From: Macrostomum lignano
Taxonomy: Eukaryota
NCBI GenBank assembly: GCA_002269645.1
Contig: NIVC01001776.1
Location: 388,809-452,808, forward strand
DNA length: 64,000 nt
Direction of reading: 5' to 3'
Part shown: positions 1-64,000 of the stretch, one piece after another
How positions within the stretch are numbered: position 1 is the first letter of the stretch
How the letters are laid out: each line of letters begins with the position of its first letter
The notes under the pieces: generated by a model
Told to the model about the DNA's origin: nothing
Seen by the model: the letters and a program-made list of their open reading frames with translations, nothing else
Databases searched by the model: none
Position numbers and translations under genes: made by a program

Positions 1-57
1 TAAAATACTTCGAAAGAAACGACTCTGAATAACATTTATCAATTGTTTCCACCCTCA

Positions 58-307
58 GCGACCGGCACCACAGCCCAATCATCATCAGTTCAGTTCCTCG
101 CAGTCAGTGAGCAGAGGCGGTCCACCACCTGCAGAAAGCAGCAGCCGCGGCAATGAAAACGAGCCAACCAGCAGTCAAGAGACCGACCCAGTCTACGAAG
201 AAGTGTCTTTGTGTGTCTACAGGCCGGTGCACCCGCTGCCGCGGTACCCACGGCAGTTCTCAGAAAAACATTGTCGACGCGCCCACGACTCCAGTCGGTT
301 TGATTGA
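58..307 (+). CDS. Probable last coding exon (cytoplasmic tail) of a host receptor-like gene
   Basis: Acceptor ...TTTCCACCCTCAG, then a S/P/E-rich frame containing DPVYEEV. Exact frame and boundaries uncertain. Confidence 0.4.
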
Positions 308-1656
308 GACTCTTGAGCACATTCTGTAGGAACCATTGAATGGAATGCACTGCAAACGGAACTGTGTTCAGTAAATATTCTGATTCCAGATTTCAAATCA
401 AACAAAGTACAGATCGCTTCATCGCTTTTGTTGTTAAATATTTTGTATTATTAATTTCCTCATAATCAAATGCGCACACCCAGTTTCCTGAGTTATAATT
501 TTTTACGATATTATTTGAGACAAACTATAACAAACACAGCAAAATAAGAAATTAGAAAAAAGCTTGTGTATAATGTTCTTTGACGCAATTCTAAACTTAA
601 AATAAAATTTTATGTGCAAAAAAGTATTCGAGATTCTTTTCGGTACAGTTATGACGCTTCAGGAGAGGAGATAGAAAAGAGAAGAGAGGAGAGAGAGTAG
701 AGGAGAGAAGAGACGAGAGAAGGGAGCTGAGAAGAGACAAAAGCCTTGTGCGGACTGGATTGCTATTTAAAGTTTCAAAGGACCCTGATTTCTGAATAGA
801 GAGACTTCGCAGGCCACATGTGACCCGGGGGCTCTATAGAGTCATTAGGTAAAAAAATTATCCTCTGTAGCAAGTTTTTTAAATTCGAAACTGTATCACA
901 GATTTTCAGTTCAAACTTATCACGGGGAGGCACTATATAAGCACCAACTGCACTTAAGAAACAAGGAGTGAACTTCCCTTTCTCCCACCACATGGCACTT
1001 TGGGCAGGTCTTATTCTAGTATGGGAGGGGATCTTTGGACTCGCAGTTCTCATTGTTTCGCAGACCAGTTTATGGTTTGTAACAGCTAGGTTGCGCCAGA
1101 ATTCTGGATTGTAAATTTCTAGAAAATATTGTACCTTTATGCAGTTGAGTAGTACCATTTGAAGCTTTAGTAAAAGTGACTTTGCAGAGTTCTCTACTCT
1201 TTAATTGTCTCCAGTGTCTCGTGAATTCCAGTTCAAAACCAGCTTTGTGCTTACTGATTGATTTCGCTACTCATCCATACGTTTTTTTTAAGTTTCGCAT
1301 CATTTCGCTGTTTATTTCAGTTTTTAAGCCAACCTCACTGTTAGCGATTTGCTAGAGAGACCCGGTACTGAATAATTATCTCCTCAATATTTCATATTAA
1401 AGAGTCTGCCCAGCTCTGAACGGCCTCAGCTACTGTCAGTATTATGGCTAACTTGTCAAATTGCCTAGCAAGATCTGAAATTCATCCATTTAGTTCAACT
1501 TCCGTCGGTCCAAGGGTCCCCACGTCGTCGAAGGCTAAGAGGAAATTATGACATAAAATTTTGATTCCGGAAATTTGAGATGCCAGAAAACATCACACAG
1601 GCCCATAGAACATTAATATGATTGGTTTCATGTTCTGCAGCTATAGTGTTAGCCTA

Positions 1657-1973
1657 GGGGTGTAGCCTAGTGATTAGAGTTTCAGACTCACGACTGCAAG
1701 GTCGGGGGTTCGATTCCCGATTATACTAGAACAACTGGTGTTCTTGAAAAAGACACTTAACTCTATATTGCTTTAGTTCACCCAGCTTTAAAATGGGTGC
1801 CAGCATTAGCTGGGTGATTAAGGGTGGGTGTGGCGACCCCCACCCAGTCCTTGGACTGAACAGCCGTACGCAGCCTTCAGATGCGCAACGCAATAGCTGC
1901 GGCTGAGCTGTCGGTTGCACATCTGGCCATTCGGGCAGGTGTAATCAATATTATCATTATTAATTATTAATTA
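1657..1973 (+). mobile_element. tRNA-derived CORE-type SINE
   Basis: A box TAGCCTAGTG, B box GGTTCGATTCC, MIR-like CORE (...AAGACACTTAAC...TAAAATGGG) and an (ATT)n tail. Confidence 0.85.
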
Positions 1974-3150
1974 CATACATATAGTTGTACGTAGTATCAA
2001 CTGTTATCTGAAGACTCGATCATAGCAACTGAAATTTTTCGAGTTTTTTCAACTCGGTTGTGCACTGCATTGCAGATAACATCCATCTACTCGTATTCTA
2101 GTATCGTCTAAAGCTTTCAATATACCACAATAGAAAATGCGTATGTAATTTTCATCTTTTTGAACGTAAATTGGTTCAGAGACAACCTCAAAGTCGTATA
2201 GTAGAATTTTTTTAAATTCAAGATGCCATCAAGCTTGATTGTACAGCAGCGTTAGGTTTAGGTAATTTAAGCGCTTAACTCGTTTCTGCGGAATCTGAAC
2301 TTAGATTACTACATTATAGTGGTCCCTGAAGAACTTGGAAGACCGTATTCTCAAATAAAAACCTTCTCTGACGCACCTGCAATTGGCTCCAATACTGTCG
2401 GACAGCGCAACGGCGATTTTAATCAAATTTAAGACCACAACAGAAATGTGGCGTCTCTCGTCAAAGCGTACAACCAGAGATTCAGTTTCGTCTCTCCTGC
2501 CTCGATGCTGCTTCCGGATGAATGGTTGTTTAACACTCTGTGCCAATCTGTGTCACAAACAGAAGCATCTGTTAAAACAAGAAACACTGAACTTCGCTAG
2601 CTCCAGGTAAATTTAAGGCTCGAAAAACTTCTACAACTACAAAATATTAACAGCTGAAAAACATAATCCAACAAGCCAATTTGCTCAACAAGAAGCGAAA
2701 ACGAATACCAGATGAATAACGATCTTGAATTCATTCTGCTGCTGTTGCTGAGCTCAAAACTTGCATGCAATGCTCTGGTCTGCACTGATGCAAGTCACAA
2801 GGGTCAGTCGAGTTACTCACTGCCTTTTGAGACTTTTCTTCATGCCTCATCCGAGTAAAACTAAGCGAATCTTTGGGGATGAATATTTCAGTGACAGTGC
2901 AGCTGAGCAGGGCTGACGTTCTGCGCACCTGGCAACCCAGCGGTGCGCACTGCTGTTGGTGGGAGAGTCGGCAGTCAGAGACAAACCTCTGCTGCTGTGC
3001 GGTCCGGGCCTCGGTGGCTTGTGATGCAGCTGAGGCAGCCGATGATGCTGGAGGCGGTGAGCGTACGAGACTGGGGTGAGTGACGCTGACCGACTCATTC
3101 TCATGATGCATGATGAGGCAGAGGGAGTCTGGGACACAGAGTGTGAGACA

Positions 3151-3440
3151 ATGTGAGACCAGCTAGCATCTAATTAGCACTCTGAGACAGTGTGAGACCA
3201 GCTAGCATCCAATTAGCACTCTGAGACAGTGTGAGACCAGCTAGCATTTAATTAGCACTCTGAGACAGTGTGAGACCAGCTAGCATCTAATTAGCACTCT
3301 GAGACAGTGTGAGACCAGCTAGCATCTAATTAGCACTCTGAGACAGTGTGAGACCAGCTAGCATCTAATTAGCACTCTGAGACAGTGTGAGACCAGCTAG
3401 CATCTAATTAGCACTCTGAGACAGTGTGAGACCAGCTAGC
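3151..3440. repeat. 39-bp intronic minisatellite, about 7.5 copies
   Basis: Unit GTGTGAGACCAGCTAGCATCTAATTAGCACTCTGAGACA. Confidence 0.95.
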
Positions 3441-5003
3441 AGCCAAGCACTCGTGTTGCAGATGGCCAGTGGCACACAGCAGCTCCGGTCGGCTCGCCCG
3501 TGTCAGCGGTCGGAGCCTCGAGCCTCCCGCTGGAGCTGCAGCTGGAGGATCCGTGCCGCGCCAGCTGGGAGGCCTTCGGCAGCAGCGACCGGTGGAGGCA
3601 CCTCGGAAGAGCTTGCAATGAAGTAGCAACGTTTGCCTTGAACCTGTAGTGTACCTATGCATGATCGGATTATATATTGAAAGTAAAAAGCAAGTGCTTT
3701 TTTCTGCTCCAGAGCACAGTCCGGTACATACTGGTCAGGAGCTGGACGAATGTTCCGCTAAGTTGGAGTGCCATGAAACTGTCAGGTCTTTATTAAAATA
3801 TTTACAGTCTGCCTACTTCTAACTGATGCGTTGATTTTTAAAACAATCGTGTGACAGGACGTGACGATTTTTTAGGTCCTGTTGCTCCACTGAACCTCAC
3901 CGTGATGAACAGTTCCCAATGTCCGCTTAAAAACTTGCAACTCATGAAGGCTGGGGACTTGGCGTGCCTCACAGTTTCGAGCTGTCTTGACGGCTCGCTT
4001 GGCTGTCTATTGAAGTATAGCAACGGGTTAACTCATCAACTGAGACAGGTGCGTTCATCTTTTTAAATAGATTTCGAATTGTGTGGAGCTTTGCAAAATT
4101 TTCTTATAAAACTCTCCACCACGGCAGCTGACCAGCCAGGCACAGCCTGCCGTGTTCGAACTCAGAGCCACCTCGACAATGCACGATGCGACACTCAGCT
4201 GCTTTCTGACAGACCGACCTGCTGAGCGCATTGAGTAGACTATTGGGATTTTATGTGAGAGAATTTTAATGAGAATGGGTTTTCTGGAAGCTGATATTGC
4301 ATTTACTTCATCATGCTTATGTTTCAGTTCGCCCTGCCCACCTGTCAGTATCGGTGTCACCCGTGTGGGTCAGCGGCAGCAGCGTCACTGTGAATGTCAC
4401 ATCAGCTCCGACTTACCCAGCACTGCATCACAGCTGCAGCATCAGTTCTGCCAGCTCTGAGTGGCGTCTGGATGAAATTCGCACAAATGTGAGATGAACT
4501 CATGACTTCTCTTTCTACAGGACACTCCTGTGAGATCAGGTGTGCCTGACAGTTCTACTCTACTGTTGCTCATTGTTGACCTTCAAACAACTTCCAGGTA
4601 AAAACGGCTGTCGCAAAAGATGACAAAAATCAGGCCTTTGTGGTCGTGGCGTCTCAGTTCAGATTCCAGGTCAGCGCCGCGATGCTGAACGGCACGTTGG
4701 AATGCGAGGGCAGGTTTGGAGTCCCAGCGAGGGAACACGTTGCAGTGCAGACCAATGAGCGCTTTTTCATATCAGCAATAAGTGGTGAGCTTTTTCCGAA
4801 AATCGTTTCCATTGTTGAATCTGTAAATTCCATTGTTGAATTGCATTTTTGTTTGCAATTCAGCTTTCTAATTTCGAACCATTTGATTCCCTGTCTGCCT
4901 ACATAAGATTCGAACTCCAAATATTTTCAAACTGCTTTTTAATCCCTGAAGAACTGGGACAGTTGACAGATATTATTGGGTCAATCGTACATTCCAAATG
5001 TCC

Positions 5004-5305
5004 GGGTTTGTAGCCTAGTGTTTAGAGCATCGGAATCACAACTTGAAGAACGGGGGTTCAATTCTCGATCACACTGGAACAATTTGTATCCTTGAGCAAG
5101 ACACTTAACTCTGCATTACTTCAGTTCACCCAGCTGTAAAATGGGTGCCAGCATTAGCTGGGGTAATTGAGGGTGTGTGGCGACCCCCCAGTCCTTGGAC
5201 TAAACAGCCGTACGCAGCCTTCAGACTCGCCGCGCAATAGCTGCGGCTGAGCTGTCGGTTGCACATCTGCCTGTTAGGGCAAGGTGTACTCAATTATTAT
5301 TATTA
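5004..5305 (+). mobile_element. tRNA-derived CORE-type SINE
   Basis: Same family as 1657-1973. Confidence 0.85.
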
Positions 5306-5468
5306 CATTCCAAGCAAAATGCTAATCGCTGCAGAGCCCTGCTTGACGGTCATCCACCTGATCAGTGTCCACCATCGATGGCTCAAAGTCAGAGTGACGT
5401 CACAGCAGTGCAGCGTATGGAATGTCAGCCACAACTGCTGGCTAACCGAAGTCGGTGGAGGTGCAACG

Positions 5469-5474
5469 GCCCGC
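5469..5474 (+). repeat. 6-bp target-site duplication GCCCGC (second copy 23224-23229)
   Basis: An identical hexamer directly flanks both termini. A 6-bp TSD is typical of Polinton integrases. Confidence 0.97.
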
Positions 5475-5838
5475 AGTAGTAGGTAAAAAGACGCCTACAG
5501 ACCCAGAGCACTTTTTAAATAGCAGTTTTAAGGGTCTAGAGGGGGGACACGGGGGGTAAATAAAAAAACACATCTAAACACCCTTAACACATCTAATCAC
5601 CCATAAACACATCTAATCACCCTTAATACCAAAAAGCAATATAACCCACCCCCAACACCCCCAACACTCCCCCTCGTGTCCCCCCTCTGGAACCTTATAA
5701 ACGGCCATTAAAAAAGGTCTGATCTGTAAGCGTCGTTTTACCTACTACTACACAACCCAACACTCCCCAACACTTCTAACACTTCCAAATCTCTATAACC
5801 CCTCGCACGCGCCGCAGGCGCGAAGGGTCTTTTTCTGT
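5475..5838 (+). repeat. Left terminal inverted repeat (364 bp)
   Basis: Reverse complement of 22858-23223. The only differences I found are two G/C homopolymer runs (6 vs 7 nt). Confidence 0.96.
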
Positions 5839-6024
5839 AGTATGAAACTTCATACTAGCCCATTCATGAAGAGGAGGCATAATACCATATATGGCAGCGA
5901 GAGTTTCATTCATAAGTTATAAATCGTCTCTTTTTCTTATACCACCCACTGTTCTATTATTCTACCCCAACCTATTGTGCTTCCACTTCGTCTCTTTTTT
6001 CTGTTACTAAAAATAGAACAAAAA

Positions 6025-6435
6025 ATGACACACGTTACACATATGCAAAATCTGAACGAATTGCAGGTAGGAGACCCAATTGAATACCGAGGTGAGGGGC
6101 TTTTTGATGTGGTTGGTACAGCAGCGAATTTCGTTAAAGACAATATGGGTCTTATAGGCCAAGCAGGCTCTGCAGCAGGTTCTATAACAAACGCTGTAAA
6201 GGGCGGAATCGAAGCAGCGAGGGCAGTAGAAGAACTAAAGAAATTGAGAGAATTTAACGACACCCTCTCACAAATAAAAGCAATAAAAGATTTGAAACTA
6301 GCGCAGGAAACAACTCAAGCCGCACAACCAACAGAAACCCCCACGAAAAGCGCGCCAATAAGTAATAAAGATATTCAGGATTTTAATAAAATGTTAACCA
6401 CAATTAAAGGCGGAAAAGGATTAAAGAAATTTTAA
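6025..6435 (+). CDS. Small probable virion core protein (136 aa) with GxG adenain-type sites
   Basis: ATG in AAAAAATG context at 6025 (the ORF track starts earlier at a non-ATG codon). Motifs YRGEG|LF and IKGGKG|L resemble maturation-protease sites, followed by an amphipathic Gly/Ala helix. Confidence 0.65.
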   Translation: MTHVTHMQNLNELQVGDPIEYRGEGLFDVVGTAANFVKDNMGLIGQAGSAAGSITNAVKGGIEAARAVEELKKLREFNDTLSQIKAIKDLKLAQETTQAAQPTETPTKSAPISNKDIQDFNKMLTTIKGGKGLKKF

Positions 6436-6445
6436 CAATATAAAA

Positions 6446-7432
6446 ATGGACACAGATAACGACCGCTTATATTTTATAGGAGAAATTGTAGATACTTTAG
6501 ATCTAGATGATAATAAAAATAGCCACACAATGTTAAAAAGATTGGATCGTTTAGGTAAAAAACTTGACTACGATATCGATACATTTAAACTTGCTGCAAA
6601 ATATGCACAAGAAGGAAGGCCAATATCCTTTAAGAATCATGGCAGAAATTATAGGCTGACAGACTCTGATGTAAAATTTTTATTGGAGACTCACACTAAA
6701 AAAGACGGTGGGTTGTTACCTATTTTACCAATTCTTTTAGGCCTCGGAGCAGCCGGAGCAGCCGGTTTAGCAGGCAAAAGAATTCATGATAACCGAAAAC
6801 AGTTAGCAGAATTAAAAGCAAAACAAGGGGGGATATTGCCACTAGCAACTTTATTACCAATAATTTTTGCAGGAATAGGAGCAGCTGGTGGAATAGCAGG
6901 TGGCGCAGCTGGAATCACAAAAGCAGTAAATGATAAAAAAGCTGCGGATGAAAAAGCTAAACGAGATGCAGAATTTCAAAGACAGCAAATAACACAGGAC
7001 GCACAATTCAAACAGAAACTTATTGATACCATTAATAGTAGTTCAGCAACAGCAGAGCAAAAAAGAAATGCAGAAGCTAGGTTAGCAGCCGGAAAAGGTT
7101 TACTCTTGCAAGGAACAAATCACGGGAATGGTTTGGTTTTAAAAGGAACAACCCAAGGAAGTGGAGTTGTAGCAGATAAACTACATGAATTTGGCCAAAC
7201 TTTAGAAAAAACGGGTGAGAAAGCTAAAGGATTTTTTGACAATATTGGAGCTAATTTTAGACCAGCTGTTCAGAAAATTTTTAATAAATTAGGAAAAGAT
7301 TTTAACATCATTGAAAAACACGACGGAAGCGGATTATATCTCGAAATGAGACCAAAAGCAGGATCAGGAATTTTCTTAAATTCAAACGTTATGGGCAATG
7401 GATTGCTATTACCAAAAGCAGATCTCGAATAG
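6446..7432 (+). CDS. Membrane-active/core precursor with two adenovirus protein X (mu precursor)-like hydrophobic motifs
   Basis: KDGG|LLPILPILLGLGAAGAAG and KQGG|ILPLATLLPIIFAGIGAAGG resemble the adenovirus pX GGILPLLIPLIAAAIGA motif. Six GxG-hydrophobic motifs follow in the C-terminal half. Confidence 0.75.
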   Translation: MDTDNDRLYFIGEIVDTLDLDDNKNSHTMLKRLDRLGKKLDYDIDTFKLAAKYAQEGRPISFKNHGRNYRLTDSDVKFLLETHTKKDGGLLPILPILLGLGAAGAAGLAGKRIHDNRKQLAELKAKQGGILPLATLLPIIFAGIGAAGGIAGGAAGITKAVNDKKAADEKAKRDAEFQRQQITQDAQFKQKLIDTINSSSATAEQKRNAEARLAAGKGLLLQGTNHGNGLVLKGTTQGSGVVADKLHEFGQTLEKTGEKAKGFFDNIGANFRPAVQKIFNKLGKDFNIIEKHDGSGLYLEMRPKAGSGIFLNSNVMGNGLLLPKADLE

Positions 7433-7515
7433 GCTCCTGGGGGGTGGGTCTGGACACCAAAAACGCAAATTAAAAAATCAATAATTCAAATACTATATAA
7501 ATTATATTCTATAAA

Positions 7516-9903
7516 ATGGAAGCAATTTTAGCTCAAATCGACAACCCCGAACTTAGAGCACAATTAATAGCTCAAATCGAAGCACAACGAATTGCCGATA
7601 GGGCTGAAATAGAAGCTAGAATTAGGGCAGAAAATGAGATACGTTTAGAAAGACAATTAAATGATATTGATAACCCCCAACCACAAGGACAAAATGGAGC
7701 TGAAGTAATATATATAGATATAGATATAAATACAAATTATAAAGAATATTTTAAACAAATGAAAGATAAAATAAAGACCATATTAGATAACTATACTATA
7801 AGACCAAATAACAAACGACAGCCAATTAAGTATAAAATAGAAGTTGAAACAGAATTTAAAAAACCAAATATACTTAATGCAAATTCAGAAATTGAAGTAA
7901 TAAATAACTTTTCACAAGAATCATATAAGACATTACTATCAATGGGGAATTACAACAATCAATTCGATCAAATAGAAGCTGAGTTTGATGAATGGATAGA
8001 TAAGATGACAGAAAACGGATCTGGGTTTATATTTGTTTCATGTAATTCAGCAACAGTAAAGATTGTTCCTATTGAAATTCTTAAAGGGCGATCACACATG
8101 ACACCATTATTTAAATCACATATGATTATAAATCCAGACAATAAAGATAATAAATGTTTATTATGGTGTTTATTAATTCATAAATATCACAAACAAGTAG
8201 AATCCCACACTAATAAAATATATAATTATAAACAATATGAGGATGAAATAATAATGAAAAACATCACATACCCAGTAGCAATAGATGATATATATAAGAT
8301 TGAAAAAATGAATGGTTTAAATATTAATGTGTTTACAATTGAAGAACCAGGAGATCTAGAAGTAATTCTAGCCGACCCAGAATGGTATAAGAAAAGGTGT
8401 TATCTTGTTAAGCCAGCAACTGATATAACAGCACCAGATCAAATCGACCTTTTGTACATACAGCGTGAAAATGAAACACATTATATATACATAAAGGACA
8501 TTAGTTCCTTTTTAAGAGAAAATAGAAATAGATATCCACTATGTAGAAATTGTTTCACATTTAAAAAGGATGAAAAAGCTCTTAAAAATCATCAACGATT
8601 TTGTTTAGATCATAAATTTACTAATGTTGTACTGCCAGCATCTGAAGATGCAACCCTAAAGTTCCAACAACATTATATGGCAATTAAAAAACCAATAGTA
8701 ATATATGCTGATTTTGAAGCAACAAATGTTCCCTTAAAAGAATCACAGACGGTATCTGATGATGGAGAATGCACAAAAAAATTAGCACAACAGTTTCCGA
8801 ATAGTTATTGTATATATGTACACTCCGTAGCTGATCATATATTTAAATCAAGGATGATTACTTACCACGGTAAGGATGCAGCAAAACACATGGCAGAATC
8901 ATTAGTAAATGCATTTGAATATATTCAAAATCAATATGATAAATTATCAAAAAATATTATTATGACAGATAAGGATAGAGACAATTATAAAAATGCAACA
9001 AATTGTTTTATGTGCAAAAGAGATTTAAGTGGGAAAAATAAGATACGAGAACATTGTCATCTAACGGGAATTTATCGAGGGGCAGCATGTAGATCATGTA
9101 ACGCAAAAGAAGGAAAAGGATGTAAGGAAATACCAGTATTTTTTCATAATGGTTCCGGATATGACTTTCATTTCCTAGTTCGAGAATTGCTTCATTTAGG
9201 TAGGGATGAATATGAATTAAATATATTACCTAAAACATCAGAAAATTACATATCAATAACATATGGTAAGAAATACTCCCATCTAGTTTTTCTAGATTCC
9301 TTGAGATTCTTATCAACATCTTTAGCAAATGTTGTTTCATCATTAGTTCCAAAACCATGGGATTTAGAAATAGTAAAGAAAAACTTTACAATACTATTGA
9401 ATCAATTCAAAAAAGAAAAACTATCCGAGGAAGAACTAATGCTATTAACTCGCAAGGGCATCTACCCATATGAATATGTAACATCTGAAGACGTATTTTT
9501 TCATACCGAATTACCCCCAATTGAAAAGTTTTATTCAACATTATCACAAACAAACATAAGTGAATCGGATTATGAACACGCTCAAAAAGTATGGAAATAT
9601 TTTAATTGTAAAACATTTAAAGATTATCATAATCTATATCTTAAAGCAGATGTTCTCCTTTTAGCTGATGCATTTGAAAACTTTAGGAATCATACATATG
9701 AGAACTTTAAAATTGATCCCGCTTATTGTTTCAGTGCACCCGGATTAACATGGGCATGTGGTTTGAAATACACAGATGTTGAGATTGATTTACTAACTGA
9801 TCATGATATGTTGTTAATGATTGAGAGAGGAATTCGCGGTGGGTTCTCGGGGGTACTAGGAGATAGATATACTAAAGTAAATAATAAATATCTACCAAAT
9901 TAA
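7516..9903 (+). CDS. polB: Protein-primed family B DNA polymerase, N-terminal part (terminal-protein region, OTU-like domain, Zn finger, exonuclease with endonuclease VII-like insert)
   Basis: DNKCLLWC...THYIYI (OTU-like Cys/His), CRNC...HQRFC, IYADFE (ExoI), CFMC...EHCHLTGIYRGAACRSCN, FFHNGSGYDFHF (ExoII), LDSLRFL, RKGIYPY, YLKADVLLLAD (ExoIII), RGIRGG. Confidence 0.96.
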   Translation: MEAILAQIDNPELRAQLIAQIEAQRIADRAEIEARIRAENEIRLERQLNDIDNPQPQGQNGAEVIYIDIDINTNYKEYFKQMKDKIKTILDNYTIRPNNKRQPIKYKIEVETEFKKPNILNANSEIEVINNFSQESYKTLLSMGNYNNQFDQIEAEFDEWIDKMTENGSGFIFVSCNSATVKIVPIEILKGRSHMTPLFKSHMIINPDNKDNKCLLWCLLIHKYHKQVESHTNKIYNYKQYEDEIIMKNITYPVAIDDIYKIEKMNGLNINVFTIEEPGDLEVILADPEWYKKRCYLVKPATDITAPDQIDLLYIQRENETHYIYIKDISSFLRENRNRYPLCRNCFTFKKDEKALKNHQRFCLDHKFTNVVLPASEDATLKFQQHYMAIKKPIVIYADFEATNVPLKESQTVSDDGECTKKLAQQFPNSYCIYVHSVADHIFKSRMITYHGKDAAKHMAESLVNAFEYIQNQYDKLSKNIIMTDKDRDNYKNATNCFMCKRDLSGKNKIREHCHLTGIYRGAACRSCNAKEGKGCKEIPVFFHNGSGYDFHFLVRELLHLGRDEYELNILPKTSENYISITYGKKYSHLVFLDSLRFLSTSLANVVSSLVPKPWDLEIVKKNFTILLNQFKKEKLSEEELMLLTRKGIYPYEYVTSEDVFFHTELPPIEKFYSTLSQTNISESDYEHAQKVWKYFNCKTFKDYHNLYLKADVLLLADAFENFRNHTYENFKIDPAYCFSAPGLTWACGLKYTDVEIDLLTDHDMLLMIERGIRGGFSGVLGDRYTKVNNKYLPN

Positions 9904-17904: not shown

Positions 17905-19377
17905 CTACAGCGGCGCGTCCCGAACAATCGTGTCATCAGCTTTAGCAATTGACATATATTCCTCTAGAAACAATACGTGTGCGTCTATTGCCTGATTACC
18001 GGTTTTATTAATCTCTAACATGTAATTAAGTCCAATATTGGCTACGTTTTCTTTCTGTGCAGTTAGATCATAAACAACCACTGGATGAATGTTTAGAAAC
18101 TCTGTGGGTGTGTACTGAGGGACGGCATACGCTTCATTTTTGGCATAATCTTGATAATATTTTATAAAATCATTAACATTATTATTTGCAATATTTAGAT
18201 TAAGAGGATCTTTAACCGGATAATATTGATCATCAACCTGCAGGCGGATATTCTGAACATTAAACTCGTTAATAGCTGCAGCCGCATTGTCTGTTGCGGT
18301 GGCTGCTTGTTCTGCTATGGCGTCCGATTGAATCCAATATAAATCCCCATTTGCTCTTTTACTCCTTCTGTTTGTTATTTTAAACCAAACAAAAATATAT
18401 CTCACCCGGCGTTTTGATGTAATTATCTGCCACTGGAATGAATCCTGATTATTATTAATGGTTCGCATAAAATGTCGACGATTCAAATAAAATATTTCCT
18501 GATCATGAGTTAACTGATTATCGATATGTTTTAAAAGTGGGGCTGTTACCTCAAGAGTTGGCACGACTAATTGTATTGAATCTATGCGAACTGCTATATC
18601 GGTTGAAACCGAATTTCCAAAAAGTATCCTAGGCTGATATCCACCAGATATTTGCAACTGTATCCCAAATTTTAATCCTTTCCATACCCGATTTGGTGAG
18701 AAGAACCCAAATAGCGGAAAGATTGAAAAGTCTTGCTCATATGCTGTTGCTGTGGTTAAAACCGCGACTGGGAATTTATTCTGACGATCTATAAAACCCG
18801 TATTAATCTCTTTTGTATTAGTCATAGTGGTTACAACTGGAACTATATTGGTATTAAGGTAATTAATAAGAGCTGCGGTATCTGCACCGGCTGCTGGTGC
18901 TACGTTAGGAAAATTTATTGCTCCACCATCACCCTTATCGGGCATCCATCCAACATTATCACCAACTTGTTTTGATAAATAAGTATAATTTAAATGTTTC
19001 AAAACTCCATTAATCTCTGCGGGGTTTGATGCTGTCTCAACCTCGGCTCCATTAACTGACAGTTGTGCTTGGGAAAAACATTTATAAAACCAATCATTTT
19101 CTATTATTATTCCAGATCGATCTGCGATATCGCCGGCTGCAAGAGCGGTTCCATCATTTCTAGTATACAACCATCTAACACGGAAAAATGCATTTTTCAT
19201 ATCCAATATAGTGTTGGTTGCGCCGATGTCAAAAGTTACCGTTCCGGTAGTAAAGTTATTTGAATTATCACTTGTTGGTAGGGTATAATTCAAATCTCTT
19301 GCCCTAACCTCATTAATATACTGGCGGTGCTTTTTGAAATGAAATTTATCACTCCACATAGTTTTTGTTTCAGCCAT
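17905..19377 (-). CDS. MCP: Major capsid protein (double jelly-roll)
   Basis: 490-aa beta-rich protein adjacent to the ATPase and penton. FSQAQLSVNGAEVE, RIDSIQLVVPTL, RVRYIFVWF, NIRLQVDDQYYP, HPVVVYDLT. Confidence 0.88.
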   Translation of the reverse strand: MAETKTMWSDKFHFKKHRQYINEVRARDLNYTLPTSDNSNNFTTGTVTFDIGATNTILDMKNAFFRVRWLYTRNDGTALAAGDIADRSGIIIENDWFYKCFSQAQLSVNGAEVETASNPAEINGVLKHLNYTYLSKQVGDNVGWMPDKGDGGAINFPNVAPAAGADTAALINYLNTNIVPVVTTMTNTKEINTGFIDRQNKFPVAVLTTATAYEQDFSIFPLFGFFSPNRVWKGLKFGIQLQISGGYQPRILFGNSVSTDIAVRIDSIQLVVPTLEVTAPLLKHIDNQLTHDQEIFYLNRRHFMRTINNNQDSFQWQIITSKRRVRYIFVWFKITNRRSKRANGDLYWIQSDAIAEQAATATDNAAAAINEFNVQNIRLQVDDQYYPVKDPLNLNIANNNVNDFIKYYQDYAKNEAYAVPQYTPTEFLNIHPVVVYDLTAQKENVANIGLNYMLEINKTGNQAIDAHVLFLEEYMSIAKADDTIVRDAPL

Positions 19378-19411
19378 TTTTTTAAGTTAAAAAAGTTTTT
19401 TATGTTAAAAA

Positions 19412-20080
19412 ATGAGTCAATTTATGGATGTTGATGGAGAGTTAGCGATTTATAAAGAGAAGCAAAGATATTCTGATTTTGTTAGAAATTTACAAAAAAG
19501 AAAGTTAGGAATACAATTAGCTGGCGAAAGATTTGCTGCTCCTTTTGTTAATCCTATTACGGGGAAAATTAGTGAACTAGAAAAAACAGATAAAGACCTT
19601 CTGGAAAAAATTGCTAAGAATACTGAGCCAAAAGAGGATGTAATTTTGGATGAGCCGCCTGCTTATGATGTTGATCAAACACTATTGAGAATTGCAGAGA
19701 TTAGACGTGCAGAAAGGAATGGAGTTGAACAATATCCAAGAGTACCAGCTAGTATTGCTGCGATAGATTTAGGTAATAATAATTATCGAATTGGTGGAGT
19801 TGATAAAAATCGAAATGAACTATATAGAGAATTGGGTGGGGCATTTAATATTATTATGAACCCTAGGGTAAAATTTAACCCCGATTTATATACTAGGGAT
19901 GAATTAGTAAGTGCTAAAATTTTTTACGATGAGTTAGGAGGTGGAGGTGTTAAAAATACCAGCTTGTATAAAAGGATTGTTAATTCTATAAATAACAAAC
20001 CGGCTGTTGGAGAAGGATTTAAAACTCCTAGAAAACTTGTTTTAGCTGCTGCGAAAGCTGCTGGACATACAGGTGTTTAA
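19412..20080 (+). CDS. Conserved Polinton core-type protein (uncharacterised PZ/PW class, assignment uncertain)
   Basis: F..PIT...., YTRDEL, a GEG site and a terminal LAAAKAAGHTG resembling the LLAS..AG(N/H)TG motif I recall from Polinton proteins. It may be C-terminally truncated. Confidence 0.6.
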   Translation: MSQFMDVDGELAIYKEKQRYSDFVRNLQKRKLGIQLAGERFAAPFVNPITGKISELEKTDKDLLEKIAKNTEPKEDVILDEPPAYDVDQTLLRIAEIRRAERNGVEQYPRVPASIAAIDLGNNNYRIGGVDKNRNELYRELGGAFNIIMNPRVKFNPDLYTRDELVSAKIFYDELGGGGVKNTSLYKRIVNSINNKPAVGEGFKTPRKLVLAAAKAAGHTGV

Positions 20081-20103
20081 TTGTTAAATTTATTTTTTAT
20101 AAA

Positions 20104-20685
20104 ATGGTTGAAACAAAGATTTGTACTAAGTGTAAACAAGAAAAACCGATGACAAAAGAGTTTTATTTTTGGAGAAATGATTCAAAAAAATTTAGAAATG
20201 ATTGCCGATCTTGTCATAATGCCTCATCTGCTATTTGGATAAAAAACAATAAAGATAAATGGAATGAATATAGAAAAAATAAGTATCACACTGATGATAA
20301 TTACAAACATATTGTTTTAATTAGAAATAGAATAAATTGGGCGTTGAAAAATTTTAATGACAAGGACTATATCTCATATCTTGGTTGCACAAAAGAATTC
20401 TTTTTTGATTGGTTAAATTTCACAAGAAATTATTATGTATCAAAAGATTATACTGGAAAGTTAGATATTGATCATTTCATCCCCGCTTCTTCATTTACTT
20501 ACAAAGATAATGACCAGATGAAAAAGTCTGAAAACTGGAGAAATAAAAGATACTTAACTAGCGTAGATAATCGCTATAAAAAAGTTCAACAACCAACCAT
20601 TGAAGAGTTTGCAAAACAATTAGTGCTATCATGTATTTTTAAGGCTATTAAAAATGAGCGACCGAACGAAGTTCGCGAACCGTAG
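20104..20685 (+). CDS. Free-standing HNH (His-Me finger) homing-type endonuclease with N-terminal Zn finger
   Basis: CTKC...CRSC, YLGC, DIDHFIP, NWRN and DNRYKK (H-N-N), similar to giant-virus HNH proteins. It has its own TATAAAATG start. Confidence 0.88.
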   Translation: MVETKICTKCKQEKPMTKEFYFWRNDSKKFRNDCRSCHNASSAIWIKNNKDKWNEYRKNKYHTDDNYKHIVLIRNRINWALKNFNDKDYISYLGCTKEFFFDWLNFTRNYYVSKDYTGKLDIDHFIPASSFTYKDNDQMKKSENWRNKRYLTSVDNRYKKVQQPTIEEFAKQLVLSCIFKAIKNERPNEVREP

Positions 20686-20740
20686 GTTCGATCGTGCGAT
20701 GCACGCGTTCCGAAGGAACGATCAATTAGTATTTGAATGA

Positions 20741-20842
20741 GGATTTTTAGATGTTCAAAAAGGATTAACAAGCTTACCGAGTATTTTTACTACTGGAAGG
20801 TATACAAATGAATTACACCTGCCGTCGTATAATTTCACAGGT
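20741..20842 (+). CDS. PLA2-integrase gene, 5' exon (no in-frame ATG after the TGA at 20738)
   Basis: Reads GFLDVQKGLTSLPSIFTTGRYTNELHLPSYNFTG, the N-terminal half of a parvovirus-type PLA2 Ca loop. Not in the ORF track. Confidence 0.85.
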
Positions 20843-21143
20843 TACCCCGTGGCCTGAGTGAGGAAGTCAATGTCCTTGCTAGTCACTATTTGTGGCGACA
20901 TCTTCAAATTGCGTGAAACCCGTCATACAGCTTCAAGTACCACTTCAATTGAGAAATCTTTTGAAGGAACAGAGGTAACTCCTCTTCCCAACGGTAACAA
21001 GCTTGAAGACACGGTGGCAATGCGCAGCCAAGCTCCTAAGTATTTAAATATAAGGAGAAGGTTCAGAGAGCAGACGGAGATGGGCGGTAATTTATCCGCT
21101 TAAGGTGTGCTCCAGCCTATTTCGAAAGATTTAGGGCAAACTA
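20843..21143 (+). ncRNA. Group I self-splicing intron, IC1-like, ORF-less, 301 nt
   Basis: P AAAUUGCGUGAAA, Q AAUGCGCAGC, R GUUCAGAGAGCA and S UAAGGUGUGCUCC elements are present in order. P1, P2.1, P3, P4, P5abc, P6, P7, P8, P9, P9.0 and P10 can all be paired. Removal restores FTG-PGT in frame. Confidence 0.93.
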
Positions 21144-22295
21144 CCCGGCACTCGCTTAGATTTGAGATTAAATCCTGATGATGACACTCCAAAAGCTGAT
21201 TCAATTCCCATTAACGGCATTGATTGGTTAGCATATTATCATGACTTAGCATACAGAGATGCTGATAAGAACACACCCGAAGAAGCATTAAGATTAAAAC
21301 ATGAAGCCGATAGAAAAATGATTCAAGGATTAGATAACTTACAAGGATTATCGGTAAGCCAAAGATTAACTCGGTGGATGGTTAAAAAAATCTTACAGTC
21401 TAAAGTTAAATTTGGTTTGGGAATTAATTACAACCAACATGGAAATAATTGTGTTGAGTGTTTATTATTAAGTGGTGGTGGGTTAAGTTTTGATGAGGCA
21501 AAGATTCTTCATAAAGAATATCGAAAACCTAAATTTTATAGAAAAATCATGAACTTCAAAAAGAACGAAATTTGGTATGCTGATTTAATGTCTATGCCGA
21601 TCGATAAAGGATATAAATATATTTTAACCATATTAGATGGTTTTACTCGATACGCGTGGGCAGTTCCTTTAAAATCCAAAAAAGGAGAGGAGGTTGCTGC
21701 TGCTTTTAGAAGCCTTGATGAAAAAAGCGAACGGTTGTGTGTTGATGAGGGAAAAGAATTTTACAATCCTCATATGTATAAATTATATCATTTTGAAAAT
21801 GGACAAGAAAGGAAAAAGGACGCGAATGGGGAGTATATTAATAAAATTTATTCTATTTATGGTGAAAGTAAAAATGCTTTAATAGAAAGATTTAATCGAA
21901 CTTTAGGTAAGAAATTGTGGTTTCAGTTTAGTCTTAATGGTAACCAAAAGTGGGTAAAAATATTACCAGATGTCGTGAAAGATTATAACAATTCATATCA
22001 TTCGGCAATAAAGATGACTCCTCAACAAGCTTATAACAATCCTGAAAACGTTAAAGTTACTTTTGGAAAATTTGAAAAAAATAAAAAGAAATCTTTTAAG
22101 GTTGGTGATTCTGTTTATATCTATAAATGGAAAAATAAGTTTGAAAAGGGAAGAAAAGGATATTGGAAAATAAGTGAGAAATTTACCATCAGTAAAGTTT
22201 TAAATACAAATCCTACAACCTATATAATTGCTGATAAGGATGGTGAAGAAATATTGGGTTCGTTTTATGAGAACCAACTAATATCAGCGAACTAA
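21144..22295 (+). CDS. INT: PLA2-integrase gene, 3' exon: parvovirus-type phospholipase A2 fused to a retroviral-type DDE integrase
   Basis: PGTRLDLRLNP...PINGID..AYYHDLAY...HEAD (PLA2 HD/D), KVKFGLG linker, then LHK..RK, WYADL (D), CVDEGKEF (D), LIERFNRTL (E) and a C-terminal FKVGD...GSFYENQL. Confidence 0.95.
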   Translation, partial: PGTRLDLRLNPDDDTPKADSIPINGIDWLAYYHDLAYRDADKNTPEEALRLKHEADRKMIQGLDNLQGLSVSQRLTRWMVKKILQSKVKFGLGINYNQHGNNCVECLLLSGGGLSFDEAKILHKEYRKPKFYRKIMNFKKNEIWYADLMSMPIDKGYKYILTILDGFTRYAWAVPLKSKKGEEVAAAFRSLDEKSERLCVDEGKEFYNPHMYKLYHFENGQERKKDANGEYINKIYSIYGESKNALIERFNRTLGKKLWFQFSLNGNQKWVKILPDVVKDYNNSYHSAIKMTPQQAYNNPENVKVTFGKFEKNKKKSFKVGDSVYIYKWKNKFEKGRKGYWKISEKFTISKVLNTNPTTYIIADKDGEEILGSFYENQLISAN

Positions 22296-22305
22296 GTTCG
22301 AACAA

Positions 22306-22530
22306 TTACTTGAGGCAGCATGGTAGTAAATTTTTTATAACAAACAAAAACAATATTATTACTATTATTGTTACTAATATAATTATTGACATTTGTTCAA
22401 CTGTTATCAAACTTAAATTTTCATTAAGTTCATTAATTGGAACATTTCCGATGTAGGAGTAATTTACCTTCATTTTTTTATATATATTTTTCATAATAAA
22501 TGTTGTTTCTGTTATAGAATAATAGTTCAT
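22306..22530 (-). CDS. Small single-pass membrane protein (74 aa) ending LLPCCLK
   Basis: AAAAAAATG at 22530, with hydrophobic run IIILVTIIVIILFLFVI. Confidence 0.6.
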   Translation of the reverse strand: MNYYSITETTFIMKNIYKKMKVNYSYIGNVPINELNENLSLITVEQMSIIILVTIIVIILFLFVIKNLLPCCLK

Positions 22531-22534
22531 TTTT

Positions 22535-22849
22535 TTACATAAAAATTTCAATTTCATTCTCAGAATCACTAGTTTCATATGAGCTATTTGTTGAGTTGGA
22601 ATCGTCTGAACGAACCTCCCAATCATCCGAATTTAAATAATTTCCAAGTTGAAATATTAACTCACCCTCTTGTTCTAAATCATACATCTCATCCAACTCT
22701 AATGGATAAAGTTTTAGGTCATGCTTGTCGTCATATTTTAAATAAACTTCATCAATTATTCCATTCAAAATATGTTGTTTTATTATCTCTGCATTTTTAG
22801 CAACAGTCTCAAAAGTATCACTAACAGAAAAGGTGTAAACTCGGGTCAT
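22535..22849 (-). CDS. Acidic hypothetical protein (104 aa)
   Basis: TAAAAATG start immediately inside the right TIR. D/E/S-rich C-terminus. Confidence 0.6.
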   Translation of the reverse strand: MTRVYTFSVSDTFETVAKNAEIIKQHILNGIIDEVYLKYDDKHDLKLYPLELDEMYDLEQEGELIFQLGNYLNSDDWEVRSDDSNSTNSSYETSDSENEIEIFM

Positions 22850-22857
22850 TTTTAGTA

Positions 22858-23223
22858 ACAGAAAAAGACCCTTCGCGCCTGCGGCGCGTGCGAGGGGTTA
22901 TAGAGATTTGGAAGTGTTAGAAGTGTTGGGGAGTGTTGGGTTGTGTAGTAGTAGGTAAAACGACGCTTACAGATCAGACCTTTTTTAATGGCCGTTTATA
23001 AGGTTCCAGAGGGGGGGACACGAGGGGGAGTGTTGGGGGTGTTGGGGGTGGGTTATATTGCTTTTTGGTATTAAGGGTGATTAGATGTGTTTATGGGTGA
23101 TTAGATGTGTTAAGGGTGTTTAGATGTGTTTTTTTATTTACCCCCCGTGTCCCCCCCTCTAGACCCTTAAAACTGCTATTTAAAAAGTGCTCTGGGTCTG
23201 TAGGCGTCTTTTTACCTACTACT
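22858..23223 (-). repeat. Right terminal inverted repeat (366 bp)
   Basis: Mirror of the left TIR, ending ...TTTTACCTACTACT. Confidence 0.96.
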
Positions 23224-26147
23224 GCCCGCATCCGGCTAAAAATGAGCAGCGCACAGGTAAGTTCAGAGGAATCGCAAAGCTTATTAGCAATTAATTGATA
23301 ATTATAGAAGCTCGCCAATTCAAACTGCAGCAGACCGGCTTCAGCAGCTCTCACTGGGCTCGGCTGCCCGGAGGTCAGGAAAGCCAGGACTGGCTGGTCA
23401 GGTGCAGCGTCAGTCAGTCAGGCCTGCTGTACCCGGATGTTGAAGCCAAGTTCTCAACTGGAAGTGAGTGCTGACCAAATAACTGCAGATCTGATTTTAC
23501 CTTAAAGATAGCACTAAAGCCAATGGCCTCATTTCAATCGCACAGGAAAAATCGTCCGCGAGCACCTCTGAGCATTTCAGTAATCAGTGGTGTGCTTATA
23601 TGAACTGTTTAGGGAAAAATGATAATGAAACAAAGAATAATAATAACTTTTAAGAGGATTTTTGTTTATTCGCTTACATCTTTGAGAAAATGACTCCTAA
23701 TTGGCCCTTAATAGCCAGCCGTCATACCGGTAGGATTTAAAAAACGGAAAAAACTTTGGAAACAGAAAACGATCAACTGGAAATAAGTGAAAGATGGGTA
23801 GACTGTAGCTGAGATATGTTTTATTAACATGGCCTAATTCATATGTTTCGTTTTAAAGTTGCAGCTCAGTGCGACGATCGCTCGGCAAGGTTTTTCTCGC
23901 TTCTATTGGCTTCTATACTGGCTTCACTAGTTGTGGGCTTCCTTCTGTCTACAATATACCACAAATCTGGTATGCTTTTTACCTGCGAGAGAAATCTGGT
24001 GAGTCATATTTAAAATATTTCAAAATTCAATTTCAAATCTGCCAGAAAGTGTTTCACGTCATTATTTCGTACCATTTATGGTGCTGTGTTCATGCATACT
24101 CCATAGATCAAAGTTCATCATGCATATTTCCTTAATGCTTCGACAATGAAATTGCGATTTTTAATTTATCCTTTATACATGGAATGAATCCTGTACGCTT
24201 GAAAAATTTTAGCCACAGAGAGGTCACACTGAACAGCGAAGTCAGCACAATGCAGGTCAGGCCGTCCCAATGCGAATACGGAACAACTTCGCAGTGCAAA
24301 ATGACTCACACGGCAGCAGTGAATACGACTATCCAACCACTGAGCAGCCAGGAAGCTGCCGAAATGAACAGTAGGGTCAAGGAGGTGCCTACACAGGTGC
24401 TGCTGGTTCCTTTACAACAGGGACCACTGAATGAAGGTCGGGTTTACGTCAACCGGACTGAAAATGCTACTTGAGTCAGTTGAGAATTCAAGTAAGAACT
24501 TGAGAGGCTGTGAGACAGATTTTGACATTGTTGCTTGCCAAGTGCACCAGTGTCCAATATTCAGTCATGTGACCCATAATGAAACACTTCAAACCGATTC
24601 TGACTTGGCAACAAGTCGGTACTGCTATGCTTAATGATGCGACAATACTGATCACTTTGTGCACTATTTACTAGCTCTGATTTGTAGCTCTCTTTTATGA
24701 CTTTCATGAAGTAGATGTTGAAAACCGGTTTTTCGAACGATAGAACGAGCAGTCGCTGTTTTCGTGATATTACTGGTATTACTAAAAATAGAATCTGACG
24801 CATGCTATTTTTAAATGTGTTCATATTTTTATCTGACTACTTCTAGTAGTCTACTGTGTTTCTTAGATCTCTACACTATTAGAAATTTGCTTTTTTAAGG
24901 CGACTTATGCTTTACTCCTGTAACAATAATTAAACTCGATTTCTTGGTCAAGAATCCAAATATATATTTTTCCGATTCAAAATTCAGTCAACATGTTTGT
25001 TTTCTGATGCAACTGGAAGTACTTGTAGGCCCTGTGTACCTCTGAGACGCTGAATTGATAGATGTGGTCTTTGGTTGCGGTCGGGTTCTTCTTGACGAGT
25101 AGTAGACTGTAGAGCCGGCTTATAGTATTTGTGCTTTCAATAGCAGAGGCCCAATGAGATTCTGGGAAATAGCTATGTGCTCCAAGGAAAAATGAGAGGA
25201 CTGCATCAAAACTCAACAATGGGCTGAATAGCCAAGTAGTATAGGCCATTGGTTGCGTAGCTCGTATACGAATGGAGCAGATTCTTAATGTTACAGGCGG
25301 ACTTATTTTTCGACGCAGGAGGGATTAGAAAAAGGATTAGAAAGTCCTGAAGGACTTATCACAGGCTTAAACGTCCTTGGAAGCACTGGGCACGCTATAG
25401 TGCTCTCCGTAAGTTTCTGTTACTCATTAAGACTGCTTGTTTACAGATGTGATAGGGAAAGCGCTTTCGGCAACCTAGTTTACTGTAAGCGTACATGATT
25501 GATGCATTTGATTGATTTCAGTTTAGGGGTTCTCTGGGTGCGCACATTATGGTAGAATAAAATTCATGCAACGATTGTTCATGTCGGTGTCTAAAGGTCA
25601 ACTGAATGTTTTATTGCTTATGTAGAGCTAACATTAGTCACATTCTATTTTCAGCATTTTTAGATTTACAAACGCATTTTCTTACCATACTACTAGCCAT
25701 ACAAAAACAAATTGAATACCTGTACATTATTAAGTCGGTTTTTCTGCTGTTACTGCACTTTACATGGGTTTTTCTTGTGCTTTGGCTCGACTCTTATCTT
25801 TTGCTTAAAAATGTGCAGTATATGCTGAAGCTAAGATTGCAAGGTAGAATTTTTGTATAAATTACAGAAAAGCCAGACACTGATACTTGATTTATAAAAA
25901 AGTAAATTGGTAAAAGCTAATACTAACTAAAATAAAGTACGGCTTTTGAATTCAAGTACGTCTTTAGTTCTTTGCGGCTCGAATCGTTTTGCAATGTCTG
26001 ATAAGCTAAACAGCGGAAATTTCAAACTAACATTTGCACTTTTGAATCTGCAAGTCTTCATCTTGTTGTCATTGGTTTCAGAGTAAGAAACGAATAGAAT
26101 GCTTTTTAATATCGCATCCAATTGTACTAAAGAATTTTTTGTTCCGC

Positions 26148-29100
26148 ATTTCAGACACCATGCCGCAAATCACTATTGTGTGAGCCGACTGACGCTGAGT
26201 CTGCGACTCAACGATTTCTACCACAGGGACGAGCTCATCATTCCGCAGCTGTCAGATGAGTCTGAGCAGAGTTTGATGAAGCGCAGGATCTGTAAGTGGG
26301 CCGTCAGAGCAGACTCCAGAAGGAGGGATCTTCAACTCGTGCTGGAAGGGCGAACAGCGGGTTTTGGGAAAACCCTGTCAGTTTAAACATTCGCTACTCG
26401 CCGGGCTCAAGAGGATGGGCGACGGAGTCGCCAGGAATGTTTCGCGTTTTTCCGTTGGCAAAAGGGCAAGTCTAATTTTGCTGACGCCATGCAGTGTTTG
26501 CATGTAGCAGGTCATACCATATATACGAGCGTAGATAAACGGCATAGAGTACTAAATATAGAGCTTTGCTTTCATTTTGGATTGCCAATTTAGTAAATTG
26601 ATTAGCAAAACGCGTCATAAAAGTGAACTACTAAATGCGTCAAATACTAAAAAGATTTTTAATTTCGATTCCATGCAAAATTTTCTTTCCAGCAATCAGT
26701 TCAATGTGGAGACAAACTGGGATACGAGATACCAGAATAGAAGCATGTCAAACCTGAGGATTGTCCTGCCACTTCCCGGATTCTGCAGCCAGGAAATGCT
26801 CAGCTTCAATAGAAAATGCTACGCCGTGAGCTCGGCAAAGCAAAATGCTTCAGCCTTCAGGCTTACGGGGGGATTGCTGAAAAGTCAAGGGTTACGGGGG
26901 AATTGCTGAAACGTCAAGGGTTACGGGGGAATTGCTGAAACGTCAAGGGTTACGGGGGAATTGCTGAAACGTCAAGGGTTACGGGGGAATTGCTGAAACG
27001 TCAAGGGTTACGGGGGAATGGCTGAAACGTCAAGGGTTACGGGGGAATTGCTGAGATGTCAAGGCTTACTGGGGGAATTGCTGAGATGTCAAGCCTTACG
27101 GGGGGATTTCTGAAAAGTCAAGGGTTACGGGGAGAATTTCTGAAATGTTTCGCGTTTTTCTGTTGGCAAAAGGGCAAATCTAATTTTGCTGACGTCATGC
27201 AGTGTTTGCATGTAGCATGTAGTAGCCAAAGAGGCGCATTTCCTGCTACGGATTTTCCCTGGAGGTGACAATTCTTAGCAAAACTGACCCAAACCCACCC
27301 TGACCGCCCTGATGTCCCTGCGGTTGAGTCCAAGCAGGTAGCTATTGTATGTCGAACTCGATGATACTAGAACTCTTAAGCCATTCTGAAAGCTAATCAG
27401 TTGATCGATCAAATCTATCCAGTCACAGGCTTTTCCTAGAAGATTTTCGTTTAAGCTCAAGCCAATGATGAGGTGGCAAGGTTCTGAGCTAATCTGTTGC
27501 TATGGAAACCTGTCCAGTCCGGATCGTGGCAACTGTCCCATTGTCAGGACAATTGGCGTGAAGTGTCAGTTTGAATTTTTCTTTTATTGTGTTTCAAAAG
27601 TGCATCAGTGATAGAAGAGAAACGATATTTTTCGGCCATTTTCAGTCGCGGCCAAGCGTACGGCACTGAGCGTGCCAAAGCAGTGGCTGGTCAACTCGTC
27701 TGTGCTGGTCAACTTCACCTCCGTTGAGGAGTATCCGCCTTCCAATCATTCTTGCGTTTTTAGATATGGAAATAATGGTGCCGGGGAACGTTTGGACCAA
27801 GTAAATAAGGTAATAATTAATGCTTTATTTACCTATATTTATAACCTTTATTTTCTGGAAGCCCAAGGAAGTGACCTTTTAAGTCTTTCGTTTCAAGTTG
27901 ACTTGACTGGAAAGTTTTGTGGAGCATTGCTACGAACGCCACTCACGAAGATTATGTAGACATCCATTTGAGCATTATTTATATCAAAACTTTTCTTGAA
28001 ACTGTTGGGATATTCAAAAACTATTCCTTTGGGAATGTAGGACAAGAGACTACAAGCCTAAAGACTACAAACCTAAAGAATGCAAACCTTAAGATTAGAA
28101 CGTAGAGGCTACAAACCTAAAGACTACAAACCTAAAAACTGCAAACTCTGAAGACTATTCCAAGCAATAAAACGTCTCGAGCGTTTCACTTGTTATGAAA
28201 ATCTCTTTCCCATTGCCCTATCCAGACAGTCCGAGTGACTCGGTCCAGATCAGGCTTTCCGGCCTATATCAGCGTCTCCCAGTTTCGGGTGAAAGTTGAC
28301 CGATCAAAGCTTGGCGGCGAGTTGTACTGTCGCTCAACAATGAGTTGGTCAATTGCTACTCTGTACAGAACGTTCTATGTTAGCCCTTCAACTATAGTTG
28401 GTGAGCTAGATTGCGCAACACTGTGTCATATTACATGCCAACTTGTTTACAGCTTGTCTTATTGATGAAGCGAAGAAATTCCCTGCTCAAATTTCTAGAG
28501 CCCTGTCAGGCGAGCATAAGTTTCGGCTTGAGTTCCTACTGGCTTGAGGGCGGCATTGAGAACGTTACACTCACATCGCCGAATTGCGGCGCAATTGGTC
28601 ACTCGTGCGAACTTGTCCAGAATGATTTGACTGTTCTGTCCAAGCTCAATAGAACTTATGTACGTTTTAACGATATTATTCATTTGCAACATTTTATTAC
28701 ATCATGTTTTAAATTTGAAGTATTTTTGCTCCTACAAATACATTTATGCTCCTACACTGTAGGTCATCGGTGACACCAGCACGCATCAACTGCAAGTGAG
28801 GCATTGGATGAGGAATCACAGAAATTGGCAAATTGTCTGCCGTGCCAACCAATCAGATCTCCATAGCAACCGAGTTTTAAGCCAAACTACCCCAATTGTG
28901 TTTTGTGAGTCATCTTCACATTGCCACATTGTTGGATAAGTGGAAAATTATGTTGAAGCTCCAGGGGGGTTTCACAAAACTTAAAAAGCGACCTTGACTG
29001 AGATCAAATTAAGCTAGATCTCAAAGAGTTTTTCCCGAAAGACGTTCTGTGTGGTAAACCCCCCGCCTCTAATGTCGGTCATAACTTGAGGGCACATAAA

Positions 29101-32100
29101 GGGTAGAACTCTCAATATGAATTATGAAGCGCAGCAGTCGTATTTTTGCAACTTTTGTCAAAGCTCCACATTCAAAGCACTTGATTTTCAGACAAAGGCA
29201 ACCTAACAATACAATCAGCATCCAACGCTCTGAAATGGTCAGTGCAGATTCAAGAAGGTCGGCCTCAAATGTCAAACGTGAGCTGCAGTCTCACCAATGT
29301 GAGTCAACCTTGCAGAAGCTCTGATTCTAGATCCATTTTCTAAGATGAACTAAAAAGGCAAACATCCCTGGTGGCTATCTTGCAGGTAACAACGATCTCG
29401 ACGTCCATCAGAAGCTACTCGGCCACGGTGAAAATCGTCTGCGTTGGCCTGCAGATGAAAAATGGCGACAAAATATTTCAAGTCACAGCGATAAAAACTA
29501 TCGGAGGCAAAGAGAATGCCCATAATGCTGTAATAAATCATATGGAAGCGGGGAAGGGTGAGTTTCAAGGACTAATGAAAAGTATATCAATGACTGCTGG
29601 AAGATAGTCCGCTTCAACTCTTCAAAACTTCAAAACCGGACCTGATGCTTCAAATAAAGTAATAAAATAATAATGATAATGATAGTAATATTCGCTTATC
29701 TCGTACACCTGTCTCAATCGGGCCAGATGTGCAACCGACAGCTCAGCCGCAGCTATTGCGCGGCGCATCTGAAGGCTGCGTACGGCTGTTCAGTCCAAGG
29801 ACTGGGGGGTCGCCACACACACCCTCAATTACCCCAGCTAATGCTGGCACCCATTTTACAGCTGGGTAAACTGAAGCAATGCAGAGTTAAGTGTCTTGCG
29901 CAAGGACGCCAATCGTTCCAAGTGGGTCGAGAATCGAACCCCCGACCTTTCAGTCGGTAGTCCGACGCTCTAACCACTAGGCTAAAACCCCCTTGAATGG
30001 CACCCTAACACTGTTATCTGAGAACGACAAAATTCAGTGCGATTCTGCGCGAACTTTGAGATCCAGTCCTTAGAAATCTTCATTTTTTAGCCCAACGGAC
30101 GGACCATTGTACTTGAAGGGGTTGTTATTGGATCTCGCGGCGTCTCTAAACAAAGTTATCAATTGCAGTTGCTTTAAGTCGAACTTCAAGCGATGATTCC
30201 CGTAGGTCACTCGGAGCATTATGCCTTCGAAACCGTAATACTACTAGTGCGTGCGAGACCTAACAACCTGTCCTAATTCCCTGGCACCCTAGTATGACGG
30301 CCCCTAAACCTTACAGCCTCCCCCAAAGCAAAAACCAAGACCCAACACTAATCCTAAATTTCGCTGAATAAAAATCAACAATTTCAGAAAACAGCTTAAG
30401 CCAAAACACGCCAACTACGTGCGATACTCTCCGTCTGGTTCTGTTCACCACTGTGGTCTGCGGTTTGCTCAGCGTGGCCTCCGTGATTGGCTGTGCCACC
30501 ATTATGCTCCGGCGAGCTGCGGCAGTAGCGGCTGTGAGTCTGGTTTCCTGGAATTTGGTTGCGAAAATAATTATTCTTAGGAGGGAAGTAGGTACTCTGG
30601 CGCAAAACCTGATACTGGGGAGAAGCTACTAGGGAGAAGCTACTGGGGAGAAGCTACTGAGGAGAAGCTACTGGGGAGAAGCTACTGAGGACAAGCTACT
30701 GGGGAGAAGCTACTGAGGAGAAGCTACTGAGGAGAAGCTACTGGGGAGAAGCTACTGAGGAGAATCTACTTAGGAGAAGCTACTGGGGAGAAGCTACTAG
30801 GGAGAAGCTACTGAGGAGAAGCTACTGAGGAGAAGCTACTGAGGAGAAGCTACTGGGGAGAAGCTACTGAGGACAAGCTACTGGGGAGAAGCTACTGAGG
30901 AGAAGCTACTGGGGAGAAGCTACTAGGGAGAAGCTACTGGGAAGAAGCTACTGAGGAGAAGCTACTGGGGAGAAGCTACTAGGGAGAAGCTACTGAGGAC
31001 AAGCTACTGGGGAGAAGCTACTGAGGAGAAGCTACTGGGGAGAAGCTACTGAGGACAAGCTACTGGGGAGAAGCTACTGAGGAGAAGCTACTGGGGAGAA
31101 GCTACTAGGGAGAAGCTACTGGGGAGAAGCTACTGAGGACAAGCTACTGGGGAGAAGCTACTAGGGAGAAGCTACTGGGGAGAAGCTACTGAGGACAAGC
31201 TACTGGGGAGAAGCTACTGAGGAGAAGCTACTGAGGAGAAGCTACTGAGGAGAAGCTACTGAGAAGAAGCTACTGAGGAGAAGCTACTGAGGAGAAGCTA
31301 TTGAGGATAAGCTACTAAGGAGAAGCTACTGAGGAGAAGCTACTGAGGAGAAGCTACTGAGGAGAAGCTATTGAGGAGAAGCTACTGAGGAGAAGCTATT
31401 GAGGAGAAGCTACTGAGGAGAAGCTACTGAGGATAAGTTACTGAAGAGAAGCTATTGAGGAGAAGCTACTGAGGAGAAGCTACTGAGGAGAAGCTACTGA
31501 GGAGAAGCTATTGAGGATAAGTTACTGAAGAGAAGCTACTGAGGAGAATCTACTTAGGAGAAGCTACTGGGGAGAAGCTACTGAGGAGAAGCTATTGAGG
31601 AGAAGCTACTGAGGAGAAGCTACTGAGGAGAAGCTACTAAGGAGAAGCTACTGAGGAGAAGCTACTGAGGAGAAGCTATTGAGGAGAAGCTACTGAGGAG
31701 AAGCTACTGAGGAGAAGCTACTGAGGAGAAGCTACTGGGGAGAAGCTACTGAGGAGAAGCTACTGAGGAGAAGCTACTGAGGAGAAGCTACTGAGGAGAA
31801 GCTATTGAGGAGAAGCTACTGAGGAGAAGCTACTGAGGAGAAGCTACTGAGGAGAAGCTACTGAGGAGAAGCTAATAGAAGCGCCTACTGTGGGGAAAAG
31901 GTAGTCGAAGCGGTTACTGGAGGAAAGTTGGACGAAAAATGTCCGAATATTTTAATCAAAAGCATCAATGCAAACAAGCAAAACGCACTAAAGAGAAAGA
32001 AGTTCAGGCAAAACGCAAAAATAGACGAGTATAATTTGAAATATACGAGTAAAAGCATTTAACAAGATTTCATCGGATGGCTATTTACAAGTGCGAGACA

Positions 32101-34430
32101 AATTAGTGATTTGTACAATATTTATTGTTTACCATTGATGCATGATAAATTCGGAAAGTAACTATTTTTCAGTAGTTGCTCGTACTTTAGCACTATAACA
32201 ATAATTTTGGGTTAGTCACACCAGGAATGTTCACTTTGAATGTTAACTAAAGCAGAAGTTCGATCTACCTGTCAGTTCAAACAAAACTCCGTTACGTGGG
32301 CAGTAAATTTTCCGGTGTTTTGTCACATGATTTTACATAGAAATCCAAGCCAACGCAGCAATTCGTGTTGCATGATGCTGGATTGCCTAAGATGGAGCTT
32401 TCACTTTTGATTTAAATTTCGATTGCGGATAGTTTATAAGAATTCACCGACTCTTTAACTCGCTGTCATGTCTTGTCAGCTGACTTTGCGCTTCGTACTA
32501 CGAGCTATAGATAGTTTATTAGAGAGCTTGTTTTATTAGCATTTAAGGTTGTTTGTCTAATTTGTTTAGTTCAGTGGCTTATCCGGTTTCGCGAAGCAAT
32601 TTGTAGTTAAAATCGTTTTTAACTTATCATAAACATCTGTGGTCACTGCAGCATGGTATTACAGTTTGGTTTTAAAGTTCGGTTTTAAAATTTGTTGAAG
32701 CGCAACTAATTGTCATGAATTCAAACTTTTAATTCACTTGACAAGGGTGCTGCCTCCCAAGTGTCTCAACCCGGTACTGATCTGAGGCTACTGCCTCCCC
32801 CCAAGTGTCTCAACCCGATATTTAGCTGAGGCCCTTGCCTCCCAAGTGCCTCAACCCGGTACTGATCTGAGGCTACTGCCTCCCCCCAAGTGTCTCAACC
32901 CGATATTTAGCTGAGGCCCTTGCCTCCCAAGTGCCTCAACCCGGTACTGAGCTGAGGCGACTGTCTCCCAAGTGTCTCAACCCGGTACTGATCTGAGGCT
33001 ACTGCCTCCCCCCAAGTGTCTCAACCCGATATTTAGCTGAGGCCCTTGCCTCCCAAGTGCCTCAACCCGGTACTGATCTGAGGCTACTGCCTCCCCCCAA
33101 GTGTCTCAACCCGATATTTAGCTGAGGCCCTTGCCTCCCAAGTGCCTCAACCCGGTACTGAGCTGAGGCGACTGTCTCCCAAGTGTCTCAACCCGATATT
33201 TAGCTGAGGCCCTTGCCTCCCAAGTGCCTCAACCCGGTACTGAGCTGAGGCGACTGTCTCCCAAGTGTCTCAACCCGGTACTGATCTGAGGCTACTGCCT
33301 CCCCCAAGTGTCTCAACCCGATATTTAGCTGAGGCCCTTGCCTCCCAAGTGCCTCAACCCGGTACTGAGCTGAGGCGACTGTCTCCCAAGTGTCTCAACC
33401 CGGTACTGATCTGAGGCTACTGCCTCCCCCCAAGTGTCTCAACCCGATATTTAGCTGAGGCCCTTGCCTCCCAAGTGCCTCAACCCGGTACTGAGCTGAG
33501 GCGACTGTCTCCCAAGTGTCTCAAACCGGTACTGAGCTGAGGCTACTGCCTCCCAAGTGTCTCAACCCGGTACTGAGCTGAGGCTACTGCCTCCCAAGTG
33601 TCTCAACCCGGTACTGAGCTGAGGCTACTGCCTCCCAAGTGTCTCAACCCGGTACTGAGCTGAGGCTACTGCCTCCCAAGTGTCTCAACCCTGTACTGAG
33701 CTAAGACCTCTGCCTCCCAAGTGTCTCAACCCGGTACTGAGCTGAGGTTACTGCCTCCCAAGTGTCTCAACCCGGTACTGAGCTGAGGTTACTGCCTCCC
33801 AAGTGTCTCAACCCGGTACTGAGCTGAGGTTACTGCCTCCCAAGTGTCTCAACCCGGTACTGAGCTAAGACCTCTGCCTCCCAAGTGTCTCAACCCGGTA
33901 CTGAGCTGAGGTTACTGCCTCCCAAGTGTCTCAACCCGGTACTGAGCTAAGACCTCTGCCTCCCAAGTGTCTCAACCCGGTACTGAGCTGAGGTTACTGC
34001 CTCCCAAGTGTCTCAACCCGGTACTGAGCTGAGGTTACTGCGTCCCAGGTGTCTCAACCCGGTACTGAGCTGAGACCTCTGCCTCCCAGGTGGTACTTAG
34101 CTAAGACCACTGCTACCCTTGTCAAGTGAATTAAAGTTTCAATTCATTACAACCTTTAGGCGACAGAGCCACAAATTAATAACTATCCGCTGCGGTCCTA
34201 TCCTCACTCTTCTAGAAGAAAGTCTCCACAGCAAAAGCACTCGGTGGCTGCAGACAATGCCATTGCCTGGCAGGTACGGTCAGAGCTGGGCCGCGGAACC
34301 AAGATCTGGCAGCGGCGGTTCCACCTTCGCTGCGAGCATCCCTCAAGACCTGCACTGACTACGAAGACCCGGATGTGTACAGCCAGATTGGCAGCTGCCT
34401 GAAGTCGCCGTACGTCAATTATCTTTGAAT
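26148..34430 (+). CDS. Exon set of a host type I membrane protein (C-type-lectin-like start, beta-sandwich modules, TM, Tyr-motif tail)
   Basis: GFCSQEMLSFNRKCYAV (~26780), an EPC...HSC module (~28500), TM exon LVLFTTVVCGLLSVASVIGCATIML (~30440) and a tail TDYEDPDVYSQIG...PYVNYL* (~34360), with GT/AG flanks. May be more than one gene. Confidence 0.45.
26858..27143. repeat. 29-bp minisatellite, about 9-10 copies
   Basis: Unit TCAAGGGTTACGGGGGAATTGCTGAAACG. A ~75-bp sequence (AATGTTTCGCGTTTTT...GCATGTAGCA) occurs at both ~26437 and ~27144. Confidence 0.92.
29665..29991 (-). mobile_element. tRNA-derived CORE-type SINE
   Basis: Reverse-complement copy of the same family. Confidence 0.85.
30613..31873. 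repeat. 14-bp minisatellite, about 90 copies
   Basis: Unit AGAAGCTACTGAGG with variants. Confidence 0.95.
32751..34090. repeat. 41-bp minisatellite, about 32 copies
   Basis: Unit TGCCTCCCAAGTGTCTCAACCCGGTACTGAGCTGAGGCTAC with 44-bp variants. Confidence 0.95.
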
Positions 34431-35044
34431 GGAACTGAAAAAGATTCTGCTACCTTACACATCAGACAGCAATCAATTTTTTATATTGAATTTTTGATAA
34501 TAATTTTTCTTTTGGCTTGTAAATATTGCATCTTATGTGGTGAATAACTTACGATTCCACTATGTTCTTTCAGTGACTACTGTAGTATAGTAGTCTGTCA
34601 TTAGCAGTATTCAGGTAACAGTCATTATTTATCAAACAATTTCCACGAACTATTCTTATGCACCACAACTTTTCACTGTATTATAATTATTGCACCTAAA
34701 CTTAACTATTTTATGCAACTAATGTAGGACACAATCATCCTACCATTCTATCACTTCCCTGTCGAACCAGTAAATAAACTATTCATATTCCAAATCTAAA
34801 ACTTTCAGTGTTAATAAGACTTGAAGGTTTTCGTTTTTTGTAAACTTTTAAGATATGAAGTGTATGCTACACATACACAGGAATAGTGAGCATTTCCAGT
34901 CAAGCTCACGGTAGTTAAGGCTTCATATCAGGTCTAAGGAAACTTGGTCTAAAAAGTACCTCAATCAATGCTTATCTCAGTGGTACTTCAGGTTCTGCTT
35001 CATAATAAGGCTCGTTGCTTGTTTTAACAAGAGAATAGTAAAAG

Positions 35045-35328
35045 ATAATAATTAACTATACCTGCCCTAATGGGCAGATGTGCAACCGACAGCTCAGCCG
35101 CAGCTATTTGCGCTGCGCATCTGAAGGCTGGGTACGGCTGTTCAGTCCAAGGACTGGCCACACACATCCTCAATACTCCAGCTAATGCTGGTACCCATTT
35201 TACAGCTGTGTGAACTGAATCAATGCAGAGTTAAGTGTTAATGATCCAAAAATGTTCAAATTGGGTCGAGAATCGAACCCCCAACCTTTAAGTCGTGAGT
35301 CCGACGCTTTAGCCAGCAAGCTACAACC
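35045..35328 (-). mobile_element. tRNA-derived CORE-type SINE
   Basis: Reverse-complement copy with small internal deletions. Confidence 0.82.
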
Positions 35329-36354
35329 TTAAGCTTTAACAGGAGCAAACGATCAAATCAGAACACTGATTAACCTTATCAAACAAGAAATCAAGTCAAC
35401 ATCCTCCAGATCGTCGAGGCATTCAACGCTATCGAAGGTCAGATTATTTTCCAATATGCACTGCGCTTCAGTACGACCCTGCCAAGCCTTCATACTTCAT
35501 CACAGGTAATCATTGCCAGTTGTAGCCGAGAAAAGACAAAATGTAAGCGAGCTACAGTTGCAACTTAATTCGATGATCATTTCATCTGTTTCAAATGCCA
35601 AAACCATGACTTGGACAGAAAACAGTTCTGTCCTCTATCAGGGTCGCAGGGACGGTATTTGGCAGCGTGGCCCAAAGGCGCTTTCTTTAAAATTTTCCTG
35701 AAATGTTAATAATTTTTACAACGATGACTACGCTTTAATCAACGTAATTCCAAAGTGCATCAAGTGTTTACAATAAAATATTTTAATCTTGATTAACGGG
35801 CAATTAAATATGTCTGCCTAAATCTTGAAATTTAGCTAAAAATGAGTCATAAATGCCAAGAAGCAGATGCGGTCCAAACACTGCTTCGTAGTTGATAGTT
35901 CAGCTTCACCAAAGTGTAAACAATAGCGCGCCATCTCCAAAGCAGATTCACTAGCCTAGGTTGAAGTGGTGATCAAAACAGTTGAACTACATTTAGATTG
36001 TCCTCGTCATCATTTCGTATGGGCTGAATTGCTTTCAAATGATCTTGTGATAAATAATTCATTGTACTGTGGAATCTCGACCTGACTGATGAACACTAAC
36101 CATAAACACTCTGTGTTTGTACATTCAGAGTGTAGCGCAGCTCTGTACATGACTAACCTCTCCTCGAGATAATTATTCACAGGTTTACATGCAACTGATT
36201 TCATATTTAACCAACTTTCACATACCAATCTAACCAGAACATTTGGCTGAAAATGAAGATTTCTACTTATTAAAAGCCCACAAAATGATAATAGAGAATT
36301 ATTCTTTATTCTAGATCGGACTATAACTGGAATAAAAACAGAGCTGGCTGTTCA

Positions 36355-39300
36355 ATGAATAGAAAATTATGGAACCTGTTGCTGCTTTTGCTGAATTTGC
36401 GAGTGGCGGAGAGCTCCCTAGACTGCTCTGATGTTAATCGCACAGGTGAGACAATTAATCATACGATCAGTGTCTCAGTTGCCAGTAGAATTGCCTGTAA
36501 ACATTTCGTGGGCAATCTGTTTTCAGTGACAGTGCAGCTGAGCAGGGCTGACGTTCTGCGCACCTGGCAACCCAGCGATGCGCACTGCCGTTGGTGGGAG
36601 AGTCGGCAGTCAGAGACAAACCGATTCCCTGCTGCTGTGCGGTCCGGGCCTCGGTGGCTTGTGATGCAGCTGAGGCAGCCGATGATGCTGGAGGCGGTGA
36701 GCGTGCGAGACTGGGGTGAGTGACGCTGACCGACTCATTCTCATGATGCATGATGAGGCAGAGGGAGCCTTGGACCCAAAGTGTGAGACAGTGTGAGACC
36801 AGCTAGCATCTAATTAGCACTCTGAGACAGTGTGAGACCAGCTAGCATCTAATTAGCACTCTGAGACAGTGTGAGACCAGCTAGCATCTAATTAGCACTC
36901 TGAGACAGTGTGAGACCAGCTAGCATCTAATTAGCACTCTGAGACAGTGTGAGACCCGCTAGCATCTAATTAGCACTCTGAGACAGTGTGAGACCAGCTA
37001 GCATCTAATTAGCACTCTGAGACAGTGTGAGACCAGCTAGCATCTAATTAGCACTCTGAGACAGTGTGAGACCAGCTAGCATCTAATTAGCACTCTGAGA
37101 CAGTGTGAGACCAGCTAGCATCTAATTAGCACTCTGAGACAGTGTGAGACCAGCTAGCATCTAATTAGCACTCTGAGACAGTGTGAGACCAGCTAGCATC
37201 TAATTAGCACTCTGAGACAGTGTGAGACCCGCTAGCATCTAATTAGCACTCTGAGACAGTGTGAGACCAGCTAGCATCTAATTAGCACTCTGAGACAGTG
37301 TGAGACCAGCTAGCATCTAATTAGCACTCTGAGACAGTGTGAGACCAGCTAGCATCTAATTAGCACTCTGAGACAGTGTGAGACCAGCTAGCAGCCAAGC
37401 ACTCGTGTTGCAGATGGCCAGTGGCTCGCAGCAGCTCCGGTCGGCTCGTCCGTGTCAGCGGTCGGAGCCTCAAACCTCCCACTGGAGCTGCAGCTGGAGG
37501 ATCCGTGCCGCGCCAGCTGGGAGGCCTTGAACGGTAGCGACCGCTGGCGGAGTCTTGATGGCTCCAACAGCACCGCCATGGTGAGTGAAAGTGGCAGCTG
37601 TTTGCATGCTGCACATTTTGCACATTCTGTAGAACTCAGACATTCTGAGCACTCCTCCTTCCAGCAGCCAGTGGCCTTCCTTCTGTTCAGCAGCTCCCAG
37701 CCTCTCCAATGGAGCGCTCTCAATCTGCAAGGTGAGGTCTTTCAGCTCAAAGCCTTGATTTGCAGGTCACTGAGTTCATTTCACCTCCGCACCCTCAGGC
37801 CGCACGGCCCCAATGCAGCTGAAGGAGACCAGAAACTCATTCTGCCTGAACTGCGAGCCCCTCACGTGGAGAAACGGAGATCGCATTGGCTTCTCAGTGA
37901 GCAGCTGCGGCTCCCAGACTCCGGGCTGCTCAGTTCGACTCGCGGATGGCAGCAGGCGGGAGGCTGAGTTGGTGAGCGACTGGCCGGCCTTGACTGACTG
38001 ATTTTCCACTTTGAGGCTGAGATCTCATGGCATTCTGTGATTTTCAGCTGATCTCAAGACCTGGCAGTGATCGGATTCGAGTCACCCATTTTGAGTACTT
38101 TGTGGAGGAGAACGAAATTCCGTGGACTCTAACGTGCTGGCAGGGGAACCCAGCGGCTCTGCAGATTGAGAGGGAAATCGCCGTGACATGCAAGTCTAGA
38201 GATTTGTGGGTGCAGCTGTCATTCAGGGCTCTGTACAGTTGTACACCTATAAATCCATTTGTATGCACTTTTAATTGTAGCTGTTGACGGAAGCTTCACT
38301 CTATCGGTCTCTCCGGTGTGGGTCTCGGGCAGGAAGGTTTTCTTAGAAGCCGAAGCGCAGCGATTCTTTCCGGAGCCCAGGATTCGGTGCTCGATCAGGG
38401 CGGTGACGGAGCAGCCTTTGAAAGTTGAGAGTCAGGTGAGGACAGGTGCATTGTCTTTGAGTGAGCGATACCGCTGACAGCACGAGTTGGTCTACAATCT
38501 GACCACCACCCCACAACCCCAAGTTCCCAGTCACCGCGGCCTATCCTTACACAAAGCACACGTAAAATGCAGATACCCCTCATTCTGTCGTTTAACTTTC
38601 AGAACGGGTCTGTAGTGAAGGACAATAAAACCAGGGTTCTGCTGTCGTCAGTTCGCTCAAGGTTCAGCTTTCACGCATCGCTCTCAATGCACGGAGGCCA
38701 AATTCTGTGCTGGGTGAATCTGACTGGAAGCAAAAACCGGGTTACGAATGAAGTGAAGAGAGAATTCAATATAACGCAGATAAGCGGTGAGAACTGTGCA
38801 AAAAATAATCTCAATTTATAGTTAAAATAAGCCACTCATTATCTAGCCACCCCTCACCCAGCCACCCCTCACCCAGTCACCCCTCACCCAGCCGCCCCTC
38901 ACCCAGCCACCCCTCACCCAGCCACCCCTCACCCAGCCACCCCTCACCCAGCCACCCCTCACCCAGCCACCCCTCATCCAGCCACCCCTCATCCAGCCAC
39001 CCCTCACCCAGCCAGCCCTCACCCAGCCACCCCTCACCCAGCCACCCCTCACCCAGCCACTCGCTCGCACTGCAGAGCCGTGTCAGACAGCCGTAGTCCT
39101 GGGCTCGAGTCCGCACTGGCAGGTGGGCCAAACCCGCCACATCGCAGTGACCTCCAGCGCCTGCAGCATCTGGAACGTGAGCCACAGCTGCCGGCTGCTG
39201 CAGGCTGATGGCGCTTCACCCGTGCCGCTCCGCAGAGTTGAAGTACGCTTGCACTGAGATTGGCCAAAGTGCTCAGAGAAGTGCAGAGCCTCACCTGTCC

Positions 39301-42300
39301 CTATCTGCACCCTCATTCGCATTGCAGCAGAGCAGCTTCAGCAGCGCTCACCAGCTGCAGGTGAGCAGGTCGATGGCTCACCAGAACTGGTCCGTTCGCT
39401 GCAGCGTCAATCAGTCAGGTGTGGTGTATGATGAGGCTGAGAGTCTGGAGCAGCTGCGACCGCCGATTTTCTGTGAGTGCCGAACAGTGCATGAAGCGAG
39501 TCAGCTGTGAACGCTTTGCTTGAATGCGATTTCCAATTTCACTGCAGACCCGGCAAACATTCAGGTAAATGGCAGCGTTGAGAGCTCACGACTGTACCTG
39601 GCTGTGGCTGCCTCCGATGCTCGGCCTCCGGTGTCATCTGTTGTCTGCCAGATCGCGAATTCCTCTGTGAGTGCTTGATGCGAGCCCGAAAGAGGGCCGA
39701 ATAAGCGCGCATGACATTAGCGTGCAGATGTATCTCTTTGCTATCATCTTTATCTTTTCAAAGTCAAAATGCTGTGATGAAAACGTTGCTTAAATGTTTA
39801 CGGGCGCTGACTAGAGAACCCAGGTGGTTGACTAGAGAATCCAGGTGATTGACTAGGGATTCCAGGTGATTGACTTGGGAATCCAGGTGATTGACTCCTT
39901 CCCATCTGCTTCCTAGCCAGCCCCTGAAAGCTGTAGGATAATAAGGAGACATGAGGATCTTGAACTCAATGTCAACCTGAGCACCGGAACGGAACCAAAG
40001 GCTCAGCTTCGGACCAAACTGATTCATTGGATGATCCATTAAAAATCAGGTTAAACAAAATTCAAAGTCAAATCTCAATAACTGTCCTCATCCCCAGAGT
40101 GTTGAACTGACGCGGATGCAAAACAGCCACACCTGGCAGGCAAACGGCAGCATTTCACCACCAGCATGTGCATCGCTGAATAACGAATCGAATTTTCTCA
40201 TCAACTGCACTGCTCAGCAGGACTTCAATGGCTCAACGATTATTCAAACAAGCGAACAGGTCTTTCGTAATTGCACTTCGAACGAAACGGGTAACTCATT
40301 TTTCTAACGGCAAAACATTATGTATCCACTGTTGTGACTAAAAAATGTATGCTTGAATGTTATCTAAGCATTAGTCAACTGCAGCCCTCAAAGTCATTGC
40401 CCCTGCATTCAACACAGCGCCTTAATTTCTGGATGCACTTGTAGAAGCCCTCCATCGAGATGCCTTGTAAAACCCTTGTCTCGTTGTTCTTTAAGTCTTC
40501 CTGGTCTTCAGGTCGTGATCCTTTGAGAGCCTGCTTCAGCCAGAGATATCTAAACTGTTTTGTGCGCTGGTGCGTTGTCGCGATGCAGCAACCGGGCATT
40601 GTTGCCCCACTGTTAGCGTCGCATCCTCAGCATAATCCTCTCGAGGACTTCACGATGAAAGTGCTTGCTGATTCGCAGTTTACTCCTGTGGCACAAGCTC
40701 ATGATGGATGAGACCCCGAATACAAATATCATATTTTGTCTACCTACAGTCAGTAGGGGTTGTAGCCTAGCGGTTGGAGCGTCGGACTGAAGGTCGGGGG
40801 TTCGATTCTCGATTTCGATTCTCGACTCGGAACAATTTGTGTCATTGAGCAAGACACTTAACTCTGCATTGCTTCAGTTCACCCAGCTGTAAAATGGGTG
40901 CCAGCATTAGCTGGGATAATTGAGGCTGTGTGTGGCGACCCCCCAGTCCTTGGACTGAACAGCCGTACGCAGCCTTCAGATGCTGAGCTGTCGGTTGCAC
41001 ATCTGCCCATTGGGGCAGTTGTATCAATTATTATTACTATTATTACAATCTGTCATTCATACTTAGCGCTTGGAAACGGATGTTCTGTTTAGCTAGGGAA
41101 AATCAGTTATGATTTACATGCAAATTAATTATAAGGCTGGCTGAATTGTAGGCGGATGTCTGATAGCGAAATGTCTACAGATATTTATCACTTAGAAACT
41201 ATACAGATTCTTCCAAACCAATCCAAAACAGGCTTTCAAGTTGACTTGGACTCTTTTGGTAACATTTCTGAAGGCTTCGGATTAGCATGGATTGTCATTG
41301 GCAGTTTTCTGCTGGCCACAGCCCTGGCTGTCACCGCTGCTATCCTGTTGATTAGGAGACGAAAACCGCCAACCAATCGCGAGCCGCAGGAGATACCAGA
41401 TCGACCTGCTCCGCAAATTAGCGGCTCTGAGACCGGAGTACAATATGCCAACCTGCCTTCGAAGGTGCGTATTATTGCTGTAGCTTTCTTGCTTAACTAC
41501 GAGTATGAGAATGTGTTATTAATAATGAGATCTAGTATTTTGAGCGATATAGCTATGCTGGTTTTCAAACTGAAGCATAGAGAAAGCCACAGCCAAGTTG
41601 CAATTGATCGAAATAATTCAGTGAATAAGTTTAAGACGCAATAATACAGATTGGATGATGTGAAAGCATTTTGGTAGGCAGCATTTGAGAATGGGTTCGT
41701 AGAGGCAACTATTTTGGAGCGAGCAGATTGCTCAAATAGCGGGTCTATGAGAATTTCCCGCAGCGAGGTTTTCCCCCCGAGTTTTCACCGCCGAGTTTTC
41801 CCCACCGAGATTTCCCAGCCGAGTTTTCCCCGCCGAGTTTTCCCCGCTGAGATTTCCCCGCCGAGTTTTCCACGCCGAGTTTTCCCCGCCGAGTTTTCCC
41901 CGCTGAGATTTCCACGCCGAGATTTCCCCGCCCAGATTTCCCCACCGAGATTTCCCCGCCGAGTTTTCCCAGCCGAGATTTCCCCACCGAGATTTCCCCA
42001 CCGAGATTTCCCAGCCGAGATTGCCCCGCCGAGATTTCCCCGAAACTGGAAACATCTGGAGAGCAAAAAACATCCTATTAAAAATATAATGCTGTTGATG
42101 CGATCTGCAATCATGGAAACTCTTCTCTACGCCTGTGAGAGGTGAAAAATAGAGCTAGAGAAGAAAGCTGAAAGGTGACTGAGAGCTTTCGTGATGAAGA
42201 CGTACAGAAAAATGCTGGTCATTTCCTGGTAGGAAAAGAAGACTAACGGCTGGATTAAAAGGGACCGCTTCTTCGTTGCAAGAGTGCTGCAGGCTGTGGT

Positions 42301-43311
42301 TCAAGGCGGTGTTGAGGGACGAAGTGGCGGAGGCAGGCCGCATGGTAACTGGGCAGGTACTCTGAAGGATTGTACTGGAGAGAAGATGATGCAGCTGAGC
42401 ATTGGATAAAAAGGATGTGGAGAGTCGCTGTCGAGAAATGGGTGCACCAACAGCCATTTATGGCTACGGACCTGATGATGACCGGCGAGGTGCGCATTTG
42501 TCGACTGTATGCTTACTGACGGCGCTTATATTCCCTTTGTGATGACTTCGAATGGAGCGAATCCCGATTGCGAGGGGTGTATTTCAAGCATTTGCACTGA
42601 GAACGTGTCTCCTGCATGAGTGGCAGACAGAAGTAAGACAGTGTCCAGATTGTGGGAGTCGAAGTTTCCGTTTTAATGTATTTATGGGGTCCTGAGCCCC
42701 AACTTGATTCAGGCGTGCTGCTGTGCGGTTTGAAAGATACTGACAGCAACAGATAGACGACAGTGCATGCATAGCAAAGAGGGAGTGTTCAGAGGGCAGT
42801 AAATCAGTGAAGAGAACAAACAGGCTGCTCGCAGTTCAGTCGATGAGGTATCAGACCCCATGGCGCAGGCTGCGGAGGGAGCCACAGTCCAGGCCATTGC
42901 ACCCTTGTTGCTGCTTGAGTGCGGCTCTTAAATGCGACTTACAAGTACAGCTGTAAGTGGTGTATTTAAGGGGTTACCCGCTGAGGTCATCCTTCAATCA
43001 GAATCTTCCCAACATCGTAACCATCTTTACAAGCTATCTATCATCGCGCGTTAACTCCGCAGTGCGTCCCCAGATTCGTTGCCGTGGTCTCCGTAAGCTC
43101 GGTTGAATCTTCCAGCTCGGATGAGGAGTCCGACGAAGGCAGCGAAGGCCCTCTGCTGCAGGAGCGGCTGTACACCCTGGCGGTTGGGCACTATGAAAGC
43201 GATGGGAGCACCTTCGTGCCGTACAATGGCGGCCAGACAGGAGCTGATGAAGAGCTGATGCACAGCCAATTTGAGCAGACCGATCTGAGAGCAGAACCGT
43301 TTAATATTTGA
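36355..43311 (+). CDS. Host multi-exon type I membrane receptor-like gene B
   Basis: Signal-peptide exon MNRKLWNLLLLLLNLRVAES (36355), phase-compatible exons (36527-36715, 39076-39242), TM exon FGLAWIVIGSFLLATALAVTAAILLIRRRK with VQYANL (~41220-41465), and an acidic Tyr-containing tail (~43084). Confidence 0.6.
36791..37392. repeat. 39-bp intronic minisatellite, about 15.5 copies
   Basis: Same unit as 3151-3440, in the paralogous intron. Confidence 0.95.
38845..39060. repeat. 15-bp minisatellite, about 14 copies
   Basis: Unit CCAGCCACCCCTCAC. Confidence 0.95.
40756..41045 (+). mobile_element. tRNA-derived CORE-type SINE
   Basis: Same family. Lacks the GCGCAATAGCTGCGG segment. Confidence 0.85.
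41750..42045. repeat. Degenerate 15-16-bp repeat
   Basis: CCGAG(A/T)TTTCCCC-type units. Confidence 0.85.
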
Positions 43312-43475
43312 AGACTGAAAAATTTTAATATAACGTCATGTCATCTGGTCAGGCTCTTCCCATCTCTTCAACTTTCAATTGACTGATTCTCTAATTGAAA
43401 GTTCAACTTGTAACTGCCAAGTTGTAATTCAGCTTCCAGTCACATATTTATTAGCTTTTGTATCTTTATTGTAAG

Positions 43476-43780
43476 TTTGTACAGCCTAGTGGTTAGAGCG
43501 TCGGACTCAACGACTTGAAGGTCTGGGGTTCGATTCCTGATCCCACTGGAACAATTTGTGTCCTTGATAAAGACACAAAACTCTGCATTGCTTCAGTTCA
43601 CCCAGCAGTAAAATGGGTGCCAGCATTAACTGGGGTAATTGAGGGTGTGTGGCGACCCCCCAGTCCTTGGACTGGACAGCCGTACGCAGCCTTCAGACGC
43701 GCCGCGCAATAGCTGCGGCTGAGCTGTCGGTTGCACATCTGGCCCAATTGGGGCAGGTGAAATCAATTGCTATTATCATT
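43476..43780 (+). mobile_element. tRNA-derived CORE-type SINE
   Basis: Same family. Confidence 0.85.
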
Positions 43781-44246
43781 GTACAGCCAAACAGGGCCTT
43801 CGATTAAATTTCCACATTTATCGAATTGAGACGTCCTCTTTTAACCTATTAATTTAGCCTCCTAGTGAAATCATTCCCATTCTACCTGCAATTTGTGTTC
43901 GTTTGTTCATATTTTATCAAAGTTGTTTCGCTGCCCAGTTATTCTGCTTTCAGTTACTCGGCATGTACAGTAAGAGAGAGTCAAGTGTTTTTTGAAAAAA
44001 TCTTTTGAATTTAAACGGATTGAACGATCCTTTACTGATTATAAAATATGAAAGATTATATTTGGAAACGTATTGTTCTACATATTAGTTGTGTGGCGGT
44101 GGTGACTGCATGCGCTGCATGTACTACTCAATAGTAAATCTCTAAGTGTCTTGTTCGCTTTGAATTTTTGTTTACTCTAGTACTGTAAGTAGAACGTTTT
44201 TGTACATTAGTGCTAGAAATTAAAAAATCAAGAAGAAAATTGAAAG

Positions 44247-44987
44247 GGGCTTTAGCACCAAGGGGCTTTAGCACCAAGGTGCTTTAGCACCAAGGGGCTT
44301 TAGCACCAAGGGGCTCTAGCACCAAGGTGCTTTAGCACCAAGGGGCTTTAGCACCAAGGGGCTTTAGCACCAAGGGGCTTTAGCACCAAGGGGCTTTAGC
44401 ACCAAGGGGCTTTAGCACCAAGGGGCTTTAGCACCAAGGGGCTTTAGCACCAAGGGGCTTTAGCACCAAGGGGCTTTAGCACCAAGGGGCTTTAGCACCA
44501 AGGGGCTTTAGCACCAAGGGGCTTTAGCACCAAGGTGCTTTAGCACCAAGGTGCTTTAGCACCAAGGGGCTTTAGCACCAAGGGGCTTTAGCACCAAGGG
44601 GCTTTAGCACCAAGGGGCTTTAGCACCAAAGGGCTTTAGCACCAAGGGGCTTTAGCACCAAGGGGCTTTAGCACCAAGGGGCTTTAGCACCAAGGGGCTT
44701 TAGCACCAAGGGGCTTTAGCACCAAGGGGCTTTAGCACCAAGGGGCTTTAGCACCAAGGGGCTTTAGCACCAAGGGGCTTTAGCACCAAGGGGCTTTAGC
44801 ACCAAGGTGCTTTAGCACCAAGGTGCTTTAGCACCAAGGGGCTTTAGCACCAAGGGGCTTTAGCACCAAGGGGCTTTAGCACCAAGGGGCTTTAGCACCA
44901 AAGGGCTTTAGCACCAAGGGGCTTTAGCACCAAGGGGCTTTAGCACCAAGGGGCTTTAGCACCAAGGGGCTTTAGCACCAAGGGGGC
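44247..44987. repeat. 16-bp minisatellite, about 46 copies
   Basis: Unit GGGGCTTTAGCACCAA. Confidence 0.95.
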
Positions 44988-46402
44988 GCAAAGTCAGCGG
45001 ATAATCACCTATTACATGTGTTTTTGCCAGCCTATTTGTGGGCCCCTTGCCCATCGCCCCTCGCCCCTTCCTTGCCCCTTCCCGGGTGCCTTCACTGGCT
45101 AAGAACAGTTTACCTCTTTTAAAATTAATTTACAGGTGACCAGCTGAGACTGATCATTTAATCACAAAAGATTAAGAAACTATTAAGTATTAGCATATAA
45201 GAAACATATAAGAAGCATATAAGAAACTATTAAGAAAGTATTAAGAAACTATTCCATTGTCATTCCAGCATCCAGGTTTCCATTTCAGCATCCTAGCTGT
45301 CCTGGTTTCCATTCTAGCACCCTGTTGTCTATTTCGGCATCCGAGCTATCACGCAAGAAATAATTGTGCGGAGAATACTCTGGGCTTTTTATTCTCTGTC
45401 TGAGACGATAGACGTCGAAGACATCGTACAGATACTGAGTCTGTATCTTATTACTTGCAGTTTAGCAGATACAGGGTTTAGTAATCATACAGTTATTTTT
45501 ATGTCAATATTTACGACCTGAAATTTGATGCAATTATCAGAATCAGATCAAATCAAACATTTCTTAAAACTAGCCAGCAATTCTTAGGAGATTTCTTTAG
45601 AAGTTCTGGGCCTCTTTTGAAGTGGTGCTTAATTTTTGTTGATACAATGTTGAGAAACCTATACGCGTTCATACAGCTGCAAAACTCCGATCGCTTGGTT
45701 GCGAAAAACTTAGGGCCTTACAAAGCGCAAAAAACGAGTTCCTTTTTAAACGTGCAGTGCTGCCTGTACTCAGTTGCACCGTGCAATACCAACCAAAGCG
45801 TACACTTTGGGGCGTACACCCTGTTTCACTCTACTTTGCGATATTTCTTTGCTGACTAACACAGTGCGAGCCATGTAGAGTAGGCATTGCGCCTTTTAAC
45901 TGGGCGGCAACTGTGTGCGCATGCACTGTACTCACGTTTTCTTTGAATTTCAAGCATAAAAAACATTACAATTCTGGATTTAGCCGGAAAAGCCGTGGAA
46001 TAGCCTTGTACGAGTATTGAATGCGTGCTTCACTGCAGGAAAAATCCACGGAAAATCCGTGGACTTCACTTGGTCTTACCACAGAGTTGCCGTGGCTTTG
46101 CCTGTGTGTGTAGAAATTGTTTTTCACCCTCGATTCTGCTGCAAGAAGCGCTGAAACTTCTCTTGGTGAGTGGAATTGTACAGGCAAATTTAGCTTGCTG
46201 ATGAATGATGTTTGAATTCAATAGATGCAATGACTTTTCGTAATATAACGTATAGCTACAAGGGTCATTAGATTCTACGCTCGTAAGAAATTCACTGGAA
46301 TATATTTATGCTCAGGTAAGTTGTCTTACTAGATACAACATTGTATTTAAAATAAAAAACCTCAAATATAGACGCTATCGATCAAAAGCCTCATGGATGA
46401 AA

Positions 46403-46588
46403 GGGGCGCCAGCACCAAGGGGCGCCAGCACCAAGGGGCGCAAGCACCAAGGGGCGCCAGCACCAAGGGGCGCCAGCACCAAGGGGCGCCAGCACCAAGG
46501 GGCGCCAGCACCAAGGGGCGCCAGCACCAAGGGGCGCCAGCACCAAGGGGCGCCAGCACCAAGGGGCGCCAGCAGCAAGGGGCGCCAG
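46403..46588. repeat. 16-bp minisatellite, about 11-12 copies
   Basis: Unit GGGGCGCCAGCACCAA. Confidence 0.93.
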
Positions 46589-46979
46589 AACTTTACAAGC
46601 CAGTGTGTCTTAGTCTTTCTGCCATGCAAGCAGAAGACAAAAGAAAAATACAGCTTGTTAATGAATTTTAGAAAAAAGGATCGTTCAGCACAGACCAGAG
46701 AATCCCCTTGTACGAGCGTACTTGCTTGCACATGTAGATGGCACTCTACAGATGTGTTGCTAAAAATAGCTTCTGGGGTTCGCCTTGCGTACATGGTTTT
46801 GAGGGCAGCGTCCAGCTGGCACAAGCAGGCAGGTGACGTATCGCGGGTTTGCGTCTTGTCTCCAGCCTGCTGGCTGACGCTGGCTACCCTGATTCGGTCG
46901 GCTTCTTTGCGACTTGTACCGCTACCGTCAAAGGACTCTGACAGCGTATCTTGTTGTTTCCTTGCGACGCCGGGAAATC

Positions 46980-47520
46980 TTGGAATGTAGAATTTAAGGT
47001 ATGTATAATTTGGGGAATGTAAAATCTTAAGAATTTGAAATCTTAGGAATGTGAAATATGAAAGAATGCAAAATCTGGGATTGTGAAACATGGAGAAAAG
47101 CAAAATCTGGGGAATGTGAAATCTGGGGAATGTGAAATCTGGGGGTGAAAAATCTGTGGAATGTAAAATTTGGGGAAAGTGAAATCTGGGAAATGTAGAA
47201 TTGGGGAAATGTAAAATCTGGGGGAATGTGAAATCTGGGGGAATGTGAAATCTGAGGGAATGTAAAATCTGGGGAATTTGAAATCCGAGGGAGATATGAA
47301 ATCTGTGGAATGTAAAATTTGGGGAAAGTGAAATCTGGGAAATGTAGAATTGGGGGAATGTAAAATCTGGGGGAATGTGAAATCTGAGGGAATGTAAAAT
47401 CTGGGGGAATGTAAATCTGGGGGAATGTGAAACCTGAGGGAATGTAAAATCTGGGGGAATGTGAAATCCGAGGGAGATATGAAATCTGGGGAATGTAGAA
47501 TCGAGATAATGTGGAACATA
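46980..47520. repeat. Degenerate GGGAATGTGAAATCT repeat within a dispersed repeat (related tracts at ~54420-54620 and ~56760-57010)
   Basis: Recurrent GGGGAATGT(G/A)AAATCTG units ending ...CCCTAAAGTTCTAGCTAAA. Confidence 0.8.
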
Positions 47521-48971
47521 CCCTAAAGTTCTAGCTAAACTTTTCCACCAAAAAGAAAAAATGAGAGCAACAAAACTATTACTCATGCTGTTTCTGCACC
47601 ACAGCACTTTTAGCTCGCACTGCTCGCAGTTGTTAAACTAAACTAAACTAAGAATTCATAAACACATTCTGAAAACCGTTGTGAACCCCTACAGAAATTT
47701 TAGTCTCTTAACTTAGACGACTGGAACATCGGCCAGACCCAATGTCACATGCTTGTAATCATTCCCTGCAGTCTACTGCTTTGAGCTAAACAGTAGGCTT
47801 ATTATTTACGAGCTATTTGTGGGATCTGTATGCATGCAAATTTGTTTATTTCACCATCTTTCGAAAAAAATAAATAAAGAACTCTAAAGTTCTCTGTAAA
47901 ACTGAAGTTCTCTTTTTTGTACAGCACTGGCGTTAGGCGGTGTACAGAGAACAGTGCATGCTTGGTCGGGAAGCATTTGCACGATACAGATCGAGCGTGC
48001 GTCCTCTGCTTCTCTTTCTTCTCTTTCCTGGCATGCTACGTACAGAAGTGTGGTGGGCAACTGTGCGCACGCATACGGACCCCATACTCCTACCCTATTT
48101 AAACAATTCTACTGACTGAATTTTCATGGAAAAGCGGAAAAGCCGTGGGTTTTACTTGGATGTGACTTGGATCTGCCACAGAGTTACCGCGGCTTCGCCT
48201 GTAAAATCATGGGTTTTCCACGATGCTTCTTTCCTAACTTTTCTTGTATAAAATCCGCAGGAAGCTGGAGTTGGCCCACATCTCTTGGTGAGTATGAGTC
48301 CACATGGACAGTGAGTTGAGTTTTGTGCACATTTAGTTACCAATGTGCACAAAAGTTTTTAAGAAATTTTAGCATACTTTGATGGCCATGTTAAAGAGTC
48401 CCTTCTGTCAAATGATATTTTTAAGGAAAGATAGAAGGAAGCAAAAATAGTCAAGAATGTTAAACAAAATACTTTTTGTTCCCACAGAATTTTCTACCAT
48501 CGTTCGATTAACAGACATTCTCGTTATCGAGTCCTTAGTGGCTGTGTGTGTATTGTATTTCTATTGCTAAATGGTTTTCGAATTAAACGTACATTGGGGT
48601 TCATCAGAGTCACTAGAATGTAATTTTGCTCATGTAAGTCAGAGAAAAGGCTTGGTCTGTCTCAGCAGATGTAATTTTATATTTAAAATCAAATAAAAAG
48701 TCAAATCTGGACGCTTATTCCATATGAAATTCCTTGGTTGGGTTAACTAAAAGCCAAGTTGATTGTGTCACTACATCCGGGTACTAAAACACTAAAATAC
48801 TTAAATTAGAAGTAGGCTCGTACGTGTACAAGAAGTTTGATGGCATTTACGAATATCCAGCTTGTTCGGCAATTTCCCGTCTTTACCCATAAATGCTGAG
48901 CGCGGGACACAGAATCTCCTGCATGCAGCGTCCACCTCACATCGCGTTTTTAGGTGCCGGAAGTGAGCGAA

Positions 48972-51900
48972 ATGCGGCTGAATCTGCAGATAGTGATGGG
49001 CAGAAGCCTGGCGACTCTTCTGCTGCTGTCTGCCACACTTCAAATGTGAGTCATGCGACGCTCAATTTCTTACACCAGCTGGGATTCCTGTTGCGGAATC
49101 CGGTTTTTGCTTGGGGTGAATCATACAGATTGGGTCATCATACTGATTGGGTCATCATACTGATTGGGTCATCATACTGATTGGGTCATCATACTGATTG
49201 GGTCATCATACTGATTGGGTCATCATACTGATTGGGTCATCATACTGATTGGGTCATCATACTGATTGGGTCATCATACTGATTGGGTCATCATACTGAT
49301 TGGGTCATCATACTGATTGGGTCATCATACTGATTGGGTCATCATACTGATTGGGTCATCATACTGATTGGGTCATCATACTGATTGGGTCATCATACTG
49401 ATTGGGTCATCATACTGATTGGGTCATCATACTGATTGGGTCATCATAATGATTGGGTCATCATACTGATTGGGTCATCATACTGATTGGGTCATCATAC
49501 TGATTGGGTCATCATAATGATTGGGTCATCATACTGATTGGGTCATCATACTGATTGGGTCATCATACTGATTGGGTCATCATACTGATTGGGTCATCAT
49601 ACTGATTGGGTCATCATACTGATTGGGTCATCATACTGATTGGGTCATCATACTGATTGGGTCATCATACTGATTGGGTCATCATACTGATTGGGTCATC
49701 ATACTGATTGGGTCATCATACTGATTGGGTCATCATACTGATTGGGTCATCATACTGATTGGGTCATCATACTGATTGGGTCATCATACTGATTGGGTCA
49801 TCATACTGATTGGGTCATCATACTGATTGGGTCATCATACTGATTGGGTCATCATACTGATTGGGTCATCATACTGATTGCTAAGGGTAAAAGCAAAAAA
49901 AACAATTTTACTAAAGTTTCGATGTCATTTCTTTCATTTCTAAAATCTCTTAGCTACTCACCACAATGCCACAAAACTAAGTATTTAATATTTTGCGTTT
50001 ATCTAACCTAAGATCATAAATAGGGTGCGTCTGCATTAACTTTCAACACTAAATTTACCACACCAAATCTACTGTCCCGCCCATTCTTCTTCAGAGCTCT
50101 GGCAGGCAACCAGTACTGCTATCCGCGTGGCAACACCAATGAGTTCCAGCTCAGCCTTGAGTTCACTGAAGATCGAATCATTCCTAAAACTGACGCGGAC
50201 CCTGTGCCTGAGGAAGGGCTCAACTGCAAATGGAAGATTCTGACCGACCATCTTGGCAATGCCGTTGTGGTTCTGACTGGCTTTGACACGGAGGCTCACG
50301 TTAAACAGCAGAGGTGGACACGATCTGTGGATTCAGCAGAACAGCATCAACTGATGCGATACGAACTGCACTCGAAGGCTTCGGACTGTAAGCAGAGCGC
50401 TCTGAGCACAGTTAAATATGTAGTTAAATTATTGATTTTCAACTTCCAGTTCTAACCATATCTGTGAACGAGCAGTTAGTGGTTTTTGTCCCATGCTGCT
50501 GACTGCTAGCTTGTGCTCTATAAAACCAGCCAAATGCATTCATTCTTACCCTGCCAACACAAATCCCAATGCATATACAGCGACTTGCTCGTCGCCTTCA
50601 ACAAGCGAGCCAAAGCCAGTGGAGCTGGAGATGCTGCGCGTGCTGCAACTGACGAAAGGGTACGATAGAGCTGGTCCGTTTCTGAAAACAATTTTATTAA
50701 ATCAATTTCTTACTCGAAACTAATCAGTGCACTCTACATAAAACTGCAGGAGCTACCTGACGGTCTCATTCTGGCTGAATCGGAGAAGCTCAGCGAATAT
50801 CCCGGGTCTACAAATTCGCCTGATGGAGCCGGGATTCTGCGGCAGAAGCATGACTAATTTTGAGAGCAACTGCTACACCACTGGATCGGTTCGTCGGAAC
50901 CTGACTGCTGAGCTGGCTGCGATGAGCGCTGACAGCGGAGTCATGAGGCTCGCCAGCTTCAACAGCTCCGCGGCTCTGCAGAACTTCGTCAAAGAGAGTA
51001 AGCTGGAGTGAGCCGGTGGCTTTTTAAACACTTAGCGGAACGAAAAAAAATGTACGAATTACAAGTAAATAAAGACTATACATCTTAAAACAGGGATGAG
51101 TACTGCTATGTTAGTGAATTTCCCTCAATATATTATGTCAGGAATGGATTAGGGATAAAAACAAAGCCATCCCTGCAATAGCACAATAAATGACACTATA
51201 AAAAGTTTATTTAAATTGCAATCAAATTAAGTAAAATACTTTATTCCTTTGCTATTGAATTTAATGGCCCCTGAGTATGAGTGCGAATGAGCCTTTCCCT
51301 GAGAAATTCCCTGAGGTATTCCGACGGTTAATGTCCGTGCTTACAGCTTGCATTGAATCAACTTGAAGTCTATCACCAAATTTTAGAGTACGGAAAAATT
51401 TCTGGTCAAGAAAGCTGGTAAATTCATGTCTTGTACCCGTCATATCAATACCAAACCAATATTAAAAGCTAATCACAACGTAACAGCGCAGGTAAGAAAG
51501 AATGCATGTGTAGCCTAAAGTTTTGCCTTGACAAGTGCATGGCATAAAGTGCTGCTGTGTATCCATCAGATTTGAACAATTGCTCAAAAATGCTCATTTT
51601 CGCCACTGAAAAAAACTTTGTCACCAGATTACCAATCATAATCAAGACAATGATTAAGAGGTTTAATCACACTCTGTAGGTAATTTAAGCCGAATTAATT
51701 GGCGAATTTTCAAATTAATTAATAATAATTAATGCAAATTAAAAACTGCATTTCCAAATACGCTCTTATTTCAATAAAGTTTTCAAGTTAAAAACCGTCG
51801 TTTTATTTGCTGTTGCATCTCATACCCCAAGCTCCTAAGGCCTAAGTTACATAATTTTTGCAATATGCATGCTTCAAACAGCATCAATAATATGGCCCAT

Positions 51901-52967
51901 GATACCAGATAGCGCCATAATCAGAAACATAAAGTTGTCCTGCACTTACTTTTATATCGATAGTTTTCATATTATTATCGAATAATATTCACAAGTTTCA
52001 GGCCCACAAAGCCGTTATGTCAAACCGCCGCAAAACCCACAATAGGAGCAGTAACGCACGAGAGATGTACCGGTAAATTCCACGCCTGCAGTAACTTAGA
52101 AATGGCTTTCGTTGCCAGCTTATTGAACGCATGCAGTGTCCTTTACTGAACATCGCTGTTTACCTTGGGTTGTAGACCGCACACCTTAACTTTTGCACAA
52201 TTTCACTCCCCTTGAACACCGGCTTCAGGCCAGCGAACTCGCGTCGGCTCCGGCCTGAGCACCCGCATCAAGGAGCCGCTGAATCTCGCACAGAGGCTTC
52301 GCATCGGACTGTTCTATGAGCACAGGACCAAGAAAGTCTTCTACCTGAACTGCGGGGCAGAAGGCTGCAAAATGGCTGAGTTCGAGGATGCTGATAAGCT
52401 GTGAGTTTCTTAACTTGAGAATTGCAGTTTATCTGCTGTCAGAACAATTGGCTCGCTAATTAAATCAAATTTCACAACTCTTTACACTTTAATTCCAGAA
52501 ACCATACCGTCCAGAGTACGAACTCCTCAGTCTACTGTGGTTCACTCAGAGCTGTCAATCTTACCATTGATGGTGAGGTACTCGGGCTGGTGAGCTTTAC
52601 GGACTGCAGTGAGCAGCTGCCGGCTCTGATCAGCTTCCCGGATGCGGCCAGAAACAGATGCGGAGACTCGAGCCAACCTGTGCTCAACTGGATGCTTGCG
52701 GCTGCCCAGCCGGCTGCGGAAGAAGAGCAAACAAGTCCCAGTCCTGAACGGATGAGGCTGATTATGGTTCAATTTGTGGCTGCTGGTTTGATTCTATTGT
52801 TATTTCTCTCTACTTTAACGCTAATTTTTATGAAACAACTGCAATGCCTTCAACGTGAAGCAGCAGCTTCGCCAAAGACGGTCCCAAGCCCCGTTGAAAA
52901 AGGAGGAGGGCCTGAGGGGGCCTGCCAATCCGACGCCCAAAAACCTCTGGTTCATTCTGCGCCTTAG
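48972..52967 (+). CDS. Host CUB-like / C-type-lectin-like single-pass membrane protein, copy 1 (multi-exon)
   Basis: Exon 1 MRLNLQIVMGRSLATLLLLSATLQ (48972-49045) joins in phase to 50095 (YCYP...CKWKIL...VVLTGF). Later exons read LTVSFWL...GFCGRSMTNFESNCY...LASFNS, LRIGL, YCGSL...DCSEQL and a TM FVAAGLILLLFLSTLTLIFM. Confidence 0.65.
49125..49881. repeat. 17-bp intronic minisatellite, about 44 copies
   Basis: Unit GGGTCATCATACTGATT, nearly invariant. Confidence 0.96.
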
Positions 52968-55900
52968 ACGTCGCAGCTGAATGCTAAAATGTGGATGGAG
53001 TTACGCAACACCCATCACCTTTCCCTGGTAGCCTGACAAAGGCTACAGCACGCACATAAAACAGCTTGAAAGCCTACCAGCTCTCATTTAGTCACGCTAA
53101 TCATCTCGTTTTGATCAGCCAATATCCGCGCTTGCAAAAGAGACCAAGTTATTCATAGTCTGTTTACCCGAAATCCAGTTTCACTTCCTCATCGGATGCA
53201 TCCGGTAAATGACTGGTTTGAAGATTCAACAGACAATATTTTATGATTTTGTTGCTGGTGTTAAATAAGTGTTAGCAGCTTTACTAAGAATGAACTACGA
53301 GGATTGAGTGAGAAGTTCGCTAGCTGTTATATGCGAGTGATCACTGTATACTTATGCTGTCACTATTATGCAACAATTTTTCTGCTTTATAAATGCGGTA
53401 ATCGCTGTAAATATTATAAATATTTCATTTACTTAGAATTCATTTACTGCTTTACCTTATCCATCCACACATCTTTTGATGTTTTCACTGCACTAACGCG
53501 AAAGATGTGTGGAATAAGGATTGTTGCTTAGTTTGTTGCTGAATTAAACAGTGGTGAAAAAACGAGCGCATGGACAATTTTGGCCATTGTTTAACATTTT
53601 ACCTACTAACCTAGCCATTCTTTCTGTGACAGATCTGCGAAGTTTACGTTTGTTACGAAAGTGTAAATTTACGAGCGTATATTGATGCACATAGCAATAA
53701 AATTTATTAAAAATGTTGATTAACCTGTCACTTGAAGAATCCAGCAGACATGAAGTTATTTAAGAACTATGCAAGTTGATAACTAAGTGAATGATGATTA
53801 AGGTAGTCAGAGAGATACTTTCAAGAATAATCTAGAAAGTAGGCAATCGAAAAACTTCCTTAAATTAATGCCTAAATTAAATAAAAATAAATACAACAAA
53901 AATGAGGAAGAAGAATAATTATGGAACTTAATAATGATGCAGCTGTAAGATTGTAAAAATTCTGTAGTGAAAAGTTGATTATTTGCATAAATATAGGCAT
54001 ATTTGCATAAACCTTTAAGATGTGACGCAGTTGTTAAAGCATCTCAAATTAAGGCTGTAGCTGCTGCATTGATTTTACGAATTCGGAATGTCATAACCAA
54101 CCGACTGAAATTACCATGTCATAATTGTAATATTGTATACTTATGTACTGTACATGTCCTGAAGGCAGCATCAAGCTGGCAAGAAAAGCTGCGAGTATTA
54201 ATTTATGTTTTTAAGGAATAGAAAACCAAAGGCTTTTACCTGCACGACGGGCATTTTCGAGAGTGCGACAAATTCCGTCTGAGTGACTCCCCACGACCGG
54301 AGCCAAATTATTAGTGTTCTCCTGCTTGGAAAATGCATATAAAGTTTGAAAAATCTTGCTGGGCAATCCAGGCAATCCAGGCTAGGTGCGAACCCGCGAT
54401 ACATACATGAGGCTGGCGAAATCTGAGAAATGTGAAAGACAAGGAATGGGAAATCTGGGGAATGTGAACTCTCGGGGAATGTAAAATCAGAAGAAAGTGA
54501 ATCTTGAGAGTGGGATTGGGATTGGGAATTTTGGGATTGAAAAATGTAAGGAACATAATCTTGTTAATGTAGAATCTGAAGAAACTGGAAGGCTTGTGAA
54601 TGTGCCCCAAAGTTTTAGCTAAATTTTCCACCAAAGATACAAAGACATTGTAATGTCTATCTCATATATAAATTTTCTTTACATTTCATTTATAATATTT
54701 AGAATTCATTTACTGCTTTGTTACTTTCATTTACGTCGTTGGTACATAGAGACGGCTGTCTGAGCTTCTGCGGGGCACAGTGTTGCCCGATCAGAATTTC
54801 ATACTGTCTTCCAGGCCCAGTAGCAAGTACTTTTGACCATTATTCCACAGTTTCTCTTAATTGTGCATTCACCCTATGTGCAAATTCCATCCCGGAGTGA
54901 GTGTTTTGTCACGTGGGTTATTTTATCTACCCGTCACTATCTTTGCACTACCGTGAAATAAGTGTGGGATAGTGGTAGACTGCTTTACACGAGTGTACAA
55001 GCATCCTGAAAACACCTGCAAAAAATGAAGTAATTCAGGAATTAAACAATCAGATGACTACGTGATCGATAGCTAAGGTAAGCAGAGAGTTGAACGTTAA
55101 TAATCTAGAAAGTATGCAATAGGAAAACTACATTTATATTTTAAGAGACCGATGATATAAGGTAATCAAAGAGAAATAGTTGCGTTCCCGAAGCCAGCCA
55201 GATTTCATGTCTCATTTTACATCTAGCTGTAAGATTGAAAAGCTGATGGAAATGATCGACTGGTTTTTTGCATAAATATAAGCTCCGTCATATTTAAGAA
55301 AAACCTGGTCTACTTTAGTTGTGGCACAGTTCTTGAAGCATCTCAAATGAAGGCAGTGGTTACTAAATTCAATTTATTAATTCGGAATTGTCTAACTATT
55401 GTTTAGTGCTTGCATTCTTCTAAGGTACGAGTAGCCTACCGGCGCAACGCTTTTGACGACATCGTCCCACAACGAGCGGTAACGTTTTACCATTTTAACC
55501 TTTTTAACATTTAGACGATAGAGTATTAAATATAGCTGTACGAGCTAGTTCATGTTCACGCTTCAATTCTTTGTACAAGTGTCTTGAAGTTGTCTCTCTA
55601 CCCAGTGCGAGTCAAAATCCGACGTACGATTAGCAATATTAGCAAAATTAGCAATATTTTATCGTTCAGTCTTGGAATTACCACACCTGGTATGGAGTTT
55701 ATCATAACAGGGTTTGCAGCTGAGGCTTTTATTGGGGGCTGCGTCTTGGCAAGTGGCGCCATAGCAAGAGGCGCCAGCGCCATGGAGACGCGCCAGCACA
55801 AAGTGGCGCCAAGGGGCTGCTGATGAGGCCAAAGTAGCCAAAGTGGCTGTTGGAGAACTGCTAGAATTGAGATCAGAGGCGTCAAACCTGCTTTGAAGGG

Positions 55901-58900
55901 GCGCCAAGTCAGCGGGAAATCAGCCATTATTTTTGACAGCCTTTTTGGAGGGCCGGGTCTTCTTGGCCCCCTCCCTAGCCACGGCCTGATCATTTAACCC
56001 TCAGATTAGTAAGAGACAATTAACTAAGTACCTCGTTTCAAAACTTGTTTGCGATATCATTTTCAGGTTTGTTAATTTTTAATAATTGTAAGCACTGGAA
56101 AAGCGAGCACTGGAGAAGCGCTTAGGTTTCCGCAAGCCAGCCAGCAGCTTGCGAACGTGTGATACAGAAAACTTTCAGGAAAATGCGTTGGGTTTGGGGG
56201 TTGACCGTTTCCTAACGACGGCACAGAGAGAAACTGCGTGAGCGCTAAACCTACCCCGCTAAAACTATACATTTTTTGCATTATACATGTACTCGTACAT
56301 GAACCTATGCGTTCTTGTTGACTAGATCAAATACACTGCCTTAAAAATATTCGGTACTGCAAATTCTGAGATGTGAGCCTCGCACTCATAATAGGGCCTT
56401 TACAGGCCAGTGTGTTTGAAAGTCTTTCTGCCATGCAAGCAGAAGATACGAGAAAAAAAACTTGTTAATGAGAGTAATGACTTTTAGAAATAAAGGAGCG
56501 TTCAGCACAGAACAGAGAATTCCCTTGTACTTGCACATGCAGATGGCTCTCTTCAGATGTGTTGCTAAAAATAGCTTCTGGGTGCGGGCGGCGTCCAGCT
56601 CGCACAAGCAGGCAGGCCACGTATCGCGGGTTTGCGCCTTGTCTCCAGCCTGCTGGCTGACGCTGGCGCCCTGAATTCGGTCGGCGACGTGGCCTTCCTT
56701 TGCGACTTGTACCGCTAATGTCAAAGGACTGTCAGCGTATCTTGCTGTTTTCCTTGCGACGCCGAGGAAATCTGGGAATTTATAATTTGGAATTGTGAAA
56801 TCTGGGAAATGTAAAATCTGGGGAATGTGAAATCTTAGGAACGTGAAACATGGAGGAAAGCAAAACCTGGGGAATGTGAAATCTGAGAAATTTAAAATCT
56901 GGGGGGGTATAAACTCTGAGGGAATGTAAAATCTGGGGGAATGTGAAATCTGGGAGATATGAAATCTGGGGAATGTAGAATCGAGAAAATGTAAAACCTA
57001 CCCTAAAGTTCTAGCTAAAGTTCTCCACTAAAAAGACCAAATGAGAGCGACGAAACTTATATTCAAGCTGTTTCTGCCCCACAGTACTTTTAGCTCGCAC
57101 AGCTCGCAGTTGTTGAACTAAACTAAAAGAAGAATTCATAAATATTCTGAAAACCGTTGTGAATCCGGACAGAGTCCATAAAGACAATTTTAGTCTCTTA
57201 ACTTTGACGACAATGACATCCGCCAGACCCAATGTCACATGCTTGTAATCATTCCCTGCAGTTGACTGCTTTGCCTTTGGGCTTTGAACTTTGAACAATA
57301 AATAAAGAACTCTAAAGTTCACAGAAAAACTAAAGTTCCCTTTTTGTACAGCGTTAGGCGGCGTACAGAGAACAGTGCATGCTTGGTCTGAAAGCGCATG
57401 CACAGTACAGATCAAGCGTGCGTCCTCTGCTTCTCTTTCCTCGCATGCTACGTACAATGGTGATGTAAAGGGCGGCAACAACGCACGCATACACCCACAC
57501 TCCAACTCTATTTAAACAATTCTACTGACTGAATTTCCATGGAAGAGCCATGGAATTGCCTTTTAGTTGTACTTGAAAAAAGGGCAAACTCCAACTGCTT
57601 AAGAGAAAATTTGCCGCGGAAAAGCCGTGGGTTTTACTTGGATTTTACTTGGATCTGCCACAGGGTTTCCTCAGCTTCGCCTGTAAAATCATGGCTTTTC
57701 TACTTCGTAAGATTTCTCATAAAGTCTACAAGAAGTTGTAAATTGGCCAACATCTCTTGGTGAGTATGTGTCCACATGGACAGTGAGTGAGCACATTTGG
57801 TTACCATAGTTTTCAAGAAATTTGAGCATAATTTGATGGCCATGTTAAAGAGTCCTTTTTTGTTAAGTTAGAATCAGTAGCGGATTTAGAGGGGATTTAC
57901 AGGGCGCGCGGCCCTCCCGTCGAGTTTGATTTTTTATTTTTTTATATGAAAAGTACACATTTTCAGGTAGCTACATATACGTGTAAATGATATGCACAAA
58001 CATGCACCTTAGTAGTCTGCGCCCCCCGTACAAAAATTTCTGGATCCGCAACTGAGCTAGATAAGATAGCTACAGTATGAGTAAAGAATGTCAAAAGTTT
58101 TTCTAAGCTCCTAGATTTTATATTTTACGTAATTAAACTAACAGTTTTTTGTTCGCGAGGCCTTGCATATTGGGCTATATACAGTACATGCTCGTACATA
58201 TATCGTATTGCTGAATTCGATGGATGCGCGGATGGATTTTCACTGTAATATATGATATATCATGCTCATTCATGTAACTACTCGGGTCATTAGAGTATAG
58301 CAAGCATTCAAGTATAATTATGGTCGAGTGAACCATGATTACTTGCTAGCTGCTACTCGTACATTTCATTTTAAGTCAAATAAATATATTAAAATCCCTG
58401 TTTGGAATTTTCGTGGAAAACCTGGTAGCGGTATCTGCGCTTAACTTAGAAAACTTATATGAGCTAGGTTTTTGCGCAATAAATACATTTATAAGTTGGT
58501 TTTATTTTTTTAAATTTACTCGTTATCGTAAAAAATTTTTTTTGTTTTTTAATTTAAAAACAATCGATGGAGTTCGTCGTACAGCAATGTGACGAACTAC
58601 GAGCGTCAGACCGATGTCAGCAAACCATTATTGCGTTGCGGCAGCATCTTCGATGATACATGCAATATAATCGAACAAACACATTTGGAAATCAGATGAC
58701 GTTTCAAAATAGATTTTTTATATACTCGTAATTATACATGCATACTGTTATATTGTTCTGTTGCACGAAAGAAAACCTCAAGAGAACGAGCCTAGGGCTG
58801 TTTACGCGGGTTTGTGCCAGACGTGCACTGTAAGGGGGGGGTGCTTTCACAAGGTCGAAATTTCACAACGTCGAAATTTCACAACGTCGAAAAGTAAATT

Positions 58901-59938
58901 ATCTCACTATAGGTCGAAACTTTACAGGGTTGAAATTTTAGAACATTGAAAGCTTAAGCAGTGGTAGCGCAGTATCTCTGGTTGGGGGGGGGCAGTAGTT
59001 AGGTGGTCACCCCTTTACAATTAAACCCTTACCCTTACAAGGCGGTCACACTTCTTACAAAACGAATTTACAACACGAAAATTCTTATAAAAATGCATTT
59101 TTAATCATTGATGCAAGTTGCATTACAGGGGTGACCATCTCCCTCCATTCCTAGGGTCTTTTCTAGGGCCGTGGGGATGGTGGGGTCGTCACCCCCCCCC
59201 TTGAGACAGTGACCTGTGGTCACCCGGGGGCAGTTGCCCCCCTGCCCCCTCCCCCTGCGCCGTAACTGAACTCTAGCAAGAGACTTCATAAGGTTAAAAT
59301 TTCGCTAGATCGAAATTAAAATTAAGCGTATTACGAACGTACAAAAGAAGTTTTTAGCCTCTGCAAAATTTAGTCAAAAATTTTTGTTGTTTAAAGGGGG
59401 TGCCTAGCGGGGCTACCGCGTGGCTCAGCCCAACAACTTATTCCAAGCAATTGAACTGGCGCTTTTTGTCTGACCCCAATTAAAATTTTTGTTCTCTCTT
59501 TCACAATTCAAGAATTTCATACTGATAAAAAATCCATACGTACTTTATTGCTTGCAGCTAGAGTTCCTGGAGTTTAAAACTGGACTAGAGTCATGTAATT
59601 GTCCCTACATGTACATTCGGTACGAGGACATAAATCAGAGTGCAAAAGTTAGTAGTACATGTATTCATGTACTTATGATTGGGGGGACCATAGTTAGGTA
59701 GGTGACCCCACCCAGCGAATTTTACAGTTGGTGCAATGCATTACACAAAAATCTTGGAAATTTAGTCCAATTAATAAATACGAGCACTAATATACCTCAC
59801 GTAAAAGTACTTTGATTTTAATGCAAATTTCTTTTGGGCAGTTTCAAGCCTCCCTATAAATCCTGATGCAGAAAGAAACAGAGTCTACATACTGCATCTA
59901 ACCCTAATCGGGATTTTTAGATGCCGGAAGTGAGCGAC

Positions 59939-62900
59939 ATGCGACTGAATCTGCAGATAGCGATTGGCAGAAGCCTGGCGACTCTTCTGCTGCTGTCTGC
60001 TGCACTGCAACTGTGAGTGATGCGCAGCTTAATTTCTTGCACCAAATTAGCCACAACTGGGATTTCTGAGCGGAATCAGGTTTTTTGCTTAGGGTGGGTT
60101 GAATGCTTTTGGATGTCACACTGCATGGGGGCGCCATGCTTGGGGCATAATACTGATTGGTGGGGTGTCATACTGTTGGAGCGCAGTCGTTCGTTCGTTT
60201 GGAGGCTGTCCTTTGTGAGGCTGTCCTTGCTGCACAGTTCTTTGGAGGGCTGTCCTTAACGAGAATGGTGCTTGCAGTGTATGAATTTTAATTTGATTAG
60301 GCCTATATCTTAATACTGTAGCTGCAAAACAGCAAGTCTTTTTGCACGCCATTTCTTGTGTTTCTACTATCAGTAGGACAGTAAGAACTCATCTCTTTAT
60401 CGTTTTGAAATTGGTAAAAATATTAATTTTATCGCTAAATCGATCGCGCGTCCTTACTCCAATGCGTAGAGTACAGATATTTATTGGTTTCTGGTCAGTG
60501 TGCGATTAATAACTGAACCGACGAACCAATAAATTACCTCATTGAAACAATTCTCCCACAATATCCTAACAAGTCCGATTTTTTAACAAAGGGGAGTGAC
60601 CCTTCCGTAGTTTTAAACTACAATATCTATTTTACAACAGCAAAGCTACTTTTCTATTCTTCTCCCAGAGTTCTCGCTGGCAACCGGTACTGCTATCCGC
60701 GTGGCAACATCAATGAGTTCCAGCTCAGCAAAAAACTCGAGTTCATTGAGGATCGAATCATCCCTAAAACTGACGCGGACCCTGTGCCTGAGGAAGGGCT
60801 CAACTGCAAATGGAAGATTCTGACTGACCACCTTGACAAAGCCGTTGTGGTTCTGACTGGCTTTGACACGGCGCCTCACCAAAGCAAGCGGAGGTGGGCA
60901 AGATCTGTAGATTCAGCTGCACAGCAACCGATGCGATACGAACTGCACTCGAAGGCTTCGGACTGTAAGCAGAACTTTGAGCACAGTTAAACTTGCTATT
61001 ATACTCGTACATGTAGTATTGGTTTCGATTTCCAGTTCTAACCATTACCGTAAACAAGCAGTCAGTAGTTTTTGACCCATGCTAGCTGGTACTTAATAAA
61101 AACAGCAAATGCTTTCATTCTCACCCTGCTAATAAAAATCCCAATGCATTTCCAGCCACTTGCTCGTCGCCTTCAACAAGCGAGCCAAAGCCAGTGGAAC
61201 TGGAGATGCTGCGCGTGCTGCAACTGACCAAAGGGTACGATAGAGCTGGCCAATTCTCTGAGATCTATAATTCTGTAATTGAACTCAACCACTGCACTCT
61301 ACATAAAAACTGTAGGAGCTACCTGACGGTCTCATTCCGGCTGAATCGGAAAAGCTCAGCGAATATCCCGACTCTGAGAATTCGGCTGATGGAGCCGGGA
61401 TTCTGCGGCAGAAATGTGACTAATTTTGAGAGCAGCTGCTACACCACTGGATCGGTTCGTCGGTCCCTGACTGCTGAGCTCGCTGCGATGAGCGCTGACA
61501 GCGGAGTCATGAGGCTCGCCAGCTTCAACAGCTCCGCGGCTCTGCAGAACTTCGTCAAAGAGAGTAAGCTGGAGTGAGCCGGTGGCTTTTTAAACACTTA
61601 GCGAAATGAAACAATAATGTACGAATTACTAGTGCATGAAGACTATATATCTTAAAACAGGGCTGAGTGCTGCTGTGTTAGTGAACTTCCCTCAATATAC
61701 TACATGCATGTCAGGAATGGATTAGGGATAAAAACAAAGCCATCTTAGAAATAGCACCTTAAATTACACTACAAAAGCTTATTAAATTGCAATCAAATGA
61801 AGTAAAATTCTATATTCCATTGCACATAGCTATTGAATTTAATGGCTCCTGAGAATGAGTGCGAATGAGCCTTTCCCTGAGAAATTTTAACTGAGAAATT
61901 CCCTGAGGTATTCCTACGGTTAATGTCTGTGGCGTGCAGCTTGCATTGAATCAACTTGAAGTCTATCACCAAATTTTAGAGTACAGTAACATTTCGGGTC
62001 AAGAAAACTGGTAAATTCAGGTCTTGTACCCGCCATGTCAGTACCAAATCAATATTTAAAGCTTATTACAACGTAACAGCGCAGGTAAAGAAAGAATGCA
62101 TGCGTTGCCAGAAGTTTTGCCTTGATAATTGTGCTGCGGTGTACGAGCGTATGCATCAAATTTGAACAATTGCTCAAAAATGCTCATTTTCGCCACTGAA
62201 AAAAAACATTTTTCACCAGATTGCCAATCATAATCAAGACAATGATTAAAAGGTTTAATCACACTCTGTAGGTAATTTAAGCCGAATTAATTGGCGAATT
62301 TTCAAATTAATTAATAATAATTAATGCAAATTAAAAACTGCATTTCCAAATTCGCTCGTATTTCAATAAAGTTTTCAAGTTACAAACCTGCTTCGTTTTA
62401 TTTGCTGTTGCATCTCATACCCCAAGCTCCTATGGCCTAAGCTACATAATTTTTGCAATATGCATGCTTCACACAGCATCAATAATATGGCCCATGATAC
62501 CAGATAGCGCTATAATCAGAAACATAAAGTTGTCCTGCACTTACTTTTATATCGATAGTTTTCATATTATTATCGAATAATATTCACAAGTTTCAGGCCC
62601 ACAAAGCCGTTATGTTAAACCGCCGCAAAACCCACAATAGGAGCAGTACGCACGAGAGATGTAAATTCCTCGCCTGCAGTAACTTAGAAATGGTTTTCAT
62701 TGCCAGCTTATTGAACGCATGCAGTGTCCTTTACTGAACATCGCTGTTTACCTTGGGTTGTAGACCGCACACCTTAACTTTTGCACAATTTCACTCCACT
62801 TGAACACCGGCTTCAGGCCAGCGAACTCGCGTCGGCTCCGGCCTGAGCACCCGCAGCAAGGAGCCGCTGAGTCTTGCACAGAGGCTTCGCATCGGACTGT

Positions 62901-63597
62901 TCTATGAGCACAGGACCAAGAAGGTCTTCTACCTGAACTGCGGGGCAGAAGACTGCAAAATAGCTGAGTTCGAGGATGCTGATAAGCTGTGAGTTTCTTA
63001 ACTTGAGAATAGCAGTTTATCTGCTGTCGGAACAATTGGCTGGCTAATTAAATCAAATTTCACAACTATTTACACTTTAATTCCAGAAACCATACCGTCC
63101 AGAGTACGAACTCCTCAGTTTCCTGTGGTTCACTCAGAGCTGTCAATCTTACCATTGATGGTGAGGTACTCGGGCTGGTGAGCTTTACGGACTGCAGTGA
63201 GCAGCTTCCGGCTCTGATCAGCTTCCCGGATGCGGCCAGAAACAGATGCGGAGACTCGATCCAACCTGTGCTCAACTGGATGCTTGCGGCTGCCCAGCCG
63301 GCTGCGGAAGAAGAGCAAACAAGTCCCAGTCCTGAACGGATGAGGCTGATTGTCGTTCAACTTGTGGCTGCTGGTTTGATTCTATTGTTATTTCTCTCTA
63401 CTTTAACGCTAATTTTTGTGAGTCGACTGCAATGCCTTCAACGTGAAGCAGCAGCTTCGCCAAAGACGGTCCCAGGCCCCGTTGAAAAGGGAGGAGGGCC
63501 TGAGGGGGCCTGCCAATCCGACGCCCAAAAACCTCTGGTTCATTCTGGCTACAGCACGCACATAAAACAGCTTGAAAGCCTACCAGCTCTCATTTAG
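59939..63597 (+). CDS. Host CUB-like / C-type-lectin-like single-pass membrane protein, copy 2 (multi-exon)
   Basis: Near-identical exon series to 48972-52967, with an altered C-terminus. Confidence 0.65.
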
Positions 63598-64000
63598 TCA
63601 CGCCAATCATCTCGCTTTGATCAGCCAATATCCGCGCTTGCAAAAGAGACAAAATCATTAATAATTATGGAGTCTGTTTGCTCGAAATCCAGTTTCACTT
63701 CCTCATCGGACGCATCCGGAAATGACTGGTTTGAAGATTCAACAGACAATATTTTATGATTTTGTTGCTGGTGTTAACTAAGTGTTAGCAGCTTTACTAA
63801 GAATGAACTACGAGGATTGAGTGAGAAGTTCGCTAGCTGTTATATGCGAGTGATCACTGTACACTTATGCTGTCACTAATATGCAACAATTTTTCTGCTT
63901 TATAAATGCGGTAATCGCTGTAAATATTATAAATATTTCATTTGTTTATAATTCATTTACTACTTTACCTATCCTTCCACACATCTGATGTTTTCACTGC

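Follow-up and report, generated by a model that had tools for sequence, protein, structure and literature searches.

A group I intron at a GGNCC site in the PLA2-integrase gene of a Macrostomum lignano Polinton, and its two candidate nuclease neighbours

The Polinton element, its split gene and the intron

The window analysed here is a 64,000-nucleotide stretch of the Macrostomum lignano assembly (contig NIVC01001776.1), which contains a Polinton/adintovirus-type element with the following features (window coordinates; strand given where assigned).

5473-23225: Polinton/adintovirus-type element, 17,753 bp, based on terminal inverted repeats, rve, A32 ATPase, PLA2-like matches and polB homologues
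5473-5838: left terminal inverted repeat (inverted-repeat arms I1-I3)
22858-23225: right terminal inverted repeat (inverted-repeat arms I1-I3)
19412-20080, + strand: conserved ORF, function unassigned by family matches, left flank of the nuclease slot
20104-20685, + strand: free-standing zinc-finger and HNH-like nuclease gene, 193 aa, open; one of two alternative slot tenants
20654-20842, + strand: exon 1 of the PLA2-like/integrase fusion gene, ending in a Gly codon; its start overlaps the end of the HNH-like gene
20663-20720: array of four short GC-rich hairpins, their number varying between copies
20843-21143, + strand: ORF-less group I intron, type A, 301 nt, splitting Gly/Pro codons between GGN and CC
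20852-20862, + strand: internal guide sequence (3' strand of P1), U.G pair 20842/20852
20887-20891, + strand: P2.1 loop, the position of an Eco47II-like ORF in family 2 and in metagenome contig L224
21066-21072 with 21108-21113, + strand: P7, guanosine-binding pair G21068-C21112 intact
21143, + strand: terminal intron nucleotide, A (omega-A), directly 3' of P9.0
21144-22295, + strand: exon 2, encoding a PLA2-like/rve integrase fusion, first codon Pro

The element combines terminal inverted repeats with an rve integrase, a pPolB and an A32 ATPase, i.e. the hallmarks of Polintons/Mavericks, confirming the location within a Polinton that the initial annotation had proposed. Its pPolB has thousands of homologues, the named relatives being those of a mussel and of spiders. 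Candidate ORFs for the major and minor capsid proteins and the protease are present in the element but gave no Pfam match, and the ORF at 19412-20080 had no family match in Pfam, PHROGs or NCBIfam. The window copy is decayed, with an in-frame stop in exon 1 (20738-20740) and a polB frameshift near 9900 (9903-9968). The fusion proteins of natural intronless copies pass the Pfam threshold for PF08398, the rve match being below the cut-off in family 1, to which the window element belongs.

Short GC-rich hairpins, often as pairs of ~30 nt, occur at 10745-10772, 11710-11737, 11822-11836, 20663-20720 and 22288-22300. They are inserted in frame in polB and at gene junctions, in other copies also in intron loops (P5 and P6 regions), and may represent a small mobile palindrome. 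Two polB relatives, P0203 and P0217, carry precomputed Pfam assignments to PF14528 and PF14890, which we take to be LAGLIDADG_3 and intein splicing, respectively, so that inteins would also be present in the Polinton clade of the window element.

The ORF-less group I intron recognised in the initial annotation is well supported. Its exact boundaries agree with natural intronless copies, in which both exons are contiguous, the P1 U.G pair at the 5' splice site is present (U20842.G20852; type B, a second intron type, carries a compensatory P1 change), and P3 to P9.0 of the window intron all pair. In an alignment of 12 related cores 95.9% of the cells are paired and 31 of 59 pairs contain double-sided changes; none of 500 shuffles reached the real value and slid controls gave 34-51%, the structure having been drawn from the window sequence itself and the 12 rows being related to each other. 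P7 is 100% paired with double changes in four of its six pairs, and the guanosine-binding G-C pair is found in 12/12 cores. Two type-B rows break P4, the alignment apparently being one column off. The folding energy of the whole intron is unexceptional (z=-1.43). An Rfam scan of the window in gathering and E-value modes did not detect the intron, and type B gave no match to RF00028 either; the same model matches two relatives at the same site, the family-2 locus L158 (85.2 bits) and the independent metagenome contig L224 (80.6 bits; cut-off 50). By these sequence criteria the segment 20843-21143 is a real group I intron, presumably of an IE-like subgroup as judged from its motifs. Contigs from four sequencing runs, whose RNA nature is only guessed, contained no spliced exon joint, which is uninformative.

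Of the 112 type-A copies, 83 terminate in A and 29 in G, and a terminal G is found in every family-2 junction read and in L224. We regard the window intron as the omega-A form within a lineage in which the other alleles end in G. G-ending alternative 3' splice sites for type A were rejected, as the in-frame ones lie within P9. Among copies L001-L030 exon 2 is open in 21 of 24 omega-A copies, and hence omega-A alleles have spread.

Type B occupies the same 5' splice site in 24 of 140 copies (L039, L060, L086-L091 and L099 among them). It differs from type A in the catalytic core, with P1, P2/P2.1 and the P5 extension common to both, an apparent case of domain swapping between ribozymes as far as the sequences tell. 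The type-B 3' splice site is ambiguous and may not yield Gly-Pro, and in L105 an insertion of ~830 nt lies within the P8 region of the type-B intron.

Two nuclease genes in the slot upstream of the intron

The HNH-like gene was described at the outset as intact-looking and external to the intron, and so it is: its 193-aa ORF is open and its stop lies 157 nt 5' of the 5' splice site. The protein has an N-terminal four-cysteine finger followed by D123, H124, N147 and N156, which are invariant in 48/48 distinct intact alleles and whose functional roles (Asp-His...Asn...Asn) we presume from HNH chemistry. PHROGs assigns the ORF to endonuclease VII (E=1.5e-8); Pfam returned just two sub-threshold cytochrome rows and NCBIfam nothing. 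Foldseek gave no match to the HNH model at E<=0.001, the weak top rows being Cas9 HNH domains, and the best structural match, the zinc finger of Hpy99I (Z 5.8, rmsd 2.5, 42 aligned), is weakly informative. PDB sequence searches with the HNH and Eco47II-like profiles returned nothing below E=0.02, and none of the 32 candidates from a word-based homologue search with HNH was significant. The HNH family is widespread in viruses (2280 matches), and pN/pS amounts to 0.53 overall and 0.38 in the catalytic half. The HNH protein is probably an active second nuclease.

In sister copies, although not in the window copy, the slot is occupied by a second gene encoding an Eco47II-like protein of about 168 aa. 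The intronic form of this protein, found in family 2, scores above the cut-off of Pfam RE_Eco47II (26.9 vs 25.9 bits), the free-standing and L224 forms below it (20.6 and 21.0 bits). Its neighbours in the Atlas are Eco47II and EcoO109I. The structural model (pLDDT 92) has EcoO109I, which reads RGGNCCY, as top fold match (Foldseek E=3e-5; Z 9.5, rmsd 3.6, 158 aligned), and the ~160-aa protein appears to have no additional DNA-binding domain in the model. E49, D65, E76 and K78 are invariant in 11/11 sequences, and the intronic and free forms, 66% identical, are each under purifying selection (pN/pS 0.31-0.38), with 26 of the 37 free-standing copies intact. Sequence and model thus identify the Eco47II-like protein as a putative PD-(D/E)xK restriction-type endonuclease. 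PMC10305163, in its available text, associates an Eco47II homologue with GGNCC, though "without certainty".

Family 2, another Polinton family of this genome, is divergent from family 1 and has the same intron site. Of 16 loci picked by PLA2 similarity, 14 are plainly intronless, L159 has an intronless PLA2 gene behind an intron fragment, and L158 contains an 880-nt intron with an Eco47II-like ORF in the P2.1 loop. A search with this intronic ORF gave 108 matches, from which 40 further loci were taken: in 35 the ORF directly follows exon 1 and the intron 5' end, the rest being three family-1 slot copies and two fragments. L224 likewise has the ORF inside an intron inserted at this site; of nine database homologues of the ORF, six run on into ribozyme-core sequence. 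A nuclease tree of 22 rows places all seven free-standing copies in a single clade (100/99) among clades of intron-encoded ones; this suggests an exit of the gene from the intron and not an entry into it, the tree being unrooted and without an outgroup. No match was found when viral contigs were scanned with the Eco47II-like protein or its alignment, with exon 2 or with the intron-junction pattern. No cognate methyltransferase was found among the window ORFs scanned (14 against Pfam, 11 against NCBIfam), the window copy itself being without the Eco47II-like gene. In the intronless family-2 copies L159 and L212:200-1120 an apparent short remnant of the start of the Eco47II-like ORF lies upstream, in L159 together with a cut-off intron 5' end.

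The distribution of both genes was determined for family-1 loci collected by similarity to the region (30 of 52 matches), by HNH match (80 stretches, nearly all from 130 matches) and by exon-2 match (53 stretches from the best 150 of 476 candidates). We left out five unrelated pattern matches, a duplicate and six HNH loci lacking exon 2, and classified those 140 of the 142 rows that had both exons; sampling is biased towards HNH and the copies are related, so that the counts are tallies rather than independent events. The slot between the ORF at 19412-20080 and the PLA2 gene holds HNH in 103/140 and the Eco47II-like gene in 37/140 copies, with shared junctions. HNH copies have intron A in 83, intron B in 17 and no intron in three cases, Eco47II-like copies intron A in 29, B in seven and an unclassified variant in one, none being intronless. 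Slot gene and intron type (A vs B) are not associated (Fisher p=0.80), nor are slot gene and intron presence (0/37 vs 3/103 intronless; p=0.57), the latter test having little power with the intron nearly fixed (137/140). A pattern search for intronless alleles gave six matches, one being a family-1 copy and five unrelated to either query exon.

Depletion of GGNCC

The intron is inserted between GGN and CC. The window element contains no GGNCC (9.9 expected), the host flanks 76 in 46 kb (86 expected). Codon-order shuffles of the element ORFs contained 15.4 on average and four at minimum, none of 1000 being as low as the real sequence, and among all 1024 5-mers the four GGNCC words are the sole absentees with an expectation of at least 4. 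When 689 palindromic patterns were screened for a purged motif specific to HNH, the only ones absent from the element were GGNCC, its sub-patterns and RGCGCY (3.3 expected). Three words are half-depleted with no known cause: CANTG (30 vs 57), CTNAG (16 vs 32) and CCNGG (9 vs 17).

We also counted GGNCC in homologous intervals of seven other elements. The three nuclease-bearing ones have none (16.3, 10.7 and 3.6 kb), two intronless family-1 elements have one and two in ~16 kb, the PLA2 site among them in each, and two intronless family-2 elements have three and two (PLA2 site and terminal repeat). The family-2 copies L159 and L212:200-1120 share a near-identical terminal repeat and have different termini with one GGNCC. 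Across the family-1 stretches one GGNCC was found in 519 kb, a figure that comes from related copies, misses the three intronless junctions and is not used as a main figure. As Gly-Pro always spells GGNCC, the element ORFs are without Gly-Pro except for that of PLA2 in intronless copies (ORFs of at least 120 aa).

Twenty Polinton-like IMG/VR contigs, by BLAST without the Eco47II-like gene, HNH and the intron, served as controls and contain 232 GGNCC vs 236 expected, several of them with an uninterrupted Gly-Pro-Gly PLA2 motif. One of them, L242, is nevertheless purged (GGNCC 0 vs 10.5 expected, CCNGG 1 vs 18 expected) and no restriction gene explaining this was found in the 14.4 of 20.1 kb examined, so that outside pressures can also purge GGNCC. 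CCNGG is also rare in contig L239 (1, with 10.8 expected), and such loss of words may be widespread among Polinton-like viruses.

The Gly-Pro counts of polB are weakened as independent proof of the purge by a general scarcity of this dipeptide: distant polBs have 31 vs 72.5 expected, so that the expectation of 9.0 Gly-Pro is inflated. Near 9850 polB contains the motif RGG[FY]SG[VL]LG, followed by Pro in 27 of 73 relatives and by Asp in the window element and one family-2 copy; loss of this proline is no predictor of a lower Gly-Pro content elsewhere (7/55.7 vs 5/33.8).

A proposed GGNCC cutter as homing enzyme, alternatives and known systems

We favour a reading that ties together an enzyme cutting GGNCC with no methyltransferase, a genome purged of this word and an intron that masks the one required site, and estimate its probability at roughly 60%. 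The Polinton lineages would carry, or have recently carried, the Eco47II-like PD-(D/E)xK enzyme without a methyltransferase, and would protect themselves by the genome-wide loss of GGNCC described above. One GGNCC could not be removed, since Gly-Pro is always GGN-CCN and the PLA2 loop keeps Gly-Pro-Gly, which the protein presumably needs; the accessible part of PMC8502044 links PLA2 to entry by analogy with parvoviruses. The intron splits this GGN/CC in the DNA and would restore the codon pair in the RNA. In a purged genome a 5-bp cutter would be left with one target, the intronless allele, and would thereby work as the homing endonuclease of the intron: a break at the insertion site of an intronless sister genome, repaired from an intron-bearing copy, would spread intron and nuclease together, and the same enzyme would also cut unpurged competitor DNA. 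Its target may coincide with the insertion site, the family link to GGNCC and the purge bearing on this indirectly. HNH would then be exchanged with the Eco47II-like gene in the slot and be a neighbour of the intron rather than its dedicated mobiliser, as slot gene and intron type assort independently; HNH-bearing copies could tolerate the absence of the intron, as in the three intronless ones. Against this reading, most family-1 copies lack the nuclease and are still purged, and with so many GGNCC in the host an active 5-bp cutter would need confinement in time or space. The wider claim, i.e. restriction without modification in animal-associated Polintons, with the word erased from the genome, Gly-Pro erased from the proteome and a ribozyme as required immunity device, we hold to be slightly less probable than an even bet.

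The most serious alternative, which we nonetheless regard as unlikely, is ordinary homing by an Eco47II-like enzyme with a longer, GGNCC-centred site like that of I-Ssp6803I, the purge coming from outside (helper or giant virus, host) and the masking being incidental. The ORF in a peripheral intron loop and the coexistence of intron-plus and intronless alleles in family 2 fit this well, as does the purge of L242 without the gene, and a long site would spare the host from damage. PD-(D/E)xK homing enzymes with 17-bp sites exist according to the available text of PMC3424549, where I-Ssp6803I and similar enzymes are, as here, restriction-fold nucleases in a group I intron loop; the protein described here differs in belonging to an Eco47II/EcoO109I-like family whose 5-bp core is missing elsewhere in the genome. 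It argues against ordinary homing that the purged word is the very site ascribed to the element's own enzyme family, that two divergent families of this genome are purged whereas 19 of 20 controls are not, and that the protein of ~160 aa has no extra DNA-binding domain.

The initial annotation had combined the adjacent nuclease and the ORF-less intron into a two-part system with HNH as partner, which would mobilise the intron by cutting PLA2 alleles without it close to the insertion site. The convergence of a nuclease and an intron on one site can be retained, for the Eco47II-like gene; HNH as the partner we consider improbable. It is adjacent to the intron, which 100 of its 103 copies possess, its catalytic residues are invariant, pN/pS is 0.38 in the catalytic half and 0.53 overall, diversity among the four segments compared is highest in exon 1, as expected near a nuclease target, and the intronless HNH copies differ around the site and could be resistant. 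However, the co-occurrence that such a pairing implies is absent, since all 37 copies without HNH have the intron, intact HNH with its catalytic residues is present in two of the three intronless copies, and alleles 91-95% identical to that of the window adjoin intron A, intron B or no intron. A co-conversion tract tied to HNH was not seen either: HNH allele groups are found together with various exon-1 groups and with either intron type, indicating free recombination, and no flank position is fixed by the slot gene, the largest allele-frequency gap being ~0.4. Moreover, wherever the region is covered HNH lies in the slot and never within the intron, whereas the Eco47II-like nuclease does occur there. 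The distribution thus lowers the role of HNH, with the intron near fixation limiting the power of the test.

Equally improbable is that HNH is a homing enzyme for its own slot, directed against Eco47II-bearing copies, or a general anti-competitor nuclease, with the family-1 intron as a fixed immobile passenger and the masking as a relic: HNH holds about three quarters of the slots (in HNH-biased sampling) with precise cassette junctions and belongs to a widespread viral family, and the nearly fixed, mostly A-ending intron resembles the host-dependent obligatory introns in the accessible part of PMC6545197, but the HNH flanks contain no diagnostic protected site and most Eco47II-like copies are intact and under purifying selection. 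As to the origin of the intron this agrees with the favoured GGNCC-cutter reading, from which it differs only on present activity.

The closest precedent for the favoured reading is collaborative homing, for which the available texts of PMC6083498 and PMC3984707 describe F-CphI and the ORF-less psbA intron of cyanophage S-PM2. Part of family 1 shows the same layout, with the Eco47II-like gene free-standing just upstream of an ORF-less intron. In contrast to F-CphI/psbA, the system presented here would belong to a eukaryotic integrating virus, its proposed partner is restriction-enzyme-like rather than HNH, its specificity seems to arise from purging of a 5-bp word, and the unrooted tree suggests that the gene exited from the intron. 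Collaborative homing is also raised for helicases and replicases in the parts of PMC11296320 and 10.64898/2026.10.13.758929 available to us. Type II restriction-modification systems such as Eco47II and EcoO109I share the nuclease family and fold and possibly the use against co-infecting DNA; they differ in that no methyltransferase was found in the scanned window ORFs, self-protection here apparently being achieved by site loss and the intron. Possible restriction-modification systems in Polinton-like viruses are proposed in the accessible portions of 10.64898/2026.06.19.733378 and 10.64898/2026.10.13.758929, in the former with methyltransferases.

Group I introns of protist Polinton-like viruses are described in the available parts of 10.1101/2023.08.22.554363 and PMC12220804. 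Those of PMC12220804 resemble the window intron in being ORF-less, about 300-380 nt long and located in genes of integrating dsDNA viruses; there, as far as the available text goes, they match Rfam, are found in few protist groups and lie in a short ORF located upstream of the capsid gene, without an assigned nuclease, whereas the window intron is Rfam-negative and lies in a PLA2-integrase gene, in a polB clade that includes animal members. A terminal A is shared with the hexacoral mitochondrial ND5-717 intron, for which ligated exons are reported in vivo (PMC6545197, PMC8146996, both as available in part); ND5-717 is an obligatory organellar intron, whereas A and G are polymorphic here among copies of one viral family. 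The word "intron" does not occur in the accessible text of PMC11131425. The literature covered (main texts, few subscription papers) yielded neither a Polinton PLA2 gene with a group I intron, nor an intron nuclease of Eco47II type, nor the combination of masking by an intron with a genome-wide purge; intron tables in the supplements to PMC12220804 and to Polinton surveys may be relevant here.

According to the available part of a 2013 review (PMC3679873) nuclear group I introns occur solely in the rRNA genes of microorganisms. The more than 100 intron copies in protein-coding genes of a 764-Mb nuclear assembly, missed by standard Rfam scans, contrast with this and, if the reading is correct, group I ribozymes, many of them A-ending, reside in protein-coding genes of what is probably an animal nuclear genome. 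A restriction enzyme would then have become a single-site homing enzyme by a change of the target genome and not of the protein, and nuclease self-immunity would have, besides methylation and long sites, a third route, the purging of a word while an intron is placed over its irreplaceable copy. It would also imply that Polinton copies meet and recombine, and hence compete as viruses. With one nuclease present at the same site both within the intron and free-standing, the origin of mobile introns becomes testable outside phages, and the omega-A and omega-G alleles offer a natural comparison for ribozyme chemistry.

Finally, an AT-rich motif ending in AAAATG precedes both slot genes as well as the intron-encoded ORF (window 20080-20106; L158:1150-1175) and is a candidate viral promoter or start signal.

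Follow-up and report, generated by a model that had tools for sequence, protein, structure and literature searches.

Animal nuclear Polintons with a group I intron in their PLA2-integrase gene

The segment 20843–21143 of the window (the whole 64,000-nucleotide stretch of DNA analysed here) is a group I intron by its fold, and the Polinton that carries it resides in an animal nuclear genome. The intron interrupts the Ca-loop codons of a phospholipase (PLA2) domain that is fused to an integrase, and three allele states of this site coexist: a long intron bearing a nuclease gene, a gene-less short intron such as that of the window, and the empty site. It is a known ribozyme class in an unreported setting and with an unusual terminal base. 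We infer splicing, catalysis, cleavage and homing from the observed fold, borders, allele states and setting, and we give a probability of roughly 0.6 to the reading in which the intron splices through the two-step guanosine pathway, slowly or with host aid where it ends in A, and spreads by a nuclease acting in trans.

Fold, borders and terminal base of the intron

A sensitive covariance scan of positions 20600–21400 matched the Rfam group I model RF00028 at 20833–21134 over the full model length, with 65.3 bits (gathering cut-off 50) and an E value of 3.2e-16. An earlier note, made from the letters alone, had placed a group I intron at 20843–21143 and had named a covariance search as one check; its assignment is borne out. 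An Rfam scan of the whole window with fast filters returned 0 matches, so the default filters overlooked the window copy and other such introns may therefore have been overlooked. Related introns in other loci scored 62–91 bits with the same model, which exceeded its cut-off in the window, in loci L013, L015 and L025 and in the environmental (metagenome) contig L208, and gave no match in the intron-less genes L065 and L081.

Every helix arm listed in that note was found at the position it gave, including the U-G pair of P1, the GAAA loop of P5b and 4/5 pairs of P10 in the window copy; the arms of P4, P6a and P8 are likewise present. Its description lacked the terminal A, P2, P9.0, the fusion of PLA2 with the integrase, the putative nuclease-bearing parent and a stop in exon 1. 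The intron segment has a minimum free energy of -92.5 kcal/mol, compared with -82.4 +/- 5.1 kcal/mol for 100 dinucleotide shuffles (z -2.0). The U-G pair in P1 was conserved in 18/18 distinct alignment rows, and the guanosine-binding pair G21068-C21112 was canonical in 27/29. Across the short, long and L208 forms, two-sided changes occurred in 20 of the 79 pairs listed, a count made without a shuffle control; nine of these pairs rest on at least 11 rows (P3, P4, P5a, P5b, P5c, P9 and three in P7), the remaining 11 rest on a single row each, and 3/79 listed pairs are non-standard. The three changes in P7 are compensatory between the short and long forms. Such compensatory changes support the fold. 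The peripheral set of subclass IC1 comprises P2, P2.1, P5abc and P9.1/P9.2; the intron has P2, P2.1 and P5abc, and leaves no room for P9.1/P9.2. Its tetraloop receptor differs from the long-form version in 19/20 short loci, which counts against splicing of the short form.

Both borders were fixed by comparison with empty genes. A degenerate Ca-loop pattern retrieved 27 intron-less PLA2 genes from the same genome with an unbroken YxF/YxG-PGT motif (reversed-pattern control, 0), three of them (L065, L076 and L081) from the window's own subfamily, and the motif was also unbroken in 46 of the 120 homologues listed. Because the intron-less sisters run straight through, the borders lie at 20842/20843 and 21143/21144, and for the same reason the 3' border falls after 21143 and not after 21134, where the Rfam match ends. 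The earlier claim that excision restores the Ca-loop agrees with these exact borders; in the window copy, a premature stop in exon 1 (20738-40) means that excision would not yield the full protein.

The two ends of the insert also resemble spliceosomal signals, with a donor-like CAG/GU lying two bases before the group I site and an AG close to its 3' end, so a spliceosome could be imagined to remove it; likewise, the end of the Rfam match might mark G21134 as the 3' site used by the ribozyme. Both proposals are very improbable. Of the nine acceptors between 21040 and 21260 that are in frame with this donor, four precede a stop and five delete Ca-loop residues, which makes the spliceosomal route unlikely. 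G21134 is paired in P9 in 29/29 distinct rows, P9.0 points to 21143, and the empty alleles contain no extra residues.

The last base of the intron is A21143 and not the near-universal G. Exact patterns (controls 0) recovered at least 86 short copies, of which 73 end in A (omega-A) and 13 in G (omega-G), all of these counts being lower bounds; the terminal base was G in 27/27 long copies with both ends and also in L208. The omega-A state is thus a lineage trait of the short copies. The guanosine-binding pair is canonical and therefore the pocket has not switched along with the terminal A. Accepted group I introns without a terminal G exist (hexacoral ND5-717), and therefore the missing omega-G marks a variant. 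An exon 2 start that adds one P10 pair occurs in 67/73 omega-A copies compared with 1/13 omega-G copies, an association that may reflect one linked event. A stronger guide sequence specific to omega-A was considered and rejected: 6/8 omega-G short copies share the guide found in most of 42 omega-A copies, and only the exon +3 base co-segregates with omega-A. At position -1, U was present in 48/48 intron-bearing loci compared with 2/27 empty loci, a contrast that is suggestive only because the empty loci fall into about five lineages.

The 3'-terminal stretch of the intron (21104-21143; examined in L002-L020) lies in frame with exon 2 and is open in most copies, the window having a stop at 21132-34. 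In this frame, which runs from the intron into exon 2, the terminal A or G is the third base of a Leu codon. Two database integrases start with a read-through of the intron 3' end.

Table 1. Features of the Polinton, the interrupted gene and the intron, in window coordinates.
Feature	Position	Strand	Evidence or remark
Left TIR	5475..5838		Target duplication 5469-74
Right TIR; 364/364 aligned bases identical, one 2-nt indel	22858..23223		Target duplication 23224-29
Family B DNA polymerase, protein-primed, with a frame break near 9900 and an endonuclease VII-like insert within its N-terminal half	7516..11476	+	Atlas 0.96-0.97 to PF03175 clusters
A32-like packaging ATPase	17120..17884	-	PF04665, 27.6 bits (cut-off 22.8)
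Double jelly-roll major capsid protein	17905..19377	-	PF21738 matched by 13/16 tested homologues, 12 above cut-off
Free-standing HNH/endonuclease VII-like gene	20104..20685	+	PHROG 1035, E 1.5e-8
Exon 1 of PLA2-integrase gene; premature stop 20738-40 in window copy; short palindromic inserts near start	20654..20842	+	
Group I intron, ORF-less, 301 nt, IC-type architecture (P2, P2.1, P5abc, single P9)	20843..21143	+	RF00028, helix arms, intron-less sisters, covariation
P1, with U20842-G20852 wobble at the 5' splice site; guide strand also forms P10 with exon 2	20838..20856	+	Arms 20838-42/20852-56
P2	20857-64/20873-80	+	Helix present
P2.1 hairpin; loop is the seat of the endonuclease gene in the long intron form	20882..20896	+	
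P3	20899-905/21076-82	+	Both arms located
P5 and P5abc, A-rich bulge, GAAA loop at 20953-56 (P5b)	20920..21014	+	
P7 (21066-72 with 21108-13); guanosine-binding pair G21068-C21112, bulged A21067 before it; encloses P3 3' strand and P8	21066..21113	+	
P9.0 (21114-15/21141-42), P9 with GAAA loop, terminal A21143 (omega-A)	21114..21143	+	
Exon 2: rest of PLA2 domain and rve integrase; internal Met at 21318	21144..22295	+	Sub-threshold matches to PF08398 (E 0.0034) and, narrowly, to PF00665 (E 4e-7)

The interrupted gene, its Polinton and the animal nuclear setting

A single reading frame, from ATG 20654 to 22295, makes up the interrupted gene; it encodes a parvovirus-type PLA2 domain fused to an rve integrase, and the two domains occur jointly on many homologues. 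Unspliced, the frame ends at TGA 20855-57, as the earlier note had read it. Stops in exon 1 were found in 2/20 short-intron loci, and the last 40 codons of exon 1 were stop-free in 18/20.

The gene belongs to a complete Polinton of 17.7 kb at 5475-23223, with TIRs of 364-366 nt starting AGT and a 6-bp target duplication, which together with its Polinton gene set confirms the carrier proposed in the earlier note (Table 1). Two further ORFs (15697-16137 and 16320-17105), for which no family match was found, are candidates for the maturation protease and the minor capsid protein by motifs and position. The break in the polymerase frame near 9900 may be decay or an assembly error. Judged by its sequence, the window element is probably a recent insertion of a defective copy. 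The capsid protein gave no match among GenBank phages, and its single-sequence fold (pLDDT 30) produced no usable model.

The assembly, of 764 Mb, contained 86 Wnt exon matches and is therefore an animal genome. Copies of the intron share contigs C506, C393 and C67, which are distinct from the window's own contig, with Wnt exons. The same 39-nt minisatellite lies on both flanks of the window element, and GC drops from about 0.43 to 0.31 at the element ends. These observations place the intron-bearing Polinton in the animal nuclear genome, in agreement with the host suggested by the earlier note. That the element came from a protist or fungal contaminant, or that the contig is misassembled, which the note had listed as a possible refutation, is hardly credible. 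No host gene was recognized in the window flanks (0/15 ORFs with a Pfam match) and long reads spanning the window insertion were not seen, which would fit such an origin; against it stand the perfect 6-bp target duplication, the minisatellite common to both flanks, the copies on Wnt-bearing contigs, the recovery of at least 86 short and at least 28 long copies, and the coverage of all 30 bins of a sister locus by 4 runs from 4 studies under one organism label. Several Wnt loci were present in 2-4 near-identical copies on separate contigs; the assembly therefore holds haplotypes or duplications, and intron copy counts may be inflated. A search for COX1, made for the host mitochondrial code, gave a single weak match. 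The right flank (23224-64000) is rich in minisatellites with periods of 14-41 nt, and no gene was recognized in it.

Several other features of the element were recorded. The N-terminal half of the polymerase (7516-9903) contains an endonuclease VII-like domain (PF02945 above cut-off), a feature reminiscent of the HNH insert described for pPolB2 of nematodes and oomycetes (10.1101/2023.08.22.554363). Short palindromes of 20-45 nt are inserted repeatedly in the element genes (10742-10774, 11817-11853, 20660-20725), often in frame, and such inserts are also found in intron loops of other copies, their presence varying among copies; in sequence they look like a tiny mobile repeat within the Polinton. 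At least three A residues directly precede the ATG, often after TA or TT, in 13/14 element ORFs (6025-22849), which is possibly a viral promoter or just a start context. The 661-aa gene at 13701-15686 is a fibre-like candidate, since it combines 7.5 copies of a 19-residue repeat (57-nt period) with an F5/8 carbohydrate-binding domain, and the 6446-7432 protein shows weak similarity to adenovirus pX (PF05829, below cut-off).

Proposed splicing route and relatives of the intron

In the route that we consider probable, a mobile group I intron of giant-virus type would have colonised the Ca-loop codons of the PLA2-integrase gene in animal nuclear Polintons. Its RNA would fold, free guanosine bound at G21068-C21112 would attack after U20842, and the freed exon would then attack after A21143, with P9.0 and P10 positioning the 3' site, both steps being modelled on group I biochemistry. 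The terminal A bears directly on the second step; this would probably proceed more slowly with A than with G and could depend on host proteins, as for hexacoral ND5-717. Splicing would thereby gate the PLA2-integrase protein.

Contigs of sequencing runs were placed on L019:900-2800, a major-family omega-A copy distinct from the window copy. This comparison covered the contigs of 4/24 runs, three of the runs being guessed to be RNA, and such contigs show presence only. Some of them bridge the border between intron and exon 2 (X19 record 11, X20 record 28) and hence represent unspliced RNA or DNA. Among the six joints listed for the four runs, none lay at the intron borders; one X20 joint (1667 to 1826) matches neither splice site. 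In all, 20/24 sequencing-run rows match part of the stretch, none of them half or more. An intron-less DNA copy with the junction of the major family was not found in the assembly.

Constraint within the omega-A copies was assessed on 14 distinct sequences. P4 and P7 are invariant and both changes in P3 keep pairing, while 17/226 paired or core positions vary compared with 11/75 peripheral ones, a difference that is not significant (P = 0.07). Pairing is broken by nine alternative pair types and retained by seven, for the most part in P5 and at the tip of P6b. Taken by themselves, the omega-A sequences thus suggest weak constraint. This weak constraint would suit a short omega-A intron that is stalled or dead at the second step and hitch-hikes with the element, only omega-G copies splicing and the integrase being made from an internal Met or in trans, with PLA2 lost. 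Such a reading, which we regard as unlikely, could also draw on published descriptions of the terminal G as universally conserved and required for step 2 (PMC6545197, PMC8146996), on the internal Met at 21318, which could give integrase without splicing, and on the contigs that bridge the 3' border. Furthermore, the window copy transposed recently despite its broken exon 1 and polymerase, and therefore mobilisation in trans happens. It is opposed by the prevalence of A, which is the majority state (73/86) and occurs on several exon backgrounds and both P9 types, and by the intact core helices of the 14 distinct omega-A sequences. The co-occurrence of A with the extra P10 pair also speaks against it, though this is maybe one linked event. 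There is, moreover, a hexacoral precedent: the omega-A intron ND5-717 is ligated exactly in vivo, at low efficiency and with over 70% unspliced (PMC6545197, section 8). Splicing of the A-ending copies, slow or host-aided, remains our preferred reading.

The closest relatives of the core were found in viruses. A 17-nt core motif occurs in at least 125 IMG/VR stretches, many in giant-virus bins, the best of which are about 70-80% identical to the window intron over partial lengths. Judging from their translations, the genes that these relatives interrupt encode RNA polymerase, a late transcription factor, Hsp70, ubiquitin and capsid proteins. An unrooted tree of 60 core rows (L022 dropped) places the Polinton cores among those of giant viruses and cannot identify a donor. 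A 5'-end pattern gave 46 IMG/VR matches, none with an intron core or PLA2. The nearest cores found thus show kinship with giant-virus introns, and the viral affinity surmised in the earlier note holds to that extent.

This kinship raises the question of whether splicing is confined to a virus phase, for example in the cytoplasmic factory of a helper giant virus, with the chromosomal copies serving as a store and host polymerase II transcripts left unspliced. The closest cores do lie in giant-virus genes, the HNH-like gene upstream also matches genes in those viral loci, 13/14 element ORFs carry the A-run before ATG, and other nuclear group I introns are confined to rDNA (PMC3679873). Nevertheless, the A-run may be mere translation start context in AT-rich DNA and engineered group I ribozymes function in mammalian cells (PMC6155759), and we consider this confinement quite improbable.

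Compared with known systems, the intron combines familiar features in a different way. Group I introns (RF00028) have been reported in Polinton-like viruses of the Rhodomonas lacustris, Paulinella micropora and Desmodesmus armatus genomes (PMC12220804); these are alike in their length of about 300-380 nt and in interrupting a protein gene of a Polinton-type virus that is integrated in nuclear DNA, and differ in their protist or algal hosts, in the R. lacustris site (a short gene before the capsid gene) and in having no homing nuclease assigned in that source. Here the host is an animal, the site is the PLA2-integrase Ca-loop, the nuclease is Eco47II-like and the terminal base is A. The giant-virus introns share a related ribozyme core, and those of Bodo saltans virus polr2a/b also share insertion in a conserved motif and the presence of nuclease-bearing 'parental' beside ORF-less 'offspring' forms (PMC5871332). 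They reside, in contrast, in protist-infecting viruses, use HNH or GIY-YIG nucleases and have had their splicing confirmed by RT-PCR (PMC5871332), whereas the forms described here share one site in a chromosomally integrated animal element. Hexacoral mitochondrial ND5-717 is likewise an animal group I intron in a protein gene without a terminal G (PMC6545197, PMC8146996), but it is mitochondrial and obligatory, has a giant P8 insertion and is described as fungal in origin, whereas the present intron is nuclear, optional and A/G-polymorphic. The nuclear rDNA introns of protists and fungi resemble it in being nuclear, in having P2.1 and P5abc and in carrying nuclease genes in peripheral loops (PMC3679873); they are all in rDNA and have His-Cys box nucleases, in contrast to the protein-coding gene and PD-(D/E)xK fold found here. 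As for the carrier, animal Polintons, Mavericks and adintoviruses have the same TIRs, 6-bp duplication, pPolB, rve integrase, A32 ATPase, double jelly-roll capsid and PLA2 domain, but their PLA2 is joined to pX (PLA2X) rather than fused to the integrase (PMC8502044).

According to reviews, nuclear group I introns are restricted to the rRNA genes of microbial eukaryotes (PMC3679873); in animals, a 2025 survey of the NT database found group I introns in placozoans, corals and sponges alone, mostly mitochondrial (PMC11835236). Records also exist for shark ITS and beetle rDNA (PMC10964413, PMC11782384). A search of the openly accessible literature gave no published case of such an intron in a Polinton of an animal or in a nuclear protein gene of an animal; supplementary intron tables (e.g. 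those of PMC12220804 and PMC11835236) may bear on this. A keyword check of adintovirus, nematode and coral Polinton papers likewise found none reported, and the terms do not occur in PMC11131425. Since group I introns are already published in protist Polinton-like viruses (PMC12220804), the novelty lies in the animal host, the insertion site within the integrase gene, the putative homing system and the terminal A. The present case bears on why group I introns are absent from nuclear mRNA genes and most animals, and suggests Polintons as vehicles that bring giant-virus ribozymes into animal germlines.

Allele states, the putative nuclease and mobility

An RF00028 search of the genome gave 28 candidates, all of which scored above the cut-off. 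These come from a second Polinton family, whose exons are about 60% identical and whose intron, in the same position, measures about 840-900 nt. A gene in the P2.1 loop, running on into the core, accounts for the additional length; it matches the Eco47II family of PD-(D/E)xK nucleases (PF09553, 30.6 bits; cut-off 25.9) and is absent from the window copy. Among homologues elsewhere, 10/17 read on into the same ribozyme core, and the environmental contig L208 has the same intron, nuclease and insertion site. A nuclease alignment search returned 80 metagenome loci, of which only L208 has the intron, and 10 distant IMG/VR loci. Searches of IMG/VR with the nuclease, PLA2-integrase and capsid proteins confirmed no relative, and no PDB relative of the nuclease was found. 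The short intron of the window is a gene-less derivative of the long form. From its position, the Eco47II-like protein is a putative homing nuclease and probably represents a new homing nuclease family. I-Ssp6803I and I-Bth0305I provide parallels of a PD-(D/E)xK restriction-enzyme fold serving a group I intron (PMC3424549), although in that source the Eco47II family figures solely among bacterial restriction enzymes.

Just ahead of the PLA2-integrase gene, the slot equivalent to window 20104-20685 is a swappable nuclease cassette: it contains a free-standing Eco47II-like gene in 6/20 short-intron loci (L006, L008, L010-L012 and L014; 64-69% identical) and an HNH-like gene in 14/20. Joint movement of this HNH-like gene with the intron was considered and rejected, as 3/3 empty sisters carry the gene too.

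Divergence was analysed in 13/18 omega-A loci, three having been dropped for indels and two as near-duplicates. Synonymous divergence was 0.32 in exon 1 and 0.24 in exon 2 compared with 0.055 in intron loops, the latter biased downwards by the choice of the 20 short loci as best matches by intron identity. This contrast fits a recent lateral spread of the intron. The pN/pS of the omega-A exons was 0.29 (exon 1) and 0.11 (exon 2); if the intron arrived recently, this purifying selection predates it and says little on splicing. In the exon tree, which has long branches and rough support, empty alleles nest among intron-bearing ones in both families. As the divergence values suggest, the short intron may have passed from one divergent Polinton copy to another through homing or gene conversion, with an Eco47II-like nuclease provided in trans either by the long form or by the upstream free-standing paralogue.

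More tentatively, these states may belong to a live germline homing-intron cycle, in which the ribozyme would splice nuclear mRNA in animal cells, mostly with a terminal A throttling the integrase, and the Eco47II-family nuclease would still be copying the intron. [quoted passage not shown] With more than 100 copies in a protein gene of animal chromosomes, in natural A-ending, G-ending, nuclease-bearing and empty states, the system allows splicing from an animal nuclear transcript, 3' site choice without a terminal G and homing between endogenous virus copies to be studied without engineering.

An Eco47II-like protein of the intron type forms cluster P0006, whose 30 members are nearly identical and lie on contigs of 7-65 kb; all come from one source type, perhaps a different eukaryote in which intron-bearing elements are numerous.

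Follow-up and report, generated by a model that had tools for sequence, protein, structure and literature searches.

A group I intron that ends in adenosine in the PLA2-integrase gene of a polinton-like element

Introduction

The last base of group I introns is near-universally a guanosine. Group I ribozymes have a single guanosine-binding site (PMC2588497), and the G-C pair of P7 at this site recognizes the terminal G of the intron as well as the exogenous G (PMC5192423, citing Michel 1989 and Been & Perrotta 1991). In polinton-like viruses, group I introns have been found by Rfam scan in Paulinella micropora, Desmodesmus armatus, and Rhodomonas lacustris (PMC12220804). As at the locus studied here, those introns are of the self-splicing type and lie in genes of integrated polinton-like elements, there of protists; the R. 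lacustris introns occupy a short gene that precedes the capsid gene, and the report makes no mention of a PLA2-integrase site or of the terminal base. No usable report of a natural intron with a terminal A (omega-A) was found in the literature searched.

Here, we analyze a group I intron in a 64,000-nt stretch of a Macrostomum lignano contig, hereafter the window. An initial annotation, made from the letters of the DNA, had placed its 3' splice site after A21143 on the combined grounds of reading frame, P9.0, and P10, had described the P7/J8-7 region as remodelled, and had proposed a variant ribozyme class, slow and regulated splicing, or a point mutation silencing this copy. Our comparison with intron-less homologues and with related introns in other viruses confirms the placement of the splice site and favors a defect, over a new mechanism, as the most likely explanation of the terminal A.

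Results

The intron lies in an AT-rich element that spans 5473-23225 of the window (29-35% G+C versus 42-50% in the surrounding DNA) and is bounded by terminal inverted repeats (TIRs) of sequence AGTAGTAGGTAAAAAGACGCC... and a target-site duplication (TSD). Outside the element, neither Pfam on the larger flanking ORFs nor a tRNA scan gave a match.

Left TIR, 5473..5838, no strand assigned: about 366 nt, with the TSD GCCCGC ahead of it if the element proper begins AGTAG (5475).
Right TIR, 22858..23225, no strand assigned: GCCCGC directly after it.

The two arms show 0 substitutions over 366 nt and differ only by two 1-nt homopolymer lengths, and the 6-bp TSD is perfect on both sides of AGTAG...CTACT; these near-perfect TIRs together with the perfect TSD suggest that the element was inserted very recently. 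Inside each TIR lies an internal inverted repeat with runs of G and C of equal length (6/6 for the left TIR, 7/7 for the right), so that the two inter-arm differences are matched within each arm.

The element encodes an A32-type packaging ATPase (Pox_A32, 27.6 bits versus a Pfam cut-off of 22.8) and a 490-aa ORF whose end-to-end alignment to the DJR-like ORF of L276 (E = 7e-6, in a single comparison) makes it a weak candidate for the double jelly-roll capsid protein. Polintons proper are defined by a protein-primed family B DNA polymerase. Because no Pfam, PDB, or PHROG match to a family B polymerase was recognized in the large ORFs at 7516-9903 and 9968-11476, we name the element polinton-like rather than Polinton. 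The first of these ORFs (795 aa, with no recognizable replicase domain) contains an internal endonuclease VII/HNH-like segment at about residues 408-543 (Pfam PF02945, E = 4e-7), perhaps the element's second endonuclease insertion. On the minus strand, a 661-aa ORF (13701-15686) carries an F5/8 type C (discoidin) domain and, near 15200-15462, tandem repeats with a unit of about 57 nt, GAATTATCAACTTC-(A or G)-GTTTTGGTATAAGAA; its product may serve as a fibre or in attachment.

Within this element, the intron interrupts a gene in which a phospholipase A2 (PLA2) motif is fused to an integrase; the exons and the ORF that precedes them are as follows.

HNH/endonuclease VII-like ORF, 20104..20685, plus strand: 193 aa; PHROG families, E = 1.5e-8.
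Exon 1 of the PLA2-integrase gene, 20737..20842, plus strand: ATG at 20737-20739; homologues P0001, P0021, and L001.
Exon 2, 21144..22295, plus strand: rest of the parvovirus-type PLA2 motif (PGT...HDLAY) fused to an rve integrase.

The rve integrase scores E = 4.5e-7 in the window, just under the Pfam cut-off, and its homologues carry PF00665. The window protein keeps all 36 of the 36 invariant columns of the PLA2-integrase family alignment and is 67% identical to its best homologue, P0001. The reading frame of exon 2 is intact. Exon 1 as assembled has no in-frame ATG: after the ATG at 20737 the sequence runs AGG ATTTTT A GAT, in which the T5 run at 20744-20748 puts this ATG out of frame by a +1 shift. 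With T4 in place of T5, exon 1 reads MRILDVQKGLTSLPSIFTTGRYTNELHLPSYNFTG (MRILDVQKGL...), a start that agrees with the short N-termini of P0001 (MDIQKGLSNLP) and P0021 (MPLDIQSKLSNLP). A frameshift mutation or a homopolymer error in the assembly could each explain the T5 run; programmed frameshifting is a less likely alternative. A spliceosomal GT...AG intron at 20073-20750, fusing the upstream ORF in frame to exon 1, was considered and dropped, the ATG at 20737 being in frame once one T is taken from the T5 run.

The upstream ORF (19412-20080) and the PLA2-integrase gene are separated by a spacer with an insert of about 650 nt that holds the HNH-like ORF, which is free-standing and not part of the group I intron. 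Only 4 nt separate the stop of the upstream gene from the PLA2-integrase ATG in L002, a relative without the intron, and the insert has the look of a free-standing homing-endonuclease cassette. Three hairpins rich in G+C (cgaac-gaa-gttcg, cgaacc-gta-ggttcg, and cgttcc-gaa-ggaacg) are found at 20655-20725, in the 3' end of the HNH-like ORF and the spacer.

The intron itself was recognized by Rfam RF00028, with a match at 20833-21134 of 65.3 bits (gathering threshold 50; E = 2e-16 for the 521-nt slice searched). Default filters missed this match both on the 64-kb window and on a 2.5-kb slice, and filter settings can hide group I introns of this kind in routine scans. Helices P3, P4, P5, P5a-c, P6, P6a, P7, P8, P9, and P9.0 were assigned by hand, and the parts of the intron on which the following argument depends are listed here.

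Group I intron, 20843..21143, plus strand: 301 nt, with no ORF; Rfam RF00028; junction set by intron-less homologues.
P1 hairpin, 20838..20856, plus strand: exon CAGGU (20838-20842) plus intron UAC, paired with the guide GUGGCCUG (20849-20856).
P7 5' strand, 21066..21072, plus strand: G-A(bulge)-GAGCA; G21068 is one partner in the guanosine-binding pair.
J8/7, 21102..21107, plus strand: AAGGUG, after U21101.
P7 3' strand, 21108..21113, plus strand: UGCUCC; C21112 pairs with G21068.
J7/9 AG, the 5' half of P9.0, 21114..21115, plus strand: pairs with C21141 and U21142.
P9 hairpin, 21116..21135, plus strand: CCUAUUUC-GAAA-GAUUUAGG.
Omega, the last base of the intron, 21143..21143, plus strand: A; G in two other introns at the same insertion site.

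P1 extends from C20838-G20856 through U20842.G20852, the wobble pair at the splice site, and the same U.G logic is seen in L001. In P10, the exon 2 bases C21144-G21148 pair with the 5' part of the guide (20847-20851). P7 comprises G21066-C21113, the bulged A21067, G21068-C21112, A21069-U21111, G21070-C21110, C21071-G21109, and A21072-U21108, so that the sequence of P7 (GAGCA/UGCUC), that of J8/7 (UAAGGUG with its preceding U), and the retention of the guanosine-binding G-C pair are all as first described. P9.0 consists of A21114-U21142 and G21115-C21141, with the same CAG...ACU arrangement in L001.

This fold was evaluated in a covariation alignment of the window intron with L001, L006, and L040, using a P3-P9 model of 59 pairs. 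Overall, 93% of the cells were paired and 22 of the 59 pairs were changed on both sides, a result reached by none of 500 shuffles, whereas controls in which the partners were slid by 1-3 columns gave 36-49% pairing and 2-6 double changes. Compensatory changes support the P3/P7 pseudoknot and the core helices P3-P8, and the P9 pair A21119-U21132 is replaced by C-G in L001, a compensated change. The 5' strand of P7 is invariant in the four aligned introns, as is the guanosine-binding pair G21068-C21112 next to the bulged A21067. That the fold is intact and covarying indicates an intron lineage under selection to splice.

The splice junction can be read from the protein. Twenty-three intron-less homologues run uninterrupted, with no length change, through ...H-L-P-G-(H or Y)-N-(F or Y)-T-G-P-G-T-R-L-D..., which in P0001 reads ELHIPGYNFTGPGTRLELRLNP; the window peptide reads ELHLPSYNFTG up to T20842 and PGTRLDLRLNP from C21144. 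The argument from the G-P-G-T frame is borne out by these homologues, which read NFTG/PGTRL. The 5' splice site after T20842 adjoins the local P1 hairpin. For the 3' splice site, every candidate from 21128 to 21155 was scored for frame, for P10 with the guide at 20846-20851, and for P9.0. Only position 21143 combines the correct frame, both P9.0 pairs, the best P10 (4/6), and the homologue peptide NFTG/PGTRL. The P10 pairs at this position are C21144-G20851, C21146-G20849, G21147-C20848, and G21148-C20847, with a C x U mismatch after the first of them. Exon 2 then begins CCC GGC ACT (P-G-T), and A21143 itself lies in no homopolymer (ACUA/CCC). G21135, G21136, G21147, and G21148 each shift the frame. 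The intron thus ends in A21143, and terminal guanosine (omega-G) is absent.

A second ACAGGT occurs at 20069-20074, identical to the true exon end, complementary to the guide, and placed in the frame of ORF 19412-20080, one codon short of its stop. A 5' splice site at 20074, which would make the HNH-like ORF intronic, was rejected: homologues continue the exon to 20842, and the alternative forms 5 pairs against 8 in the local P1 hairpin. Hypothetical splicing from 20074 would fuse ORF 19412-20080 to exon 2 (...AAGHTG/PGT...), and L002 has AATAAT there. Because the element contains 3 copies of ACAGGT against 3.2 expected, its placement, striking as it is, is probably a coincidence.

Two other introns were found at the Thr-Gly/Pro junction, both with a terminal G. 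The first is in L001, an ENA metagenome scaffold whose PLA2-integrase is 59% identical to that of the window; exon 1 ends ...YSFTG (acaggt/taacc) and the 3' end reads ...gattgagggagaactG/ccaggtaca (in RNA, ...GAGAACUG/CCAGGUACA and ...AACUG/CCAGG). L001 shares P2, P7, P9, and the tail GNNAACU with the window intron; its P7 is identical, and its J8/7 (AAAGUG) is one base off AAGGUG. Its P10 has 5 pairs against 4 in the window. Position +3 of P10 is A-U in L001 and C-G in the window, and this compensatory change fixes the register of the 3' splice site in both introns. Whereas the window intron has no ORF, L001 carries a 233-aa ORF (776-1477) in the P2 region that runs into the ribozyme core and shows a weak Eco47II (PD-(D/E)XK) match, under the Pfam cut-off (E = 6e-4); Eco47II-like ORFs also adjoin the PLA2-integrase genes of L276 and L277.

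The second is in L127 (IMGVR_UViG_3300027939_000003; protein 35% identical), with the junctions ...HNYTG acaggt/cgaatggcc and gtgtgaaaaG/cctttcact (RNA 3' end GAAAAG/CCUUUC). Its P7 is GACUG/CAGUC, unlike the GAGCA/UGCUC of the window intron. All three introns have in common the insertion site ACAGGU/.../CC., the guide logic, and a conserved C x U mismatch at P10 +2. No further introns were found at the P0012 and P0019 loci. The initial annotation had asked for the terminal base in sister copies: the sister introns in other viruses do have G, while an exact-protein look-up of the HNH ORF and the upstream ORF 19412-20080 returned no second copy of the element itself.

The P7 and J8/7 of the window intron also recur beyond this insertion site. 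In IMG/VR, roughly 200 related introns were recovered. Among about 86 viral-contig introns with a GCAGCCAAG.....AAG core, 76 have AGACUA and 3 have AGAGCA. A wider pattern search found GAGCA...(A)AGGUGUGCUC also in L003, L004, L006, L015, and L040, in all of which J8/7 is the identical AAGGUG; a metagenome scan with the 16-mer TTCAGAGAGCAGACGG gave matches mostly by chance, of which only L015 and L040 were useful. L040 lies in a giant-virus RPB1 gene and has P7 and J8/7 identical to those of the window intron. Its exon 1 ends ...NADFDGD (gat/aaatttt), with a good P1 against GUCGUC; its 3' end is ...tttcatG/gagatgaat, with a terminal G, and exon 2 begins EMNLHAPQ. In L006, a giant-virus metagenome-assembled genome from IMG/VR whose exon 1 is off the contig, the same argument gives ...ttcgtG/gagatgaat.

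Wherever the junction can be fixed, introns with the GAGCA/UGCUC P7 (L001 and L040) end in G, and not one base of the guanosine pocket differs between the A-ending window intron and its G-ending relatives. The supposed link between the remodelled P7/J8-7 and the terminal A does not hold, therefore, and we regard the combination of a GAGCA/UGCUC P7 with a J8/7 of AAGGUG as a subfamily trait unlinked to the last base.

The RPB1 introns (L006, 700-990; L040, 25-340 on the minus strand; and L004) are situated at or near the DFDGD/EMN metal-binding motif. They share with the window intron the P7 variant, J8/7 AAGGUG, and a very similar P4-P6, and they differ from it in gene and insertion site (DFDGD/EMN), in a GIY-YIG-like ORF, and in an extra hairpin after P9. 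Their nhmmer scores of 275-277 bits were obtained against a profile built from these same introns. Because the catalytic cores are nearly the same, an exchange of introns between giant viruses and the polinton-like viruses sharing their hosts is suggested.

Discussion

On balance, we favor a real, single G-to-A change that disables this copy of the intron. The intron would belong to an ordinary lineage with a terminal G, fixed at the Thr-Gly/Pro junction of the polinton-like-virus PLA2-integrase gene, and one transition would have given the integrated copy its A, the pocket G21068-C21112 remaining unchanged and presumably still specific for G. Because this G-C pair is unchanged, step 1 (attack of GTP after U20842) would be expected to proceed; step 2 (docking of the last base and ligation 21143/21144), judged from the biochemistry of the Tetrahymena ribozyme, would fail or run orders of magnitude more slowly. 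In the 1991 study of Been and Perrotta, exon ligation with A at the 3' splice site reportedly occurs only when the pocket pair is changed to A-U, and this adenosine-specific variant is not present in the window intron, where the pair is G21068-C21112. If the exons are not ligated, translation from exon 1 would enter the intron and stop after four codons, and no PLA2-integrase would be made; the frameshift after the ATG would have the same effect, so that this gene copy would be silenced either way.

The proposal of a silencing point mutation is thus in keeping with a second lesion in the same gene (the frameshift at 20744-20748), while a sequencing error would account for the A as well: either the PLA2-integrase gene has been hit twice, by the frameshift and by the terminal A, or the assembly is wrong twice. 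We presume that the A is real DNA. Against a disabling mutation stand the very young age of the element, with TIRs free of substitutions and a perfect TSD, and the retention of 36 of 36 invariant residues. An element so little diverged should carry few random mutations, and one falling exactly on the last base of the intron is therefore unlikely a priori. For one base in a very young insertion, the prior is low for each account, whether a private mutation from G to A, a mistake in the assembly, or an uncommon omega-A that still functions, and the three priors are roughly comparable.

An assembly or sequencing error, in which the DNA truly has G at 21143 and the intron is normal, is possible although unlikely. 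It would be in agreement with the G of the sister introns, with the otherwise intact intron and coding sequence, and with the 1-nt homopolymer differences that are the sole discrepancy between the TIR arms and the extra T of the T5 run, both typical of long-read assemblies. However, these visible discrepancies are homopolymer indels, whereas position 21143 would be a substitution outside any run (ACUA/CCC), and the agreement of G-run and C-run lengths within each TIR arm is more like real variation.

Less probable still is a terminal A that is tolerated or regulated, either through slow splicing at 21143/21144 with P9.0 and P10 positioning the site and the output of integrase being throttled, or through an unknown factor or a base modification (e.g. 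A-to-I editing) that restores recognition, the two forms taken together. P9.0 and P10 are indeed both in place at 21143, and in a young insertion with intact coding sequence and ribozyme helices the A may predate integration and have been present in the infecting virus. Yet no compensating change accompanies the A: all of P7, including the G-C pair and the bulged A, is as in the G-ending relatives, J8/7 is identical to that of the G-ending L040, and P10 is no stronger than in L001. Both other introns at the site have G, the frameshift in the gene argues against selection for its expression, and, in Tetrahymena biochemistry, a G-C pocket does not accept A. The fuller version, in which a real A was already carried by the infecting virus, the exons are ligated with the help of P9.0/P10, a host factor, or a modification, and the virion phospholipase-integrase is made at low or conditional levels, we consider improbable. 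Nor do the relatives point toward a variant ribozyme class with altered 3'-site recognition, as had been suggested, since L001, L040, and L127 end in G and the pocket contains no change favoring A.

Finally, a cryptic 3' splice site at a nearby G is very improbable: G21134 is the only neighboring G that keeps the frame (adding Gly-Lys-Leu, NFTG-GKL-PGT) and is where the Rfam alignment stops, but it is paired within P9 (C21117-G21134, a pairing conserved and covarying in L001), gives 2/6 in P10 and 1/2 in P9.0, and would place in the Y-x-G-x-G loop extra residues that 0 of the 23 aligned homologues have.

Should the A be a lesion or an error, as the preferred reading and the assembly account respectively would have it, the locus would hold an ordinary canonical intron in one damaged or mis-assembled copy. 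A functional A would give a rare exception, in nature, to the rule of the single guanosine site and a ready-made system for studying 3' splice-site choice without omega-G. Of more lasting value are the link to the RPB1 introns and the recurrence of the GAGCA/UGCUC core. The PLA2-integrase gene of polinton-like viruses harbors a site-specific group I intron family with a core nearly that of giant-virus RNA polymerase introns, and the GAGCA/UGCUC and AAGGUG core would seem to be a naturally recurring variant that functions with an intron-final G.

Among known systems, the window intron resembles the Tetrahymena type (IC1-like, RF00028), and we class it provisionally, by resemblance of sequence, as IC1. 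It shares with this type the P1 U.G at the 5' splice site and a guide that also forms P10, the P3-P8 core with its P3/P7 pseudoknot, a P5abc-type extension, the bulged A and G-C pair in P7, and P9.0, along with the strings AAAUUGCG.GAAA, GCAGCCAAG.UCCUAAG, and GUUCA.AGA. It differs in its last base, A rather than G; in P7, which is GAGCA/UGCUC rather than GACUA/UAGUC, with the outer pair flipped to G-C; in J8/7, AAGGUG rather than AAGAUA; and in its location in a protein-coding gene of a virus-like element rather than in rDNA. The engineered Tetrahymena mutant in which the G264-C311 pocket was changed to A-U and combined with a 3' A (Been & Perrotta 1991, cited in PMC5192423 and PMC2588497) offers a further likeness, the last intron base being A in both, but the window pocket is still G-C (G21068-C21112) and not A-U. 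In relation to the introns already described in polinton-like viruses (PMC12220804), the window intron is a new member, at an insertion site absent from that report.
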